This document shows, in pieces, positions 1 to 61,603 of a DNA stretch of 61,603 bases; positions within the stretch are counted from its first letter, which is position 1, and each line of letters opens with the position of its first letter. The DNA is from Carcharhinus longimanus (Eukaryota), in assembly GCA_030264375.1 (NCBI GenBank), contig JASCQW010000128.1, positions 14,390,588 to 14,452,190 of the forward strand. The letters run 5' to 3'. Both the position numbers and the translations under genes were made by a program. Below the pieces are notes generated by a model. That model had not been told where the DNA came from. It did not search any database and saw nothing but the letters and a program-made list of their open reading frames with translations.

Positions 1-1483
1 GATGCTTTGGAGAGCCTTAGGATGAGCCAGCTTATTCAGGATAGCAGCACAGAACATGGTAGGGGAATGAACTACGCAATTGGCCCTTTTGTAGTTTGAG
101 TTTATGCAGTAAGTTCAAAGAATTATCATTTAATCATACAGCATACAACAAAAAGGAAATCATTCAGCCTATTGTATCTACCAGCATTCTGAAAACGCTA
201 TCCTTTTTCCCCATTACTTTGCAGGGTTCCCCTTCTCAAATGTATATCCAATTCGCTTTTGAAAGTTACTATTGAATCAACGAATTCTGCTTGTTCACGC
301 AGTGCATTCCAGATCATAACAACAAAATTTCACTTCAATTCACGTCTGGATTATTTTATTTTAGCTAATTAACTTAAAATCTGTGCTCTCTGATTACTGA
401 CCTTCCTGTCATGGGACATTGTCTTTATGGAAGCCCCATACAATCTCGACAATGTGTATTAAATTTTCATCCTTCTCGGTTTTAAGGAGAGTAGTCGCAA
501 CTTCTCTGGTTTCTCCAGATAACCTGAAGTCACTCACCAATTGGTAATAATTTGGTAACGTGTTTTGTCAATGTGAGCAAAATGCGTGGACATGTATGGT
601 TCCCTGAAGGAAACAATACTGACGTTAGAATTCAATTTTAAAGAGGAAAAAAAAACAAATCTTTTGCGACTGCAGTTGTGAGCCATCCTTCATGGATTGC
701 AGCCGAACACAAATTGGTTTAGTGTCAATGCTGGAATCTGGCATTGCTCTAGTATTGCACCCTCACTGACAGTCTTGTTACTGTGACTACATCTTGGCAA
801 AGGGGCTGGAGAGCAGGACTGCAGGAGTCTTGGTTAATTGGATCCAGATGCCCTTGCTCATGTATGCTGATGGCATTACGATAGCTGGCCTTTGGCTTTC
901 AAGCAATGCTCGAGTTTGAGTTGGTCTCTGCGCTTCGACAATTAACAAACAATCAGTGACACTAAAATTGCAGCTGTTTAACATTTTAACTCAAGTTCTC
1001 ACTCAGCAAGCGTGCCAGTGTCGGCAAAGTAACATTTGTACACATTTTCAATTTTAGTGTGTTGACTAGCACCAAAAAGGTATCAGAAAGCACCTTCAGA
1101 CCGGCAGCAGGCTTCAGGTAGCTCGAGCAGCTTTGTGACTATCACATGAAATAATACAAGTTGTAAATGTGTTCTTTAATNNNNNNNNNNNNNNNNNNNN
1201 NNNNNNNNNNNNNNNNNNNNNNNNNNNNNNNNNNNNNNNNNNNNNNNNNNNNNNNNNNNNNNNNNNNNNNNNNNNNNNNNNNNNNNNNNNNNNNNNNNNN
1301 NNNNNNNNNNNNNNNNNNNNNNNNNNNNNNNNNNNNNNNNNNNNNNNNNNNNNNNNNNNNNNNNNNNNNNNNNNNNNNNNNNNNNNNNNNNNNNNNNNNN
1401 NNNNNNNNNNNNNNNNNNNNNNNNNNNNNNNNNNNNNNNNNNNNNNNNNNNNNNNNNNNNNNNNNNNNNNNNNNNNNNNNNNN

Positions 1484-1665
1484 GTTTCCTCTGGGTGCTC
1501 CAGTTTCCTCTCACAGTCTGAAAGACATGCTGGTTAGGTGCATTGGCCATGCTAAATTCTTCCTCAATGTACCTGAGTAGGCACCGCAGTGTGGCGACTG
1601 TGGGATTTTCGCAGTAACTTCATTGCAGTGTTAATGTAAGCCCACTTGTGACAATAATGAAATAA
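1484..1665 (+). mobile_element. HE1/V-SINE 3' part with alternative tail (tail B)
   Basis: V-domain 'gtttcctctgggtgctccagtttcct...gccatgctaaatt' followed by 'gtgtggcgac...cagtaacttcattgcagtgttaatgtaagcccacttgtgacaata'; 5' end lost in N gap. Confidence 0.8.
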
Positions 1666-2572
1666 ATTGGAAGATGGCCAACACTGTAGATCAGAAGAAT
1701 TATTTTCTCACTGAACTTGTTGGACTATGTGCTGCCATTTATCTGTGTTTGTATTTTAACAGCAGCGGCTTGCATTTATATAACGCCTTTAACGTAGTGA
1801 CAATGTGAACTTGTGTTGTAGGTGATTGTTCCCAATGTAAACAAACAGTGAGGACAATAAATGTGAGAATGGAGTTGTCAGTTTGACTCAACACAACATC
1901 TGAGACACATTTCATGTGGTAATAGGTTTGAAGCTTGGCAAACGCCCATCTATTACCAACCAAAATTTTGTGTTCTTTATCTCCAAGAAAAACAGTATAA
2001 CTCCTCTCCTGAGGCCAGTAAATCGGCATTTAGGAGAAAACCATAGCAGTAGAATCCCTTTAGACATGTACTTAATAGTGGTTGTTTGGAAAGAAACTTT
2101 TTAAAATTGTCATTGGATTGTTAACGTAAACATAATTCCTCCAGATTCTCTGCCAGAATTTTCAGTGCTTCCTAATGTCCCTGATGAAGACATTTTCCAA
2201 TGCTTAACTTACAGATAATGTGTTATGGACTATTTGCATGATTAGAATAGATAACAAAATAAACAGATGTAGGCACCTGGACTTTTTAAAGGTATAGATA
2301 GTAACCGCATAAATAAACTATTTCTTGAGAGAGAAATCAGCAGTTTCGAAAAAGGCAAAATCAACATAAGTGCAATAAGTATTTTTAACACCTTCAGCTG
2401 CAGTCATTGTTTCCAGTAATCCAAGCCCATTCTTCCTCCACCTCCTTTCCACATTCATCATTTGAAGATTTGAGCAGTATTTCTAGTGTCCTAATGCACT
2501 ACAATCCTTCTTGAAGTGTGACAAAAAAATTGAATTGCCTTCCTCCACCCTCATTGTTAGTTTTTTGATAAA

Positions 2573-2916
2573 TCATAGAATCCTTACAGTGCAGAAGGAG
2601 GCCATTCGGCCCATCGAGTCTGCACCAAGTCTCTGACAGAGCATGTATACGTAGTGGGATAAATATGTGGGGCACATTTATTTAAATGTAGCCCCATTTA
2701 TTTAACCCACTAATCGACACACCTTGGGACACTAAAGGGAAAATTTAGCATGGGCAATTCACCTAATCGGCCCATCTTTGGACTGTGGGAGGAAACGAAG
2801 CAGCCAGAGGAAACCCAAGCAGACATGGGGAGAACATGCAAACTCCACACTATCACCCAAGGCTGGAATTGAACTCTGGTCCCTCGTTCTGTGAGGCAAC
2901 AGTGCTAACCATTGTG
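2573..2916 (-). mobile_element. HE1 SINE (tRNA head, V-domain, CR1/HER1-type tail A)
   Basis: Reverse-complement head 'gcacaatggttagcactgttgcctcacag', V-domain, and tail 'atagaatccttacagtgcagaaggaggccattcggcccatcgagtctgcac'. Confidence 0.85.
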
Positions 2917-4741
2917 CAAAAACTGTTATGCACTAAATCCAGTTACATTCTAAAAGATAAATTAACATAAATGAAGTAGTGAGTCTTCCCTTTCCATGAG
3001 CGAGTTAAAATAATTAAAGTGAGCAGCTAGTTAGACACAGTAATAGTGTTTAATTTTTCACTTGTAAACTCCAGATCAAATCTCTGTCTATGCTGTGACT
3101 AACTGTCAAACATGCATTAGAGATCTCACCCAGTTGTCTGGAGAGGAATGGATTGAAAATCAGGGGAGGGAGACCAGCCCAAGCAATAGCTTGTGGATGT
3201 GGAAGCTGCCTAGGGTGGAGTGGAAGGAGAGAATAACTGGGATAATAAGTTAGCTTCAATTTTTTCAGTTAAATTGAGGATAAGTAGGATATGGTGGTTT
3301 GTAAAAATTGTGTAATGAGTGTATTAAGTCATGTGATTGCAGCATCTGAGATAGCACTACTTGTAATGTGCAGAAATGAAGAATGCTGGAGTTTAGTGGT
3401 CAGTTTTTTTGTTGTGCTTGTCTTGCATCAAGGGTGACCACTAACTAAACCAAAATGTTGCTAAATTTCCTGTTCTTGGTAACTATACTCATTGCAAATT
3501 GACCGCAGAATGTGTAGATGCTGGTATTTGTTACATTAGACTGGAAAATGCTTTGGTTGCTGACATNNNNNNNNNNNNNNNNNNNNNNNNNNNNNNNNNN
3601 NNNNNNNNNNNNNNNNNNNNNNNNNNNNNNNNNNNNNNNNNNNNNNNNNNNNNNNNNNNNNNNNNNACATTCATTGAAACCCTGATGTTACAATACTACT
3701 TGCAAAGTTCCCTGGCCTGTATCAGCGGTATGGCCAGTTTGCTAAGTGAATTTAGCACAGTTAATATACTGGTGAGAATAAGAGAGTGTTAAAAGATATT
3801 TGACATTTTTGTGTGAGGGTATGTCTGTTGGCCATTAGGAAAAAAAACTGTCTCTTTAAGTTAAAACCATTGATGAGTAATAGACTTATGATGTGGTGTC
3901 AGAAATGCTACTGTGTGCCTTTGGGGAAAGAGGGTTAATCCCAGGCTATTCAGACTGTTCAGCTTCCTGTTCTCCACCTCATTGGGTAACCTGAGACTCA
4001 GACTCTGCTACATCCTGCAGAAGCTTTTCTGTTGGCAGAATGTTAGCACTGTATTCGCCTGAGGCACTTCCACCACTAACAAACTGCAACAGGAAGGCTC
4101 CTAAGGGGTTCAGAGTACATTCAACAAAACAAATGAAAGCTTGGCAAAAATGAAGTACCTTTTCGAGAATATGTATCAAAGTTCCTTAAAATGAACGTGA
4201 CTCTTTGCTTTACTTGGCATGTGATTAACTTCCATTTTTTTTGCGATGACAAGTCACACTAAAAGAGTCTTTACTCTTGTGAATTTGAGATGCCTTCACT
4301 TGTCTCAGTGAGGATTATATAACTTGGTGGGACCCATCATCAGCGAGTTTGCAGTACCCTTCCATCTCCCTGATGCTCTCCAGCAGCTGAGAAGTCAGAC
4401 CACCTTGGCTGTAGCTTTTGTCAATGCTGCTAAATTGTCACTTGCTTTGGAACAACTGAAGGTCTCAATAATATGTATTTAAAATGTGTTTTTTAAAATG
4501 CAATGGTCATATGCTACCTGCAAATCTCTAGTAATTAATGTTGATGAGCATGCAATAGTTTTGTCTCGGTGTAAAGATAGGTTATTGTTGAATGAGACAA
4601 TCATCCATGATGTATATCCTAAGCACATAATAGACAAATACACATGTTTTAACTGTGGTCATTATGATTCTGATCTTTTGTTATTTCAACAATAAATGCC
4701 TTGTTCTCCTCTAATCCATATCACTGTGAATTCAAAGAATA

Positions 4742-4928
4742 AAGAACTTGCATTTGTATAGCATCTCTCACAATCTTGGAAGTCCCAAACTGCTTTACAG
4801 TCAACGAAGTCCTGCTGAAGTGTAATGTAGAGCAGTTCGCACACGGCCAGGCCTTACGAGCAGCTATGTGATAATGAGTGGCTAATCTGTTTCAGCTGCA
4901 TCGATTGAGGAATAAATATTGACCAGGA
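4742..4928 (-). mobile_element. DeuSINE (SacSINE1-like) 3' fragment
   Basis: 'aaagaacttgcatttgtatagc...gctttacagtcaacgaagt...gaagtgtaatgtag...ttgaggaataaatattgacc' is the reverse complement of Deu-domain plus L2-like tail. Confidence 0.65.
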
Positions 4929-4939
4929 TTTTTAAAAAA

Positions 4940-5443
4940 TGTATTCTCTCAATGGTTGTGGGCATTGTTGCGGCCAGTGTTTGTTGCCCATCTCTAAATG
5001 CCCATGAACAAAGTGGCTTGAACCCCTGCACAGTAAGAAGTCTCACAACACGGGGTTAAAGTCCAATAGATTAACCCCANNNNNNNNNNNNNNNNNNNNN
5101 NNNNNNNNNNNNNNNNNNNNNNNNNNNNNNNNNNNNNNNNNNNNNNNNNNNNNNNNNNNNNNNNNNNNNNNNNNNNNNNGTCAACCACATCGCTGTGGCT
5201 CTGGAGTCACATGTAGGCCAGACCGGGTAAGGATGGCAGATTTCCTTCCCTAAAGGGCATTAGTGACCCAGATGGGATTTTCTGACAACGATTTCATGGT
5301 TGTCAGTTAGATATTCCAGATATTTTTTATTGAATTCAATTTCCACCATCTGCCGTGCTGGGATTCGAACCCGGGTCCCCAGAACATTAGCTGAGTTTCT
5401 GGATTGATAATCCAGCGATAATACCATTAGGCCTTCGCCTCCC
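4940..5443 (-). mobile_element. tRNA-derived SINE sharing its 3' tail with the local CR1-type LINE; interrupted by a Penelope-type fragment (5029-5079) and a gap
   Basis: Minus-strand head 'ggggaggcgaaggcctaatggtatt...gggttcgaatccc' with B box; body 'ccttacccggtctggcctacatgtgactccagagccac'. Confidence 0.75.
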
Positions 5444-5446
5444 CAA

Positions 5447-5625
5447 TATGGTTGAGGTGTTGTTTGAGGAATAAATATTTGTTGGTGAGGGGAGGTCTCC
5501 CGTGCTAATCTTCGAATGGTGCTGGGAGATCATCTGTGTCCAACTGAGAAATAGCGGGTTAGATATCAGCCTCGACCTTTGTGCCTGTGTCTCTGGGTGG
5601 GATTTGAACCCATGACCTTTTGACA
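5447..5625 (-). mobile_element. DeuSINE (SacSINE1-like) fragment
   Basis: 'gaggaataaatattt...gggatttgaacccatgacc' (B box and Deu-domain on the minus strand). Confidence 0.55.
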
Positions 5626-5764
5626 CTAATACAAAAGAAAGGCTTGCATTTATATACAAGGGATCAAAACAAGGCCAAGCCATTTCAGCAATGATTGACT
5701 TAGAAATATGTAGGGGGATTCAGGCAGAATTCATTCACATAGTCACCTCACAGAGCATAGAAGA

Positions 5765-5979
5765 ACATAGAACCCTACAGGGCAGAAAGAGGCCCTTCGG
5801 CCCATCGAGTCCGCACCAAACACAATCCCACCCAGGTCCTACCCCCCTATCCCTACATATTATACCCACTAATCCCTTTAACCTACGCATCCCTGGACAC
5901 TAAGGGGCAATTTCTTAGCACAGCCAATCAGACTAACCTGCACATCTTTAGACTGTGGGAGGACCCGGAGGGAACCCAC
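5765..5979 (-). mobile_element. HE1 SINE, 5'-truncated, tail A
   Basis: 'catagaaccctacagggcagaaagaggccc...ggacactaaggggcaattt...gcacatctttagactgtgggagg'. Confidence 0.8.
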
Positions 5980-6594
5980 TCTTGTATAATTTCTTATTAC
6001 ACAATGTAACCCAACCAAAACTATGATTTATGAAAGTTTTAAAGGAAATGGGTGTTTTTTCTAAATTAATTTTTCTATTTGTAGATATAAAAAGTCTTCA
6101 AAAAGGAATCCAGTTTTCATTGAAAAAACACATCCTGTTTTATATCCTTCCATCTCACTTCATTGTCCAACAAGATTGAGCACATGCTTGTACGCAGCTG
6201 TTTGTTGCTCTTCTCCTCTCTGTGTCACTGACAGCCAAATGCGCCAGAGATAATTTGATCAAGTGTAGCTGCCCTGCGACAGGTACAGCAGCACAACTTG
6301 CCCTCTTGAAAATCAACATGTCAAGCAGAGCTAAATGATGTTAAAGACACAAACACACAGCAGAATTTCACAGTCTTCTCAAGTGACAACCAAACAAACC
6401 TGTGCAGCTTAAATATTGATTTGGCTCTTGGTAACTTGTGTGAACCTGGTGTTCCCATTTTGAAGGGCAAGGAAGTGTAATTCCATGGTGGGAAATCTAA
6501 CTGAACTACTGGATACCTTTGCCCCACAGTAAAAGTAAACGTGAACTAAACCTCATCAGATCATAAATTTGAATCTGAAGACGCAAACAAACAG

Positions 6595-6945
6595 GTTGCA
6601 TTTTTTACATTGCAAATAGCCACACGGCATTATCAAACAGTATTCAACACTCAGTCACATAAGGATAGCTGGTCAAAATCTCGGTCAAAGAGCTGGATTT
6701 TAAGGAATGTTTTGAAGAAGGAAAGAGAGGTTCAGGAAGGGGATTCCAAAACTTAGTCGAGGCAACCAAAGGCATTTCTGCCAATGGTGGGCCAAAGAAA
6801 ATTGGGCTTGCATAAGAGGCCAAAATTGGACTAATGCAGAGATTTTGGGAGAGTTGTAGGCCTGGTAGCAGCTACAAAGATGGAGAAGGGTAAGGCCATG
6901 AAGGAATTTGAAAATAAGCGTGAGGAGGTTAAAATCGAGGTGTTA
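6595..6945 (-). mobile_element. L2 LINE 3' fragment
   Basis: 'ggtcaaagagctggattttaaggaatgttttgaag...gggattccaaa...ggccatgaaggaatttgaaaataag' resembles the reverse complement of an L2 3' region. Confidence 0.65.
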
Positions 6946-8156
6946 AAGATCTTCCAAACAAAGTGTTGTAGAATGAGCGTATAAAATGCAGATTATGATT
7001 TTTCCTAGGCAGTATGAAGCAATGACCTGTCACTAAGTTTGATGTACTCCAAAACTGAGACTTACTATCTCAAGCTGGGTAGAAAATTAAAGATGTGGTA
7101 ATTCCAATACCATCAACTAAAAAAAATCTGTTCCCTTATAAATTTACCTTTGAATAAAATCTTTTGATCATTTCTATTGGGTGAATTTGTTTGTGCTCAT
7201 TTAATGAAAGATATGAAATCTAGGCTTTGAATATCAATCACTTCCAAGGTTGTTTGCCACATGGATATCATGCAGTGTTAAACTCCCTCAACTTGACCCT
7301 GATAATGTACCTTAACCAAGGCAGTGGGAGAGTATTCCCTCCCACCAATGTGTCACCATGACATTTTCCATACCAACTAACCTTGGGGTCAAATTGCTGT
7401 CTTCCCTAATTTACTGGAGAAGCCCAAGTGAGTTCTCAGCGAGGGAAACCTGTTTTATACCTGCACTTTGAATTTCATTATAATTGGTTAGTTCACCAGT
7501 TTCATACTATAATGGGAGTGGGATTTGTCAGTGTAGTCCCAATTAGGCTGAATTATCTGCAGATGTATATGTGGATTCTTATCCAAGGCTCCCACTAAGC
7601 TGTTGGGTGTTTGACTGAGCACCATCCTGGAAGGTGCCATTCAGGCCTTGATTGTAATAAATAACCTGTGTAACCACTAAAAATTTTAAAGGGATCACAC
7701 AACTGACCACGCACAATTAAATTTTAAAGGAAAATTGCTTATAACAATGGAAAAAGAATCAGCTAAGATAATTGTCATGGATAGATTTATGGACAGTTAC
7801 TTCTGTGGAGTGGCAGTCACTGTCAGATTACCATTCTGCTCCTAGTTTCTTGCACTGAGATGCAGCCACACCTTTCTTGCCCAAGCTTCCATCTCAGGCT
7901 GGGTTCAAATATTGCAGTGCAGTGCAGCAAGATTGTGAGGTCATCTGTCGAGTGCAGGAGAGTCGATGGGCAAGCAAGGCAGTCTCCATTTTTACAATAC
8001 CATGATGCAGGGCAGGTAGTTTCAAAGACCCAGCCACTTTGAGAAAGCAGTGTGCAAAGTAAATGGATAGGATGGAGGGTGGGATAGAGTCTCTCAGATT
8101 GGGGGAATGTTGGCGGAAAGCCAGTGATTGGGGGGGGAGGGGGATTTGGGTGGCCA

Positions 8157-8218
8157 GTGGAGGGGCTTGGTCAGATGGGAAGGAAGTGGGAGGGGCTTGG
8201 TCAGATGGGAGGGAAGTC
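8157..8218. repeat. 30-bp tandem duplication in a G-rich tract
   Basis: 'ggaggggcttggtcagatggga' occurs twice, 30 bp apart. Confidence 0.85.
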
Positions 8219-8984
8219 AATAGTGGTGGGGGGGATGTCAGGGTATGATGTCCAGTTAGATCATTGGATGTGGTGGGGGGGGTTTTGGGGAGGGTGGGAA
8301 CGTTGAAAATTAATAAGTCATGTTTTGGACATATCTCTAATGAATGTTATATCTGACTGAAGGAAGCAGCAATTCAACATGCAAAGCTGTCACTGCAAAC
8401 CACTTTCTCTTCCCATTTTATGGAGGCCTGAGATTTTTGGGGCTCCTATCGAGGGATGAAGCAGGTCCTCCACGTGCATTAGGTGCCCTCACTGGAACAA
8501 GGGAAAAGGGCACCTCACCTCCTGTTAACTGAGCCAGTTTGATACCCAGGTGCAGGCTGTCTGAAGAAAATGGTGGTGGGACTTATATTGACAATCAAAG
8601 GTGTTCAGATCAAAAATTAACTTGTTTTTAAATGTGATCATTGTATCCTCAAACCTGGAGGCCTTCTGCAAGTCACTTTTCAAACCTCAGAGGGCCCATT
8701 CCCGGCACATCATGGAACTAAGCCATTTTCCTGGTCTGGTCCATCAAATACTATGAGTGCCTTGATTCAGCAAAGCACATTCCACTGGACTGCCTAGTGT
8801 CTGAGAAGCAAAAGGTCAAGAACATCAGACAGAAAAACTCATGCAAATATAAGTCTTACCATCACCATTACCTCAAGCTGTCGATTAACTGACTTGAAAT
8901 ACAATCTTGAGTACAACAGTTTAACATCTCCTGACCCAAACTCTTGCTTACCTGAAAGTTCGCATGTACTCAAGTGAGCATCGT

Positions 8985-9250
8985 CCCAGTTGGTAGTCAA
9001 GCCCAAACCAGAGACTTCAGAAGATCCAGGCTGACATTCCAGCACTATAATGAGGGAGTGTTGCACTATTGGAGGTGCTATGTTTCAGTTGAGATATTAA
9101 ACCATCTACCTTTTCAGGTGAATGTAAAACATCTTGTGAAGAAGAAGAAGATCAGGAGATTTCTGTAAATGTCTCTGCACTCAAAAACTGTTTCATAAGT
9201 TGTAAAATGCTTTTGCAGAGGTCATGAAGGACAATATGTAAATGCAGGTA
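8985..9250 (+). mobile_element. DeuSINE (SacSINE1-like), internally deleted
   Basis: 'ccaggctgacattccagcactataatgagggagtgttgcactattggaggtgc...gagatattaaacc' plus tail 'gaggtcatgaagg...aaatgcagg'. Confidence 0.7.
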
Positions 9251-10089
9251 TTCTACATACTGGCTTGGAGCGGGGTTTGCCTCTCTCGTCCTTTCCTGCT
9301 GTGGGCTATGGGTCTGATGGTGCACATAAAGAGGTTAATAAAGGGAGAAAACCTGAAAACAAAGCAGGTAGCATATCCTCAAACATGAGATTTCCTTTTA
9401 AATTCTAATAAAGAAAACATGTGAAGGCACCTTTTAATGAAGGAGCATGGATCTGTTTAGATGACCAGCAGTCTGAATTTCCCATTCGTTACTTTGACCA
9501 GTAGGTGTTTAAACATACTGCTGTTTGAGAGGTCAGCTGACAGTGTGAAGTGCAGATCTGTGTCACATAGATGGCTTTTCTTGTCGGATGCACAACTGAT
9601 AAATGAAAGACATATGGTAGAGTTTCTTGCCTCGCTGCAGGCAATGCAATAATTCCTGTTGTAATTCCCCTACAGTTTTAAGGTAAATATTTACATTTAT
9701 TCTTTGGCTGATTGCCACATGTCCCAACAATTATTGTAATAATGATATTTTCTTTCCGTTTGCTATATAGATTTTTTAAAGAAATGAAAGCCTAAAGGTT
9801 GTACATTTGGAAACATATGAAACCCATCTTTCAGTACAGGACCTTATTCTGTTTAAGGTTCATTACCACATATCAACAGCAATCGTAGTTTTTTTTTCCT
9901 TTCCGTTTACTAAATACATTCAAAATAGAACCCTAAAGGTTGTATATTTGGGAATCTATTAAATTAATCTTTTGATACTGGAATTTTCTGGACAGAACCT
10001 ATTTAAAATAAAATCTTGGGAAGTGGATGTTGCTGGCAAGGTTGATATTTATTGTCCATTTTTTAGTTGCACTGAGAAGGTGAGCAGCC

Positions 10090-10890
10090 AATATCCAGGC
10101 TTGGACTAAATGGCAAGTAACATTCACGACATTTAAATGCTTAGCAATGGCCCTGTCCAGCAAGAGAAAATCTAATGATCTCTCCTTGACATTCAATGGC
10201 ATTACCACTGCTGAATCCCCCACTATCATCATCCTGGGCCTTACTATTGACCAGAAACCCAACTGGATTAACCACATAAATATTGTGGCTACAAAAACTG
10301 TCAGTGGCTAGGAATCCTTCGGCGAGAAACTCACCTCCTTACTTCCCAAAGCCTACCCACAATCAACAAGGCACAGTTTAGGAGTGTGATAGAAGAATCA
10401 TTCCTTGTTTGGATGAATGCAACTCCAACAACACTCATGAAGCCTGACACCATCTCAGACAAAACAGCCTGCTTGATTGGCATTCCTTCCACAAACATTC
10501 ACTCCCTCCACCACCAAAGCATAATAGCAGCAGTGTGCACCATCTATAAGATGCACTGCAGAAACTCACCAAGGCTCCTTAGGCAGCACCTTCCAAACTC
10601 ATGAACACTATCATCGAAGGGGAAGGACGGCAGGTACATGGAACACCATCACTTGGAAGCTCCCCTCCAAGTCACTCACCATCCTGACTTGGAACTATAT
10701 CATAGCTCCTTCACTGTTGCTGAGGCAAAATCCTGGAACTCGCTAACAGCACTGTAAGTGTACCTAAACCATACAGACTGCAGTGGTTCAAGAAGGCAGC
10801 TCATCACCACCTTTCCGAGGCCAATTTAGGATTGGCAATGAATGCTGGTCTATCCAGCGAAGCCCACATCCGATGAATGAATAATTAAAA
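10090..10890 (+). mobile_element. CR1-type LINE 3' end (decayed RT C-terminus and 3' UTR)
   Basis: 'atccaggcttggactaaatggcaagtaacattc' (IQAW-KWQVTF motif) through tail 'aatgctggtctatccagcgaagcccacatccgatgaatgaataa'. Confidence 0.8.
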
Positions 10891-11807
10891 AAGAAACAGT
10901 AATATGTGTCCAGGTTAGGATGGTGTGTGACTTTGAGGAGAACTTGTTAGGTAATGGTCTTACTAAACACCTGTGCCTTTGACATTCTGAGTGGTGGGGG
11001 CTGTGTGATTTAAACCAGTTTAGACTGGTTTAAAATTGTAATCACCATACCATTTTGCACAAAAATATGGTGTTGCTTCACAAGTCATTATTGTGAAGAT
11101 ACTTCAATCAGCTTATATTCTTTTTACATTCAGATACTGAAGGTTCCATTTTGTGTAGTGTCAGTGAAGAATGGTGATCTCAGCTGCTTTAATTTTAATT
11201 GTGGTACAGAAGAAAAAATATCTGCTGGACTATTCTAAATGTACCATTTATTTTACAAAATAATTATGTTGTTAAACGCTAAGTACCATGCTACTATAGT
11301 CATTATGTTAAAATGATGCTTCTTTTTCCTGAGTGATCATCATTCTTGGTTGCTGGTGGAACTCCCTAGTCACCCCTTTCTGGGAATGGATATGTATGAT
11401 GTTTGTGAGAACAGACTTGGAGGAAGCTGTGTAAACACCCTTACTGAAATAGCTCTCTGGCATCCCAAATTCAGGGACAGAAAGTGATCTTCTGTATGTC
11501 ATCCTAAAGATCAAAATGATTGAGTTATAGCCCTGTATTGTAACTTAGGATGGGTTTCATCTTCAGGAATGGAGAGATAGAGGAAGAAACAACAAAAGGA
11601 CTGCAATATGAGTTTTTGTTGTCAGACGACAGCAAAATTAAACTTGTGCCCAGAATCTGCTTTCTGAGACCTAATTAAATGAGAGTGTTGTAATTGGTGC
11701 ATGACCCGTATGTTATTAATATAAAATGTTTTTTAAAGATCTCTGAATGTGTGTGCTGCTGAAGAGGCTGCATTTATTGATCATTCCTTTGTGCTCTAAA
11801 GAAGTAC

Positions 11808-12175
11808 ATAGAACCATGTAACCCCTACAAGTGCAGAAAGAGGCCATTCAAAACATCGAGAATGCAGAGACTTTCCAAAAGAGCATCTTACCCAGGTCCA
11901 CACCACCCCGTCCCCACCTGCCCTACCCCCCAACCCTGTACCCCTGCACGCTTACCACACTTAATCCACCTATCCTAGTGTCTTGAGACACTAAGGGGCA
12001 ATTTAGCAAGACCAATCCACTAAACCACGGATTGTGGGAGGAAACCAGAGCACCTGGAGGAAACCCACACAGACACAGGGAGAATGTGCAAACTCCACAC
12101 ACACAGTCATCCAAGTTGTGAATCGAACTTGGGCCCCTGGCACTGTAAGGCAGCAATGCTAATCACTGTGCTGCC
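11808..12175 (-). mobile_element. HE1 SINE, near full length, tail A
   Basis: Head, V-domain ('ggaaaccagagcacctggaggaaacccacacagacacagggagaatgtgcaaactccacac') and tail all present. Confidence 0.88.
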
Positions 12176-12292
12176 CTGCTGCCTTAGTGCTGGACTAAAA
12201 TCTTTACAAGTAAATGATTTATGCAACTACTGCAGAAGACATTAAGAATCAAGCATGTAAGACAGAAACAGACTCACATGCAAGCGAGACCA

Positions 12293-12470
12293 ATAAGAAG
12301 CCTCTGAACACCAGATTAAAGTCTGACAAGTTTATTTGGTAGCACAAGCTGTCCCTTCATCAGGTGAGTGATGAGAGAAAGCTCGTGCTACAAATAAACC
12401 TGTTGGACTTTAACCTGGTGTTGGAAGACTTCTTACTGTGCCTACCCCAGTTCAATGCCAGCTTCTCCAC
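12293..12470. mobile_element. Palindromic Penelope-type element with degenerate hammerhead motifs
   Basis: Inverted arms 'aacaccagattaaagtctgacaagtttatttggtagcacaagct' / 'agctcgtgctacaaataaacctgttggactttaacctggtgtt'; 'ttcatcaggtg' is CUGAUGA on the minus strand; flanks caagcgagacca / caagcaggacca. Confidence 0.75.
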
Positions 12471-12499
12471 AAGCAGGACCAGGTAGGGATGGCAGATGC

Positions 12500-12576
12500 C
12501 TCCCCTCTGCTCCGCTCCGCCCCGCCCCACTGCACCCCGCCCCACCACACCCCGCCCCACCGCACCCCACCCCACC
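12500..12576. repeat. (CCCCR)n pentamer low-complexity tract
   Basis: 'ctccgctccgccccgccccactgcaccccgccccaccacaccccgccccaccgcaccccaccccacc'. Confidence 0.9.
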
Positions 12577-14211
12577 TGACAGTGAACCTATCGGGCTTCT
12601 ACAACAATCCATAATTTCTGATGACGTTTCCTCATGATGGTAGCCCATAAATTGAAAACAGCATGCTGGATCACACTGCACCTTGCATTGTCTGTTTCTC
12701 TACTATTTGCACTGATGCTTGCGTCCTTTGCTGTGTAAAGGTATGCAAGATGGATCAAAGCAAACATAGTGTTCATCTGAGAAGCCCTGGTTTCTATAGT
12801 ATTGCTGGTATAAATAGGTCACAGTGCAATATTTGGTCCTGGATGCAACTTACAGAGTGCCTTTAATGTAGTAAATCCTCCTAAGGCATTTCACAAGAAC
12901 ATTATCAACCATAGACACTGAGCTGCATAAGAAACTAATATTCTGTCCACCTTAAGCATTGTGCAAAAATAATTCTTTCAAGATACAGACAGGAAAGTGA
13001 ACAATGATGGATTTGCTCCTGGTTAAGGCAAAAGTGAAATCTCAGAATTTCTAGGTGATTGCCTCCCCATTCTTGATGATGTTTTTCATGTTAAGATTTG
13101 ATTTCCCCATACAGCTTCCATGCCCTCTGAACAGATACTTCTCATTGCCTCATTTTACCCCTCAGTGGACAAAGAAATGTTTCATTTAGAGTAAAATTTC
13201 GAAAGTGCTGATTTTGTTAAGGTTTACTGCTTCAGATAACAACCTTTGTTTGCAGTGGATGTCCACGTATGTTGTCATTTTGAATGGCTTTTAAATAAAT
13301 CCAACAGGGTCGCTGTAACTTCAAGTCTGACACCAACAAAAGAAATACAATCTCTCTTGCATGTAACAGGAAATAATAGCTGGAATATGCCAGTAAATTG
13401 GGGAAATAATACTTTAGTGAAGTAGTGATAAAGAAGTGGAGGATGGGAATGCAAAATTAGGTCATGTCATTCGGTGTGGCGTTGCAGAGCGTGGCCTACT
13501 TCAGTTAACATCATGTGATGCTGTTCTAGATATCAGCAATCATTCAAGGCTCGAGGCTGTCCACATGGAGAGTCATTTTTCATGATGCAATGTCTTTGAT
13601 TGACTAGAGTTTCTCTGGGGACCAGAAACTATTTCCAGAGTGTTTAGTTTCAGCCAATTTCAGGGTAAACCTCTTCAGCATTTTGAAGAAGGTTGCCTGA
13701 GTAAACTTCTATTATTAAATGCAAGTCACTGTTCAATTTTCACTATAAAATTGATCAGTAGATGCCTTGCATTTGCATTGCTGTTGTGTTTATGCAGTGG
13801 TGGGACATTGTGGAATGCTGTGGGTAGAATTCTCCATTTTTTTCTTCCAAAGCGGGGTGGCGGCTGGTTCTGGCTGCACTCTTCCTGCTGGCTCGAATGA
13901 CGTGAGCTTGCGCCTAATTACTTGCTTGGTTATACACATGCCAGCAACTCTCTGAATCACCTGGCAGGTTAGAAGCTGATCCAACTGCCTACCATCAGCT
14001 AGTAAGTTCGAAGGTCCAGGCACCATATGTAAACCCCAGTCCAACACAGTCTTCACAAGATCATTCAGTATGTCCAGAACCTGGAGGCAAAAGGCTAGCA
14101 GTTTGAAAGTTCAACCACTATGCCCTCTACTTCTTGATTCTAGGAGCCCGGGTGCAGAAGGATGTCCCCTAAACAAGGGAAGGCTCCAGGAAGCACACCA
14201 ACCTTATTTCC

Positions 14212-14300
14212 CCTGCATGGAAGGCATTGCACAGGAGATCAATGCCAGAAGCACCATGCAGTGCAGGAAGTGGATGAATGATCTCATCCACTCCACCAGG
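14212..14300 (+). pseudogene. Myb/SANT-like (trihelix) DNA-binding domain remnant of Harbinger
   Basis: Frameshifted PAW + IAQEINARSTMQCRKWMNDLIHSTR fits the W..IA..+N...T..QCRK.+NDL pattern and is followed by a GT donor. Confidence 0.7.
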
Positions 14301-14363
14301 GTAAGCCCTCTCTGAGCTTCCCTCTGCTATCAAACTCTCACCCTGGCGTCATGTACTCACATA

Positions 14364-14457
14364 AAGAAATCCCACAACACCAACTTAAAGTCCAACAAGT
14401 TCATTTGTAGCAAATGCTGCAAGCTTTCGGAACAGGCTGTCCCTTCGTCAGGTGGCT
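14364..14457 (-). mobile_element. Penelope-type terminal fragment with hammerhead motif, nested in the Harbinger
   Basis: Reverse complement reads 'ccacctgacgaagggacagcctgttccgaaagcttg' (CUGACGA-stem II-GAAA-AGCU). Confidence 0.7.
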
Positions 14458-14941
14458 GGGAGTTCCCATCATGTACTCAAACAGATTTCATGCGTCCTTT
14501 AATGGGGGGCATATATTGTTCTCTCACAGATCACCATCATCCCACCTGTCATGTTGCCCACCTCCATCTTTTGCTCTTTCGGGTGAAGGCTCATCCCTTT
14601 GTATAGCTGGATTGTGAAGGGCACAGTGCACTGCAATCATGCAGGAAACCCTCTCTGGTACATATTGCAGAGAGCCATCTGTGAATCACATCTTCAGAAG
14701 TGCTGTAGTCTGCTCTGAGAGAATGTGTGGAGCTGTGAACAGTGTTGTACCTCCCTTTGCCACAAGTCTGAGGGTGATGCACTAGACATATCAATAACAG
14801 CATATTCCCAGCATCTACAGTACTTTGCTTTTGCATTCAGCAGTAAAACAAGAATTTGTTTCTTTCAAAACAATAATTTATTCATACAGAATTCTAAAAG
14901 ACAGTCGATTATCTCCTGTATTCCTTTTATCTGCGTAAGTG

Positions 14942-14980
14942 TCTGAATGGGTAGCCCTTATCTCCCAACCATCCCTGCAG
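14942..14980 (-). pseudogene. Harbinger DDE transposase remnant
   Basis: Translates LQGWLGDKGYPFR, matching the W(L)LGDxGYP catalytic-Asp motif of HARBI1/Harbinger transposases. Confidence 0.7.
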
Positions 14981-16452
14981 ACAATCTGGATCTAGTCGTT
15001 GTCTACTAGTGAGCCCATCACCTGCCCGGCACCAATGCCCCATGTAGACTTCTACCCACTACATCTGGAGTTTCCCTGTATCCACTACCAGTAAGCAATG
15101 TAGTATCCCTTTGACCCTCTGATTTGTGAATGTTTCACAGAGCCCCACCACCCTTCTCTAATCCAAATCGAACTTTGGTCTGTTGGAGTGGAAGGCCTGT
15201 CAGTCTAGCAGCACGATGCTGTCCATAAAGGCCAGCTGGGCATGGGGTTGGAGGGCACAAACCAGCCTGCTCCAGGAGAGTAACATTCATTGCAATGGGA
15301 GAAGCGGAACGTTATGGCAAGTAGGCTATGTATGTTGCACTCACCTTGAAATCTCCGGTGAACTGAGGTCCACCTTGTGCATTCCACTCTGTTTCAATCA
15401 GGTGATGTGATTTCCCACTGATATAATATGAGATTGGAAAACTTGATGTGATTCTGGCGAGCAGTTGCTTTAATGAGCATTCATGAAATGCAAAGGAATG
15501 AAAATGGCGCTCATGACAGCAGGCAGTGGGGACCTGACCTACCTTTAACCTTCCATCAGGAGAATGTCAAACTGATTTTACTCTGGTGCATTCCTGACTC
15601 CCGCTGGACTCTCTGCTTCTTCCCGCCATCAAACCCTCCGCCAGCAGGATGGAAAAATATTGCCCATTATGTCACAACATGAACTGTACAGGTATTTACA
15701 TTGAACAGACACAAGACAGCTTAGGGCAGTCCTGTGTGGTGAACTTAATTTTTCATCTTTGAAGGATGTCAGTCTGGAAAAGACATGAATGAAGTTCTAC
15801 ATTATCTTCTCTAACTGAGAACGATTGTTATCTTTCTTTTAATCCTGCTAATAACAACTTCATGTTACCGAGCCCTCCTTAGAATCTCGGTTAACAAAGA
15901 ACAAAGAACAACCCAGCACGGGAAACTGGCCCTTCGGCCCAACAAGCCCGCGCCGCCACATCACCCTACACCCTACAACTATTCTACCCTGCGTATCTAT
16001 CCAATAGAACCCCTGACTTAGCCANNNNNNNNNNNNNNNNNNNNNNNNNNNNNNNNNNNNNNNNNNNNNNNNNNNNNNNNNNNNNNNNNNNNNNNNNNNN
16101 NNNNNNNNNNNNNNNNNNNNNNNNACCCACGAGTGGCCCTCGGAACCTCCTTCTCCCTGATACTTTTCCTTTCACCCGCCTCTCTCCCAGCTACCTCCCC
16201 ACCCCCCCTTACGTTACAACAACTGAAATGGAATCTATCGATCCTCAATGGAGGGGACAAAAATAAAGCAATCTCAATTTGGGGTGATCTTCAATTCAAA
16301 GAAGAGTTGACCTGTGAAAAAATATTGAGTGTCGTGTTGTTGGGGGAAACCATGTCTGCACTTTGGCACCCAAGGCCCACCAGCTGCAGTTTCAAGTGGC
16401 CTGCACAAGGTGCATAGTATGCCCACCAGTTTCAATAGGGGATTGTTTTCCA

Positions 16453-16840
16453 GAATCATACAGTGCAGAAAAGACTCTTCGGTCCATTGGTACTGCACCA
16501 AAATGCGAGAACCACGGGAATTCCCAACTAATCCCATCTACCAGCACTTGGCCCATAGCCCTGAATGTTAAGATGTGCCATGTGTTCATCCAGGTACTTT
16601 TTAAAGGATTTGAGGCAACCCACCTCTACCACCCATCCAGGCAGCACATTCCAGACCGTCACCACCCTCTGGGTAAAGAAGGTTTTCCTCACATCCCCCC
16701 CCAAACCTCATCTTGAACCTATGTACCCTTGTGACTTACCCTTCAACTAAGGGGAACAGCACATCCACTCTGTCCATGCCCCTCATAATCTTGTACACCT
16801 CGATCAGTCACCCCTCAGTCTTCTCTGCTCTGATGAAAGC
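16453..16840 (-). mobile_element. CR1 (HER1-like) LINE 3' end
   Basis: 'ggcagcacattccagaccgtcaccaccctctgggtaaagaag...ccatgcccctcataatcttgtacacctc'. Confidence 0.75.
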
Positions 16841-16847
16841 AACGTTT

Positions 16848-17170
16848 AAGTGGCAAACACTGCTGCCTCACAACGCCAGGGACCTGGGTTCGATTCCTGG
16901 CCTGGGTCACTGTCTGTCTGGAATTTGCACATTCTCCCTGTGTCTGTGTGGGTTTCCTCCAGATATTCTGGTTTCCTCCCACAGTCCAAAGATGTGCGGG
17001 CCAGGTGCATTGGCCACGCTAAATTGCCCCTTAGTGTCCCGTGATGCGTAGGTTAGAGGGATTAGCAGTGTAAATATGTGGGCTTATTGGGATAGGGCCT
17101 AGGTAGGATTGTTGTCAGTGCAGACTTGATGGGCTAAATGGCCTCCTGCACTGTAGGATTTCTATGATTT
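16848..17170 (+). mobile_element. HE1 SINE, tail A
   Basis: 'cactgctgcctcacaacgccagggacctgggttcgattcc' + V-domain + 'gcactgtaggattctatga'. Confidence 0.9.
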
Positions 17171-18529
17171 ATCTTGATGGACGCATGAATGGGAGCTGAA
17201 CCGAGGGATAGAAACTGCATGTCACCATAGGTTTGGTGGGCCAAAGGGCCTGTTCCTCTGCTGTATTGTTCTTTCTTCTCTTTGTTTTTAATATTCCAGT
17301 TTGCTTCCTTAATTCCTTTAACAACATCTTAAATACTTCTGCAACTTCACGTCCTGGCTATGATTAGCTAACTCTGCAATGAACACTGAGAATCAAGATT
17401 ATTTGTCTGGATAGTCTTGTACAGGGTCTTAGAAGATCTTACATAACTTGAATAAGGAAGTGTCATTGTTCCAGAGACAGACAACACATTAGGGAAGCAA
17501 AGTTGGAGCCTTCATCTCATACATGCACATACCTGCTGCTGGCTTATGAAGTGAGTTGCCCTAATATTGAATTTACGGGAGTGTGTCAGACTGTCTCTTA
17601 GGAAACTAGTAATGAAAAGGTTGAAACCCAGAATGGAAAAATGGAAATAAATTGCTTATCTCTAAAGTACTTAGCAGGAGACATGGTAAGATATGTTTGA
17701 AAGCACAGAAAAACAAAAAAAAGCAGAAAATGTGAGAAATACTGTGAAGGTCATGCAGCATGTACAGAGGGAGAAACAGAGTTAATGTTTCAGTTCTGGA
17801 TTCAGCTGGGGTCAAAATGAAGGTAGGGTGGGGATGGGAAGGAAAGAACAAAGGAGAAAGATCTGTGGTAGGGTAGAGGGACATATGTGATTAAATGACA
17901 TTCAGTGACCTGTTTTGTGTGGTGTAAAAATCTTTTAAAACAATAAAACATTGTAAGATAATATATTTCTATTGTTTGTGGTTGACAGTGAAGTGGGTGG
18001 AGAAGGATCCAGTTGTCATGGTCCATGTGGGTACCAGAGCCATAGGTAGGGCAAAGAAAGAGTTTCTCCTGAGGGAGTATAACCACCTAGGGACTAAGTT
18101 TTGAAAGAAGTAGAAAAACAAAGGTAATAATTCTGGCAATAATTTGTTCTTGGCAAGACTGCATTGATTGCAATTTGCCAGGTGCCCTGAGAAGGTAATG
18201 GAAAATGCTGTTCTTGAACCATGGATGTGACATGAAAAGCTTTGTCGTATGCTTTACTTTCAAAGGAACCTTGCCACCCAGTGAAAGCTTTGTCCCTTGT
18301 TCATAAGTGAATCTGCTGTGGACCAACAATCACTGTTGCTTTGCTCCTTTTTGCTTTTCTTAGGCTGCAAAGTTCTAGCCCTCTGAATCAGACCTGTTGA
18401 AAAATAGGCAGCATTGCTGCTCCCTGAGGTCCGCAGTGCAGGATCATCATGGGTCGTGAAGCCACAGCAACCCAACCCCCGCCTTACACAGTACCATCTG
18501 CCGTATGTTTAACTAACCCGTCAAGGGCC

Positions 18530-18628
18530 TATCCTCTCTCCACAAATGCTGTGAGACCTGCTGTGATTTTCCAGCATTTTTTGTTTGTGTTTCATATTCC
18601 AGCATCTGCAGTATTTTGTCTTTGTTTA
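18530..18628 (+). mobile_element. Penelope-type terminal fragment (same family as the 21148-21403 arms)
   Basis: 'ctctccacaaatgctgtgagacctgctgtgattttccagcatt...ccagcatctgcagtattttg'; related pieces at ~17705-17795 (-), 45195-45275 and 57175-57262. Confidence 0.65.
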
Positions 18629-19199
18629 TTGTCTCTTTCAATAAACCTTGTTGTTAGTTTGAATCTCCGTGTGCAAAACATTTTTTTTGTTGAAACCCAC
18701 AACCACTAACATAGTTACGTTACGCAACCCCCCTTGCCCTTTGATTATTTATTATTTTTGGAACATTATTTGTATCTTCCGATGTCAAGACTGACACAAA
18801 GTATTTGTTTAACTTGTCTGCCATTTCCTAGTTCCCCATTATTATTTTTGCAGTCTTATTCTCACTTTGTTCACTTTGGTCTCTGTCTTCCTTTTAATAT
18901 GTTTAAAGAAGCTCTTGCTGTCCGCTTCTATTTTACTTACTTGTTTACCCTCGTAGTTTGTCTTTCTTTATTATTTTAGGTACTCTTTTGTTGGTTTTTA
19001 AAACTTTCCCAATCCTTCAATTTGCTAACAATCTTTGCCAGATAATATACTTTTTCTTCTAATTTAGCTTCCTTTGTTAACCATGTTTGATTTTTTTCTA
19101 CTTTCTAGAATCCTTCTTCCTCACTAGGATATATCTTTGTTGTGGCAATTCTATAGAAACTTGTCTAAGTGAAAGGACAAATTGATCAGGCTGGTAAAG

Positions 19200-19770
19200 T
19201 GGTATATGAGATTTTTGACTCTATTAATAGAAGGAAGGAAATTATGCTCAACCTTTATTAATGATTGATTCGGACCCAACTGAGCTATTGTGTCCAGTTA
19301 TGGACATCACACTTGTGGAAGGATGGTGAGTCCTTAGAAATGGTGCAGAGAGTTACCAGAATGGTATCAGGAATGAAAAAGTTCAGTTATGTGGAGAGAC
19401 TAGTGAAAATAGGATTGCTCTGTTTAGCATAGAGGGGGATATGGAGATTTTATAGACATGTTCAAAATCTTGAAGAGTTTTGATAGACTGAATAGGGATA
19501 AACTGTTTTCAATGTCGGTAATGAGAAGGGAAAGATTGAAAATAATCGGTGAAAGAGTCATTGGTGAGACTGGAATATTTTTAATGGGGCAAGATTTTGA
19601 GAGCATGGCCCATAAGGTGGATGCATATCCAATAATAACTTTCCAAAAGAAATAGGATACATACTTAAAGGTGAAGAATTTGCAGGGTTATGGGCACAGG
19701 AAATGGGACTAATTGGATTGATCTTGTCAGCACAGGAATGGTGAACAGTATGGCCTCCTGTGTGGCACAG
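19200..19770 (+). mobile_element. CR1 LINE 3' end, decayed RT C-terminus
   Basis: 'cggacccaactgagctattgtgtccagttatgg...aaggat...ttagaaatggtgcagag' (RPxLEYCVQxW...LExVQ motif, frameshifted) and CR1 tail. Confidence 0.8.
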
Positions 19771-19944
19771 ACAGGATGCGGTTAATTTAAATTGCCCTGA
19801 TATTCCAACTCTATCCATCCATGAACATGCGTTTTTTCCTCTGATTTTCCCCTTTATAAGTGGTAGCATATTTTCTCTAACTGTTAAAATTGGAAATGTT
19901 CCAATCCTCAATTAATGACTTACATAGCAACCTTAAAAAAAAGC

Positions 19945-20232
19945 TTATTTATTAGTCACAAGTAGGCTTACATGAACACTGCAATGAAGTTGCTGTGAAA
20001 ATCCCCTAGTTGCCACACTCCGGCGCATGTTCGGGTACGCTGAGGGAAAATTTGGCATGGCCAATCCACCTACGCTGCACACTTTTGGATTGTGGGAGGA
20101 AACCGGAACACCTGGAGGAAACCCACGCTGACATGGGGAAAATGTGCAAACTCCACACAGACAATGACCCAAGCCGGGAATCAAACCCGGGTTCCCGGTG
20201 CTGTGAGGCAGCAGTGCTAACCACTGTGCCAT
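19945..20232 (-). mobile_element. HE1-type SINE, full length, tail B
   Basis: Head 'ggcacagtggttagcactgctgcctcacagc', V-domain, tail '...gtgtggcaactagggattttcacagcaacttcattgcagtg...cctacttgtgactaataaataa'. Confidence 0.9.
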
Positions 20233-21147
20233 GAAGTAAGATGAAAGTAAAAAAGTTGATTTATTTTTTACATGTGCAGGAGATGGATTTTTCAATATCC
20301 ACTCCTTTATACACTTGCGCAATAAGTGGGGGGGTGTAAGGAAAAAAGGAAGAGAGTTCAGGGTATGACTACAATAAAATACAAGTACTGGTTTTACATG
20401 TGTCCAGATTACAGAATTAGAAGTCAACTGGAATGTATCTTCCAAGGGGCGGTTGGCTGATTGTAGAATGTTCTGTCTTTCCAGAGTGAGACCTGCAGAA
20501 CAGGAGAAGGCATGTCGAATAAGTTAGTTTGGAGATGTAAGCTCTGAGGTTCTAGCAGTTGGCAAGTTTGACGAGACTCTCAGTTCTTTCTGCTGCCACA
20601 AGCTTGATGTCAGACAGCACAGGCTGTTGCATGGAGTTCTGTGCACGGTGAGTGGTCAGACAGTAATTGTTGGAATTCAGTTCCGACAGACAATATCACA
20701 GCGCAACTTAAGGAGATCAGGTGATATACCTCCTCAAGGTTGGACACAGGATGACTAGAATCCTGAGGTTTAATTGGAGTTGAGATTTCTTGTGTTTTTG
20801 GTGACACTGGTGTTGGGTTAACTAACTGCTGCTCTCTTTGTCAAAACCATTGTGTTCAGACTGCTATTTTTCAGCCATGAGCATCATCATGGGAGATTAT
20901 GACCTGCAAAGGTTTTCCTTTGTTTGGAGGTAGCTGGACCAGGCACCCTCCCACTATGGCCATTATTACCTTGAAACTGCTGCAAGGCTATTTGTTAGCT
21001 CAGCAATTTTACACTTTTAATAATGGAGAAATAAAAGTCTTCATAAAATAGTTCAGTCGATGAACATATTCATCTTTCATCGCTCTACCGAGACGTGTTA
21101 ATGTATTATTCTCTGATTTTGGTGAAATGGAGCTTACGAAGAAATGA

Positions 21148-21403
21148 TAAAGGCAAAATACAGCAGATGTTGGAATCTGAAACAAAAAGAAAAAATGCTG
21201 AAAAATTTCAGCAGGTCTAACAGCATCTGTGGAGAGAGAATAGATCCAATGCTTTGAGTCTGGATGACCCTTTGTCAGAGCTGAAGGCAAAGAAAATTAG
21301 ACCAGCTCTGATGAAGAGTCATCCTGACTCAAAACGTTGACTCTATTCTCTCTCCACAGATGCTCTCAGACCTGTTGAGATTCTCCAGCATTTTCTGTTT
21401 CTG
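21148..21403. mobile_element. Palindromic Penelope-type element with two hammerhead motifs and 14-bp TSD
   Basis: Inverted arms; right arm 'ctgatga-a-gagtca-tcc-tgactc-aaaa-cgtt'; TSD ttacgaagaaatga (21134-21147) / ttactaagaaatga (21404-21417). Confidence 0.85.
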
Positions 21404-23105
21404 TTACTAAGAAATGACTCTCTTTGCACGTGCTCAGGTAGGAGTGCTGTGTTCCATATCACAGTATCTGCGGAACGTGTCTGTGTGCACTGAGGATTTG
21501 AGATGTCTTTGCATCAAAATGTTCTCTAGTTGGCACACTAATTCCCATCCTCTCAACCTTTTTAGTTTCCACTTGTATTGAATGTAGTTGCCACTAGGTT
21601 AGCAGAGGAAAAATACTGATAATGCAGAAACAAAGTCAAAGTGCAAAGGGATAGCAAAGATGTAGGAGCTGTCAAATGCTTTTATTGAGACCACTCAAAC
21701 TTTGTGAACAAGGCTAATGTCATGGGTGGATCTTCTCCAAAGCTTGAAAAGGTTGACCTGTGGCAGCTTGTAAAACAGGCTTTTGCTTATTCCCTCATGA
21801 ACACCCCGAATCCTGCCTTTCCCTCCCCCCAATAAAAATGCACAATATAGGATCAGGTGTCAGACCCTGATTTCCAGAGCCATGATCATTGCTTGCAGTG
21901 CTGATGCTCTCAGCAGGGAGAAGGCAGTAGTAAACCAACCTGTTTTATGCCTCCAGTGTCTTGCTCCCTGCTCCTTCTCATCGCTGGGGTCTGGTGTACG
22001 CTGAGAGGTTTACGATCAGTGGATGAACCTTTAATAAGCAGTGACCCTGGAAAAAGAAGCAAGACGCACTGAGACATTATTTCTGATGTCTTTCCATAGA
22101 ATTTAAATGCACTTGACAGCTACGGCAGCTAATTTACACTCTCCCCACACCCCACAATCCAGGAAGTATATGAGAAATGAGCATTTCCTTGATGTGAGGA
22201 AGAGGAATATTGACCTTTAACTTTCTTATTGTTTCCAATCAACTCATTAGAGTTTGGATTTACTGTGTTGTTTTGTATTCTGTACACATCGGGCCCATAT
22301 TTTATCAGTTGCTTGAATATTAATGGATGATTTTTGGACTGAGTGAGATTATGAATGTCCGCTTGTATAATTAGCAAAAGTATTGAACCTTCAATTAGAC
22401 TAAGTATTAAATTGTACAATAGCATTTTGTATTCATTGTGGTTACAGAAGCAGATTTCTAAACATGTTTTCCATTTAAGACTGAAATGAGGAGGAATTGC
22501 TTCTCTTAGAGGTGTTTGGAATTTCCTTTTCCAGCAAGTAGTGGAGGCTGGGTCATTGAACATTGAGCTGGATAGACCTTTGATTAACAAGGCAGTAAGA
22601 GTTTATGTTCTATCCCTGAATGTCCCATCAGGCAGAATTCCTCCAGTGATGGAGCCCCTCGAATTTTATTCAGGCACCTGGTTCAGAGGAACACATTGTA
22701 CAAAATCCTGATGGATTTTAGTTAGTACTGGCATTGGGCTGTCTTACATCAGAGAGTTTCTCTTTCGCTGTATTTGAGTGACAAATCATTTGAAAGTTTG
22801 ATGGTTTGCAGACGTGATAGTCTTTTCTCTACTGTCTGATTGCTCTGGCCTGAGTTCCTAATAGGGCTTCACCTCCTGATGACATATAGTTATTATAATT
22901 GCACTACACATCTTTAACCTTTCTTCTTGAGGGCATTTCAAAATTGATTACAGTTTGATGGCACTATGCTGATTTAATTTCTATATATGCGTAAGTAAGA
23001 CTTTTAACACTTAAATGTATAAATACGGATGGATCATGCTCGTTGAATGAGGATGATTTTCAGCATAAGTTTTATTTTAGGTTAGGTGGATTAGCCATAC
23101 ACCAT

Positions 23106-23630
23106 GGCACGGTGGCACAGTGGTTAGCACTGCTGCCTCACAGCGCCAAGGACCGAGGTTCAATTCTAGCCTCGGTCACTGTCTGTGTGGAGTTTGCATG
23201 TTCTCCCCGTGTCTGAGTGGGTTTCCTCCAAGTGCTCTGTTTTCCTCTAAAGATGTAGATATTGGTGGATTTGCCATGTTAAATTGGCACTTCGTGTCAG
23301 GGGGACTAGCAGAGTAAATATGTGGGGTTACAGGGATAGGGCTTAGGTGGGATTGTTGTCAGTGCCGATTCAATGGGCCATTGGCCTCCCTCTGCACTGT
23401 AGTGATTTTATGATTAAATTGCCCCTTAGTGTGCAGAAATGTGTAAGTTAGATGGATTGGCCATACTAAATTGCCCCTTAATATGCAAAGGTGTGTAGGT
23501 TAGATGGATTAACCATGGTTTCGGGGATATGGCAGAGTGGATGGCCTGGGTGATATGCTGTTTCGGAGATTTGGAGCTGACTTGATGGGCCAGATGGCCT
23601 CAGTCTGCACTGTAGGGATTCCATGATTCT
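23106..23630 (+). mobile_element. HE1 SINE (23106-23413) followed by a second partial copy with an internal tandem duplication
   Basis: 'ggcacggtggcacagtggttagcactgctgcctcacagcgcc' head; two tail-A ends; 'taaattgcccctta' repeated. Confidence 0.85.
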
Positions 23631-23714
23631 ACCTTAAGATATTTGGTGAACTCCCACACATCTATCAACATTTTGGATAATTTGGACTACCAATATTCTG
23701 TTTATTCTCGATAT

Positions 23715-24090
23715 CAGCTGTGGCTCAATGGTAGTAGGCCTGAATCAAAAGGGGTTCTCTGAAGTTCCACTCTATAGAATTCAGCACAAAATCTAGGGTG
23801 ACACTTCAGTACAATACGAGGGAGTATTGACAGTGCCACGTTTTGAGTGAAATGTTAAATAAAACCCTGCCTGACTTTCGAGTGCGCATAGCACTATCCA
23901 AAGAAACAGACGAAGGTATTCCCTGATGTTTAGGCTAATATTTACTCCTCAATCAACTGACTCTAGTCACTGATCTTATTGCTGCCTGTAGGAGCTTGCT
24001 GTGCACAAATTGGCTCATGAATTTCCTATGTTAAGAGAGTAACTGCATTTAAAATGTATTGGCTGTAATGTATTTTGGAACTTCCTGAGA
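23715..24090 (+). mobile_element. DeuSINE (SacSINE1-like), near full length
   Basis: 'cagctgtggctcaatggtag' head; Deu-domain 'aatatttactcctcaatcaac...ggagcttgctgtgcacaaattggct'. Confidence 0.8.
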
Positions 24091-24427
24091 TTGGAAGCAA
24101 GAAAAAAAATCTGCAGCCTTATCTTCAACTACAAATAATAGCCCGGAGACTTCATTGGGTAGACTTGGGTGGGGAGTTATTTCATAGCTCCATGATTTCT
24201 TTAGGATCTCAATGGCCTCACACAGTTAGAGAGCGACCACCGAATCCCCATAAAATCTTTTGCGTCATTACGTTTCAACAGTTCACTTAGTGAATAATGA
24301 AAAAATGAAAGACAACGTAGAATGATTTTTGTATCAATCTCGCGGATTTTTGTTTGTTTTAAAAAGGATATTTAAATGTTCAGGATAATGCAGCAATAGT
24401 TCATGAAATCAGTAAGAATAGTGATTT

Positions 24428-24645
24428 TTATTTATTCATTCATGGGACATGAGCATTGCTGGCTGGCCAGCATTTGTTGCCCATCCCGAGTTACCCTTAG
24501 TGGGCTGTTGAGAGTCAATCACGTTGCTGTGACTCTGGAGTCACATGTAGGTCAGACCAGATAAAGACGGCAGATTTCCTTCCCTAAAGGACATTAGTGA
24601 AACAGATGGGTTTTCCTGACAAACGACAATGGTTTCATGATCATC
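24428..24645 (-). mobile_element. tRNA-SINE 3' part (same family as 4940-5443)
   Basis: 'ttcattcatgggacatgagcattgctggctggccagcattt...ctctggagtcacatgtagg...atttccttccctaaaggacattagtga'. Confidence 0.8.
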
Positions 24646-24693
24646 AGATTGTGAAATTGTGAAAGTCATGAAAAACAAATAAGCCATATTAGT

Positions 24694-25100
24694 GTCAGCT
24701 TAGCTTAGTAGTAGCACTGTCTCATTTGAATCAGAAGCTCAGGTGTTCAATCCCACGCCAGATCTAGGCTGCCATTCCATTGCTATACTGAGCACAGGAT
24801 TGACATTGTAATGTTAAACCAAGCCTGTCTCATATGGTGAATTATGCGAGAGATCGCATGGCGTGATTTAGGGGAAATACAGGATAGTTCTCACCGACGA
24901 TATTTATTCATCAGCCAAACACCATTAAAATAGATTATCTGGTCATTATTACATTGCAGTTCATGAAACCCTATTGTGCACACACTTGTGTGTCGCTTCT
25001 CTATAATAGAGCAGTGAGTATATTTCATTGTCTGTGAATAATGCCTGATATGGATTGTTTGAACTCATGAAGAGTTCTATATAAATGCCTGTGCTTTCTT
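24694..25100 (+). mobile_element. DeuSINE (SacSINE1-like)
   Basis: Head 'tcagcttagcttagtagtagcact'; 'aaatagattatctggtcattattacattgc'; tail 'ctatataaatgc'. Confidence 0.75.
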
Positions 25101-26089
25101 CGCCAGTGAGAAAAGAAATATTTCAAAATAAACCCATTTTCACACAGTAGCAGTCTATAACATAATATACATTTTCATTTCTCCAAGGCTATGCTTTCCT
25201 AACCTGATTCCTGATGATATTGAATTTCAGTGTCTTTGCATAGATTATGTTGAATTTACAGCACAAACAAGTCATTCAGCCAATCTGATTCATGCTGGTC
25301 TTTATACTGCACACAACCCTTCTGCCCACCTTATTACTTCTAGCCCAGTCAGAATATACTCCCTTCCTTTCTCCCGAGTGTACTTGTTTAGCTTCCCCTT
25401 AAATGTATTCATGATATTCACCCCAATACTTCGTTATTTTAAAAAAAAACCTTGTAAATGCATTGCCTGATAGGATGGTGGAAACACTTTCAGTGGTAGG
25501 TTGGGTAAATCTCACAAGCAGAAATGTTTGTAGGGAAGTGGAAGAAGAATTGGAAACTGGGGCTGACTGAATTGTTTATGAAAGAGCCAGCACATGTTTG
25601 ATGGGCTGAGTAGCCTCTTTCTGTGCTTTACTAGATTATGTGCGAGGGACTTTCCTTCCCCCATTGTCGTTAGATGCCCCAGGGTGCTGTGTGAGGTGGG
25701 TCTATTGGGTGTGATAGTGGGAATTCCGTGTCTGTGGTCGGAGGGGGGGTCCTTCATCCTTCTTTTAACTTTCAGACAGTGGGGTACCCTTTTAAAATGA
25801 TGCAACCTGTTAAGAACTGTTATTATTGGCTGAATGGGCTTATTCAGACCATGATGCCATGGGACCCACGTCCTTGATTTTCTTTGCCTAAGTGTCAAAA
25901 AATATGGGGGGAAAAGTTGACATGGGCCTGAGTGGCTACACCTCTCTGTCTGAGGTGGCACTCGCCAGAATTTTCTCAGTGTTTGACTATATGGTTGCAA
26001 GTTTCATATTCTAGCTACCCTCAGAGTAAAACAGTTTCACCTGGGTGTATGTGCCCCTATTATGGATTTCCTGCAGAAGTGGAAACTTC

Positions 26090-26260
26090 TGTGTGAAACC
26101 TACCAAGCCTTTCATAATTTTTAAGATCTCTATTAGGTCACACCTCAACTTGTCTCTTCTAAAGAAAAGAGCTTCGGGCCTTTTTGATCTTCCCTGATAC
26201 TTAACAGTTTCTAGTTCTAATATCATCCTTGTGTGTCTTTTTGACATCTTCTCCAGTGCC
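26090..26260 (-). mobile_element. CR1 fragment
   Basis: Minus-strand ORF text 'LRCDLIEILKIMKG' matches the CR1 RT C-terminal motif. Confidence 0.6.
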
Positions 26261-26332
26261 TGTTAATGCAAAGATAAAGTAACGAGGTCCAGGAGCAGCT
26301 TACTCATCTCCCCTCAAAGCTTTTTTATTTTT

Positions 26333-27380
26333 TGATTTGATTTATTATTGTCACACACATTAGTATACAGTGAAAAGTGTTGTTTGTTGTGCGCTATACA
26401 GACAAAGCATACCGTTATAGAGAAGGAAAGGAGAGGGTGCAGAAGATATAGCTAGGGTGTAGAGAAATATCAACTTAATGTGAGGTAGGTCTGTTCAGAA
26501 GCCTGATGGCATCAGGGAAGAAGCTGTTCTTGAGTCCGTTGGTACGTGACCTCAGGCTTTCGTATCATTTTCCCAGTGAAGAAGGTGGAAGAAAGTATAT
26601 CCGGGGTGTGTGGGATCCTTGATTGTGTTGGCTGCTTTTCCAAGGCAGTGGGAAGTGTAGATGGAGTCAATGGATGGCTGGCTGGTTTGCGACTCCTTTG
26701 TAGCTTGAGAATCATAGAACACCTATAGTGCAGAAGGAGGCCATTTGGCCCATTGAGTCGGCACCGACCCCCAGATAGAGAATCCTGCCCACGCCTTCTC
26801 CCCATAAGTCCACGTATTTGTCCTGCTGATTCCCCTACACAATTTGAAACACCTTAGGGACAAATTAGCATGGCCAATCAACCTAACCTGCACATCTTTG
26901 GGCTGTGGGAAGAAACTGGAGCACCTGGAGAAAATCCACGCAGACGCAGGGAGAACGTGCAAACTCCACACAAATAGTCAGTCAAGGCTAGAATTGAACC
27001 TGGGTCCCTGGCACTGTGAGACAGCAGTGCTAACCATTGTTTGATTTTGATTTGATATGATTTATTATTGTCACCATGTATTAACATACAGTGAAAAGTA
27101 TTGTTTCTTGCGCACTATACAAACAAAGCATACTGTTCATAGAGAAGGAAACGAGAGAGTGTAGAATGTACTGTTATAGTCATAGCTAGGGCATAGGGAA
27201 AGATCGACTTAATGCAATGGATGTCCATTCAAAACTCTGACAGCAGCAGGGAAGAAGTTGTTCTTGAATTGGTTGGCACATAACCTCAGACTTTTGTATC
27301 ATTTTCCTGATGGAAGAGAGAATGTCTGGGGTGTGTGCGGTCCTTAATTATGCTGGCTGCTTTGCCAAGGCAGCGGGAAT
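26333..27380 (-). mobile_element. Two Rex1-type LINE 3' ends (26333-26705, 27041-27380) with an HE1 SINE (26708-27040) between them
   Basis: (tttga)n tails with 'tttattattgtcac...atacagtgaaaagt' twice; intact HE1 head, V-domain and tail A between. Confidence 0.8.
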
Positions 27381-30300
27381 TGTGCCACCTTGTCATCCCT
27401 CAACCTGCAATTCAACTTCAAATCTGCATGACTTTTGGTAAGAACTTGACCTTCGTTGTCACATGGCATCATCATAACCCCGAGGATGTTTGTGGCTATG
27501 TAACACCACCTTTAGCCACCAGTTACTTCAGATTCAAGTTAACAGTTTTTAAACTGTACAAGATATTGCTACTCTCTTCAGAGAAGCTAATTTGAATCAG
27601 AAAACATAAAGCTCCATCATTTGTTCTTTCTAAACAGTTCCAATGCTAGTTGCAACATGGAAATATTAGCATTTGGACTATATCCTGAAGAAATGTTTTT
27701 CTCCATTCGAATGTACTGTAATTAAATGAGTATTTTGGCTTCCACAGTGTTTTTTTTTAAACTTGGACCTGTTTATTTTCTTTAATTTTATTAAACATGC
27801 AGTGCAGAGCTGGATAAATAAGCAGATTTGCTTAGTTTCATCATTTTTTTCGTTGCAAGTCATATGGTGTAGAGTAATAACCAAAGTGATCAATGAGTGA
27901 AAGATAAATCTCTGGTCCTTTTCTGGCTTGTACAATTTAATTAACTTAGTATTTGAAGGTAAGCAGACCTACTGTACCACTGTAGCATTTTTAAAGTGGA
28001 AATCAAACTTTATATGCAGAGTTTAAAGCTTTATTGCTTTGTTGTTAAGCTGAGTAGGACAGTCCCAATATGTGGACTTAACTCTTGATCACCCTGTTTA
28101 TGTAAACTGATTGCCTTTGAATAAAAAGATTACTGATTGCTAAAATTGTAAGCATTAACCATCTATTTTAGAAAATGCCTGATGTTAGGATTCTCCGTTG
28201 GTGATGTCTGATGATGATGGTGATGATAAATCAACAGGATGATGTCTGAAAATCTGTTCTGTCTTAATCAATACATGCTGACAAATGAAATAAGCACTGA
28301 TCCCATTGCCCGGTTTGACTGCTGCCAATCCCCGTTGGCTGTTCTTGCCAAGTAAATGGAATAAATCAGATTATTTGCTGAAATTTGGACATGATAAAGC
28401 GTGAAATAGCATGAGGTTGCTTGCTGGATGGCTCCTTTACTCATTAAGGACATTGCATATTACGTTACCAGCTTCCTGGCACAGTTGGAGTATTTTGAAG
28501 TAAGCTTAGAGCAGTAACTCCATCTTGGTATGGGGTTAGAGAGAAAATGCAAATAAATGCACTTTGCACCATGGGGATGAAGGAGGATGCCTCTCATTTA
28601 TCTTTGTAGTGCTTTGAAAGTATATTTTGCATTTCTGTTTGTACATATGGAGGCGATTTTCTAAGATATACATTTGCAGATGAAGTTACAAGCTTCCAGA
28701 GCGTACTTGTAAAACTATCCTCAATTACAAACCAAAAGCACATTGAAAGCCTACAGTATGTAATGCTTTTAAAACAAGGAAACCTGTTGTTATCCACTTT
28801 GGATATCATTGCCTGTCTTACACGGACAAGCAGATTAATATTATATCCAGCAAATGTCAGGTGTATGTCCTCTGGTTAGAATACTGCACTTTCCATCAAT
28901 GACAAGTCAACAAAGTTAAACGTTATTGAATTCTTCGTCCTTAAGAAGAACTTGATATGGAGCTTGTAACCACAGGGGAGTTGTTGAGGGAAATAGCATT
29001 GATGCTATTAGGGTCCTCGTAGAGACCAATAACTTTTAAAAGAGAAAGNNNNNNNNNNNNNNNNNNNNNNNNNNNNNNNNNNNNNNNNNNNNNNNNNNNN
29101 NNNNNNNNNNNNNNNNNNNNNNNNNNNNNNNNNNNNNNNNNNNNNNNNAAGAGAAAGATTTCTCAAACAAGCAATAGAAATAATGGGAGAACAAGATTTC
29201 ACATTTTAATACTTTTACTGTAACATACAAACCAAATTCAATAAAGATCAAACATTAATTAAGAGGAAATTGATACATTAAACTTAAGAAAAGGGTAATT
29301 TCCACCTTGACAAACTTTAATGAGTTGGGCTTAATGGCCTGCTTTGTACTATAAGTTCGATGTAATACTCTGTTTCACAGATATTCTGTTTCATAGTTTC
29401 CTTTGCGTGTTAAATTTAAATAATACTACTTTCTCATCTCACCACCCTTCCATGAACAGAAAGGTGTTTTTAATTTCCTTTCTCCTTTTTTAAGTAGCGA
29501 TGTTTTTCTCAACTGCTCAGTTTTGGTGTGATCCAGTTTTCTATTAATAACCCCAAAGCAAACTCAAGATAAAATGAACTGAAAGAGTTAGTTCATTTGC
29601 ACAGATTCAAAATGCAGGAGGAGGGTTGCAACATTGCTTCCTGCCAGTTTAGATGGTAAACCACGGATTGAACTTCTAATAAACAATGTAGAGATGTGCT
29701 CATTGCTACCTCTAAAGCTTTCATACTATCACATCATATGAAGTCAACTTAACANNNNNNNNNNACTCTATGTCACAGTTCTGGCAGACATGTAGCATTA
29801 AAGGGATAGTTTTAAAGTTACCCCCATTTCTTCAGCAAAGGTTCATCTCGTCCCACCATGCTAAGTCAAATCTCCCAGCATTCTTTGACAGTCGTTCCAC
29901 TGTGTCTCTGTTTTCTCCATCTGATTATCACCAGCATGGCACATCTTGTTTCCCCTTCTTGTCCACAGCAGCAGCTTTTTGTCTCAGCAGCTGCATTTAT
30001 TTTGTTCTGTGTGCTCCTGATAGAAGCGCTAGAACTGTCACTTAACAATTGAATAGATTTCTATTTGAGTTTTCTATTCTATTTGAGCTTTTTCCCCATG
30101 CATACTTATTAGGACTGAAGTGTTTACTAGGAGTTCACGACAACCACTTTACAGATGTGACTGATATGGGACTAAGACCTCACCCTGTTTTTTTTAAAAC
30201 TAAAAAAAAATTAGCCCCCTCCTGTTCATAATGCAGCTTTCTGTTTTACTCTAATTAAAAATCCAATTTTAAAATATAATCATCTTGTGAAGTACAGCAT

Positions 30301-30569
30301 TCATAATGCATTTAAGTGGAAGCTAGATAAACAGATGGAGGAAGAAGGGATAAGATAGGGTTAGATGCATAGGGGTAGGAAGAGGCTGGTGTGGAGTGTA
30401 AAACATCAGTTTGTATGAGTTGGGCTTAATGGCTGTTATTGTACCAGAAGTTCGATGTAATACTCTGTTTCATAGATTAGTTTGAATGTGTTCATCTTCA
30501 GTACAAAAACTGAAAGTTTTATCTTGGAAAAAGCTGTTTTTGAGTCGCTTGGTGTGATTATATGATCTT

Positions 30570-31200
30570 AGACAGAAGAAGGTGGAAGAGAGTATGTCCC
30601 GACCATGTGGTTATGCTGGCTGCTTTTCCGAAGCACCAGGAATTGTAGACAGAGTCAATGGATGGGAGGCTGGTTTGAGTGATAGACTGGTTTCTGTTCA
30701 TAACCCTTTGTAGTTTATTGCAGTCTTGGGCAAAGCATGAGCAATACCAAGCTGTGATACAACCAGAAAGAATGCTTTCTATGGTGCATCTGTAGACGTT
30801 GCTGAGAGTTGAAGCAGAAATGCCAAATTTCGTTAGCCTCCAGAGAAAGTAGAGGCATTGGTGAGCATTCTTAACTATAGCCTCTGCATGGAGGGACTAG
30901 GACAGGTTGTTGGTGATCTGGACACCTAAAAACTTGAAGCTCTCGACCATTTCTATTTCATCCCCATTGATATAGACAATGCCTTCCACTATGCTTCCTG
31001 AAATCGATGACTATCTCCTTCGTTTGTTAACACTGAGGGAGAGATTATTGGCGTCACACTAGTTCACCAGTTTCTCTATCTCATTCCTGTACTGTTTCTT
31101 GTCATTGTTTGAGATCTGACCCACAATGCTGGTATCATCAGCAAACTTGAAAATTGAGTTGGAGGGGAATTTGGCTACACAGGCAAAAGTGAATAAGGAG
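30570..31200 (-). mobile_element. Rex1-type LINE RT remnant
   Basis: ORF 31059-31247 contains KFADDTSIVGQISNNDKKQYRNEIEKLVN, the Rex1-type FADD RT motif. Confidence 0.85.
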
Positions 31201-32629
31201 TCTAGTAAGCCCTGGGCCTCAACCAGCATTCTAGATGACAACTCCATTCATGCACATCTTAGTAAAGTTTATTATTTATCTGAGCCTAAAATTCATGGCA
31301 ACAGAACAAGTTGGTGATTTTAATAGGCAAATAAGCAAGTTTGCACTACACCGCGACTGTCACTGCATAGAATTTGGCAGTTTCAGATTTGAAAACTGTT
31401 CTTTTTTTCTCATGGTGAAGAATTTATCTTCACAAAAATCCCTCCCACATCCACTGTTATTAGGTGGAGGATTTGGCCAGAATACTGCAGAGATTGATCA
31501 GAAATATTGATCAGCATTCCAATACGTCCCGAAAAGCATTGGATTGGTGTAGACAGTAACTTCCTATAAAATGTGCGTGTTTTATTTTTGTGCAATGGAC
31601 ACATGATTGAAATTTCATCAGACAAGGTGAAAAATTGGGACTTATGGGGGAGGCCATTTCGTCCATTTCAGCTGCTCCATCCAGAAGGTAATTAGCCTCC
31701 CCAGTAGAACACTCTTAACTTCTGTTTTTGCTTCAGGCCTCCCCTAAGGTTGAATCCAATTCTTAGTTACCCTTTGGACAGATTTTAATGTCGGCAATGG
31801 GAGTCTTGTCCACTGGCTGGTGAGCTGCTGAATACCCTGCATGACATCTTTTTGGGAAGGCCTGCTTTATTAAGTGCCAATCAGGCACTTAACTGCAAAA
31901 CATTCCCTGGGGCTGGAATTACCACTTGCTGGGCAATTAGAGGTCAGCGGCTCTTCATTGCTCAGCAGCGCCACCAGGGCAGAAATGACTACTGCTGGTA
32001 ATGCACCTGCCAGAGTCCCAGGGTTACGAAAGACTCGGGTCACAGGCAAGAGATGGCAGGATTGCTGGGCGGAGGTTGCAGGAGATGGAAGGGAGTCAGC
32101 AAAAGGGGTAGAGGGGTGGTGCGCATTTTCTGATGCTGACTTCCTCAGTTAGATACTACTTCCTATAAAGTTGGAAGCAACACCGACCAGGCTTTGCTTC
32201 TCAAGCTTCCTGCATGGTGAATCCTTCACAGGTCACTGGTGAATGCCAGTAACAGCAGGATGAGGCCCTTCAGTAGGCATTAATTTCCCACTCCAGGGTC
32301 TCAATTGATGATGGGATGGGAAGGGCATCCATGAACCTTCCCACCATGAATTAAATCAGTATGGAGTTGGGAAGGCAACAGGCCTCCAGCTACCACCCTC
32401 CCTCCCTCCTGATTAACTGCCCATTCAATTTCAGCTTTTGAAACATAAAAAAGAGCTCTGATTATGAGAAATAGTACGTAACTAATTACACACCATTTAA
32501 ATCCTGGTCTTGTAAAAAGTTTCCCATTCATTCCTTCTTGGCTTATGACTTCATGAGGATTCTCAGATTCGTGATTCTTGAGAAGTTGCAGCATGATATT
32601 GGAGTTAAGAGTCCTCATTCATGTGAAAA

Positions 32630-33330
32630 GCTTAGTTTCTTCTTTGAGCAGTGAAAGGTTAGTGGGAGATTTAATAGAGGTGTTCAAAATTATAAGGGGT
32701 CTTGATGGAGCAGCAGCGGAGAATATTTTTCTATAGGCAGAAGGAATGGTAACCAAAGATTTAATGTAATTGTCAAAACATCCATGGGGATAATGAAGAG
32801 ATTTTTGTTTTAAGCAGCAAATTGTTATGGCCTCAAAAGCAATGCCTGATTTGATCGTAACTTTCCAAAGGGAGTTGGATAAATACTTGGGAGTGAAAAA
32901 TTTGTAGGACAAGTAGCAAGAGCAGGGGAGTGAATAATTGTTTCAGACAGCTGGCACAGATAAAAAAGGGCTGAATGGTCTTCTTTACTTTATGAATCTA
33001 TGATTTTTTTTTCATTTGTGGGACATGGGCATCGCTGGGTAGGCCAGCACTTATTACCCATCCCTAGTTGCCCTTGAGAAGGTGGCGGTGAGCTGCCTTC
33101 GTGAATTGTTGCAGTCCATGTACTGTGAGTCGACCCACAATGCTGTTGGGAGGGAATTCCAGGATTTTGACCCAGTGCCTGCGAAGGGACAACAATAAAT
33201 TTCCAAGTCAGGATGGTAAGTGGCTTGGAGGGGAACTTGCATGTGTTCCCATTTATCTTCTATCCTTGTCTTTCTAGATGGAAGTGGTCCTGGGTTTGGA
33301 AGGTGCTCTTTAAGGATCTTTGGTGATTCT
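32630..33330. mobile_element. Tail-to-tail CR1 3' end (+, 32630-33005) and CR1-type 3' end (-, 33006-33330)
   Basis: 'ggagatttaatagaggtgttcaaaattataaggg' and 'ttcatttgtgggacatgggcatcgctggg...cccatccctagttgcccttgagaaggtggcggtg'. Confidence 0.75.
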
Positions 33331-34581
33331 ATAATTCAAACTCTGTGATTTGCACTTGTTCTTTAAACTTTCAAATCTCATTGTCACCAGTGAAATGGAG
33401 TGGATTTATTGCCATAGATTTCCAATGGACCAAATTATTTCATCTCCTATGTTTTGCTTACAGAATGGAAGCATTTATTGTTACAAAGTATTTCAGCCAG
33501 TGGCCAATTTGAAGACAAGACATCATTTGGAATCAGTAACAAACAGTCATGAGGTTGAGTTGTGAAGGAAAACCTTTTTATCAGTTACACCACAGATTAA
33601 TTTATTTTGCCGATAAGACTTTAGCACTTTTAAATAATTTGGTGACAATATAAAACTTCGATTTGAAACACTATCTCTTTTTCAGCCATCGAGATTAGTT
33701 TGACCCAATGAGTGTCAGCAAATAAGCAAGTTGAATATGCCTGGGCCAATTACTGCCCCAAGTAAACCAAGGGTTAATTATTCCTGGGTTTCCTCAGATT
33801 TAGAGTCTCCAAGACCCCATGCTGTTGAATTTATTGTTCCATGGAATGTGAAAGTCACAACGAAATGCAGTTAGTTAAATTTACAAGCAATAAAATGTTG
33901 ATCCTATATTATCCTAGGAAGGACACGTAATTTCTTAAATTTGTAATTTTACCTGCCTGCTGTGCACTCCGAACTCAAGCTGGAGAACACCAGGGTTACA
34001 ATGAAATCGGAAATCTGCAGGCTGGGTGTGGAAACCCCCAGCAAGCTCTTGGATGTTTCACTTCTACAGCTCAGTCGCTGTTTCTCATCAACTTGCTCAG
34101 CAGAGCAGTAGGAACAGCTTTTTTCCTTGTTGGAACCGGCACACAAGTGGCTCGAGAGTCCACTACAGTAAAATGTGCCTTCTGGCCTCATTTGGCATTT
34201 AGCCTGTGAATGTCTGTGGAGGGATTGGAAGTTACAGTGCGTGGAAAAAAACATTGATTAACCCTTTAGGGTAATACGGTGTGGAGCTCGGACCACAACA
34301 GAGACTGTTACTGTCATTGCAACACTTCACAAAGTACTTTATTGGCTGTAAAATACTTAGAGCACTGGGTGATCATGAAAATTGCTATATAAATGCAAGC
34401 TTTTCTTCTTAATACAGCAGATTATCAAAGGAAATGATAGTTNNNNNNNNNNNNNNNNCATTTCACAGTAAACCTTAGAAAGCTAAACAAATACTGATAT
34501 CATTTTGAAACAATACTACCTAGTATTCAGTAACATTGCTGTTTGGAGTTGCAGAATTCTCAATGGGCTGAACAACACATT

Positions 34582-34708
34582 GGACGGGATTTAACTGCCT
34601 CGCTCATCCCGAAACTGTAAAATTCCACTCAAGGTCACCAGACCTTTCCATTGTCTGCCCCTTGCCCACTCTGATTCCCATGGCAGGCAGGACAGTATAA
34701 TTCCGACC
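34582..34708. mobile_element. Harbinger/Tourist-like MITE (~127 bp)
   Basis: Imperfect TIRs ggacgggatttaac / gtataattccgacc; same size and style as the neighbouring MITEs. Confidence 0.6.
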
Positions 34709-34853
34709 AATGACCTTTCCATAAGTCTCCCAGTACAGCTGAAGCAACTTTAAGGAGCTCCCCCACGTGCTGTGTTTGATTTGTGAACTTGTTCTGCTTC
34801 ACATATTCTAAATTTGGGATGTTTTCACTTATTGATTGTACTTTTGTTTCTTA

Positions 34854-34979
34854 GGCCGGAATTTTACCGGCATGTCCGTCTGAGGCTTGTAAGATCGCGC
34901 CTGAGGCCAACTGAGAATGCTGTTCTGCAATCCTGGCCCATCCCGATTCCGGGGCCGGCATGCTGGTAAAATTAGGGCC
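34854..34979. mobile_element. Harbinger/Tourist-like MITE with TTA TSD
   Basis: tta|ggccggaattttaccggcatg ... catgctggtaaaattagggcc|tta. Confidence 0.85.
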
Positions 34980-35274
34980 TTAGCGTATCACATATTACAC
35001 GTCTACATGAAATAACAGAGCTATTTTAAAATATTTATTGCCCTTTTTTACAATCAGTAGTTTGGTGTGTGCAAACAGACATATGGTGGGGTAATTTGTT
35101 CACTTTGCAGACTTATCTTGATTCTCCTCAGCTGCTACCTTTCATGGCCTTTTTCAACTAAATCATTTGTTTGTAAGGATATTTCTCTTCCATTACCCAT
35201 CAACTCTGATGCACAACCATCATTTAGCTTAATTTATATTTCTAGGCATTAATCCTAGACATGTGAGACACTAA

Positions 35275-35395
35275 GACCCTGATTTTACAGCATGCCTGCC
35301 GTAGAATTGGGGTGGGCCAGGATCACAGAACGGCGTTTTCCATTGCCTCGGGTGCAATCTTATGAGTCTTGGGCAATTCTGGTAAAATACCCACC
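35275..35395. mobile_element. Harbinger/Tourist-like MITE with TAA TSD (inverted relative of 34854-34979)
   Basis: taa|gaccctgattttacagcatg ... tctggtaaaatacccacc|taa. Confidence 0.8.
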
Positions 35396-37419
35396 TAAGG
35401 AACAGAAGTACAATCAATAAGTGAAAACATCCCAAATTTAGAACATATGAGGCAGAACACGTTCACAAGTCAAACGGAGCAAAGGGGGAAAATAGCAATA
35501 GCAAGTACTCTGTTGCTTAACATCACCATTTTGGTGCATTTCCCAATCTGCAGAATGTCACCAACTTGAAACTTTTGGCAGATGCAATTGCTGAGGTTTT
35601 TATTCTATGTTACATCTTGATTGTGTGTTCTTCAGAGTTGTGAGCGTGCAAAAGGTACAAAAAGACTTGCTGTAGTAGAGTATGAAGGTTTGCATGCATA
35701 AACTCTGCGACATGAGCCATAACCTTGCCGATTACCATTACCAGAATCCACCTTCTCCTGCGTCTGTTCCAGTGTCAGTTCATCCTGACTTCCACATCTT
35801 GCCAGGTCTGGTACGCTGTGCTGCCCTCTGAGGATGGTTCCCTGGAGTGCCAGTCAGGCAGAAGTCATTGCACTTAGCTCATGTACTAACCTTGCCAGTG
35901 TCTAGACACTAGCCTTGGAGAAACTTTCAAATTCTTTAGAATGGCACTGGGAGGCTGTTCTTTTTATCTAAGGAATCAGGAATTCAACCACCTTTTCAGA
36001 AGCAAGATTATGAAAATTAACACTTGTAACTGTTTGCTCCACATTAAAATGCCTCAGCTTGACATAATGTACCACCTGAAAAATCCAATCTCTGTCATGC
36101 AGTGCATACTAGCTAATGGCTGCATTGGAGCAAGGCTTCTTCAACAGGACATCCTAAACATGTGACCTCTGTCATCGAGAAGGTACCTAAAAACGCATGG
36201 AAGTCGATCACCTCCAAGTAATATACCATCCTTACTTGGGACATTTACCAACTTTCTTTTCTCATCACAGGGTCAAAATTTTTGTAATTCCTGACCCAAC
36301 AGCAGGATGGAGACATCTTCACCACACAGACTGCAGCTCACCACCACTTCCTCAAGGACAACTAGGAATGGACATTAAATGCTGCCCTTGTTAGCCACAC
36401 CAGAATGAATGAAAAAAAAGCAATACTGTTGAACAGATTGATGTGGGAAAGTTGCTGAATCGGCATTTGGTTTGTTTACTTGTCCCTATTCTAGATGGAT
36501 GCAACCAAATAAATAGCTGTGAACTGAGAAAAGAAAGATGGGCAGAAAACACCAACATGGCTTTAAAAGATTGCACTGTATAGTTGCTGAGCTATTAATG
36601 GTAATAATTTAAGATACAAATCCATCATGGAAAAACTGAGATGTAGCTTCATTATATAGAAGCTGTACTCTGCTTACTCAGGAGACCAATACTGTGACTT
36701 AGGACGCAGGCCAATAATGTGTGGCTGCCACAACTGAAAAATAAACATTGGCTCAACCATTTAGCACACTGCATCTTTATCACAGAAAACCTCAGTGATG
36801 GTGGCTGTGTATGTTATCTGCTTCACAGCAGACTGGTAGAGAAATTGCCACCATATGTAAAGTTGCACTTTATCAGACAGAAGGGAATTGCTAACTTTTG
36901 TCCAGTGTTTTACTAAATTGGCATTTATTGTGGAGAATTTCAATGTATTCCCCTTTCTTAAGTATGAGACAAATGTGCTTTTTGGCACTAAAACCAGATT
37001 CTGAATAAGACTACACAGAATAACATTGATTTTGGGGAACAGTTCAAAAGAAGGTTGGATCGGTGATTTAAAAATAAGACTGCATCTAGTTTTCCCACTG
37101 TCATGGAAAGTATCAAAATGTGGGTTAAACTGAACTTATTCCATTGGTCACCTGAGTTTTGTTCATTTAAATGGACAGCTTTGTATCTCACTGCTAACCG
37201 GGCTGCATCTTCAACCTTTCAATCTTCTGAAACTTAGCCATTTTATGTAACCATATGACATTGTGTTTTTATAACATCACTAAATAAGAGCAGTGAATGT
37301 ATACAATGCTGCCCTCTTTAGGAGCATATGCTTGATACTGATGTAGTATTTATGCCCCTTTTGTAAGCTTCAGTTGCAGTTTACGTACTCACTATTGAAG
37401 AGTGAAGATTTGAGCGTGA

Positions 37420-38085
37420 AATCTAGCCGATACTAATCGAAATGCAGCACTGTGGGAGGGCTGTGTTATTGAAGGTGTGCCACTACTTGGTTAAGATTGT
37501 AAATGGATGCCCATAAAAGTTCAAAGTTTAAGTTTTAAGATTAGTTATTCGTGTCACAAGTAAGCTTAGTTAACACTGCAATGAAGTTACTGTGAAAGTC
37601 CCCTCGTCGCCACATTCCAGCACCTGTTCGGGCACACTGAGGGAGAATTTAGCATGGCTAATGCACCTAACTAGCACGTCTTTCGGATTGTGGAAACCAG
37701 AGCACCCACAGGAAAGCCACGCAGACATGGGGAGAACGTGCAGACTCCACACAGATAATGTCTGAAGCACAGAATTGAACCCAGGTCCCTGGCGCTGTGA
37801 GGCCACAGTGCTAACCACTGTGCCACCATGCCACCTTAAAAAGATCCTACTGCACTGTTTCAAAGAAGAGCAATGGATTTCTCCCTGGTGATCCAGTGAA
37901 TATTTATCCTTTGACCAACACCACTAAAATGGGTAGCTGGTCACTTATCTCATTGTTGTTTGTGAGAGTTGGCTGTGTATAAATTGGCTTCTGAGTTTCC
38001 TACATTACAACAGTAACTTCATTGCCTGCAAAGCACTTGTAGATATCCTGAGGTTATGGGAAAGGCATATAAAATTGAAGTTCAA
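37420..38085 (+). mobile_element. DeuSINE (SacSINE1-like) interrupted by an HE1 tail-B copy
   Basis: 5' part ends 'ggatgcccataaaag'; it resumes 'aaaagatcctactgcactgtttcaaagaagagc...ttggctgtgtataaattggct' after 37832. Confidence 0.75.
37545..37832 (-). mobile_element. HE1-type SINE, full length, tail B
   Basis: Minus-strand head 'ggcatggtggcacagtggttagcactgtggcctcacagcgcc', V-domain and tail B. Confidence 0.9.
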
Positions 38086-38132
38086 TTTGTTGGCCTGTTG
38101 AAATCTGTACCATGTTACCTCAGAATTATGTC

Positions 38133-38440
38133 TTTTTTTTATTTTTAATCCAATTCAGTCAAATCAAGTCCAATTCAGAGCCTCAACAAGTGAGGCATTC
38201 CCGATCCAACCTGACGAGATGCGGCTCTTAATCCCTGTCTGGGGCTTGATCTACATGACCCAAGCTGATTGGAGTAGGCATTGCTCCTCCTCCAAGGCTT
38301 GAACTCATTTGCATCTTAGCTAAAAGTCCGAGATGCCGCTTTAAAAATTGCTTCAAATGAAGCTAAAATTTAACCTAATGACTTCAACCAAGCACAGCAT
38401 GTCGATACTACACTTGATCTTAGCCAAAAGGCCAAGAAGC
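38133..38440 (-). mobile_element. U2 snRNA-headed, U2-derived retroposon (candidate SINE) with A-rich tail
   Basis: Minus 38440-38404 'gcttcttggccttttggctaagatcaagtgtagtatc' matches U2 nt 4-40 with 1 mismatch; second degenerate U2 5' copy at 38340-38313; A-rich 3' end. Confidence 0.8.
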
Positions 38441-38602
38441 TTATCTTCCTAATACTATCTTCCAATTCCAAAATGAAAGGAATTCGTTCCAAATACTGGC
38501 ATTAGAAACACCAGAGCTCATTTCATCCTCAAGTTACTTATTCACATAAACTATAAGAATTCTTTTTTTAAGCTGAGGAATGTGCTGAGGGCTGACATGA
38601 TG

Positions 38603-39100
38603 GGACAGTGGTAGCACTGCTGCCTCACAGAGCCAGGCGCCCTGGTTCGATTCCTGGCTTGGATCACTGTCTGTGTGGAGTTTGCATGTTCTCCCCATGT
38701 CTGCATGGATTTCCTCCGGGTGCTCTGGTTTCTTGCCACAGTCTAAAGCAGGTTAGGTGGACTCGCCATGCTAAATTGCCACAGTGGGTTAGGTGGATTG
38801 GCCATGCTAAATTGCCATAGCGGGTTAGGTGGATTGGCAATGCTAAATTGCCCCTTATTAATGTAAAAGTAAATTTTATTTATTAGTCACAAGTAAGCTT
38901 GCATTAACACTGCAATGAAGTTACTGTGAAAATCCCTTAGTGTCAAAAGGTGTGTAGGTCAGGGGTAATAGTGGAGTAAATGTGTGGTGTTTCGGGTGTA
39001 GGACAGGGGGTGGACCTGGGTACAAACGCTCTGTTTTGCTGCAGACTCGTGGGGCCAGATAGCCTCCTCCTGCACTGTGAGGCTTCTATTATTCTATATG
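38603..39100 (+). mobile_element. HE1 SINE, tail A, with a 3x36-bp internal tandem repeat and an inverted tail-B insertion
   Basis: 'ggttaggtgga...atgctaaattgcc' three times (38751-38854); insert at 38858-38939. Confidence 0.85.
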
Positions 39101-39862
39101 AGTCTGCAACCAGAGCTCAAGATGTAGAGAAGAGCAGCAACAACAAGAATTCCTGAGGGGTCTTAACAGGGTGGATGTGCAAAAGATGTTTCCTCTTATG
39201 AGAGAGTCTAGTATTAGGGGCCATTAATTAAGGATAAGGGGTCACCCATTTAAGACAACGAGGACAAGAAGTTTTCTTTTCTCTGAGGATCAAGAGGTGA
39301 GAATTGGAGGAATGAGGGTATGAGGCTGTGGGGCATTATAGAGAATGGGTGGGAGAAGGCCCGAGGTATATGAAAACAAGGATGAGAATTTCAAAATTGT
39401 GATATTTGCTGCACTGGGTGTCAATGTCGGCCAATAAGCACAGGCTTAATGGGTAAACGAGATTTGGTATTCGTTAGGATACTGGCAGTTTTGGACACTT
39501 CTGAGGTTGAAAATTGGTAAAAGGAGGCTAGATAATTCAAGTAACACAAAGAGCAAGCTCAGGTTTTCAAAGCCTGTATGCCGGAGGATGGGAAAACTGA
39601 TGAAGTCCATGTTTCGAATTGACAAATCAGTGCACAATTTGATTTGCCACACTAAGTTACTCTTCATAGACACCATTCTATATAACTACTCATTAGAAAG
39701 AAATTCACACTTCATGACTGATGCCTGCAGTTGTTTTGTATAAGAAAAATTACATGAATTAACACCACTGATTACTTTCAGATTACATAATGTTCATTAC
39801 CTACTGTCATATTGACTTACATCATCTGAACTCCTCAGTGATGATAATGGCATCTTCCTTTA

Positions 39863-40145
39863 CAGTGGGTAGCACTGCTGCCTCACAGCACCAGGGACCC
39901 GGGTTCGATTCCCAGCTTGAGTCACTGTCTGTGTACAGTCTGCACATTCGCCCCATGTCTGCATGGGTTTCCTCCAGATGATCCGGTTTCCTCCCACAGT
40001 ACAAAAGACGTATTTGTTAGGTGGCATTGGCCAGGTTAAATTCTCCTTCATTGTACCCAAACAAGTGCTGGAGTGTGGCGGCTAGGATATTTTCACCGTA
40101 ACTTAATTGCAGTGTTAATGTAAATCTACTTGTGACACTAATTAA
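39863..40145 (+). mobile_element. HE1-type SINE, tail B
   Basis: 'cagtgggtagcactgctgcctcacagcaccagggacccgggttcgattccc' ... 'tacttgtgacactaatt'. Confidence 0.9.
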
Positions 40146-40689
40146 ACAAAATAATCTTTATTATCAGTTGTGCATAAAATGTACATTAACGAAAAATAGT
40201 TTTATAAATAAAAAGATTGATGCACAGCGCCTAGATAATTGCATCAAACTAAATTAATTTTTGATTTGCTTTTATAAAACTGCTGTGTCCTGTTTACCAA
40301 CTCACAATTTTTTCCTTTACAAATGATGGAGAATGTTCAGCATGGAAACAGGCCATTTGACCCATCTAGTTTCTGCTAGTTTTATCCTCAGACTTTACTT
40401 TGTTTCACCGTACCAGCAATTTTCCTATTCCTTTCTCTCCTTATGTTTATCTATCTTTTTCCCAAATGCCATCAATGCTATTCAGCTTAACTGCTTCACT
40501 CAAGTTCCACCTGCAGCACTTTTTAAAGATGGCCAGCCGACTGATTGTCCTTGATGGGGTCTGTAGCTGGCACTGATGGAAAGAATTAGGGTCAAGTGCT
40601 TTTTGGCAACTTTAGTGTGGAATTGGTGGGCTGGTGTCTATATTCTTTTCCCCTTCCCCCAGGTAGCATCTTTGATTATTCGAGGATTA

Positions 40690-40828
40690 CGTAGCCACAC
40701 CTTCTGCCTTGACTTTACTACACGGAAGGCTGAAGAGGCAGATCCCAATGTCTACCTCATCCAGAACAGGGGATCGGCACACACTGCTGCCATTACTCTG
40801 AAACACAGGCTAGCTAACTGAGCTAACC
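40690..40828 (-). mobile_element. tRNA-headed SINE fragment (related to 43880-44053)
   Basis: Minus strand begins 'ggttagctcagttagctag' (A-box-like). Confidence 0.5.
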
Positions 40829-41125
40829 CTCCCCCCACCTCCTAAATTAATATGCTAGAGCAACATAAGCAAAGCATAATATAGTTGTTGGACTTTAATG
40901 ATAACAAGGAGCAGATGTCAGCATTTTATTAACTTGTAGTGTTATAGTGTTGTATTCATTCATATTTTGGAGAAGGAAAGAGTGTCAGCTTTATAAATAA
41001 TTGTTCACAACCCATCAATAACAACAACTTGAATTTATATAGCAACTTTAACATAGTAAAACATCCCAAGGTGCTTGACAGGAGCGTAATCAGACAAAAT
41101 GTGACATGGAGACACAATGGAGATA

Positions 41126-41163
41126 TGTGTGTGTGTGTCTCTCTCTCTCTCTCTCTCTCTCTC
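41126..41163. repeat. Compound (TG)n(TC)n microsatellite
   Basis: Seen directly in the sequence. Confidence 0.9.
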
Positions 41164-41809
41164 CCCCTCCACAGATGATCAGATACTTAATTTTTGAATA
41201 TTTCCTGAATTTTCTGTTTTTATTGAAGGAGATTTGAGGACAGGTGCCCAATGCTTAGTCAACGATGTCATTTTTTAAAAATAACATAGCAATGATAATC
41301 CAAATAAAATGTTGTTGGATTTGGAAATTGATCTCATGGACTCTGTTAAATCCTATATAAGGAGCACCAGGAATCTGTATTTATCCTGCAGGTCTGTCTG
41401 AATAAACATCCCGTTTTTATAATATTTGGCAGAGATAGCTGGCAATAGCTGCAACAAGGGCGGATGTCTTGCATTGACCCTAGGTGGTTGTAAAGTCTCG
41501 GCTGTTAGTGAGGCATGTTTTGGATTTTCTATCTCTACCATGTTGTCGGGGAGCTCTGAATGGAAGCCAGATGCGTTAGAATCAGGAGGGAGTGATTAAT
41601 AAGTGAATCACCCTGATGCACTCCCTCCTGCTGGCAGAGCTGGTGAAGAGAATGCTTATAAAAGCAGCAGTGAAAGTTTCCCAGACCTGATTCTGGTAAC
41701 TCACAAGAGTTGTTTGCGTACAGCAGTCATTTCTTCAGGAAGAACCTCAGGTGGATATGTGGCAGTTACTACGGCACTGTTCCACTGGAAACTGCGGTGA
41801 CACGATGAT

Positions 41810-42090
41810 ACAGTGGTTAGCACTGTTGCCTCACAGCACCTGGGACCCGGGTTCAATTTGGGCCTGGGGTGACTGTCTGTGTGGAGTTTGCACATTCTAT
41901 CTGTGTCTGTGTGGGTTTCCTCCAGGTGCTCCAGTTTCCTCCCACAGTCCGAAAGACATATTGGTTAGGTGCATTGGCCATGCTAAATTTTCTCTCTGTG
42001 TGCCTGAACAGGCGCCGGAGTGTGGCGACCAGGGGTTTTCACAATAACTTCAATGCAGTGTTAATGTAAGCCTACTTGTGACATTAATAA
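41810..42090 (+). mobile_element. HE1-type SINE, tail B
   Basis: Head, V-domain and 'aggcgccggagtgtggcgacc...gcctacttgtgacattaataaa'. Confidence 0.9.
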
Positions 42091-42293
42091 ATGAATATAA
42101 AACTTATGTTGTACCAGCGGAAAGTTTAAGAGGCTTATGAACAAGATTGACAAGCTTTACTGAGTAAACTTGGATATTTTTGTTCTGAGTCGGCATTACT
42201 GAGGTTTGCAACTTTGCCATAAAAACAGAGTGAGACAGTGTTGTCATTAATAAACTCAGAGATGGGAAGCTAATTTCTTCGTATCATATCTCA

Positions 42294-43130
42294 GGGGAAG
42301 GCAGTAGTGCAGTGATAATATCATTGGACTAGTAATCCAGAGACCCAGGCTCATGCTTGGGGACATGGGTTCAAATCTCATGACAGCATCTGGTGGGATT
42401 TAAATTCAATTCACAAATCTGGAATTTATAAAAAAAAAGCCAGTCTCAGTAATAGTGACCATGAAACCATTGTCAGTTCTTGTAAAAGCCCAAATGTCCT
42501 TTGGGGAAGGCAATTTTTCCTCTGAAGTAGAATCTACAAAAAGAATCAAACTGGATGGATCATCCAGAATCAACCAAGGTGTCAGAAGCAACAATGGCAA
42601 ACCCAACCATGTCAACCCAGCAAAGTTCTTACTAAAATCTGGGGCCATGTGCCAAAATTGAGAGAGCTGTCCCACAGTTTAGTTAAGCAACAGCTTGATA
42701 TAGTATCATACCATACAGACCATGTTCCTGACACTACTACCACCATCCCTGAGTACGTGCTGTCCCACTGAACGGGCAGACCCACTCTTGGGGAGTTACC
42801 ATTGACCAGAAGCTGAAGTGGACTTGCCATTTTAATACTGTGGCTACAAGAGCATGTCAAAAACTGGGAAGTTTGCACACCACCCGCCCTCCCACAGCAA
42901 CACTCAAGAAGCTTGACACCATCCAGGACAGAGCAGCTTACTTGACTGGAATGCCATCCACCACCTGCAACATCCACTCCCTCTACCATCAACACACAGT
43001 GGCAGCAATGTGTATCACCTGCAAGATGCACTGCAGGAACTCACCAAGACTCTTTTGACAGCACCTTCCAAACCCTCAACTCTTACCACCTAGAAGGACA
43101 GGAACTGCAAATGCATGACACCACCTCCTG
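42294..43130 (+). mobile_element. tRNA-headed 5' module (42294-42520) joined to internally deleted CR1-type LINE pieces
   Basis: Head 'ggggaaggcagtagtgcagtg...gggttcaaatc' as in the 4940-5443 family; downstream 'ccattgaccagaagctgaagtggac...gatgcactgcaggaactcaccaag' matches 10090-10890. Confidence 0.7.
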
Positions 43131-43519
43131 CAACTCTCTTTCTCTCTCTCTCTCTCTGTGGTGCTGCTTAATCTTCTTCAGTACAAATGTTACAAGTTGG
43201 TCAGATCTCAGAGGAAAGTAGTTCCAAAAGAGTCTGCTTCCTAAATCGTAACACTCACTTTTTTGCCCTACCAATTAGATTGCAGTATATAGTAGTCCTT
43301 CGCTTTTTTTTGGCTAGTTTTCTCTTTTTTTTTTGCTGGGCTGCTGTGACAACCCTACACATTGTCCATTTCAGAAACAAAAGAAGCAATACATTCCCTT
43401 AAAATCATGCCAGCTCTGAACTTGGTGTCAACGTTCTTTTCCCCAATTTCAGGTCATGTATATTTTGGAGAGGTTGGGGGTGGGGTGGGGGAGATAATGT
43501 GATATCTGTACTGTTTCTT

Positions 43520-44200
43520 TAAGATGAGGTATTAAACCGAGGTTCTGTTGCCCCCTCAGGCAGATGTGAAAAATTCCATGGCAACATTTTAAAAACGATC
43601 GGGGGAGATGGCCCAATACCCTGGTCAATATTTATTCCTCAGCTAAAATCATTAAAATAGATCATCTGGTCATCACTACTTTGCTATAACCATAGAATCC
43701 CAAAGGATCCATACAGTGCAGACAGAGGCTGTTTGGCCCATTGAGTCTGCACCGACTCTTAGAAAGAGGTTCATACCCAGGTGTTGGCACTGTGAGGCAG
43801 CAGTGCTCATCAATCTGCCACCATACTGTCCTTTACAGTAGTGCATGTAGCTACTGCCACATATTTGCTTCATGTTGAGCCATTTCCTTGGCAGTTCTTC
43901 TGTAAGTGGCGGTTTGCCATTGCCTTCCACTCTCAGGGGCCGAGAGAGGAGTCAGGTCCCAACCAACTACCTCAGCTGGAATAGGAATTGAATCTGTGCT
44001 GTTGCCATTTATTCTGGATCACACAACAGCCATTTAGCCAACTGAGCTAACTGGTTCCTATCTGTGGGACTTTACTATGTGCAAAATGTCTGCTGTGTTT
44101 CAGATCTTAAACAACGACCACACTTCAAAAATACATAATTAGCTGTAAGGCACTACGAGATGTTACTGAGCTTACAAAAGTTGCTACATAAAAGCAATTA
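43520..44200 (+). mobile_element. DeuSINE interrupted by an HE1 fragment and a minus-strand tRNA-SINE (43880-44053)
   Basis: Deu-domain 'aatatttattcctcagc...atctggtcatcac' resumes as 'tgtgggactttactatgtgcaaaatgtctgctg' after the inserts. Confidence 0.7.
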
Positions 44201-45449
44201 TTTTCATTAGTATCCATTGTAGGTGATAGAAAAGGGTTAACTTGTGCCATTTTGGTTTATTAATTTTTAAATAAAATTTATTTGTTTGATGTTGAGTTAA
44301 AGCAAAATGCCCATCCAAAACATAGAGTGTTACTGATGACTTGACTTTTTTTTAATTCCAAAATTGGAAGTAGATTATTCTTGCCACCCACATTCACACA
44401 CCTGCAGACACAAATATCCCCACGGGTAGGTCATATACCTTTTATATTCCATAACAATGAGCTTTCTGTGACAATAAAGATTAATTACTAAAGGCTTCCT
44501 CTTGGGACCACATACAAAAGGGTTTGCAAATGTAACATGGACCAACAGCAGCCAATGGGCCAATGCATCACAACCGGCATGAAAATCCATTATCCCATTA
44601 TAAACCTGAGCAGCATTTGAGCAAATCTGCCTCCAGGACAGCATTAACCTATATACAGGTTTACATTGCTAATAAATATTCGTCATGCAGTTGCATCTGT
44701 GTGGTACTCCATGGATCAGAACATGTTAACCAGATATAGTTTTATGCACATGCTGAGGAAATGATTTGGAGTAAATCTACCTCAAGTAATTAGCGAGCAG
44801 GCCCAGCTCAGTGCTGTTGTAATAACGCTTCAGGAAATATATTTGCTGTGTGAAGAATTATTTTTGTTGGAAGAGCATTTCAGGAGTGTGGCTTGGGATT
44901 GAAACGACTGAACTCAGAGTGGTATATTGCAGTGAGGTGTAGGCTCATATTGGGCACTTTTCATACATCAGCTGCCATTCGGTTTCTACCACAGATGTGG
45001 CTTCATGCCAAGTATATTTGTTCTTTGTATCCTCTAGCTGTAATATCAGAGTGAAAGCTCACCACTTGGGTACTTAATGTTTGGTCAGCAGATTGCAATT
45101 CTTCACTTCCAAAACAAAACATGTCGAATACTTATGAGGCAATTATACTTTATTAAGAACAAGAGACATTTAGGAGGTACAAGAAACATAAGAATGCTGG
45201 ACCTGCTGAGTTTTTCCAGTGCTTTTCTGTTTTTGTTTCAGTTTCCAGTATCTGCAGTATTTTTGCTTTTATTTTGATAATCATACAGTGCTTTATCTCT
45301 TGGATGTCTTTCACACAAGGCTTTGCTTTGAAATGTGGTGACTTAGGTAAGTAACTGTAGCAGCCATTTTGTGCATATCAAACAACTAGAAGTCCATAAA
45401 ACCATGGAAGCTTACAGCACAGAATGAGGCCGTTCAGCCCATAGTGCCA

Positions 45450-45686
45450 GTCATAGAATCATAGCATCCCTAGAGTGGAGAAATAAGCCATTCAGCCCAT
45501 CAAGTCTGCACCAACTCTCCAGCAGAAAGTACCTATCCCCATAGCCCCATGTATTTACCCTGCTTATCCCCCTAACCTACACATTTTTGGACACTAAGGG
45601 ACAATTTAGCATGGTCAGTTCATCTAATCTGCACATCTTTGGAATGTGTGTGGAAGCCAGAGCACCCGGAAAAAACCAGTGCAGAC
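45450..45686 (-). mobile_element. HE1 SINE 3' part, tail A
   Basis: 'tcatagaatcatagcatccc...ggacactaagggacaatttagcatgg...agagcacccgga'; runs into a gap. Confidence 0.8.
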
Positions 45687-46684
45687 NNNNNNNNNNNNNN
45701 NNNNNNNNNNNNNNNNNNNNNNNNNNNNNNNNNNNNNNNNNNNNNNNNNNNNNNNNNNNNNNNNNNNNNNNNNNNNNNNNNNNNNNNNNNNNNNNNNNNN
45801 NNNNNNNNNNNNNNNNNNNAATTTGTTTCGCCCTGGTTCGTTCTTCACAGTCCTGCATTTGTTTTCTCTTTTTAAGTATATAACCACTGCTTTCCGAGTT
45901 AAACCTAATTCCACTTGCAGGTACTGCATTCCAGATAATAATTCTTTGTGCAGGTGATTGAGGGATGAATATTTGCTAGAGCTGCTCCCTCCTCTGCTCT
46001 GAGCGGTGTGATTGGATCTTGCATGCCTGGTGGAAAAGGCCTTGGTTTAATGGCTCGGATCCAAAGCATGCATCCTATTTACCCTTTCCCTGCAATGCAG
46101 CATTAGTGCAGTACTGCAGCTTTAGGTTGTGAGATCAGGACCTGAAGTGGAGCTTAAACTCACTTCCTTATGACTGTGATTGGCCTGTTTCCAATAAAGC
46201 CAACTAACAAACTACGGGATCTTTTTAATGTTTGATTTTGGAAAGTCTTAGTATATGAATCATTTGAGTCATGCTTTTTCTAATTTTAGGTGTGTTTTTC
46301 TCGAACCCAGGGATACCAGGAATTGATGCAATCATGCAGTGAATCAGACCGCACAATTTACAAGAAAAGATTCTGGCCATTTATAATTGGCATTGATATT
46401 TTATTACCTTTCATACCCCAGGGCGTTGTAAAGTGCTTCCCAAGCAAGGAATTACTTTTGAAGCATAATCACTATTGCTGTGCAGCACAGCCAAAAACCT
46501 ATCTTAGACCAATTTCCAGTTAATCTGTATTGATGCTGTTAGTTGTGGAATAGATTCTGGTCAGATTGGTCAAAGTAATCATAGACATGTGATGCAGATT
46601 ACAGAAACAAAACAAGATGAGGGATTTGTAGATGACACTAAGAATTGGGAAGACAATGGATGTTGGCATATTAGATGAGTGAGA

Positions 46685-47028
46685 TAGAAACATAGAAAAT
46701 AGGAGCAGAAGGAAGCCATTTGGCCCTTTGAGCCTGCACCGCCATTCGTCACGATCGTGGCTGATCGTCCAACTCAGTAGCCTAATCCTGATTTCTCCCC
46801 ATAACATTTGATCCCATTTGCGCCTAAGTGCTATATCTAGCCACCTCTTGAATACGTTCAATGTTTTGGCATCAACTACTTCCTGTGGTAAGGAAGTCCA
46901 CAGGCTCACCACTCTTTGGGTGAAGAAATGTCTCCTCATCTCTGTCCTAAATGGTCTATTCTGAATCCTCAGGCTGTGACCCCAGTCCTGGATCCCTCCA
47001 CCATTGGGACCATCCTCCCTGCATCTCC
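46685..47028 (-). mobile_element. CR1 LINE 3' end (relatively young)
   Basis: ORF text GHSLRIQNRPFRTEMRRHFFTQRVVSLWTSLPQEVVDAKTLNVFKRWLD; (tagaaaca) tail. Confidence 0.9.
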
Positions 47029-47614
47029 CAGCCAAAGATTTCCAGTGTAATCAGGTCCACGCCAGAAATCGGCAGGAAGCTGACTTCAGTATCGTGATTT
47101 AAATTTCATTAGGCCAGCAATGGGAGGTTGCGGGTCTGGCCAGAAATCGAGAGACTGGCAGTGCATGCGCTGACCTCTGCACTGACAGATCAGTGCATGA
47201 GTAGTGCTGCTGGCCGCTTGGGTGTGAATAGGCCTCGCCCCCAGGTTTCCAGAGTGAATCGTACTGAGGCACTCTGTGATAGAGAATCATTCTGGATATC
47301 ACACTGAAAAAAACTAATAGGATTTACTCCCATTTTCCCACAAATTGGGGGCTTAGAGTTTTCTTGGAAGAATCCCAGCCATTACATTTTGCATTGATTG
47401 CTGAACTTTAAGGAGGTGGTTTCACTATCAGTGCTGCTTCACAAAGGTACTTTCAATGCATTGCTTTTAAAAAAAAATAATCTGTGGAAATCAACTGTCT
47501 TTTTACTCTGATTCTATTTTGTTTTTAAATTTTCTTTAAACTTTGCTGAACAAACAGTTAATTTATTGGATTGAGAGAAATCACTGAACCTTTCGGTATA
47601 AAAATGTAATAGCA

Positions 47615-48360
47615 TAAGAATACGCTCCTCTAGCCTGCTCTGCCATTCAATAAGATCTGATTCTGGCCTTAATTCCACTTGTACTGTCTGTATTTTCACT
47701 CCCCATAATCCCTGACTCCCTTGTAGGTCAAAAATCTGTCTTAGTCTTACATACGTTCAATGACCCAGCATCTCTCAAGTCGAGAATTTCAAAGATTAAT
47801 GCTCTTCTGAGAGAACAAGTTCCTCCTCACCTTGATTTTAAATGGGAGATGCCTTATTTTGAAACTGTGCCCCTTTGTTCTAGAAGGGGAAACATCCTCG
47901 AAGCATCTACCCTGTCAAGCCCCTCAATTTATTTATATTTCAGTAACATTATCCCTCATTCTTCTAAACCTCAATCAGTAAAGGCCCAATCTGCTCAGCC
48001 TTTCCTCGTAAACCAACTCCCTTCATCCCCAGAATCAACCTAGTAAACCTTTTCTGAACTGCTTTCAGTGTATGGAGATCAAAACTGTACATAGCACCCT
48101 AGATGTGGTCTCACCAATGCAGCAAAATTTCCTTATTTTTACACTTCAACCCCACTGCAATAAAGGCTAACTTTCAATTTGCCTTTCTAATTACTGCAGT
48201 ACCTGAATGCTAACTTTTGATGTATTTATATATATGAAGACATCCAGATCCCTTCACACTGCAGCATTTTGTAGTTTCTCTCCATCTAAATAATATTCTT
48301 TTATATTCTTCCTGCCAAAGAGAACAAAGTTTCCCACATTATACTGCATCTGCCAATTTT
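47615..48360 (-). mobile_element. CR1 LINE 3' fragment (old)
   Basis: 'ctgccattcaataagatc...ggagatcaaaactgtacatagcaccctagatgtggtctcacc' (reverse complement of a VRPHLxYxVQFWSP-like motif). Confidence 0.75.
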
Positions 48361-48755
48361 TTTGCCCGTAAGTTGTTTAAAATTAGAGCATAGGGCAATA
48401 ACAGTTTGGCCATTGCCATACCTGTGGTTAGTAAGTACTTTGTTTAAACAATACTGATGTAGGTAAATGCAACAACCATTTTGCATGATGTGATCTCATA
48501 AACAATTTATGACACGAATGATGATATATCCTCAAAAAGGAAGGACTTTATAGAGTGCATTCAAATCCTCAGGATGTTGCAAAGTGTTTCATGGCCAATA
48601 AATTATTTTTCAATTGTTCTAATATAGACAAAACCAACAGGCACTTCATGTTAATTTATTTTCGGTGCTGTTACTTGAGTTATTTTAATGTTGAACAGGA
48701 TAATGGAAGGACTTATTCAGTTAGTGCCATGGAATCATTTGGATTCAGGCAAACA

Positions 48756-48990
48756 GGGGGTCTTGTGGCGCAGTGGATAGCATCAGTACCTCTAAGCCAG
48801 AAACTCAGGGTTCGAATCCCACCCCAGGACGTGATGACCAAGGAAGGTGTGTTTGTAATGCAGCCAAACAGGTTGGTTGTCAACCTGCAAAATCCTTTCA
48901 CTATGCAGTGGCAGTTAATAAGAGTCAGAGAGACTTCTGGTCAGCCATATTTGATGCGGACTGGCACTCTGAAACTGTTGGCCTCTGACG
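48756..48990 (+). mobile_element. tRNA-derived SINE with intact Pol III boxes and an unassigned body
   Basis: A box TGGCGCAGTGG (48766-48776), B box GGTTCGAATCC (48809-48819); 3' boundary uncertain. Confidence 0.6.
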
Positions 48991-49639
48991 ACAGGCTTGC
49001 AATCTGTTCTGGGTAAAACCTTGTGATAGGAACAGATGAAAATCTGTCTTATAAGCCACTGATGCACAAGGGAAACAACAATAGAGAAACAGGACATGAA
49101 CAGTTCTCCCAAAAGATTAGCATTGCACTGGCATATAGCCTTAATTTCTGGAGTGGAACTTGAACCCACAAACTTCAGAAGTGTAAGTGCTATCAACATA
49201 ACCAAACTAGAACCTATGTTTGATGGCATTACTGGGGGAAAGAATTTCCCCAGGACAGCAGGGAAGAATTTCTGTTCTTCAGATAGTACAGTGGGATCTT
49301 CAAAATATAACCTTGGAACAAGCAGCCTGTCATTCAGAGGGCAGCATTTTTGACAATGTGGCAGTCTGTCAGCATTGCACAGATGTGTTGCTTTAATGAT
49401 GTAGTCAAGACCTGTTTCTGACTGTGAATATCTTAACCAATCACACCCTCATGCCTCCACAGAATTCTCCTTCTGACTTTTTGAAACCTTTTTTATGCAT
49501 TAAAAATGTGGTTGGGCCAAAGAGTCTCTGTACTTTCTCACACAAGGAGTGCCGTTTCAGTCTCAATCCTTGCTGTACACGCCAGTGCAAGTCAATCAGC
49601 TCCCATGCTAGCTCATATTGGATATATATTGTACAGAGT

Positions 49640-50035
49640 TTAACTGTGTCTCTTCCATCTGAGTTAAAAGATTGTTGGTTGAAGCCTCACTCCAGAAACT
49701 TGAACATAAAATCTAGGTTTTTGTCCCAAGTGCAACGCTGATGAACTGCTACACCAGCATAAATGAGAACCAAGGTCTCCTCTAATGTAAAAGATTTGAC
49801 TATGCTATTTTGAAGAAAGGCAGTGAAGTTCTTCATGGTTTTCTGGCTAATATTTATTCCTTAGCTAACATCACGAAAAGAGCTTTGGTCATTATCAAAT
49901 TGGTGTTGTGGGAGCTTGCTTTGTGTTGGCTGCTTCATTTCCTACACTACAGGAGTGATTATACTTCCAAAGTATTTAATTGGTGATACTTCGGGATGTC
50001 CCTGAGATTGTGAATGGTGCTATATAAATATTCAT
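49640..50035 (+). mobile_element. DeuSINE (SacSINE1-like)
   Basis: 'tctgagttaaaagattgttggttgaagcctcactccagaaacttgaac...gggagcttgct...ggtgctatataaat'. Confidence 0.8.
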
Positions 50036-50092
50036 TTTCATATCCATCTGTTTATTTTTTAGGGCAGGAGGTACATTTCTTTGAAGCATGGT

Positions 50093-50820
50093 GGGTGGAA
50101 TCTTGTTGAAGTGTAAAGGTCTCATCATCAAGGGAGAGAGCAAATGAGAGGCCCACACTGCCTCTTTTTGGGATGGCCTGCCGAACCACATGCCAGTCAG
50201 GCAGTGGTGATCCCACCAATGGTTCTTCCACTGGAATCAAGCCCCCAGGGACACAAGTCCTGCCTAGCAAGCGATGCCAGAAAATCAGAGGCAAGTGGCT
50301 CTTGTGCTCAGTTGCATCATGGAGTAGGCCATGGTTGTAGTCAGAACAACATTCATCACCTGTAGAGTCCAAGAATTACAGAGAAACCCAGAACAAAGCT
50401 GCTATGCGGGGGTTGGTTTCATTGGGTGCAGGTCGTGAGGAGAGGGGGCTGATTTCTGAAGCAAAGGACAGTGGGCTGGATCTCAGCAGGCACTCCCATG
50501 CCTGACGTTCAGTCATTTGATCAGGCACTGAATGCCTTTGATTGAAGTATCTTTCCCCAAGTTGGCTATGCGCACCACACAGTGGCAGGCTCGTCTACAG
50601 CTAGGTTAATCACAGCGCTGGCAGGATGGAGCCCTTAAGTGCCTTTAATTGGCAGGTTAACCTCAATTGGCAACAAGGCAAGAAAGTTAACCATGAGCCT
50701 GTCTGCTCAGAACTTTAGTTGGGTGGAGGCAGGAAGGTGGCAGGTTTCCAATATGTCACTATCCTGCCCAAATGAATGCCCCTCCCGTCTCATCACCGGT
50801 GAGATTACAAGATTCCGCCC
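50093..50820. mobile_element. Non-autonomous TIR element (Harbinger-like termini)
   Basis: TIR gggtggaatcttg / caagattccgccc (12/13 match); internal 'ggcaggatgga/gaggccctt' and 'ttaatt' motifs resemble 31776-32420. Confidence 0.65.
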
Positions 50821-51789
50821 ATTGTTATTGAGGGCTGCATTAATAATTTTAACAAATTGCTCAAACTATCCTTCAATTTGTAAGAGACCATAAGAGTAAT
50901 TTGTTTTGCCTGTGAAACTTAGTTGTTCACCTGCACTGCAGTTTGTGTAGACAACGTTAAGTACCGAAACCTAGTGTGAAAAGTTTAAAAGTTACAGTTT
51001 TGCATGTGATGCCAAACCACAATGTTAATATAAACCTCTTGTTCTGTCCTCATTGAGGTTATCTTTGTACCTCATGGTGTGAGGTGCAGTACTGAATCAT
51101 CACTTTGCATATTAACACTTTATTGTAAGAAACTATATAACTAGTAGAGTACCATTTGAAATAAGAGAGCTTTGCAAATCACGGAGTCATTTTACCTGTA
51201 TCTGTCTCTGTGACCTCATTGCAGAAGAACAACATTATTGAAGTAATGAGTAGTTAACATAATGGTCCTGCAAAGGAACCAAGTGCATTGAGTAGATTAG
51301 TCCATGTCTGCATGTGTTTTGGTGCACAGGGGACTTTGCAGTGAATGTGTTAATCAGAAAGCCTCCTTTCTAAGAATCCAGTTGGTGTCCATTGGGATTA
51401 AACGTTCTGGCTGCCTTATTTGTTTTAGGAACTGAGTCCCCCTTGTGAGACATTTGCACAACAGTACCGGAGAGTAATACCTAGCTCAGCTACAAAGCAT
51501 CAAAAGATTCAGCATCTCCAGCTTCCAATAGACAATCACACTTTGGAAAAATGACATGAGCTCAGAAAAAGCACTTTACATTCTTACGTTAGTCTGAACC
51601 GATTGTTTCTGAATGTGCACGGGTGTGTTTCTGAGAGATGCGGTGGGTAGGGGGCAGTGGTTGACTTTGTTGTTGCTTGATTGGAAAAAACTGCCCCTCT
51701 TTCCAGGGGTCCAGACGTTGGTGTCTGCAGGCAAAGGCAAACAACGGAATCTCATATTCCTCTTCCAACCAATGCTCATCTTGCGACCA

Positions 51790-52770
51790 CTGTAGTGGGT
51801 TGGATTTGAAACAATTATGAGACAGAATACAGGAATGAGATAGAGAATTTGGTGAACTGGTATGGCAACAATAATCTCTCTTTCGATATCAACAAAATGA
51901 AGGAGATTGTTATTGACTTCAGGAAGCATAAAGGAGGACATGCCCCTGCATATCAATGGGATGAAGTAGAAAGGGTCGACAGCTTCAAGTTTTTAGGTGT
52001 CCAGATAACCAACAACCTGTCCTGGTTCCCCCCCACCAATACCTCTACTTTCTCAGTAGACTAATGAAATTTGGCATGACAGCTACGACTCTCTCCAACT
52101 TTTACAGATGCACCAGAGAAAGCATTCTTCCTGTTTGTATCATAGCTTGGTATGGCTTCTGCTCTGCCAAGAATGCAAGGAGCTATAAAAGGTCATGAAT
52201 GTAGCTCAATCCATCACGCAAGCCAGCTTCCCATCCATTGATTCTGTCTACACTTCCCGCTGCCTTGACAAAACAGCCAGCATAATTAAGGAGACCATGC
52301 TCCCTGGACAGTCTCTCTTCAGTCTGAGGTCACTAGGCTGATACTGGAGATGAGGGGGTTGGACTATGAAGAGAGGCTGAATAGACTGGGTTTGTACTTG
52401 TTGGAGTTTAGAAGGATGAGGGGGGATCTTATANNNNNNNNNNNNNNNNNNNNNNNNNNNNNNNNNNNNNNNNNNNNNNNNNNNNNNNNNNNNNNNNNNN
52501 NNNNNNNNNNNNNNNNNNNNNNNNNNNNNNNNNTGAGGTCACATATCAACCAACTCAAGAACAGCTTCTTCCCTGCTCTGTCAGACTTTTGAATGGACTT
52601 ACCTTGCATTAAGTTGATCTTTCTCTACACCCTAGCTTTGACTGTAACATGACATTCTGGACTCTCATGTTTCCTTTTTTGTGAACGGTATGTTTTATGC
52701 ATTTCCTTAGAATGCAAGAAACAATACTTTTCACTGTATGTTAATACATGTGACAATAATAAATCAAATT
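51790..52770 (+). mobile_element. Rex1-type LINE 3' portion with a nested CR1 piece (52325-52433)
   Basis: WYGNNNLSFDINKMKEIVIDFRK...VDSFKFLGVQITNNLSW; tail 'tgtgacaataataaatcaaat'; nested MRGLDYEERLNRLGLYLLEFRRMRGDLI. Confidence 0.85.
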
Positions 52771-55430
52771 AAAAACCAGTGGAAGCCTTTTTGGTGAAAT
52801 CCGGGCAAGATATCCTGAGATACCCTAATCATTCATTGCTGCCACTTCAGCAATATAGCACTGACACATTCCAACACTCTTTTTCTTTTCAAGTCAAAAT
52901 AAAACCTATTAAAGTTTATGGATAGGTAAAGCTGATGGTTCATAAGTAAAGTACTGGTATATATTTTGTTCTTCTGCATATTACGTAACATTTCTCAGAG
53001 TCTGCAATACAATGAGGAATTTGCAGCTCCTGATCGCTGGCCAGCAATTTCTGCTGGTTAGAAGTACATGCATGTTTATTGCATGAGAACAAGAATAGGT
53101 CAGGCATTGGTTCCTCCCTCTCTCACCTACAATCAGTTGACATTTACTTTCTTGGCTGACATGTGGAACTGGGTTTAGATAGGTGCAGGATGGCTATAAC
53201 TACCAATGGAGTAAAAGAGAATCAGCATTTCAAAGGTTGGCAAAGAAAAAGGTAGAAATACTGTTTGTGCAAACCAGTGCATCAAATGCTGAATATGCTA
53301 CTGCTAAACAATATTAAACCTGAAAAGAAATCTAATCTCCACGTGAATTATTTCATACTTGGTGTTGTTTGTCATTGCATAAAACAATTACATTTACTCT
53401 CTGTGATGCAGTAGGCAGTTAGTGCATTAATGATCCACAATGCTTTACAGAGTGAGCACAGAGCATTTGTGTAGGGTACCCAACTTTCCCCAACTTCTGT
53501 TGAACAGCTGACATCTGATGTTGATTTAATTCCTCTGGGATTGTGGTGTGGCACACTGTCTCTTGTACATTGCCAAGTTTTATGACTGGACCAGCTCTGG
53601 GTCAAACACACATCACTTTGGCAAAGAATGCTCTCCGAAAGTGTGCTGATTTTGTATGTTGGCCTACGGTTTGAGAATTACTTTTGACTGTTTTAGGAAG
53701 ACAATTCTCGATTCAGGCTGCCCCACAAGCTGTTATGATTCCTGGTGGACCTAATTAGATAGATCTTTGAATTTCTGTTCCAAGTATGAAAAAATTGACA
53801 TATAAAGCGAATGCAAGTTAAAGGCAAAACAACAGTTTTTTTTCTGATCATTGATGTTTCTGGAGAGTCTCTGGGTATGTGAATTGTGCCAGCGTGCTCC
53901 AGGAAGATTCCAGGTTTGAGATTTAGATAACCTGTGCTAAGTTAGTGCAAAATTAGGGGCCATAGATATCAGATAAATCCAAATAAATAAATCCAACAAG
54001 GCATTCAGGCAAAACGTCTTTACCCCAAAATGATGAGGATATGACACTTGCTGCCAGAAGGATTACTTGAGGCAAATATATGGATGCATTTAAGGAGATA
54101 AACACATGAGGGAGAATGGAGTAGAAATAGAGTTTATTACAATAGTGTGTGATGAAGTTCATGGTGTCAATGTATCAGCAAATGCATATTTTGGCAATTG
54201 CTTTAAATTAATTGTCTTAAGACAGGTGTGATTATTGGCTCAACCTCTGCAGGGATATAAATGGACAAAGCTGGAACAGTGGGGAAACCATAAGGAACTG
54301 TATGAAGAATAAATTTGCTGAAGGTAAAAAGCAGGCTGCCACATTATCTCTCCACCATATATTTTAAATATAATTAACGGTGGGGAACATCAACAGTTGG
54401 GTAGAATGACCCATTTCTGTGTTGTTAATTCTATGTATGTTTACTGATCTCAACCAGAAATTTGTCACAAGTAAGTGAGCTTAAGCTTGGCTTAATGCAA
54501 ATACCACAGATGATTGTTCCACAATTGCCTTTGCCACCCTCATCGTGAACTTCAGTTCAGTTGGTTTAGTCTTGACAAGGCAAAAAAAGCATTAAAAAAT
54601 CAGCCAGGCTTCCAGCTGCCCATCATTATTCTTGATACCACTGGAAAGTGTGGAACTCCTTGNNNNNNNNNNAACTTGATAAAGATGGCACATGGCTTCC
54701 TAGTACCACTAAGTTCTACATGAGATATGGCAGGGTATGTTAGTGTTTGATGCAGTAACGTGTGATAAGGCTCATGGGCATCTGTGTATCAGCAAGGGTA
54801 TACTTTGGCAATTACATTGTTAAGCTAATCACCTTATTAAAGACAGGCAAAGATTATTGACTCAACCTCCAAAAGAGTGGAGCTTGAATTACTTGTGTTT
54901 ATACAGTTCCCGCTATGATCTCAGGGTATTGCAAAATGCTTTACAGCTAATGAAGTATTTTTGAAATTAGTCACTACTGTAATATAGAAAATGAGTGAGG
55001 AATGATTTGGTCGAGGTATCAAAAGGCATTTGATAAATGAGAAAGTTGTACCAGCATGAATCGCAAGAAGGAGGAATAGAAGGAGAGCAAATTAGAAAAA
55101 AATGAATTTTGCATGATAATTATTGCTAATATAGTGTGATGCTATAGTGTAATATAGTGTAGTTTCCCAGTATAGCGAGCTGCCTGAGGAGGTGAATCAC
55201 TGGATGGCGTGGCTTCAACTTGTTCCAGTCCCCTTGGTTTGTATGTGTTGAACGTACCAAATTAATAAGGAGCTTGCCCCTAAAGCATGCCATATACTTG
55301 TAGTGCCTGAAGCATCATGATTAGAAACCTCCTAACCTGCTTACCCATAGCCCATTGTTATTACCCATGGCTTCTCGTGAAAGGCTGAAAAACAAGAAAC
55401 AAAATTAAAGGCCAGTGAAGTCAGATACAA

Positions 55431-56345
55431 GGGCTGGATTTATCTGGAGTCAGGGAGATTACAAGAAAGTGTAAAAATTTTGTATTTCCCCACCCTATTC
55501 CTGCCATCCCCAGTTTTCACCAGAGTGGGTTAAAGATGTGGCTGGTGCAGGTCGGAAGGCCACACCCTGTACTTTTGATTTTCATGGATTTGCAGTTTTC
55601 ATGGATTTGGACCAGCTGTTAAAGGATTTGTGCTCCATGGCTCCTCTGAGGTATTGTGAATTATAATGTGGGTTTATGGACCTTTTGAAAGGTAAATTCA
55701 AAATATCTTACCTATGCCGCCCATCCAAAACTATGCCCCCCATTCCCAGGCTTCCCTCCCTCCATGCCAAGCTATGTCCTTATCTCAAACCCCATTACGA
55801 CTAATTGCTTCTATGCCAGAATATGTCCCCAATAGCATTGCCTCCATACCAATGTTCATTCCCATTCACTGACCATGTACTGAACCCTGCAGTAACAACA
55901 GGATGTGTGAAAAAACCTTTTTTAAAAAAGTCATTCTTTCATAAATTGCTACGTTCTTGAAAAACTGTTTTTAACTACAAACTATAAGCGAATCAATTGC
56001 AGAAGCTGCAAACCTCTTGAAGCCTTTTTTATTTTGTATAAATAGACATTGTACAATTGACAGAATAGATCATCAAATAAGAACTGTCAATTAAGTAATG
56101 TTTTCTCAGGGATACGACAGTTTCAACAGTCTAATGGATATTTGGGCCCTCAGCTAGAAATGAAGCTTGGCTGAAATCCCAGACCTCCATTTCTCTGGTG
56201 AAACAGCCACATTCCAGAGAAAATATTTATTGATTGACAGCTCTTACTCTATGATCCATCCTGCCAATTGTATAATGTTTATCCAGTAGTAAAAACAGAA
56301 ATTTTCCAATTCCTGCTACTAGCCTCTTGGAAGAAAATCCAGTTC
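55431..56345. mobile_element. Possible non-autonomous TIR element
   Basis: gggctggattt ... aaaatccagttc termini resemble the other GGGC-type TIRs in the window. Confidence 0.45.
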
Positions 56346-56884
56346 AAAGTGCCATTAACCGAGGCTTGGAAATTGTTTGTTGGTTGGCCTGGTCTTGTTT
56401 AGGTTGTGGTGCAATGAAACCTAAAAGAGGAAGGTACAGAAACATTTTGGAATGACTAAATAGATAACATCTGGCTTATTTTGTGGTGTCATGAATATCT
56501 CATCATGGGTTTGGACAAGAATATGTTTCAGCGGCTAGTCATGGAACATTGTGTCCTCGTTATTTAAAGGCATTGCCCTGCTTGCATCAAACACTTGTGG
56601 AATCTTGGGGCCCACTTATTCAATATCTTGAGAAGCAATATGTCAAATTCCATATTAAAGGGTAAGCTTACTTCGATTGACTGACAATGCATAGCCAGAT
56701 CAATGCATTGCCAGATATACAGTACTGTATATAGGCTGTATTTATACTTTATTTAGACTTGTATTCATGTAGTGATTTGTCATGTCTCTGGTATTAAGTT
56801 ACTTTCAAGTCTTTTATGTCATAAACTTTGAGACACAATGACTTGGTGAGCAGGATACCTCCTTTCTTGCAAAGCAATATTCAA

Positions 56885-57140
56885 CAACTTGCATTTATGT
56901 AGATCCCGTGACATAGTAAAATATGCTAAGGCGCTTCACAGGAGTGCAATCTGCCAACCTATGACATCATGCCAAAGGCCAAGACATTGGGGCCAGTTTA
57001 GTCAAATAAATAGTTTTAAGGAGAGTCTTAAAGGAAAATTGGAGAAAGAAGTCTAAGGAGAAATGAGGCCTAGGTAGCGAAGGCACAATCGCTAGCAATT
57101 AAATGAAGTTGGAAATGCATGAGAAGTGAAATTTAGGGGA
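56885..57140 (-). mobile_element. L2 3' fragment
   Basis: 'caacttgcatttatgtag...aaggcgcttcacaggagtg...ttttaaggagagtcttaaagg'. Confidence 0.65.
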
Positions 57141-58399
57141 AAGCGGAAGAAACATAAATTTTCTAAAATGGGTGCCAAAGAAGAGTCACTTGACTCAAAG
57201 CATGAATACTGTTTTTCTGTCTACAGCTGTTGCCAGATCCTCTGAGTTTTTCCAGCACTTCGTTTCCAACACCTAAAATAGATCTTCTGGTTATTTATTT
57301 AATTACTGTTTCTGAGACCTTGCTCAATGCAAATTGATTGCTATATTTCCTACATCACAACAGTGATTACACTTCAAAAGCTACTTTATTGGCTATGAAA
57401 TGCTTTGCGACGTTTCTGAGGTTTTGTAATGTGCGACGGAATTGTAAGTCAGTCTTCCTTTTCTCTGACCCTTAATCCAATGTTTCTTCTTGTCCCCAGA
57501 TTAGTCCACATTTAACAGGTGCCATACTTTCTAACTAGTTGTGCATGTTCACTGGTCCTGCAGGCTACATTTTTCTACTATTCAATGTTGTACGGTGCTG
57601 CTTTTAGTTCTGGCAATCATATTTTGAAAAAGTCTCGATGTGAATTAATGCAGTTTAGACTTGTAGGTTTGGCTGAAGATTTCTAGAGCTTTTGTGTCTT
57701 TGGGAGAGAAATAAACCTTCAATAAATAAATTACCATTGTGGAATGAAGTAAAAATATACCATGTTAGCAACTGGTTTATGAACCATGTCAGGTCAGATA
57801 ACTGGATCCAATTACTCTTGGTTACAAGCAATCCTTTCTGAACTGAAACCTATGATCAGTATATGACCAATCACTTCATCAGCAACATATTCTTGTAATC
57901 ATTTTGTTTCCATTTAAAACAAGTATCTCCACAAAGAAGAAACTACCTATTTCTACCAGTGTCTTGGTCCTTGTCTAAGTTCATCTGGTGCTGAATCTTC
58001 ACCCATGGTCTTGTCTCTTCTCGTCTCAAGTATTTCAGTTGCCACATGGCCTTGCTATTCCTATATTTAACAGTGAATGTTACTGAACAAGCAATCCCTG
58101 ATTATTTTCTTGTTTTGTATCTCACCTCCTCCTCCCAAGTTCACGCCATTCTATGTCCGACCCTGAAAAATACCTTCCCCCAAGTTACTCAGCTCTGCAC
58201 AGTAGAACTTTCAACTATTTAGTCTTTAATCCATCATGATGTTGCAACAGCTATTAAGTCATTAAATCACACCCTATCCACCACCCTTGGCTTATCCCAA
58301 ATAGAACTATTACTCTTTCCCCTTCAAACATTCTCTCTGGTATTCCCCTCATCACCATTCCCTTAAGTCCATGAGACACAGACTTGAACATCCTTGGCC

Positions 58400-60625
58400 A
58401 ACAACTGATTTAACCATTCATCACAAGGTCTGACTACTCCATTCAAAGCCTTGCTGGGCAATGCCCTTCATCACAAAAACTGCCTGATATTCAAAGATCG
58501 TCTAGGAAGATGACAATAACATCTGGTTTCTTTTCGCCATTACTAACCATCTTCTTAACCACCCTTCCCTGCTGTCATCTCAAACAATAAGTGTGACATG
58601 CTCTTGTACATCTTTGTTAGCATGATCATGACAGTCTGATCAGTTGCCACACTTGGATTCCACCCTTTCCCAGTCCACTGGGTCTATTAACTACTGAATC
58701 ATGAGTGGGAGTGCAACTCCATTGTTGTCTGCTGAATCAATGACAGTGTTCTCTGGTAGGGTAGCTAATCCTGAATTTGCACCTTTAATTTCACTGTCCA
58801 CTCCTTTCCTACCTTCTTCAAGCTAATATTGTTGATGCGACTCACCCTCTGCTCTCCAGATCCTAATCTTGCTAAACTGATAACTGCCCAACTTCCCTTA
58901 ATCTCTCCTATGTTAGCTGATGTTCGTATAGTTCCCTCTCCTCAGGTTTTACCTCTGTCTGTCAACTCTGACATTATGTGGAGATGCCGGCGTTGGACTA
59001 GGGTAAGCACAGTAAGAAGTCTCACAACACCAGGTTAAAGTCCAATAGATTTATTTGGCATTAGTTTTCGGAGTCTCAGGCTCCTTCATCAGGTGACTGA
59101 GGACTTGTGTTCACAAATTTGTCATATCCAGACACAAACTCAATTTACAAGATATATTGTTCACAGATAGATCATGTGCAGACACAAACTCAAGTTACAA
59201 GATATTTTGTAAATTGAGTTTGTATCTGTATATGACCTGTTTGTGAACACAAGTCCTCACTCACCTGATGAAAGAGCCTAAGGTTCCGAAAGCTAGTGTT
59301 AAGTAAACTTGTTGGACTTTAACCTGGTGTGTTGAGACTTCTAACTCTGACATTCTCATCCTTCTCTTCAAAAAAAAACTATTTTTGACTTTCTGTCCTT
59401 GCATATCTCCAACTTCTTTCCAGTCTTTGAACGTGCTAACATCTTGCAAATCTATGTCCAACTTTCTTGGGAAACTTTGTTTCATCCCTTCGTTCAGATT
59501 TCCTTCTCTCTTATAATACTGAGGCTTCTCTTTCCAAAGTTATAAATGGCACCCTAGTTCATTGTGACCTATTTGCAGCCCTTGACATAATTTACCATGA
59601 AACATTAGCCCAATGCCACTATCGTCCAGCTGAGTGGGACTGTGTTTGCCTGGTTTCATTCTTCTCTATCCTGCTGTAGTCATGGAATCATTTGACCTGT
59701 CTTCTCTTCTGCATCATTACCTCTGTGTTCACACGGATTTACCCTTGGCCTCCTTTTTCTCACCTATCCCGTGAATCACCTTGTGATGTTTTATAATGTT
59801 GAAGTTACTCTGCAAATACACATTGGATGCCGGGGGCAGGGGTGGGTGTGGGTGTGGGGGTGTGTGTGTGTGAAGCTCTGCATTCGGGGCCATGATTGCG
59901 GGTGGGGGTGGGAGAGAACTCTGCAAGCAGGTGGGGAGAGACTGGCAGTAGGAGTGATCAGCAGGGGGTAGGCAATGACTTTGGGGCAGATGGGCATCTG
60001 GGCTTTTTTTTGCACTGAGTGCTGTAAGATTGCAGCCCGCTGAAAGAACTGGTGCCATTTGCTCTCGTTTTTCCGCTCATTTAGCACTTAGAACTTTTTG
60101 TGTAATTTGTTACTCCCATGACCATGCACCCTTCCATGAACTTATCTTCCTTTCATAAACTTATACCCATTCAAAACCATATTGCCAACATCCTAACTTG
60201 CACCAAGTCCTGTTCACCCATCACTCTGTTTTTACTGATCTACGTTAGCTCCCAGTCCAACAAGGCACAGGTTATCATTTTATTCAAATTCCTCTATGGT
60301 GCTGCCCTCTTCCTGCCTCTGTTATGTCCTCTTGTCCTACAATGTACAGAGATTCTTACGTTCTTCCAATTTGGACTTCTTGCATACCTCCAATTTTCAT
60401 TTACTCAACTACTACCGGTCATGTCTTCAGGGACTTTTCCCTTACAATGCCCCTCTGATTCTGCCATTCTCCCCCTTTAAGATCCTTTAACACCTACCAC
60501 TTGGCCCAAGCATTTTATCACCTACCCTAATGTTTCTGTGTGGATTGCTGTCAAATTTGGTATTGTAATGCTCAGATGAAGCACCTTAGGATGTTTACTG
60601 TGCTAAATGTGTTATATGAATTGTA
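58400..60625 (+). mobile_element. Highly decayed L2 LINE with nested insertions
   Basis: 'gacctatttgcagcccttgacataatttaccat' (DLxAAxDxIxH RT motif), C/T-rich body, tail 'gaagcaccttaggatgtttac...gttatatgaattg'. Confidence 0.7.
58976..59342. mobile_element. Palindromic Penelope-type element with hammerhead motifs on both arms and a perfect 12-bp TSD
   Basis: TSD aactctgacatt at 58964-58975 and 59343-59354; motif cac-ctgatga-a-agagcc-taa-ggttcc-gaaa-gcta-gtg at 59262-59298, mirrored at 59059-59094 (-). Confidence 0.9.
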
Positions 60626-61441
60626 GATTCATGCTGTTGTACAATTAAATGGACCTGTCTTAAGTACTGAATTGTGAGTGGGAGTGCAATTCCATTGCTG
60701 TCTGCTATGAGCTGTTTACTGCAGCTGTTGGCCTCAGTCCCTGTCACTGTTGCTTTTCTACTGCACTAACAGCCTGATTGGAAATAATCTCAATGATAAG
60801 GGCCGTGCATTTTGTGCAGCTACTTGATGTAATTTCTTAGCCGATTAGAACTCGAAGCATCTAAAGTGCCAACACTTGAAGCCATTATCTAAATCTATTT
60901 CCAAGAAATATTTCAGAAATTTAAGGCCGTTTGAATTTTGTTTGTAATACATTTCTAAAATACTATGTTTAGAGGCTAATAACAAAGTGGCTGCAGGATA
61001 TTAAAGGGATGGCTCTGTAATTGCAGGTCAAGCTGCCATTTGATTTTTATACCTCGGAGATGCTGTTTCACTATAAGATGGCCAGATGTTCCTGTTTAAG
61101 TCACATGATTGCAGAACATCCGCGCTGTATCAGAAGTTTACTGCCTCTAGGGGTTCTCAGGATGGATAAGATTAATCTTTAGCTTGCTAGTCGGAGACTT
61201 CACCAGAAAAAACATCGAAGGGGGTAATGAGTGGGAAAGTACTTTGCCTTCTAGAAGGAACTATGTCCACCATGATGTATTTTGAAGAGAAGCTATGATT
61301 ATGCTTTTCCGAATCTTCAAGTACTGAGGGAATGATTTAAGCGCAGTTTATAATGACATAAATATGTTAATTCCAAAATATTTCCAAAAGCTTTTAATTT
61401 ATTCTACTTAAAAGGTCAGATGCAATCACATTTAAAAAGTG

Positions 61442-61603
61442 ATAACTTCCTTTTGGCTACAATCAAGCGTCAGATCAGGTGCAGTTGTTTTCTTGTCAGC
61501 TTGGGTCTTGTGTCTCTCTATGATGGGGACCATGAATTGGATTCAATTTGAATTGGTTTTTGAAACAAGCAAGGAGATGGATTGAGGACTTGCCCTATCC
61601 ACT
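61442..61603 (+). mobile_element. Divergent U2 snRNA-derived element (truncated by the window end)
   Basis: Colinear with U2: cttttggcta, agatcaggtgcag, ttcttgtcag, gtctc..gggac (stem IIb), ggtttttg (Sm-like), ggagatgga..cttgccctatccact (stem-loop III). Confidence 0.75.

Follow-up and report, generated by a model that had tools for sequence, protein, structure and literature searches.

The window analyzed here, 61,603 nucleotides of DNA from Carcharhinus longimanus, carries on its minus strand a U2-derived short retroposon, one copy of a repeat referred to below as family A. From 5' to 3', the 313-nt majority form of family A begins with a head corresponding to U2 nt 1-40 and a fold-back; a second U2 5' end then precedes two hairpin modules and a derivative of stem IIb, and the A-rich 3' end consists of AATAAA and an A tail. 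The parts of the window copy are listed in Table 1 together with a truncated copy of a related repeat, family B; loci elsewhere in the assembly are designated by L numbers.

Table 1. Features identified in the window, with the basis for each where given
Feature	Position	Strand	Basis or remark
Family A copy	38133..38440	minus	U2-derived short retroposon
U2 head, nt 4-40, with intact GUAGUA	38404..38440	minus	36/37 identical to U2 genes L031, L032 and L034 of the same genome
Fold-back: inverted, wobble-diverged copy of U2 nt 25-39	38386..38400	minus	Predicted 15-bp pairing with head
Remainder of linker, with small hairpin and T5 run	38335..38385	minus	
Second, diverged U2 5' end	38305..38336	minus	0/1000 shuffles
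Hairpin module 1: basal and distal stems, akin to family B module	38257..38304	minus	Isolated fold z -1.99
Hairpin module 2: basal stem, stabilized derivative of U2 branchpoint stem-loop (U2 nt 24-48), U2 nt 49-61	38203..38251	minus	
Hairpin at U2 stem IIb position	38180..38196	minus	Collinear with U2 and family B
Short-repeat stretch inherited from family B	38149..38179	minus	Sm site and stems III/IV lost
Poly(A) signal and A-rich tail (tail 38133-38143)	38133..38149	minus	
Family B copy cut by window end	61447..61603 (start approximate)	plus	83% over 149 nt to family B majority form

Much of this layout had been anticipated from the letters of the window alone. The original prediction of a near-perfect U2 5' end with GUAGUA, a second diverged U2 5' end and an A-rich tail agreed with the present comparisons, while the intervening linker, put at ~60 nt, measured about 70 nt. 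The hairpin described at the place of U2 stem IIb does occupy that position but is not the family form, being a variant of the 7-bp stem of family A, in which pairing probabilities were 0.94-1.0 for six of the seven pairs. Similarly, the poly(A) signal is ATTAAA in the window copy and AATAAA in family A. A proposed check with the Rfam U2 covariance model gave 50.1 bits (gathering score 46) for the window copy with its head and no U2 match for the same copy without it; thus, the model alone does not show a U2 origin of the body. Abundant tRNA-type SINE copies, presumably an HE1-like shark SINE, flank the element at window positions 38840-38630 and 37830-37620.

Membership of the window copy in a multi-copy family, also foreseen, was evident from a genome search of the assembly, which returned 3,233 family A candidates; of the 40 that were scored, one was the window copy and the others were near-full-length copies, 39 in number, at 88-90%. 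An exact 16-mer at the head junction had 668 matches and another in the 3' hairpin 994, compared with 2 and 1 for controls. These counts and the number of candidates rule out a single-copy U2 chimera as the identity of the window element. The two 16-mers were present in 14/30 and 15/30 of the best 30 family A matches, the 3' word in 8/30 loci selected by the head word and the head word in 7/30 loci selected in reverse. The family totals about 2,000-4,000 dispersed copies, the range from word-share arithmetic being 1,400-3,700. Divergence from the majority form averaged 4.8% over 119 fragments (approximately 95% identity). The share of family A words in DNA runs of six coded organisms, one of which is possibly the assembly source, was 0.35-0.68; the share in RNA runs (0.07-0.19) was too small to serve as evidence.

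Among the 67 copies with both ends visible, 49 start at U2 nt 1-9. A proposed check for target-site duplications was positive for seven of these copies, which have exact duplications of 8-16 nt (control 6/600), five copies having duplications of 13-16 nt, but negative for the window copy itself. The 66 upstream flanks had nothing in common except neighboring SINE copies. No general target motif was noted downstream, where one of 67 flanks matched the U2 target at 9/10 and the mean match was 3.60 compared with 3.44 for background, which speaks against strict targeting. Runs of T4 and T5 inside the majority sequence would argue against transcription by RNA polymerase III, as was argued from oligo-T for crocodilian SINEU in the accessible text of PMC4494074.

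Family B, which came to light as a second element beside L083, gave 2,677 candidates in a genome search. Since a family B word had 1,062 exact matches and was present in 10 of the 30 best loci, the family numbers at least about 3,000 copies. Its layout is closer to that of a U2 gene. After U2 nt 1-36 comes a short insert in which U2 24-38 is repeated; U2 then resumes at nt 39 and runs to approximately 150-180, including stem III and an Sm-like T run, before AATAAA. Without its head, family B aligned to nt 39-end of U2 gene L031 with a score of 140.8 (shuffle maximum 71.4; 0/1000 as high) and to three other U2 types with scores of 90-101, and six of ten family B loci matched the whole Rfam U2 model (E<0.01). 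Family A beyond its second head aligned in turn to family B with a score of 116.1 (0/1000 shuffles). Identity of copies to the majority form was 88% for family B as opposed to 95% for family A, which indicates that family B is the older. At least four divergent U2 gene types (L031-L034) with unrelated upstream flanks occur in the assembly, as do 3'-shortened U2 variants with common flanks of their own (L046-L048).

With U2 as root, a tree built from 42 real copies (14 of family A, 24 of family B and 4 of U2, six short family B loci being left out) showed family A as one clade (100/100), placed with moderate support inside family B (85/87). A count of shared derived alignment columns (19 vs 18 vs 13) was set aside because gap placement spoiled it. 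Intermediates between the families were also noted, namely L293 and L300, which lack stem III, and L276, which lacks stem III and has two modules. Direct alignment of the family A body to U2 was modest, since 1-82 of 1000 shuffles scored as high for the whole post-head body and 0-2 of 1000 for a hand-picked 3' part; the U2 origin of this body is nonetheless firm because family B bridges it. On these sequence comparisons, the body of family A descends from U2 through the older family B of the same genome. The predicted derivation from U2 was thereby demonstrated, by way of family B and not by the Rfam model.

The second U2 5' end, which in majority form scored 51-52.5 against each of four U2 genes (0/1000 shuffles as high for each), is likely the head of an ancestral element; the copy at L211 (the same locus as L237) starts at this point without head and linker. 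In similar comparisons of the family A linker with U2 39-end, family B and nine U2 upstream flanks, no significant match was found, and derivation of the linker from U2 39-110, family B sequence or a U2 upstream flank was not supported.

Part of the linker was recognized from its pairing with the head. The predicted duplex of family A has a free energy of -32.3 kcal/mol (0/2000 linker shuffles as low), each of its 15 positions was paired in 94-100% of 82-86 copies, and both common variant positions preserve pairing; by DNA alignment alone, the likeness of linker to head was weak (243/5000 shuffles). Folded in this way, the linker would bury the branch-recognition GUAGUA of the family A head. 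One family A copy, L156 (minus strand), has A-to-G changes at 40 of 64 substitutions, an excess that may reflect editing of double-stranded RNA before copying. A U2 pseudogene, L054, is likewise rich in A-to-G changes as judged by eye.

The distal stem of each family A module follows the register of the U2 branchpoint stem-loop, which for human U2 includes G25-C45, C28-G42, U27-U43 and A30-C40 according to the available portion of PMC13019295. In the same source, A30G and U43A are stabilizing mutants tested in human U2; with U43A, expression in human cells was low and reporter splicing slight or absent. In family B, A30G with a G-C pair was present in 44 of 57 copies and U43A in 14 of 55, and in module 2 of family A, by alignment, both U27 and U43 are lost. 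GUAGUA is altered in family B, and the loop has drifted away from it. Module 2 of the majority form gave an isolated fold z of -3.04, whereas the basal stems of the modules were uncertain in the full-length fold (pairing probabilities 0.03-0.37). The check for covariation was largely negative, most tested pairs showing none within either family, as expected if the copies are dead. At two pairs of family B, changes on both sides did maintain pairing: C28-G42 was paired at a frequency of 0.78 (0.46 expected) and one stem III pair at 0.72 (0.45 expected). Taken as folding predictions, these results suggest selection on RNA structure.

Insertion of the element at the Keno/Utopia site of U2, which had been predicted, was seen at nine family A loci. 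A search for a tail-plus-U2 pattern gave 11 matches, compared with five control matches; four were unrelated and seven were family A tails joined to U2 nt 39 (L128, L131, L132, L134, L135, L136 and L137, with L134 read by eye), to which L060 and L107 add two junctions, the nine falling at U2 nt 39/40. The same 3' junction is given for Keno and Utopia in the accessible parts of PMC6136364 and PMC4640811. Four of the U2-joined loci continue for at least 70 nt into U2, of two types. At L134, a 5'-cut family A tail lies between U2 8-37 and U2 39-52, and at L137 the copy occupies a U2-like site with a duplication. At L128, L131 and L107, the tail is followed by U2 39/40-48 and then by a second A run, apparently the result of read-through and polyadenylation, or alternatively of insertion into a short U2 retrocopy, which would leave identical letters.

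Transcription from the U2 promoter, as put forward in the original prediction, received indirect support from the apparent read-through at L128 and L131 and from L141, where 17 nt match the upstream flank of U2 gene L031 at 15/17; such a flank precedes a U2 start at only three loci in the assembly, L141 among them. The promoter-bearing source did not appear: a search of the assembly, in which U2 arrays look poorly assembled, found no locus with U2 promoter, SINE and U2 3' part, and all U2-joined copies seen were without a promoter. Extra U2 5' pieces ending at nt 38-56 were noted at 11 loci, most of them selected by a U2 query (L003, L096, L141, L145, L148, L150, L151, L152, L156, L158 and L160).

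Other arrangements of U2 sequence were also seen. At L059/L063, a stretch at ~990-1100 that we take to be 5S rRNA-like stands directly before the U2 head of a U2-embedded family A copy; behind that head, this copy carries an insertion of 145 nt. Many L031-type U2 retrocopies among L035-L060 share one end approximately 40 nt past the mature 3' end and have no A tail. In a small U2 array (L061/L062), a LINE tail precedes nt 39 in one gene and a bare A run stands at nt 37/38 in the next, and a U2 locus with an L031-type promoter (L140/L244) is broken after approximately nt 17 by other sequence.

A companion LINE of 5.2 kb encodes ZCCHC3-like RNA-binding domains and a zinc knuckle in ORF1 and an endonuclease and reverse transcriptase in ORF2, the AP-type endonuclease domain scoring below the Pfam cut-off. 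From this ORF anatomy we take it to be Tx1-type; a protein search gave no match to a named Tx1 or Keno element, the highest identity (67%) being to a ray protein. Exact tail words of the LINE numbered 718, and more than 95% of copies of both the LINE and family A are dispersed. The LINE tail was found before U2 nt 39 at four of seven matches to a pattern that demands an A run, whereas none of 30 unselected LINE tails was followed by U2. Many of 30 LINE 5' ends carry U2 heads, one of them in a U2 array (L224).

Association of the two elements was evident from family A copies that abut the LINE at L211 (L237), L213 (the same locus as L236) and L226 and from tandem LINE-SINE arrays at L236, L237, L260 and L267. 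A family A head lay within 25 nt of two of 30 unselected LINE tails, compared with approximately 7e-5 per locus expected by arithmetic. In the proposed comparison of 3' ends, SINE and LINE were not significantly alike, their likeness being matched by 335 and 125 of 3000 shuffles. A short hairpin that follows U2 nt 35 directly at the LINE 5' end resembles the basal stem of the SINE, but this likeness was not significant in an unanchored test (162-801 of 3000 shuffles). At L236 (5317-5936) and L267, LINE tails are followed by tandem family A copies of a subfamily whose head-linker junction is altered.

We consider it likely, with a probability of roughly 0.65, that family A was transcribed from sources inside U2 genes and copied by the Tx1-type LINE using the same U2 site. 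Such a history would begin when a U2 paralogue, having acquired AATAAA and an internal duplication, came to serve as the family B source. Duplication of the module and loss of the Sm site and stem III would have given the family A core, whose fresh head and fold-back would have come either from renewed insertion in a U2 gene or from a template jump to U2 RNA. RNA polymerase II would start at U2 +1 under the external snRNA promoter, the RNA would be polyadenylated by virtue of AATAAA, and the LINE protein would reverse-transcribe it, mostly into unrelated sites. Under this hypothesis, dispersed copies lack a promoter and can become active only by landing in a U2 gene once more, and source copies would be renewed by such re-insertion. 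A fuller version, advanced tentatively and at less than even odds, is a cycle hosted by U2 genes in which the sources, either U2 paralogues or Keno-site re-insertions, borrow the snRNA promoter and in which the RNA would have been selected, over successive families, to lock the branchpoint stem-loop and to hide or erase GUAGUA, thereby stopping U2 action and maybe forming the signal for the Tx1 protein.

The ending of extra U2 5' pieces at many positions (11 loci, mostly from U2 queries) and the lack of a promoter at every U2-joined copy seen are what would be expected if most heads were acquired through template jumps to cellular U2 RNA, with sources under unrelated flanking promoters, as proposed for crocodilian SINEU-2 in the available text of PMC4494074, and with U2-embedded copies as later insertions in U2 pseudogenes. 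We regard this as unlikely, since the 668 exact matches all have their head-linker junction at nt 40, a constancy that must come from source copies, 5' ends pile up at U2 +1 behind upstream flanks that share no sequence, and the sole recognized upstream extension is a U2 gene flank (L141). Decidedly less probable is the same origin and transcription with an enzyme supplied by Utopia or an L1-like family. The Utopia 3' junction is that of Keno (PMC4640811, in the part available), the tails of SINE and LINE lack significant likeness, and five copies have duplications of 13-16 nt; on the other hand, the LINE tails among the seven A-tailed matches at U2 nt 39 belong to the Tx1-type family, and LINE and SINE stand in tandem arrays at four loci. 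Sources that are or were functional variant U2 snRNA genes, with copies that are processed pseudogenes and not a selfish SINE, would account for the Sm-like T run, stem IIb and stem III retained in family B, for its Rfam scores (6/10 loci) and for the changes on both sides of a pair that it shows once in the branchpoint stem and once in stem III. This explanation is very improbable given that GUAGUA is changed in family B and predicted to be buried in family A, that family A has lost the Sm site and stems III/IV, that neither AATAAA nor an A tail belongs to snRNA, and that U43A gave little or no reporter splicing in human cells (PMC13019295, accessible text).

Family A behaves like a SINEU and fits the description of that class. 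It is short (<500 bp), non-coding and A-tailed at its 3' end, was amplified from master copies, with a shared body and fixed head junction, as opposed to being a sum of independent chimeras, and has a U2 5' head and recurrent 5' addition of snRNA pieces (11 loci). It is not a U2 snRNA gene, which would be a collinear full-length U2 with an Sm site and upstream promoter. Accessible sections of the original account (Kojima 2015, PMC4494074) describe SINEU only from crocodilians and leave its transcription open because U2 has no internal promoter, and those of PMC5381603 mention snRNA-derived SINEs for crocodilians only. No shark snRNA-derived SINE was found in the literature searched; Repbase and Dfam, which lay outside this search, may well contain such a family. 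SINEU-1, -2 and -3 are likewise U2-headed and A-tailed, with oligo-T inside, recurrent U2 5' additions, mixed duplications and, as may also hold for family A, a presumed Tx1 partner itself able to carry U2 heads, and from the same available text family B resembles SINEU-3, a modified U2 gene, and family A the SINEU-1 subfamilies with added heads (PMC4494074). In contrast, families A and B are found in a shark and the family A body can be traced to U2 through intermediates. Family A junctions are at U2 nt 38/39, whereas SINEU prefers Mariner-N4_AMi, and no preference of that type was seen among the 66 upstream flanks of family A; the fold-back and stabilized branchpoint stem-loops go unmentioned in the SINEU text available (PMC4494074). 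The two families are best read as SINEU-like elements, probably with an origin separate from that of crocodilian SINEU, and family A is filed under neither SINEU-1/2/3 nor Keno.

With Keno (Tx1 clade), the shared feature is the identical U2 3' junction at nine SINE loci and four LINE tails (PMC6136364 and PMC4640811, as accessible). Family A is non-coding while Keno, like the companion LINE, encodes an endonuclease and reverse transcriptase, and Keno is described in those texts as U2-specific while the SINE and LINE reported here are more than 95% dispersed, insertion before U2 nt 39 accounting for 1/67 SINE flanks and 0/30 LINE tails in unselected sets. Utopia (NeSL clade) uses the same U2 site, and its reptile families show a similarly weakened specificity, but its endonuclease is restriction-like (PMC4640811, available part) as opposed to the AP-type domain, below the Pfam cut-off, of the companion LINE. 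U2 processed pseudogenes and template-switch chimeras, also present in this genome, are one-off copies of U2, unlike families A and B, whose derived bodies are common to thousands of copies.

Four findings go beyond what had been predicted: family B, the fold-back in the linker, the derivation of the modules from the branchpoint stem-loop, and a LINE that is a candidate partner. Elements of this kind can be mis-annotated as U2 genes, as the window copy exceeds the Rfam gathering score. Natural stabilizing changes recorded by the two families in the U2 branchpoint stem-loop also correspond to mutants made in the laboratory. In this shark genome, two related families can be followed step by step from U2 gene to SINE, some copies occupy the U2 insertion site, one retains upstream sequence of a U2 gene, and a LINE stands as candidate partner; the question of how SINEU is transcribed thereby becomes testable. 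A U2-hosted cycle, if true, would explain the transcription of snRNA-headed SINEs and show a second origin of the class.
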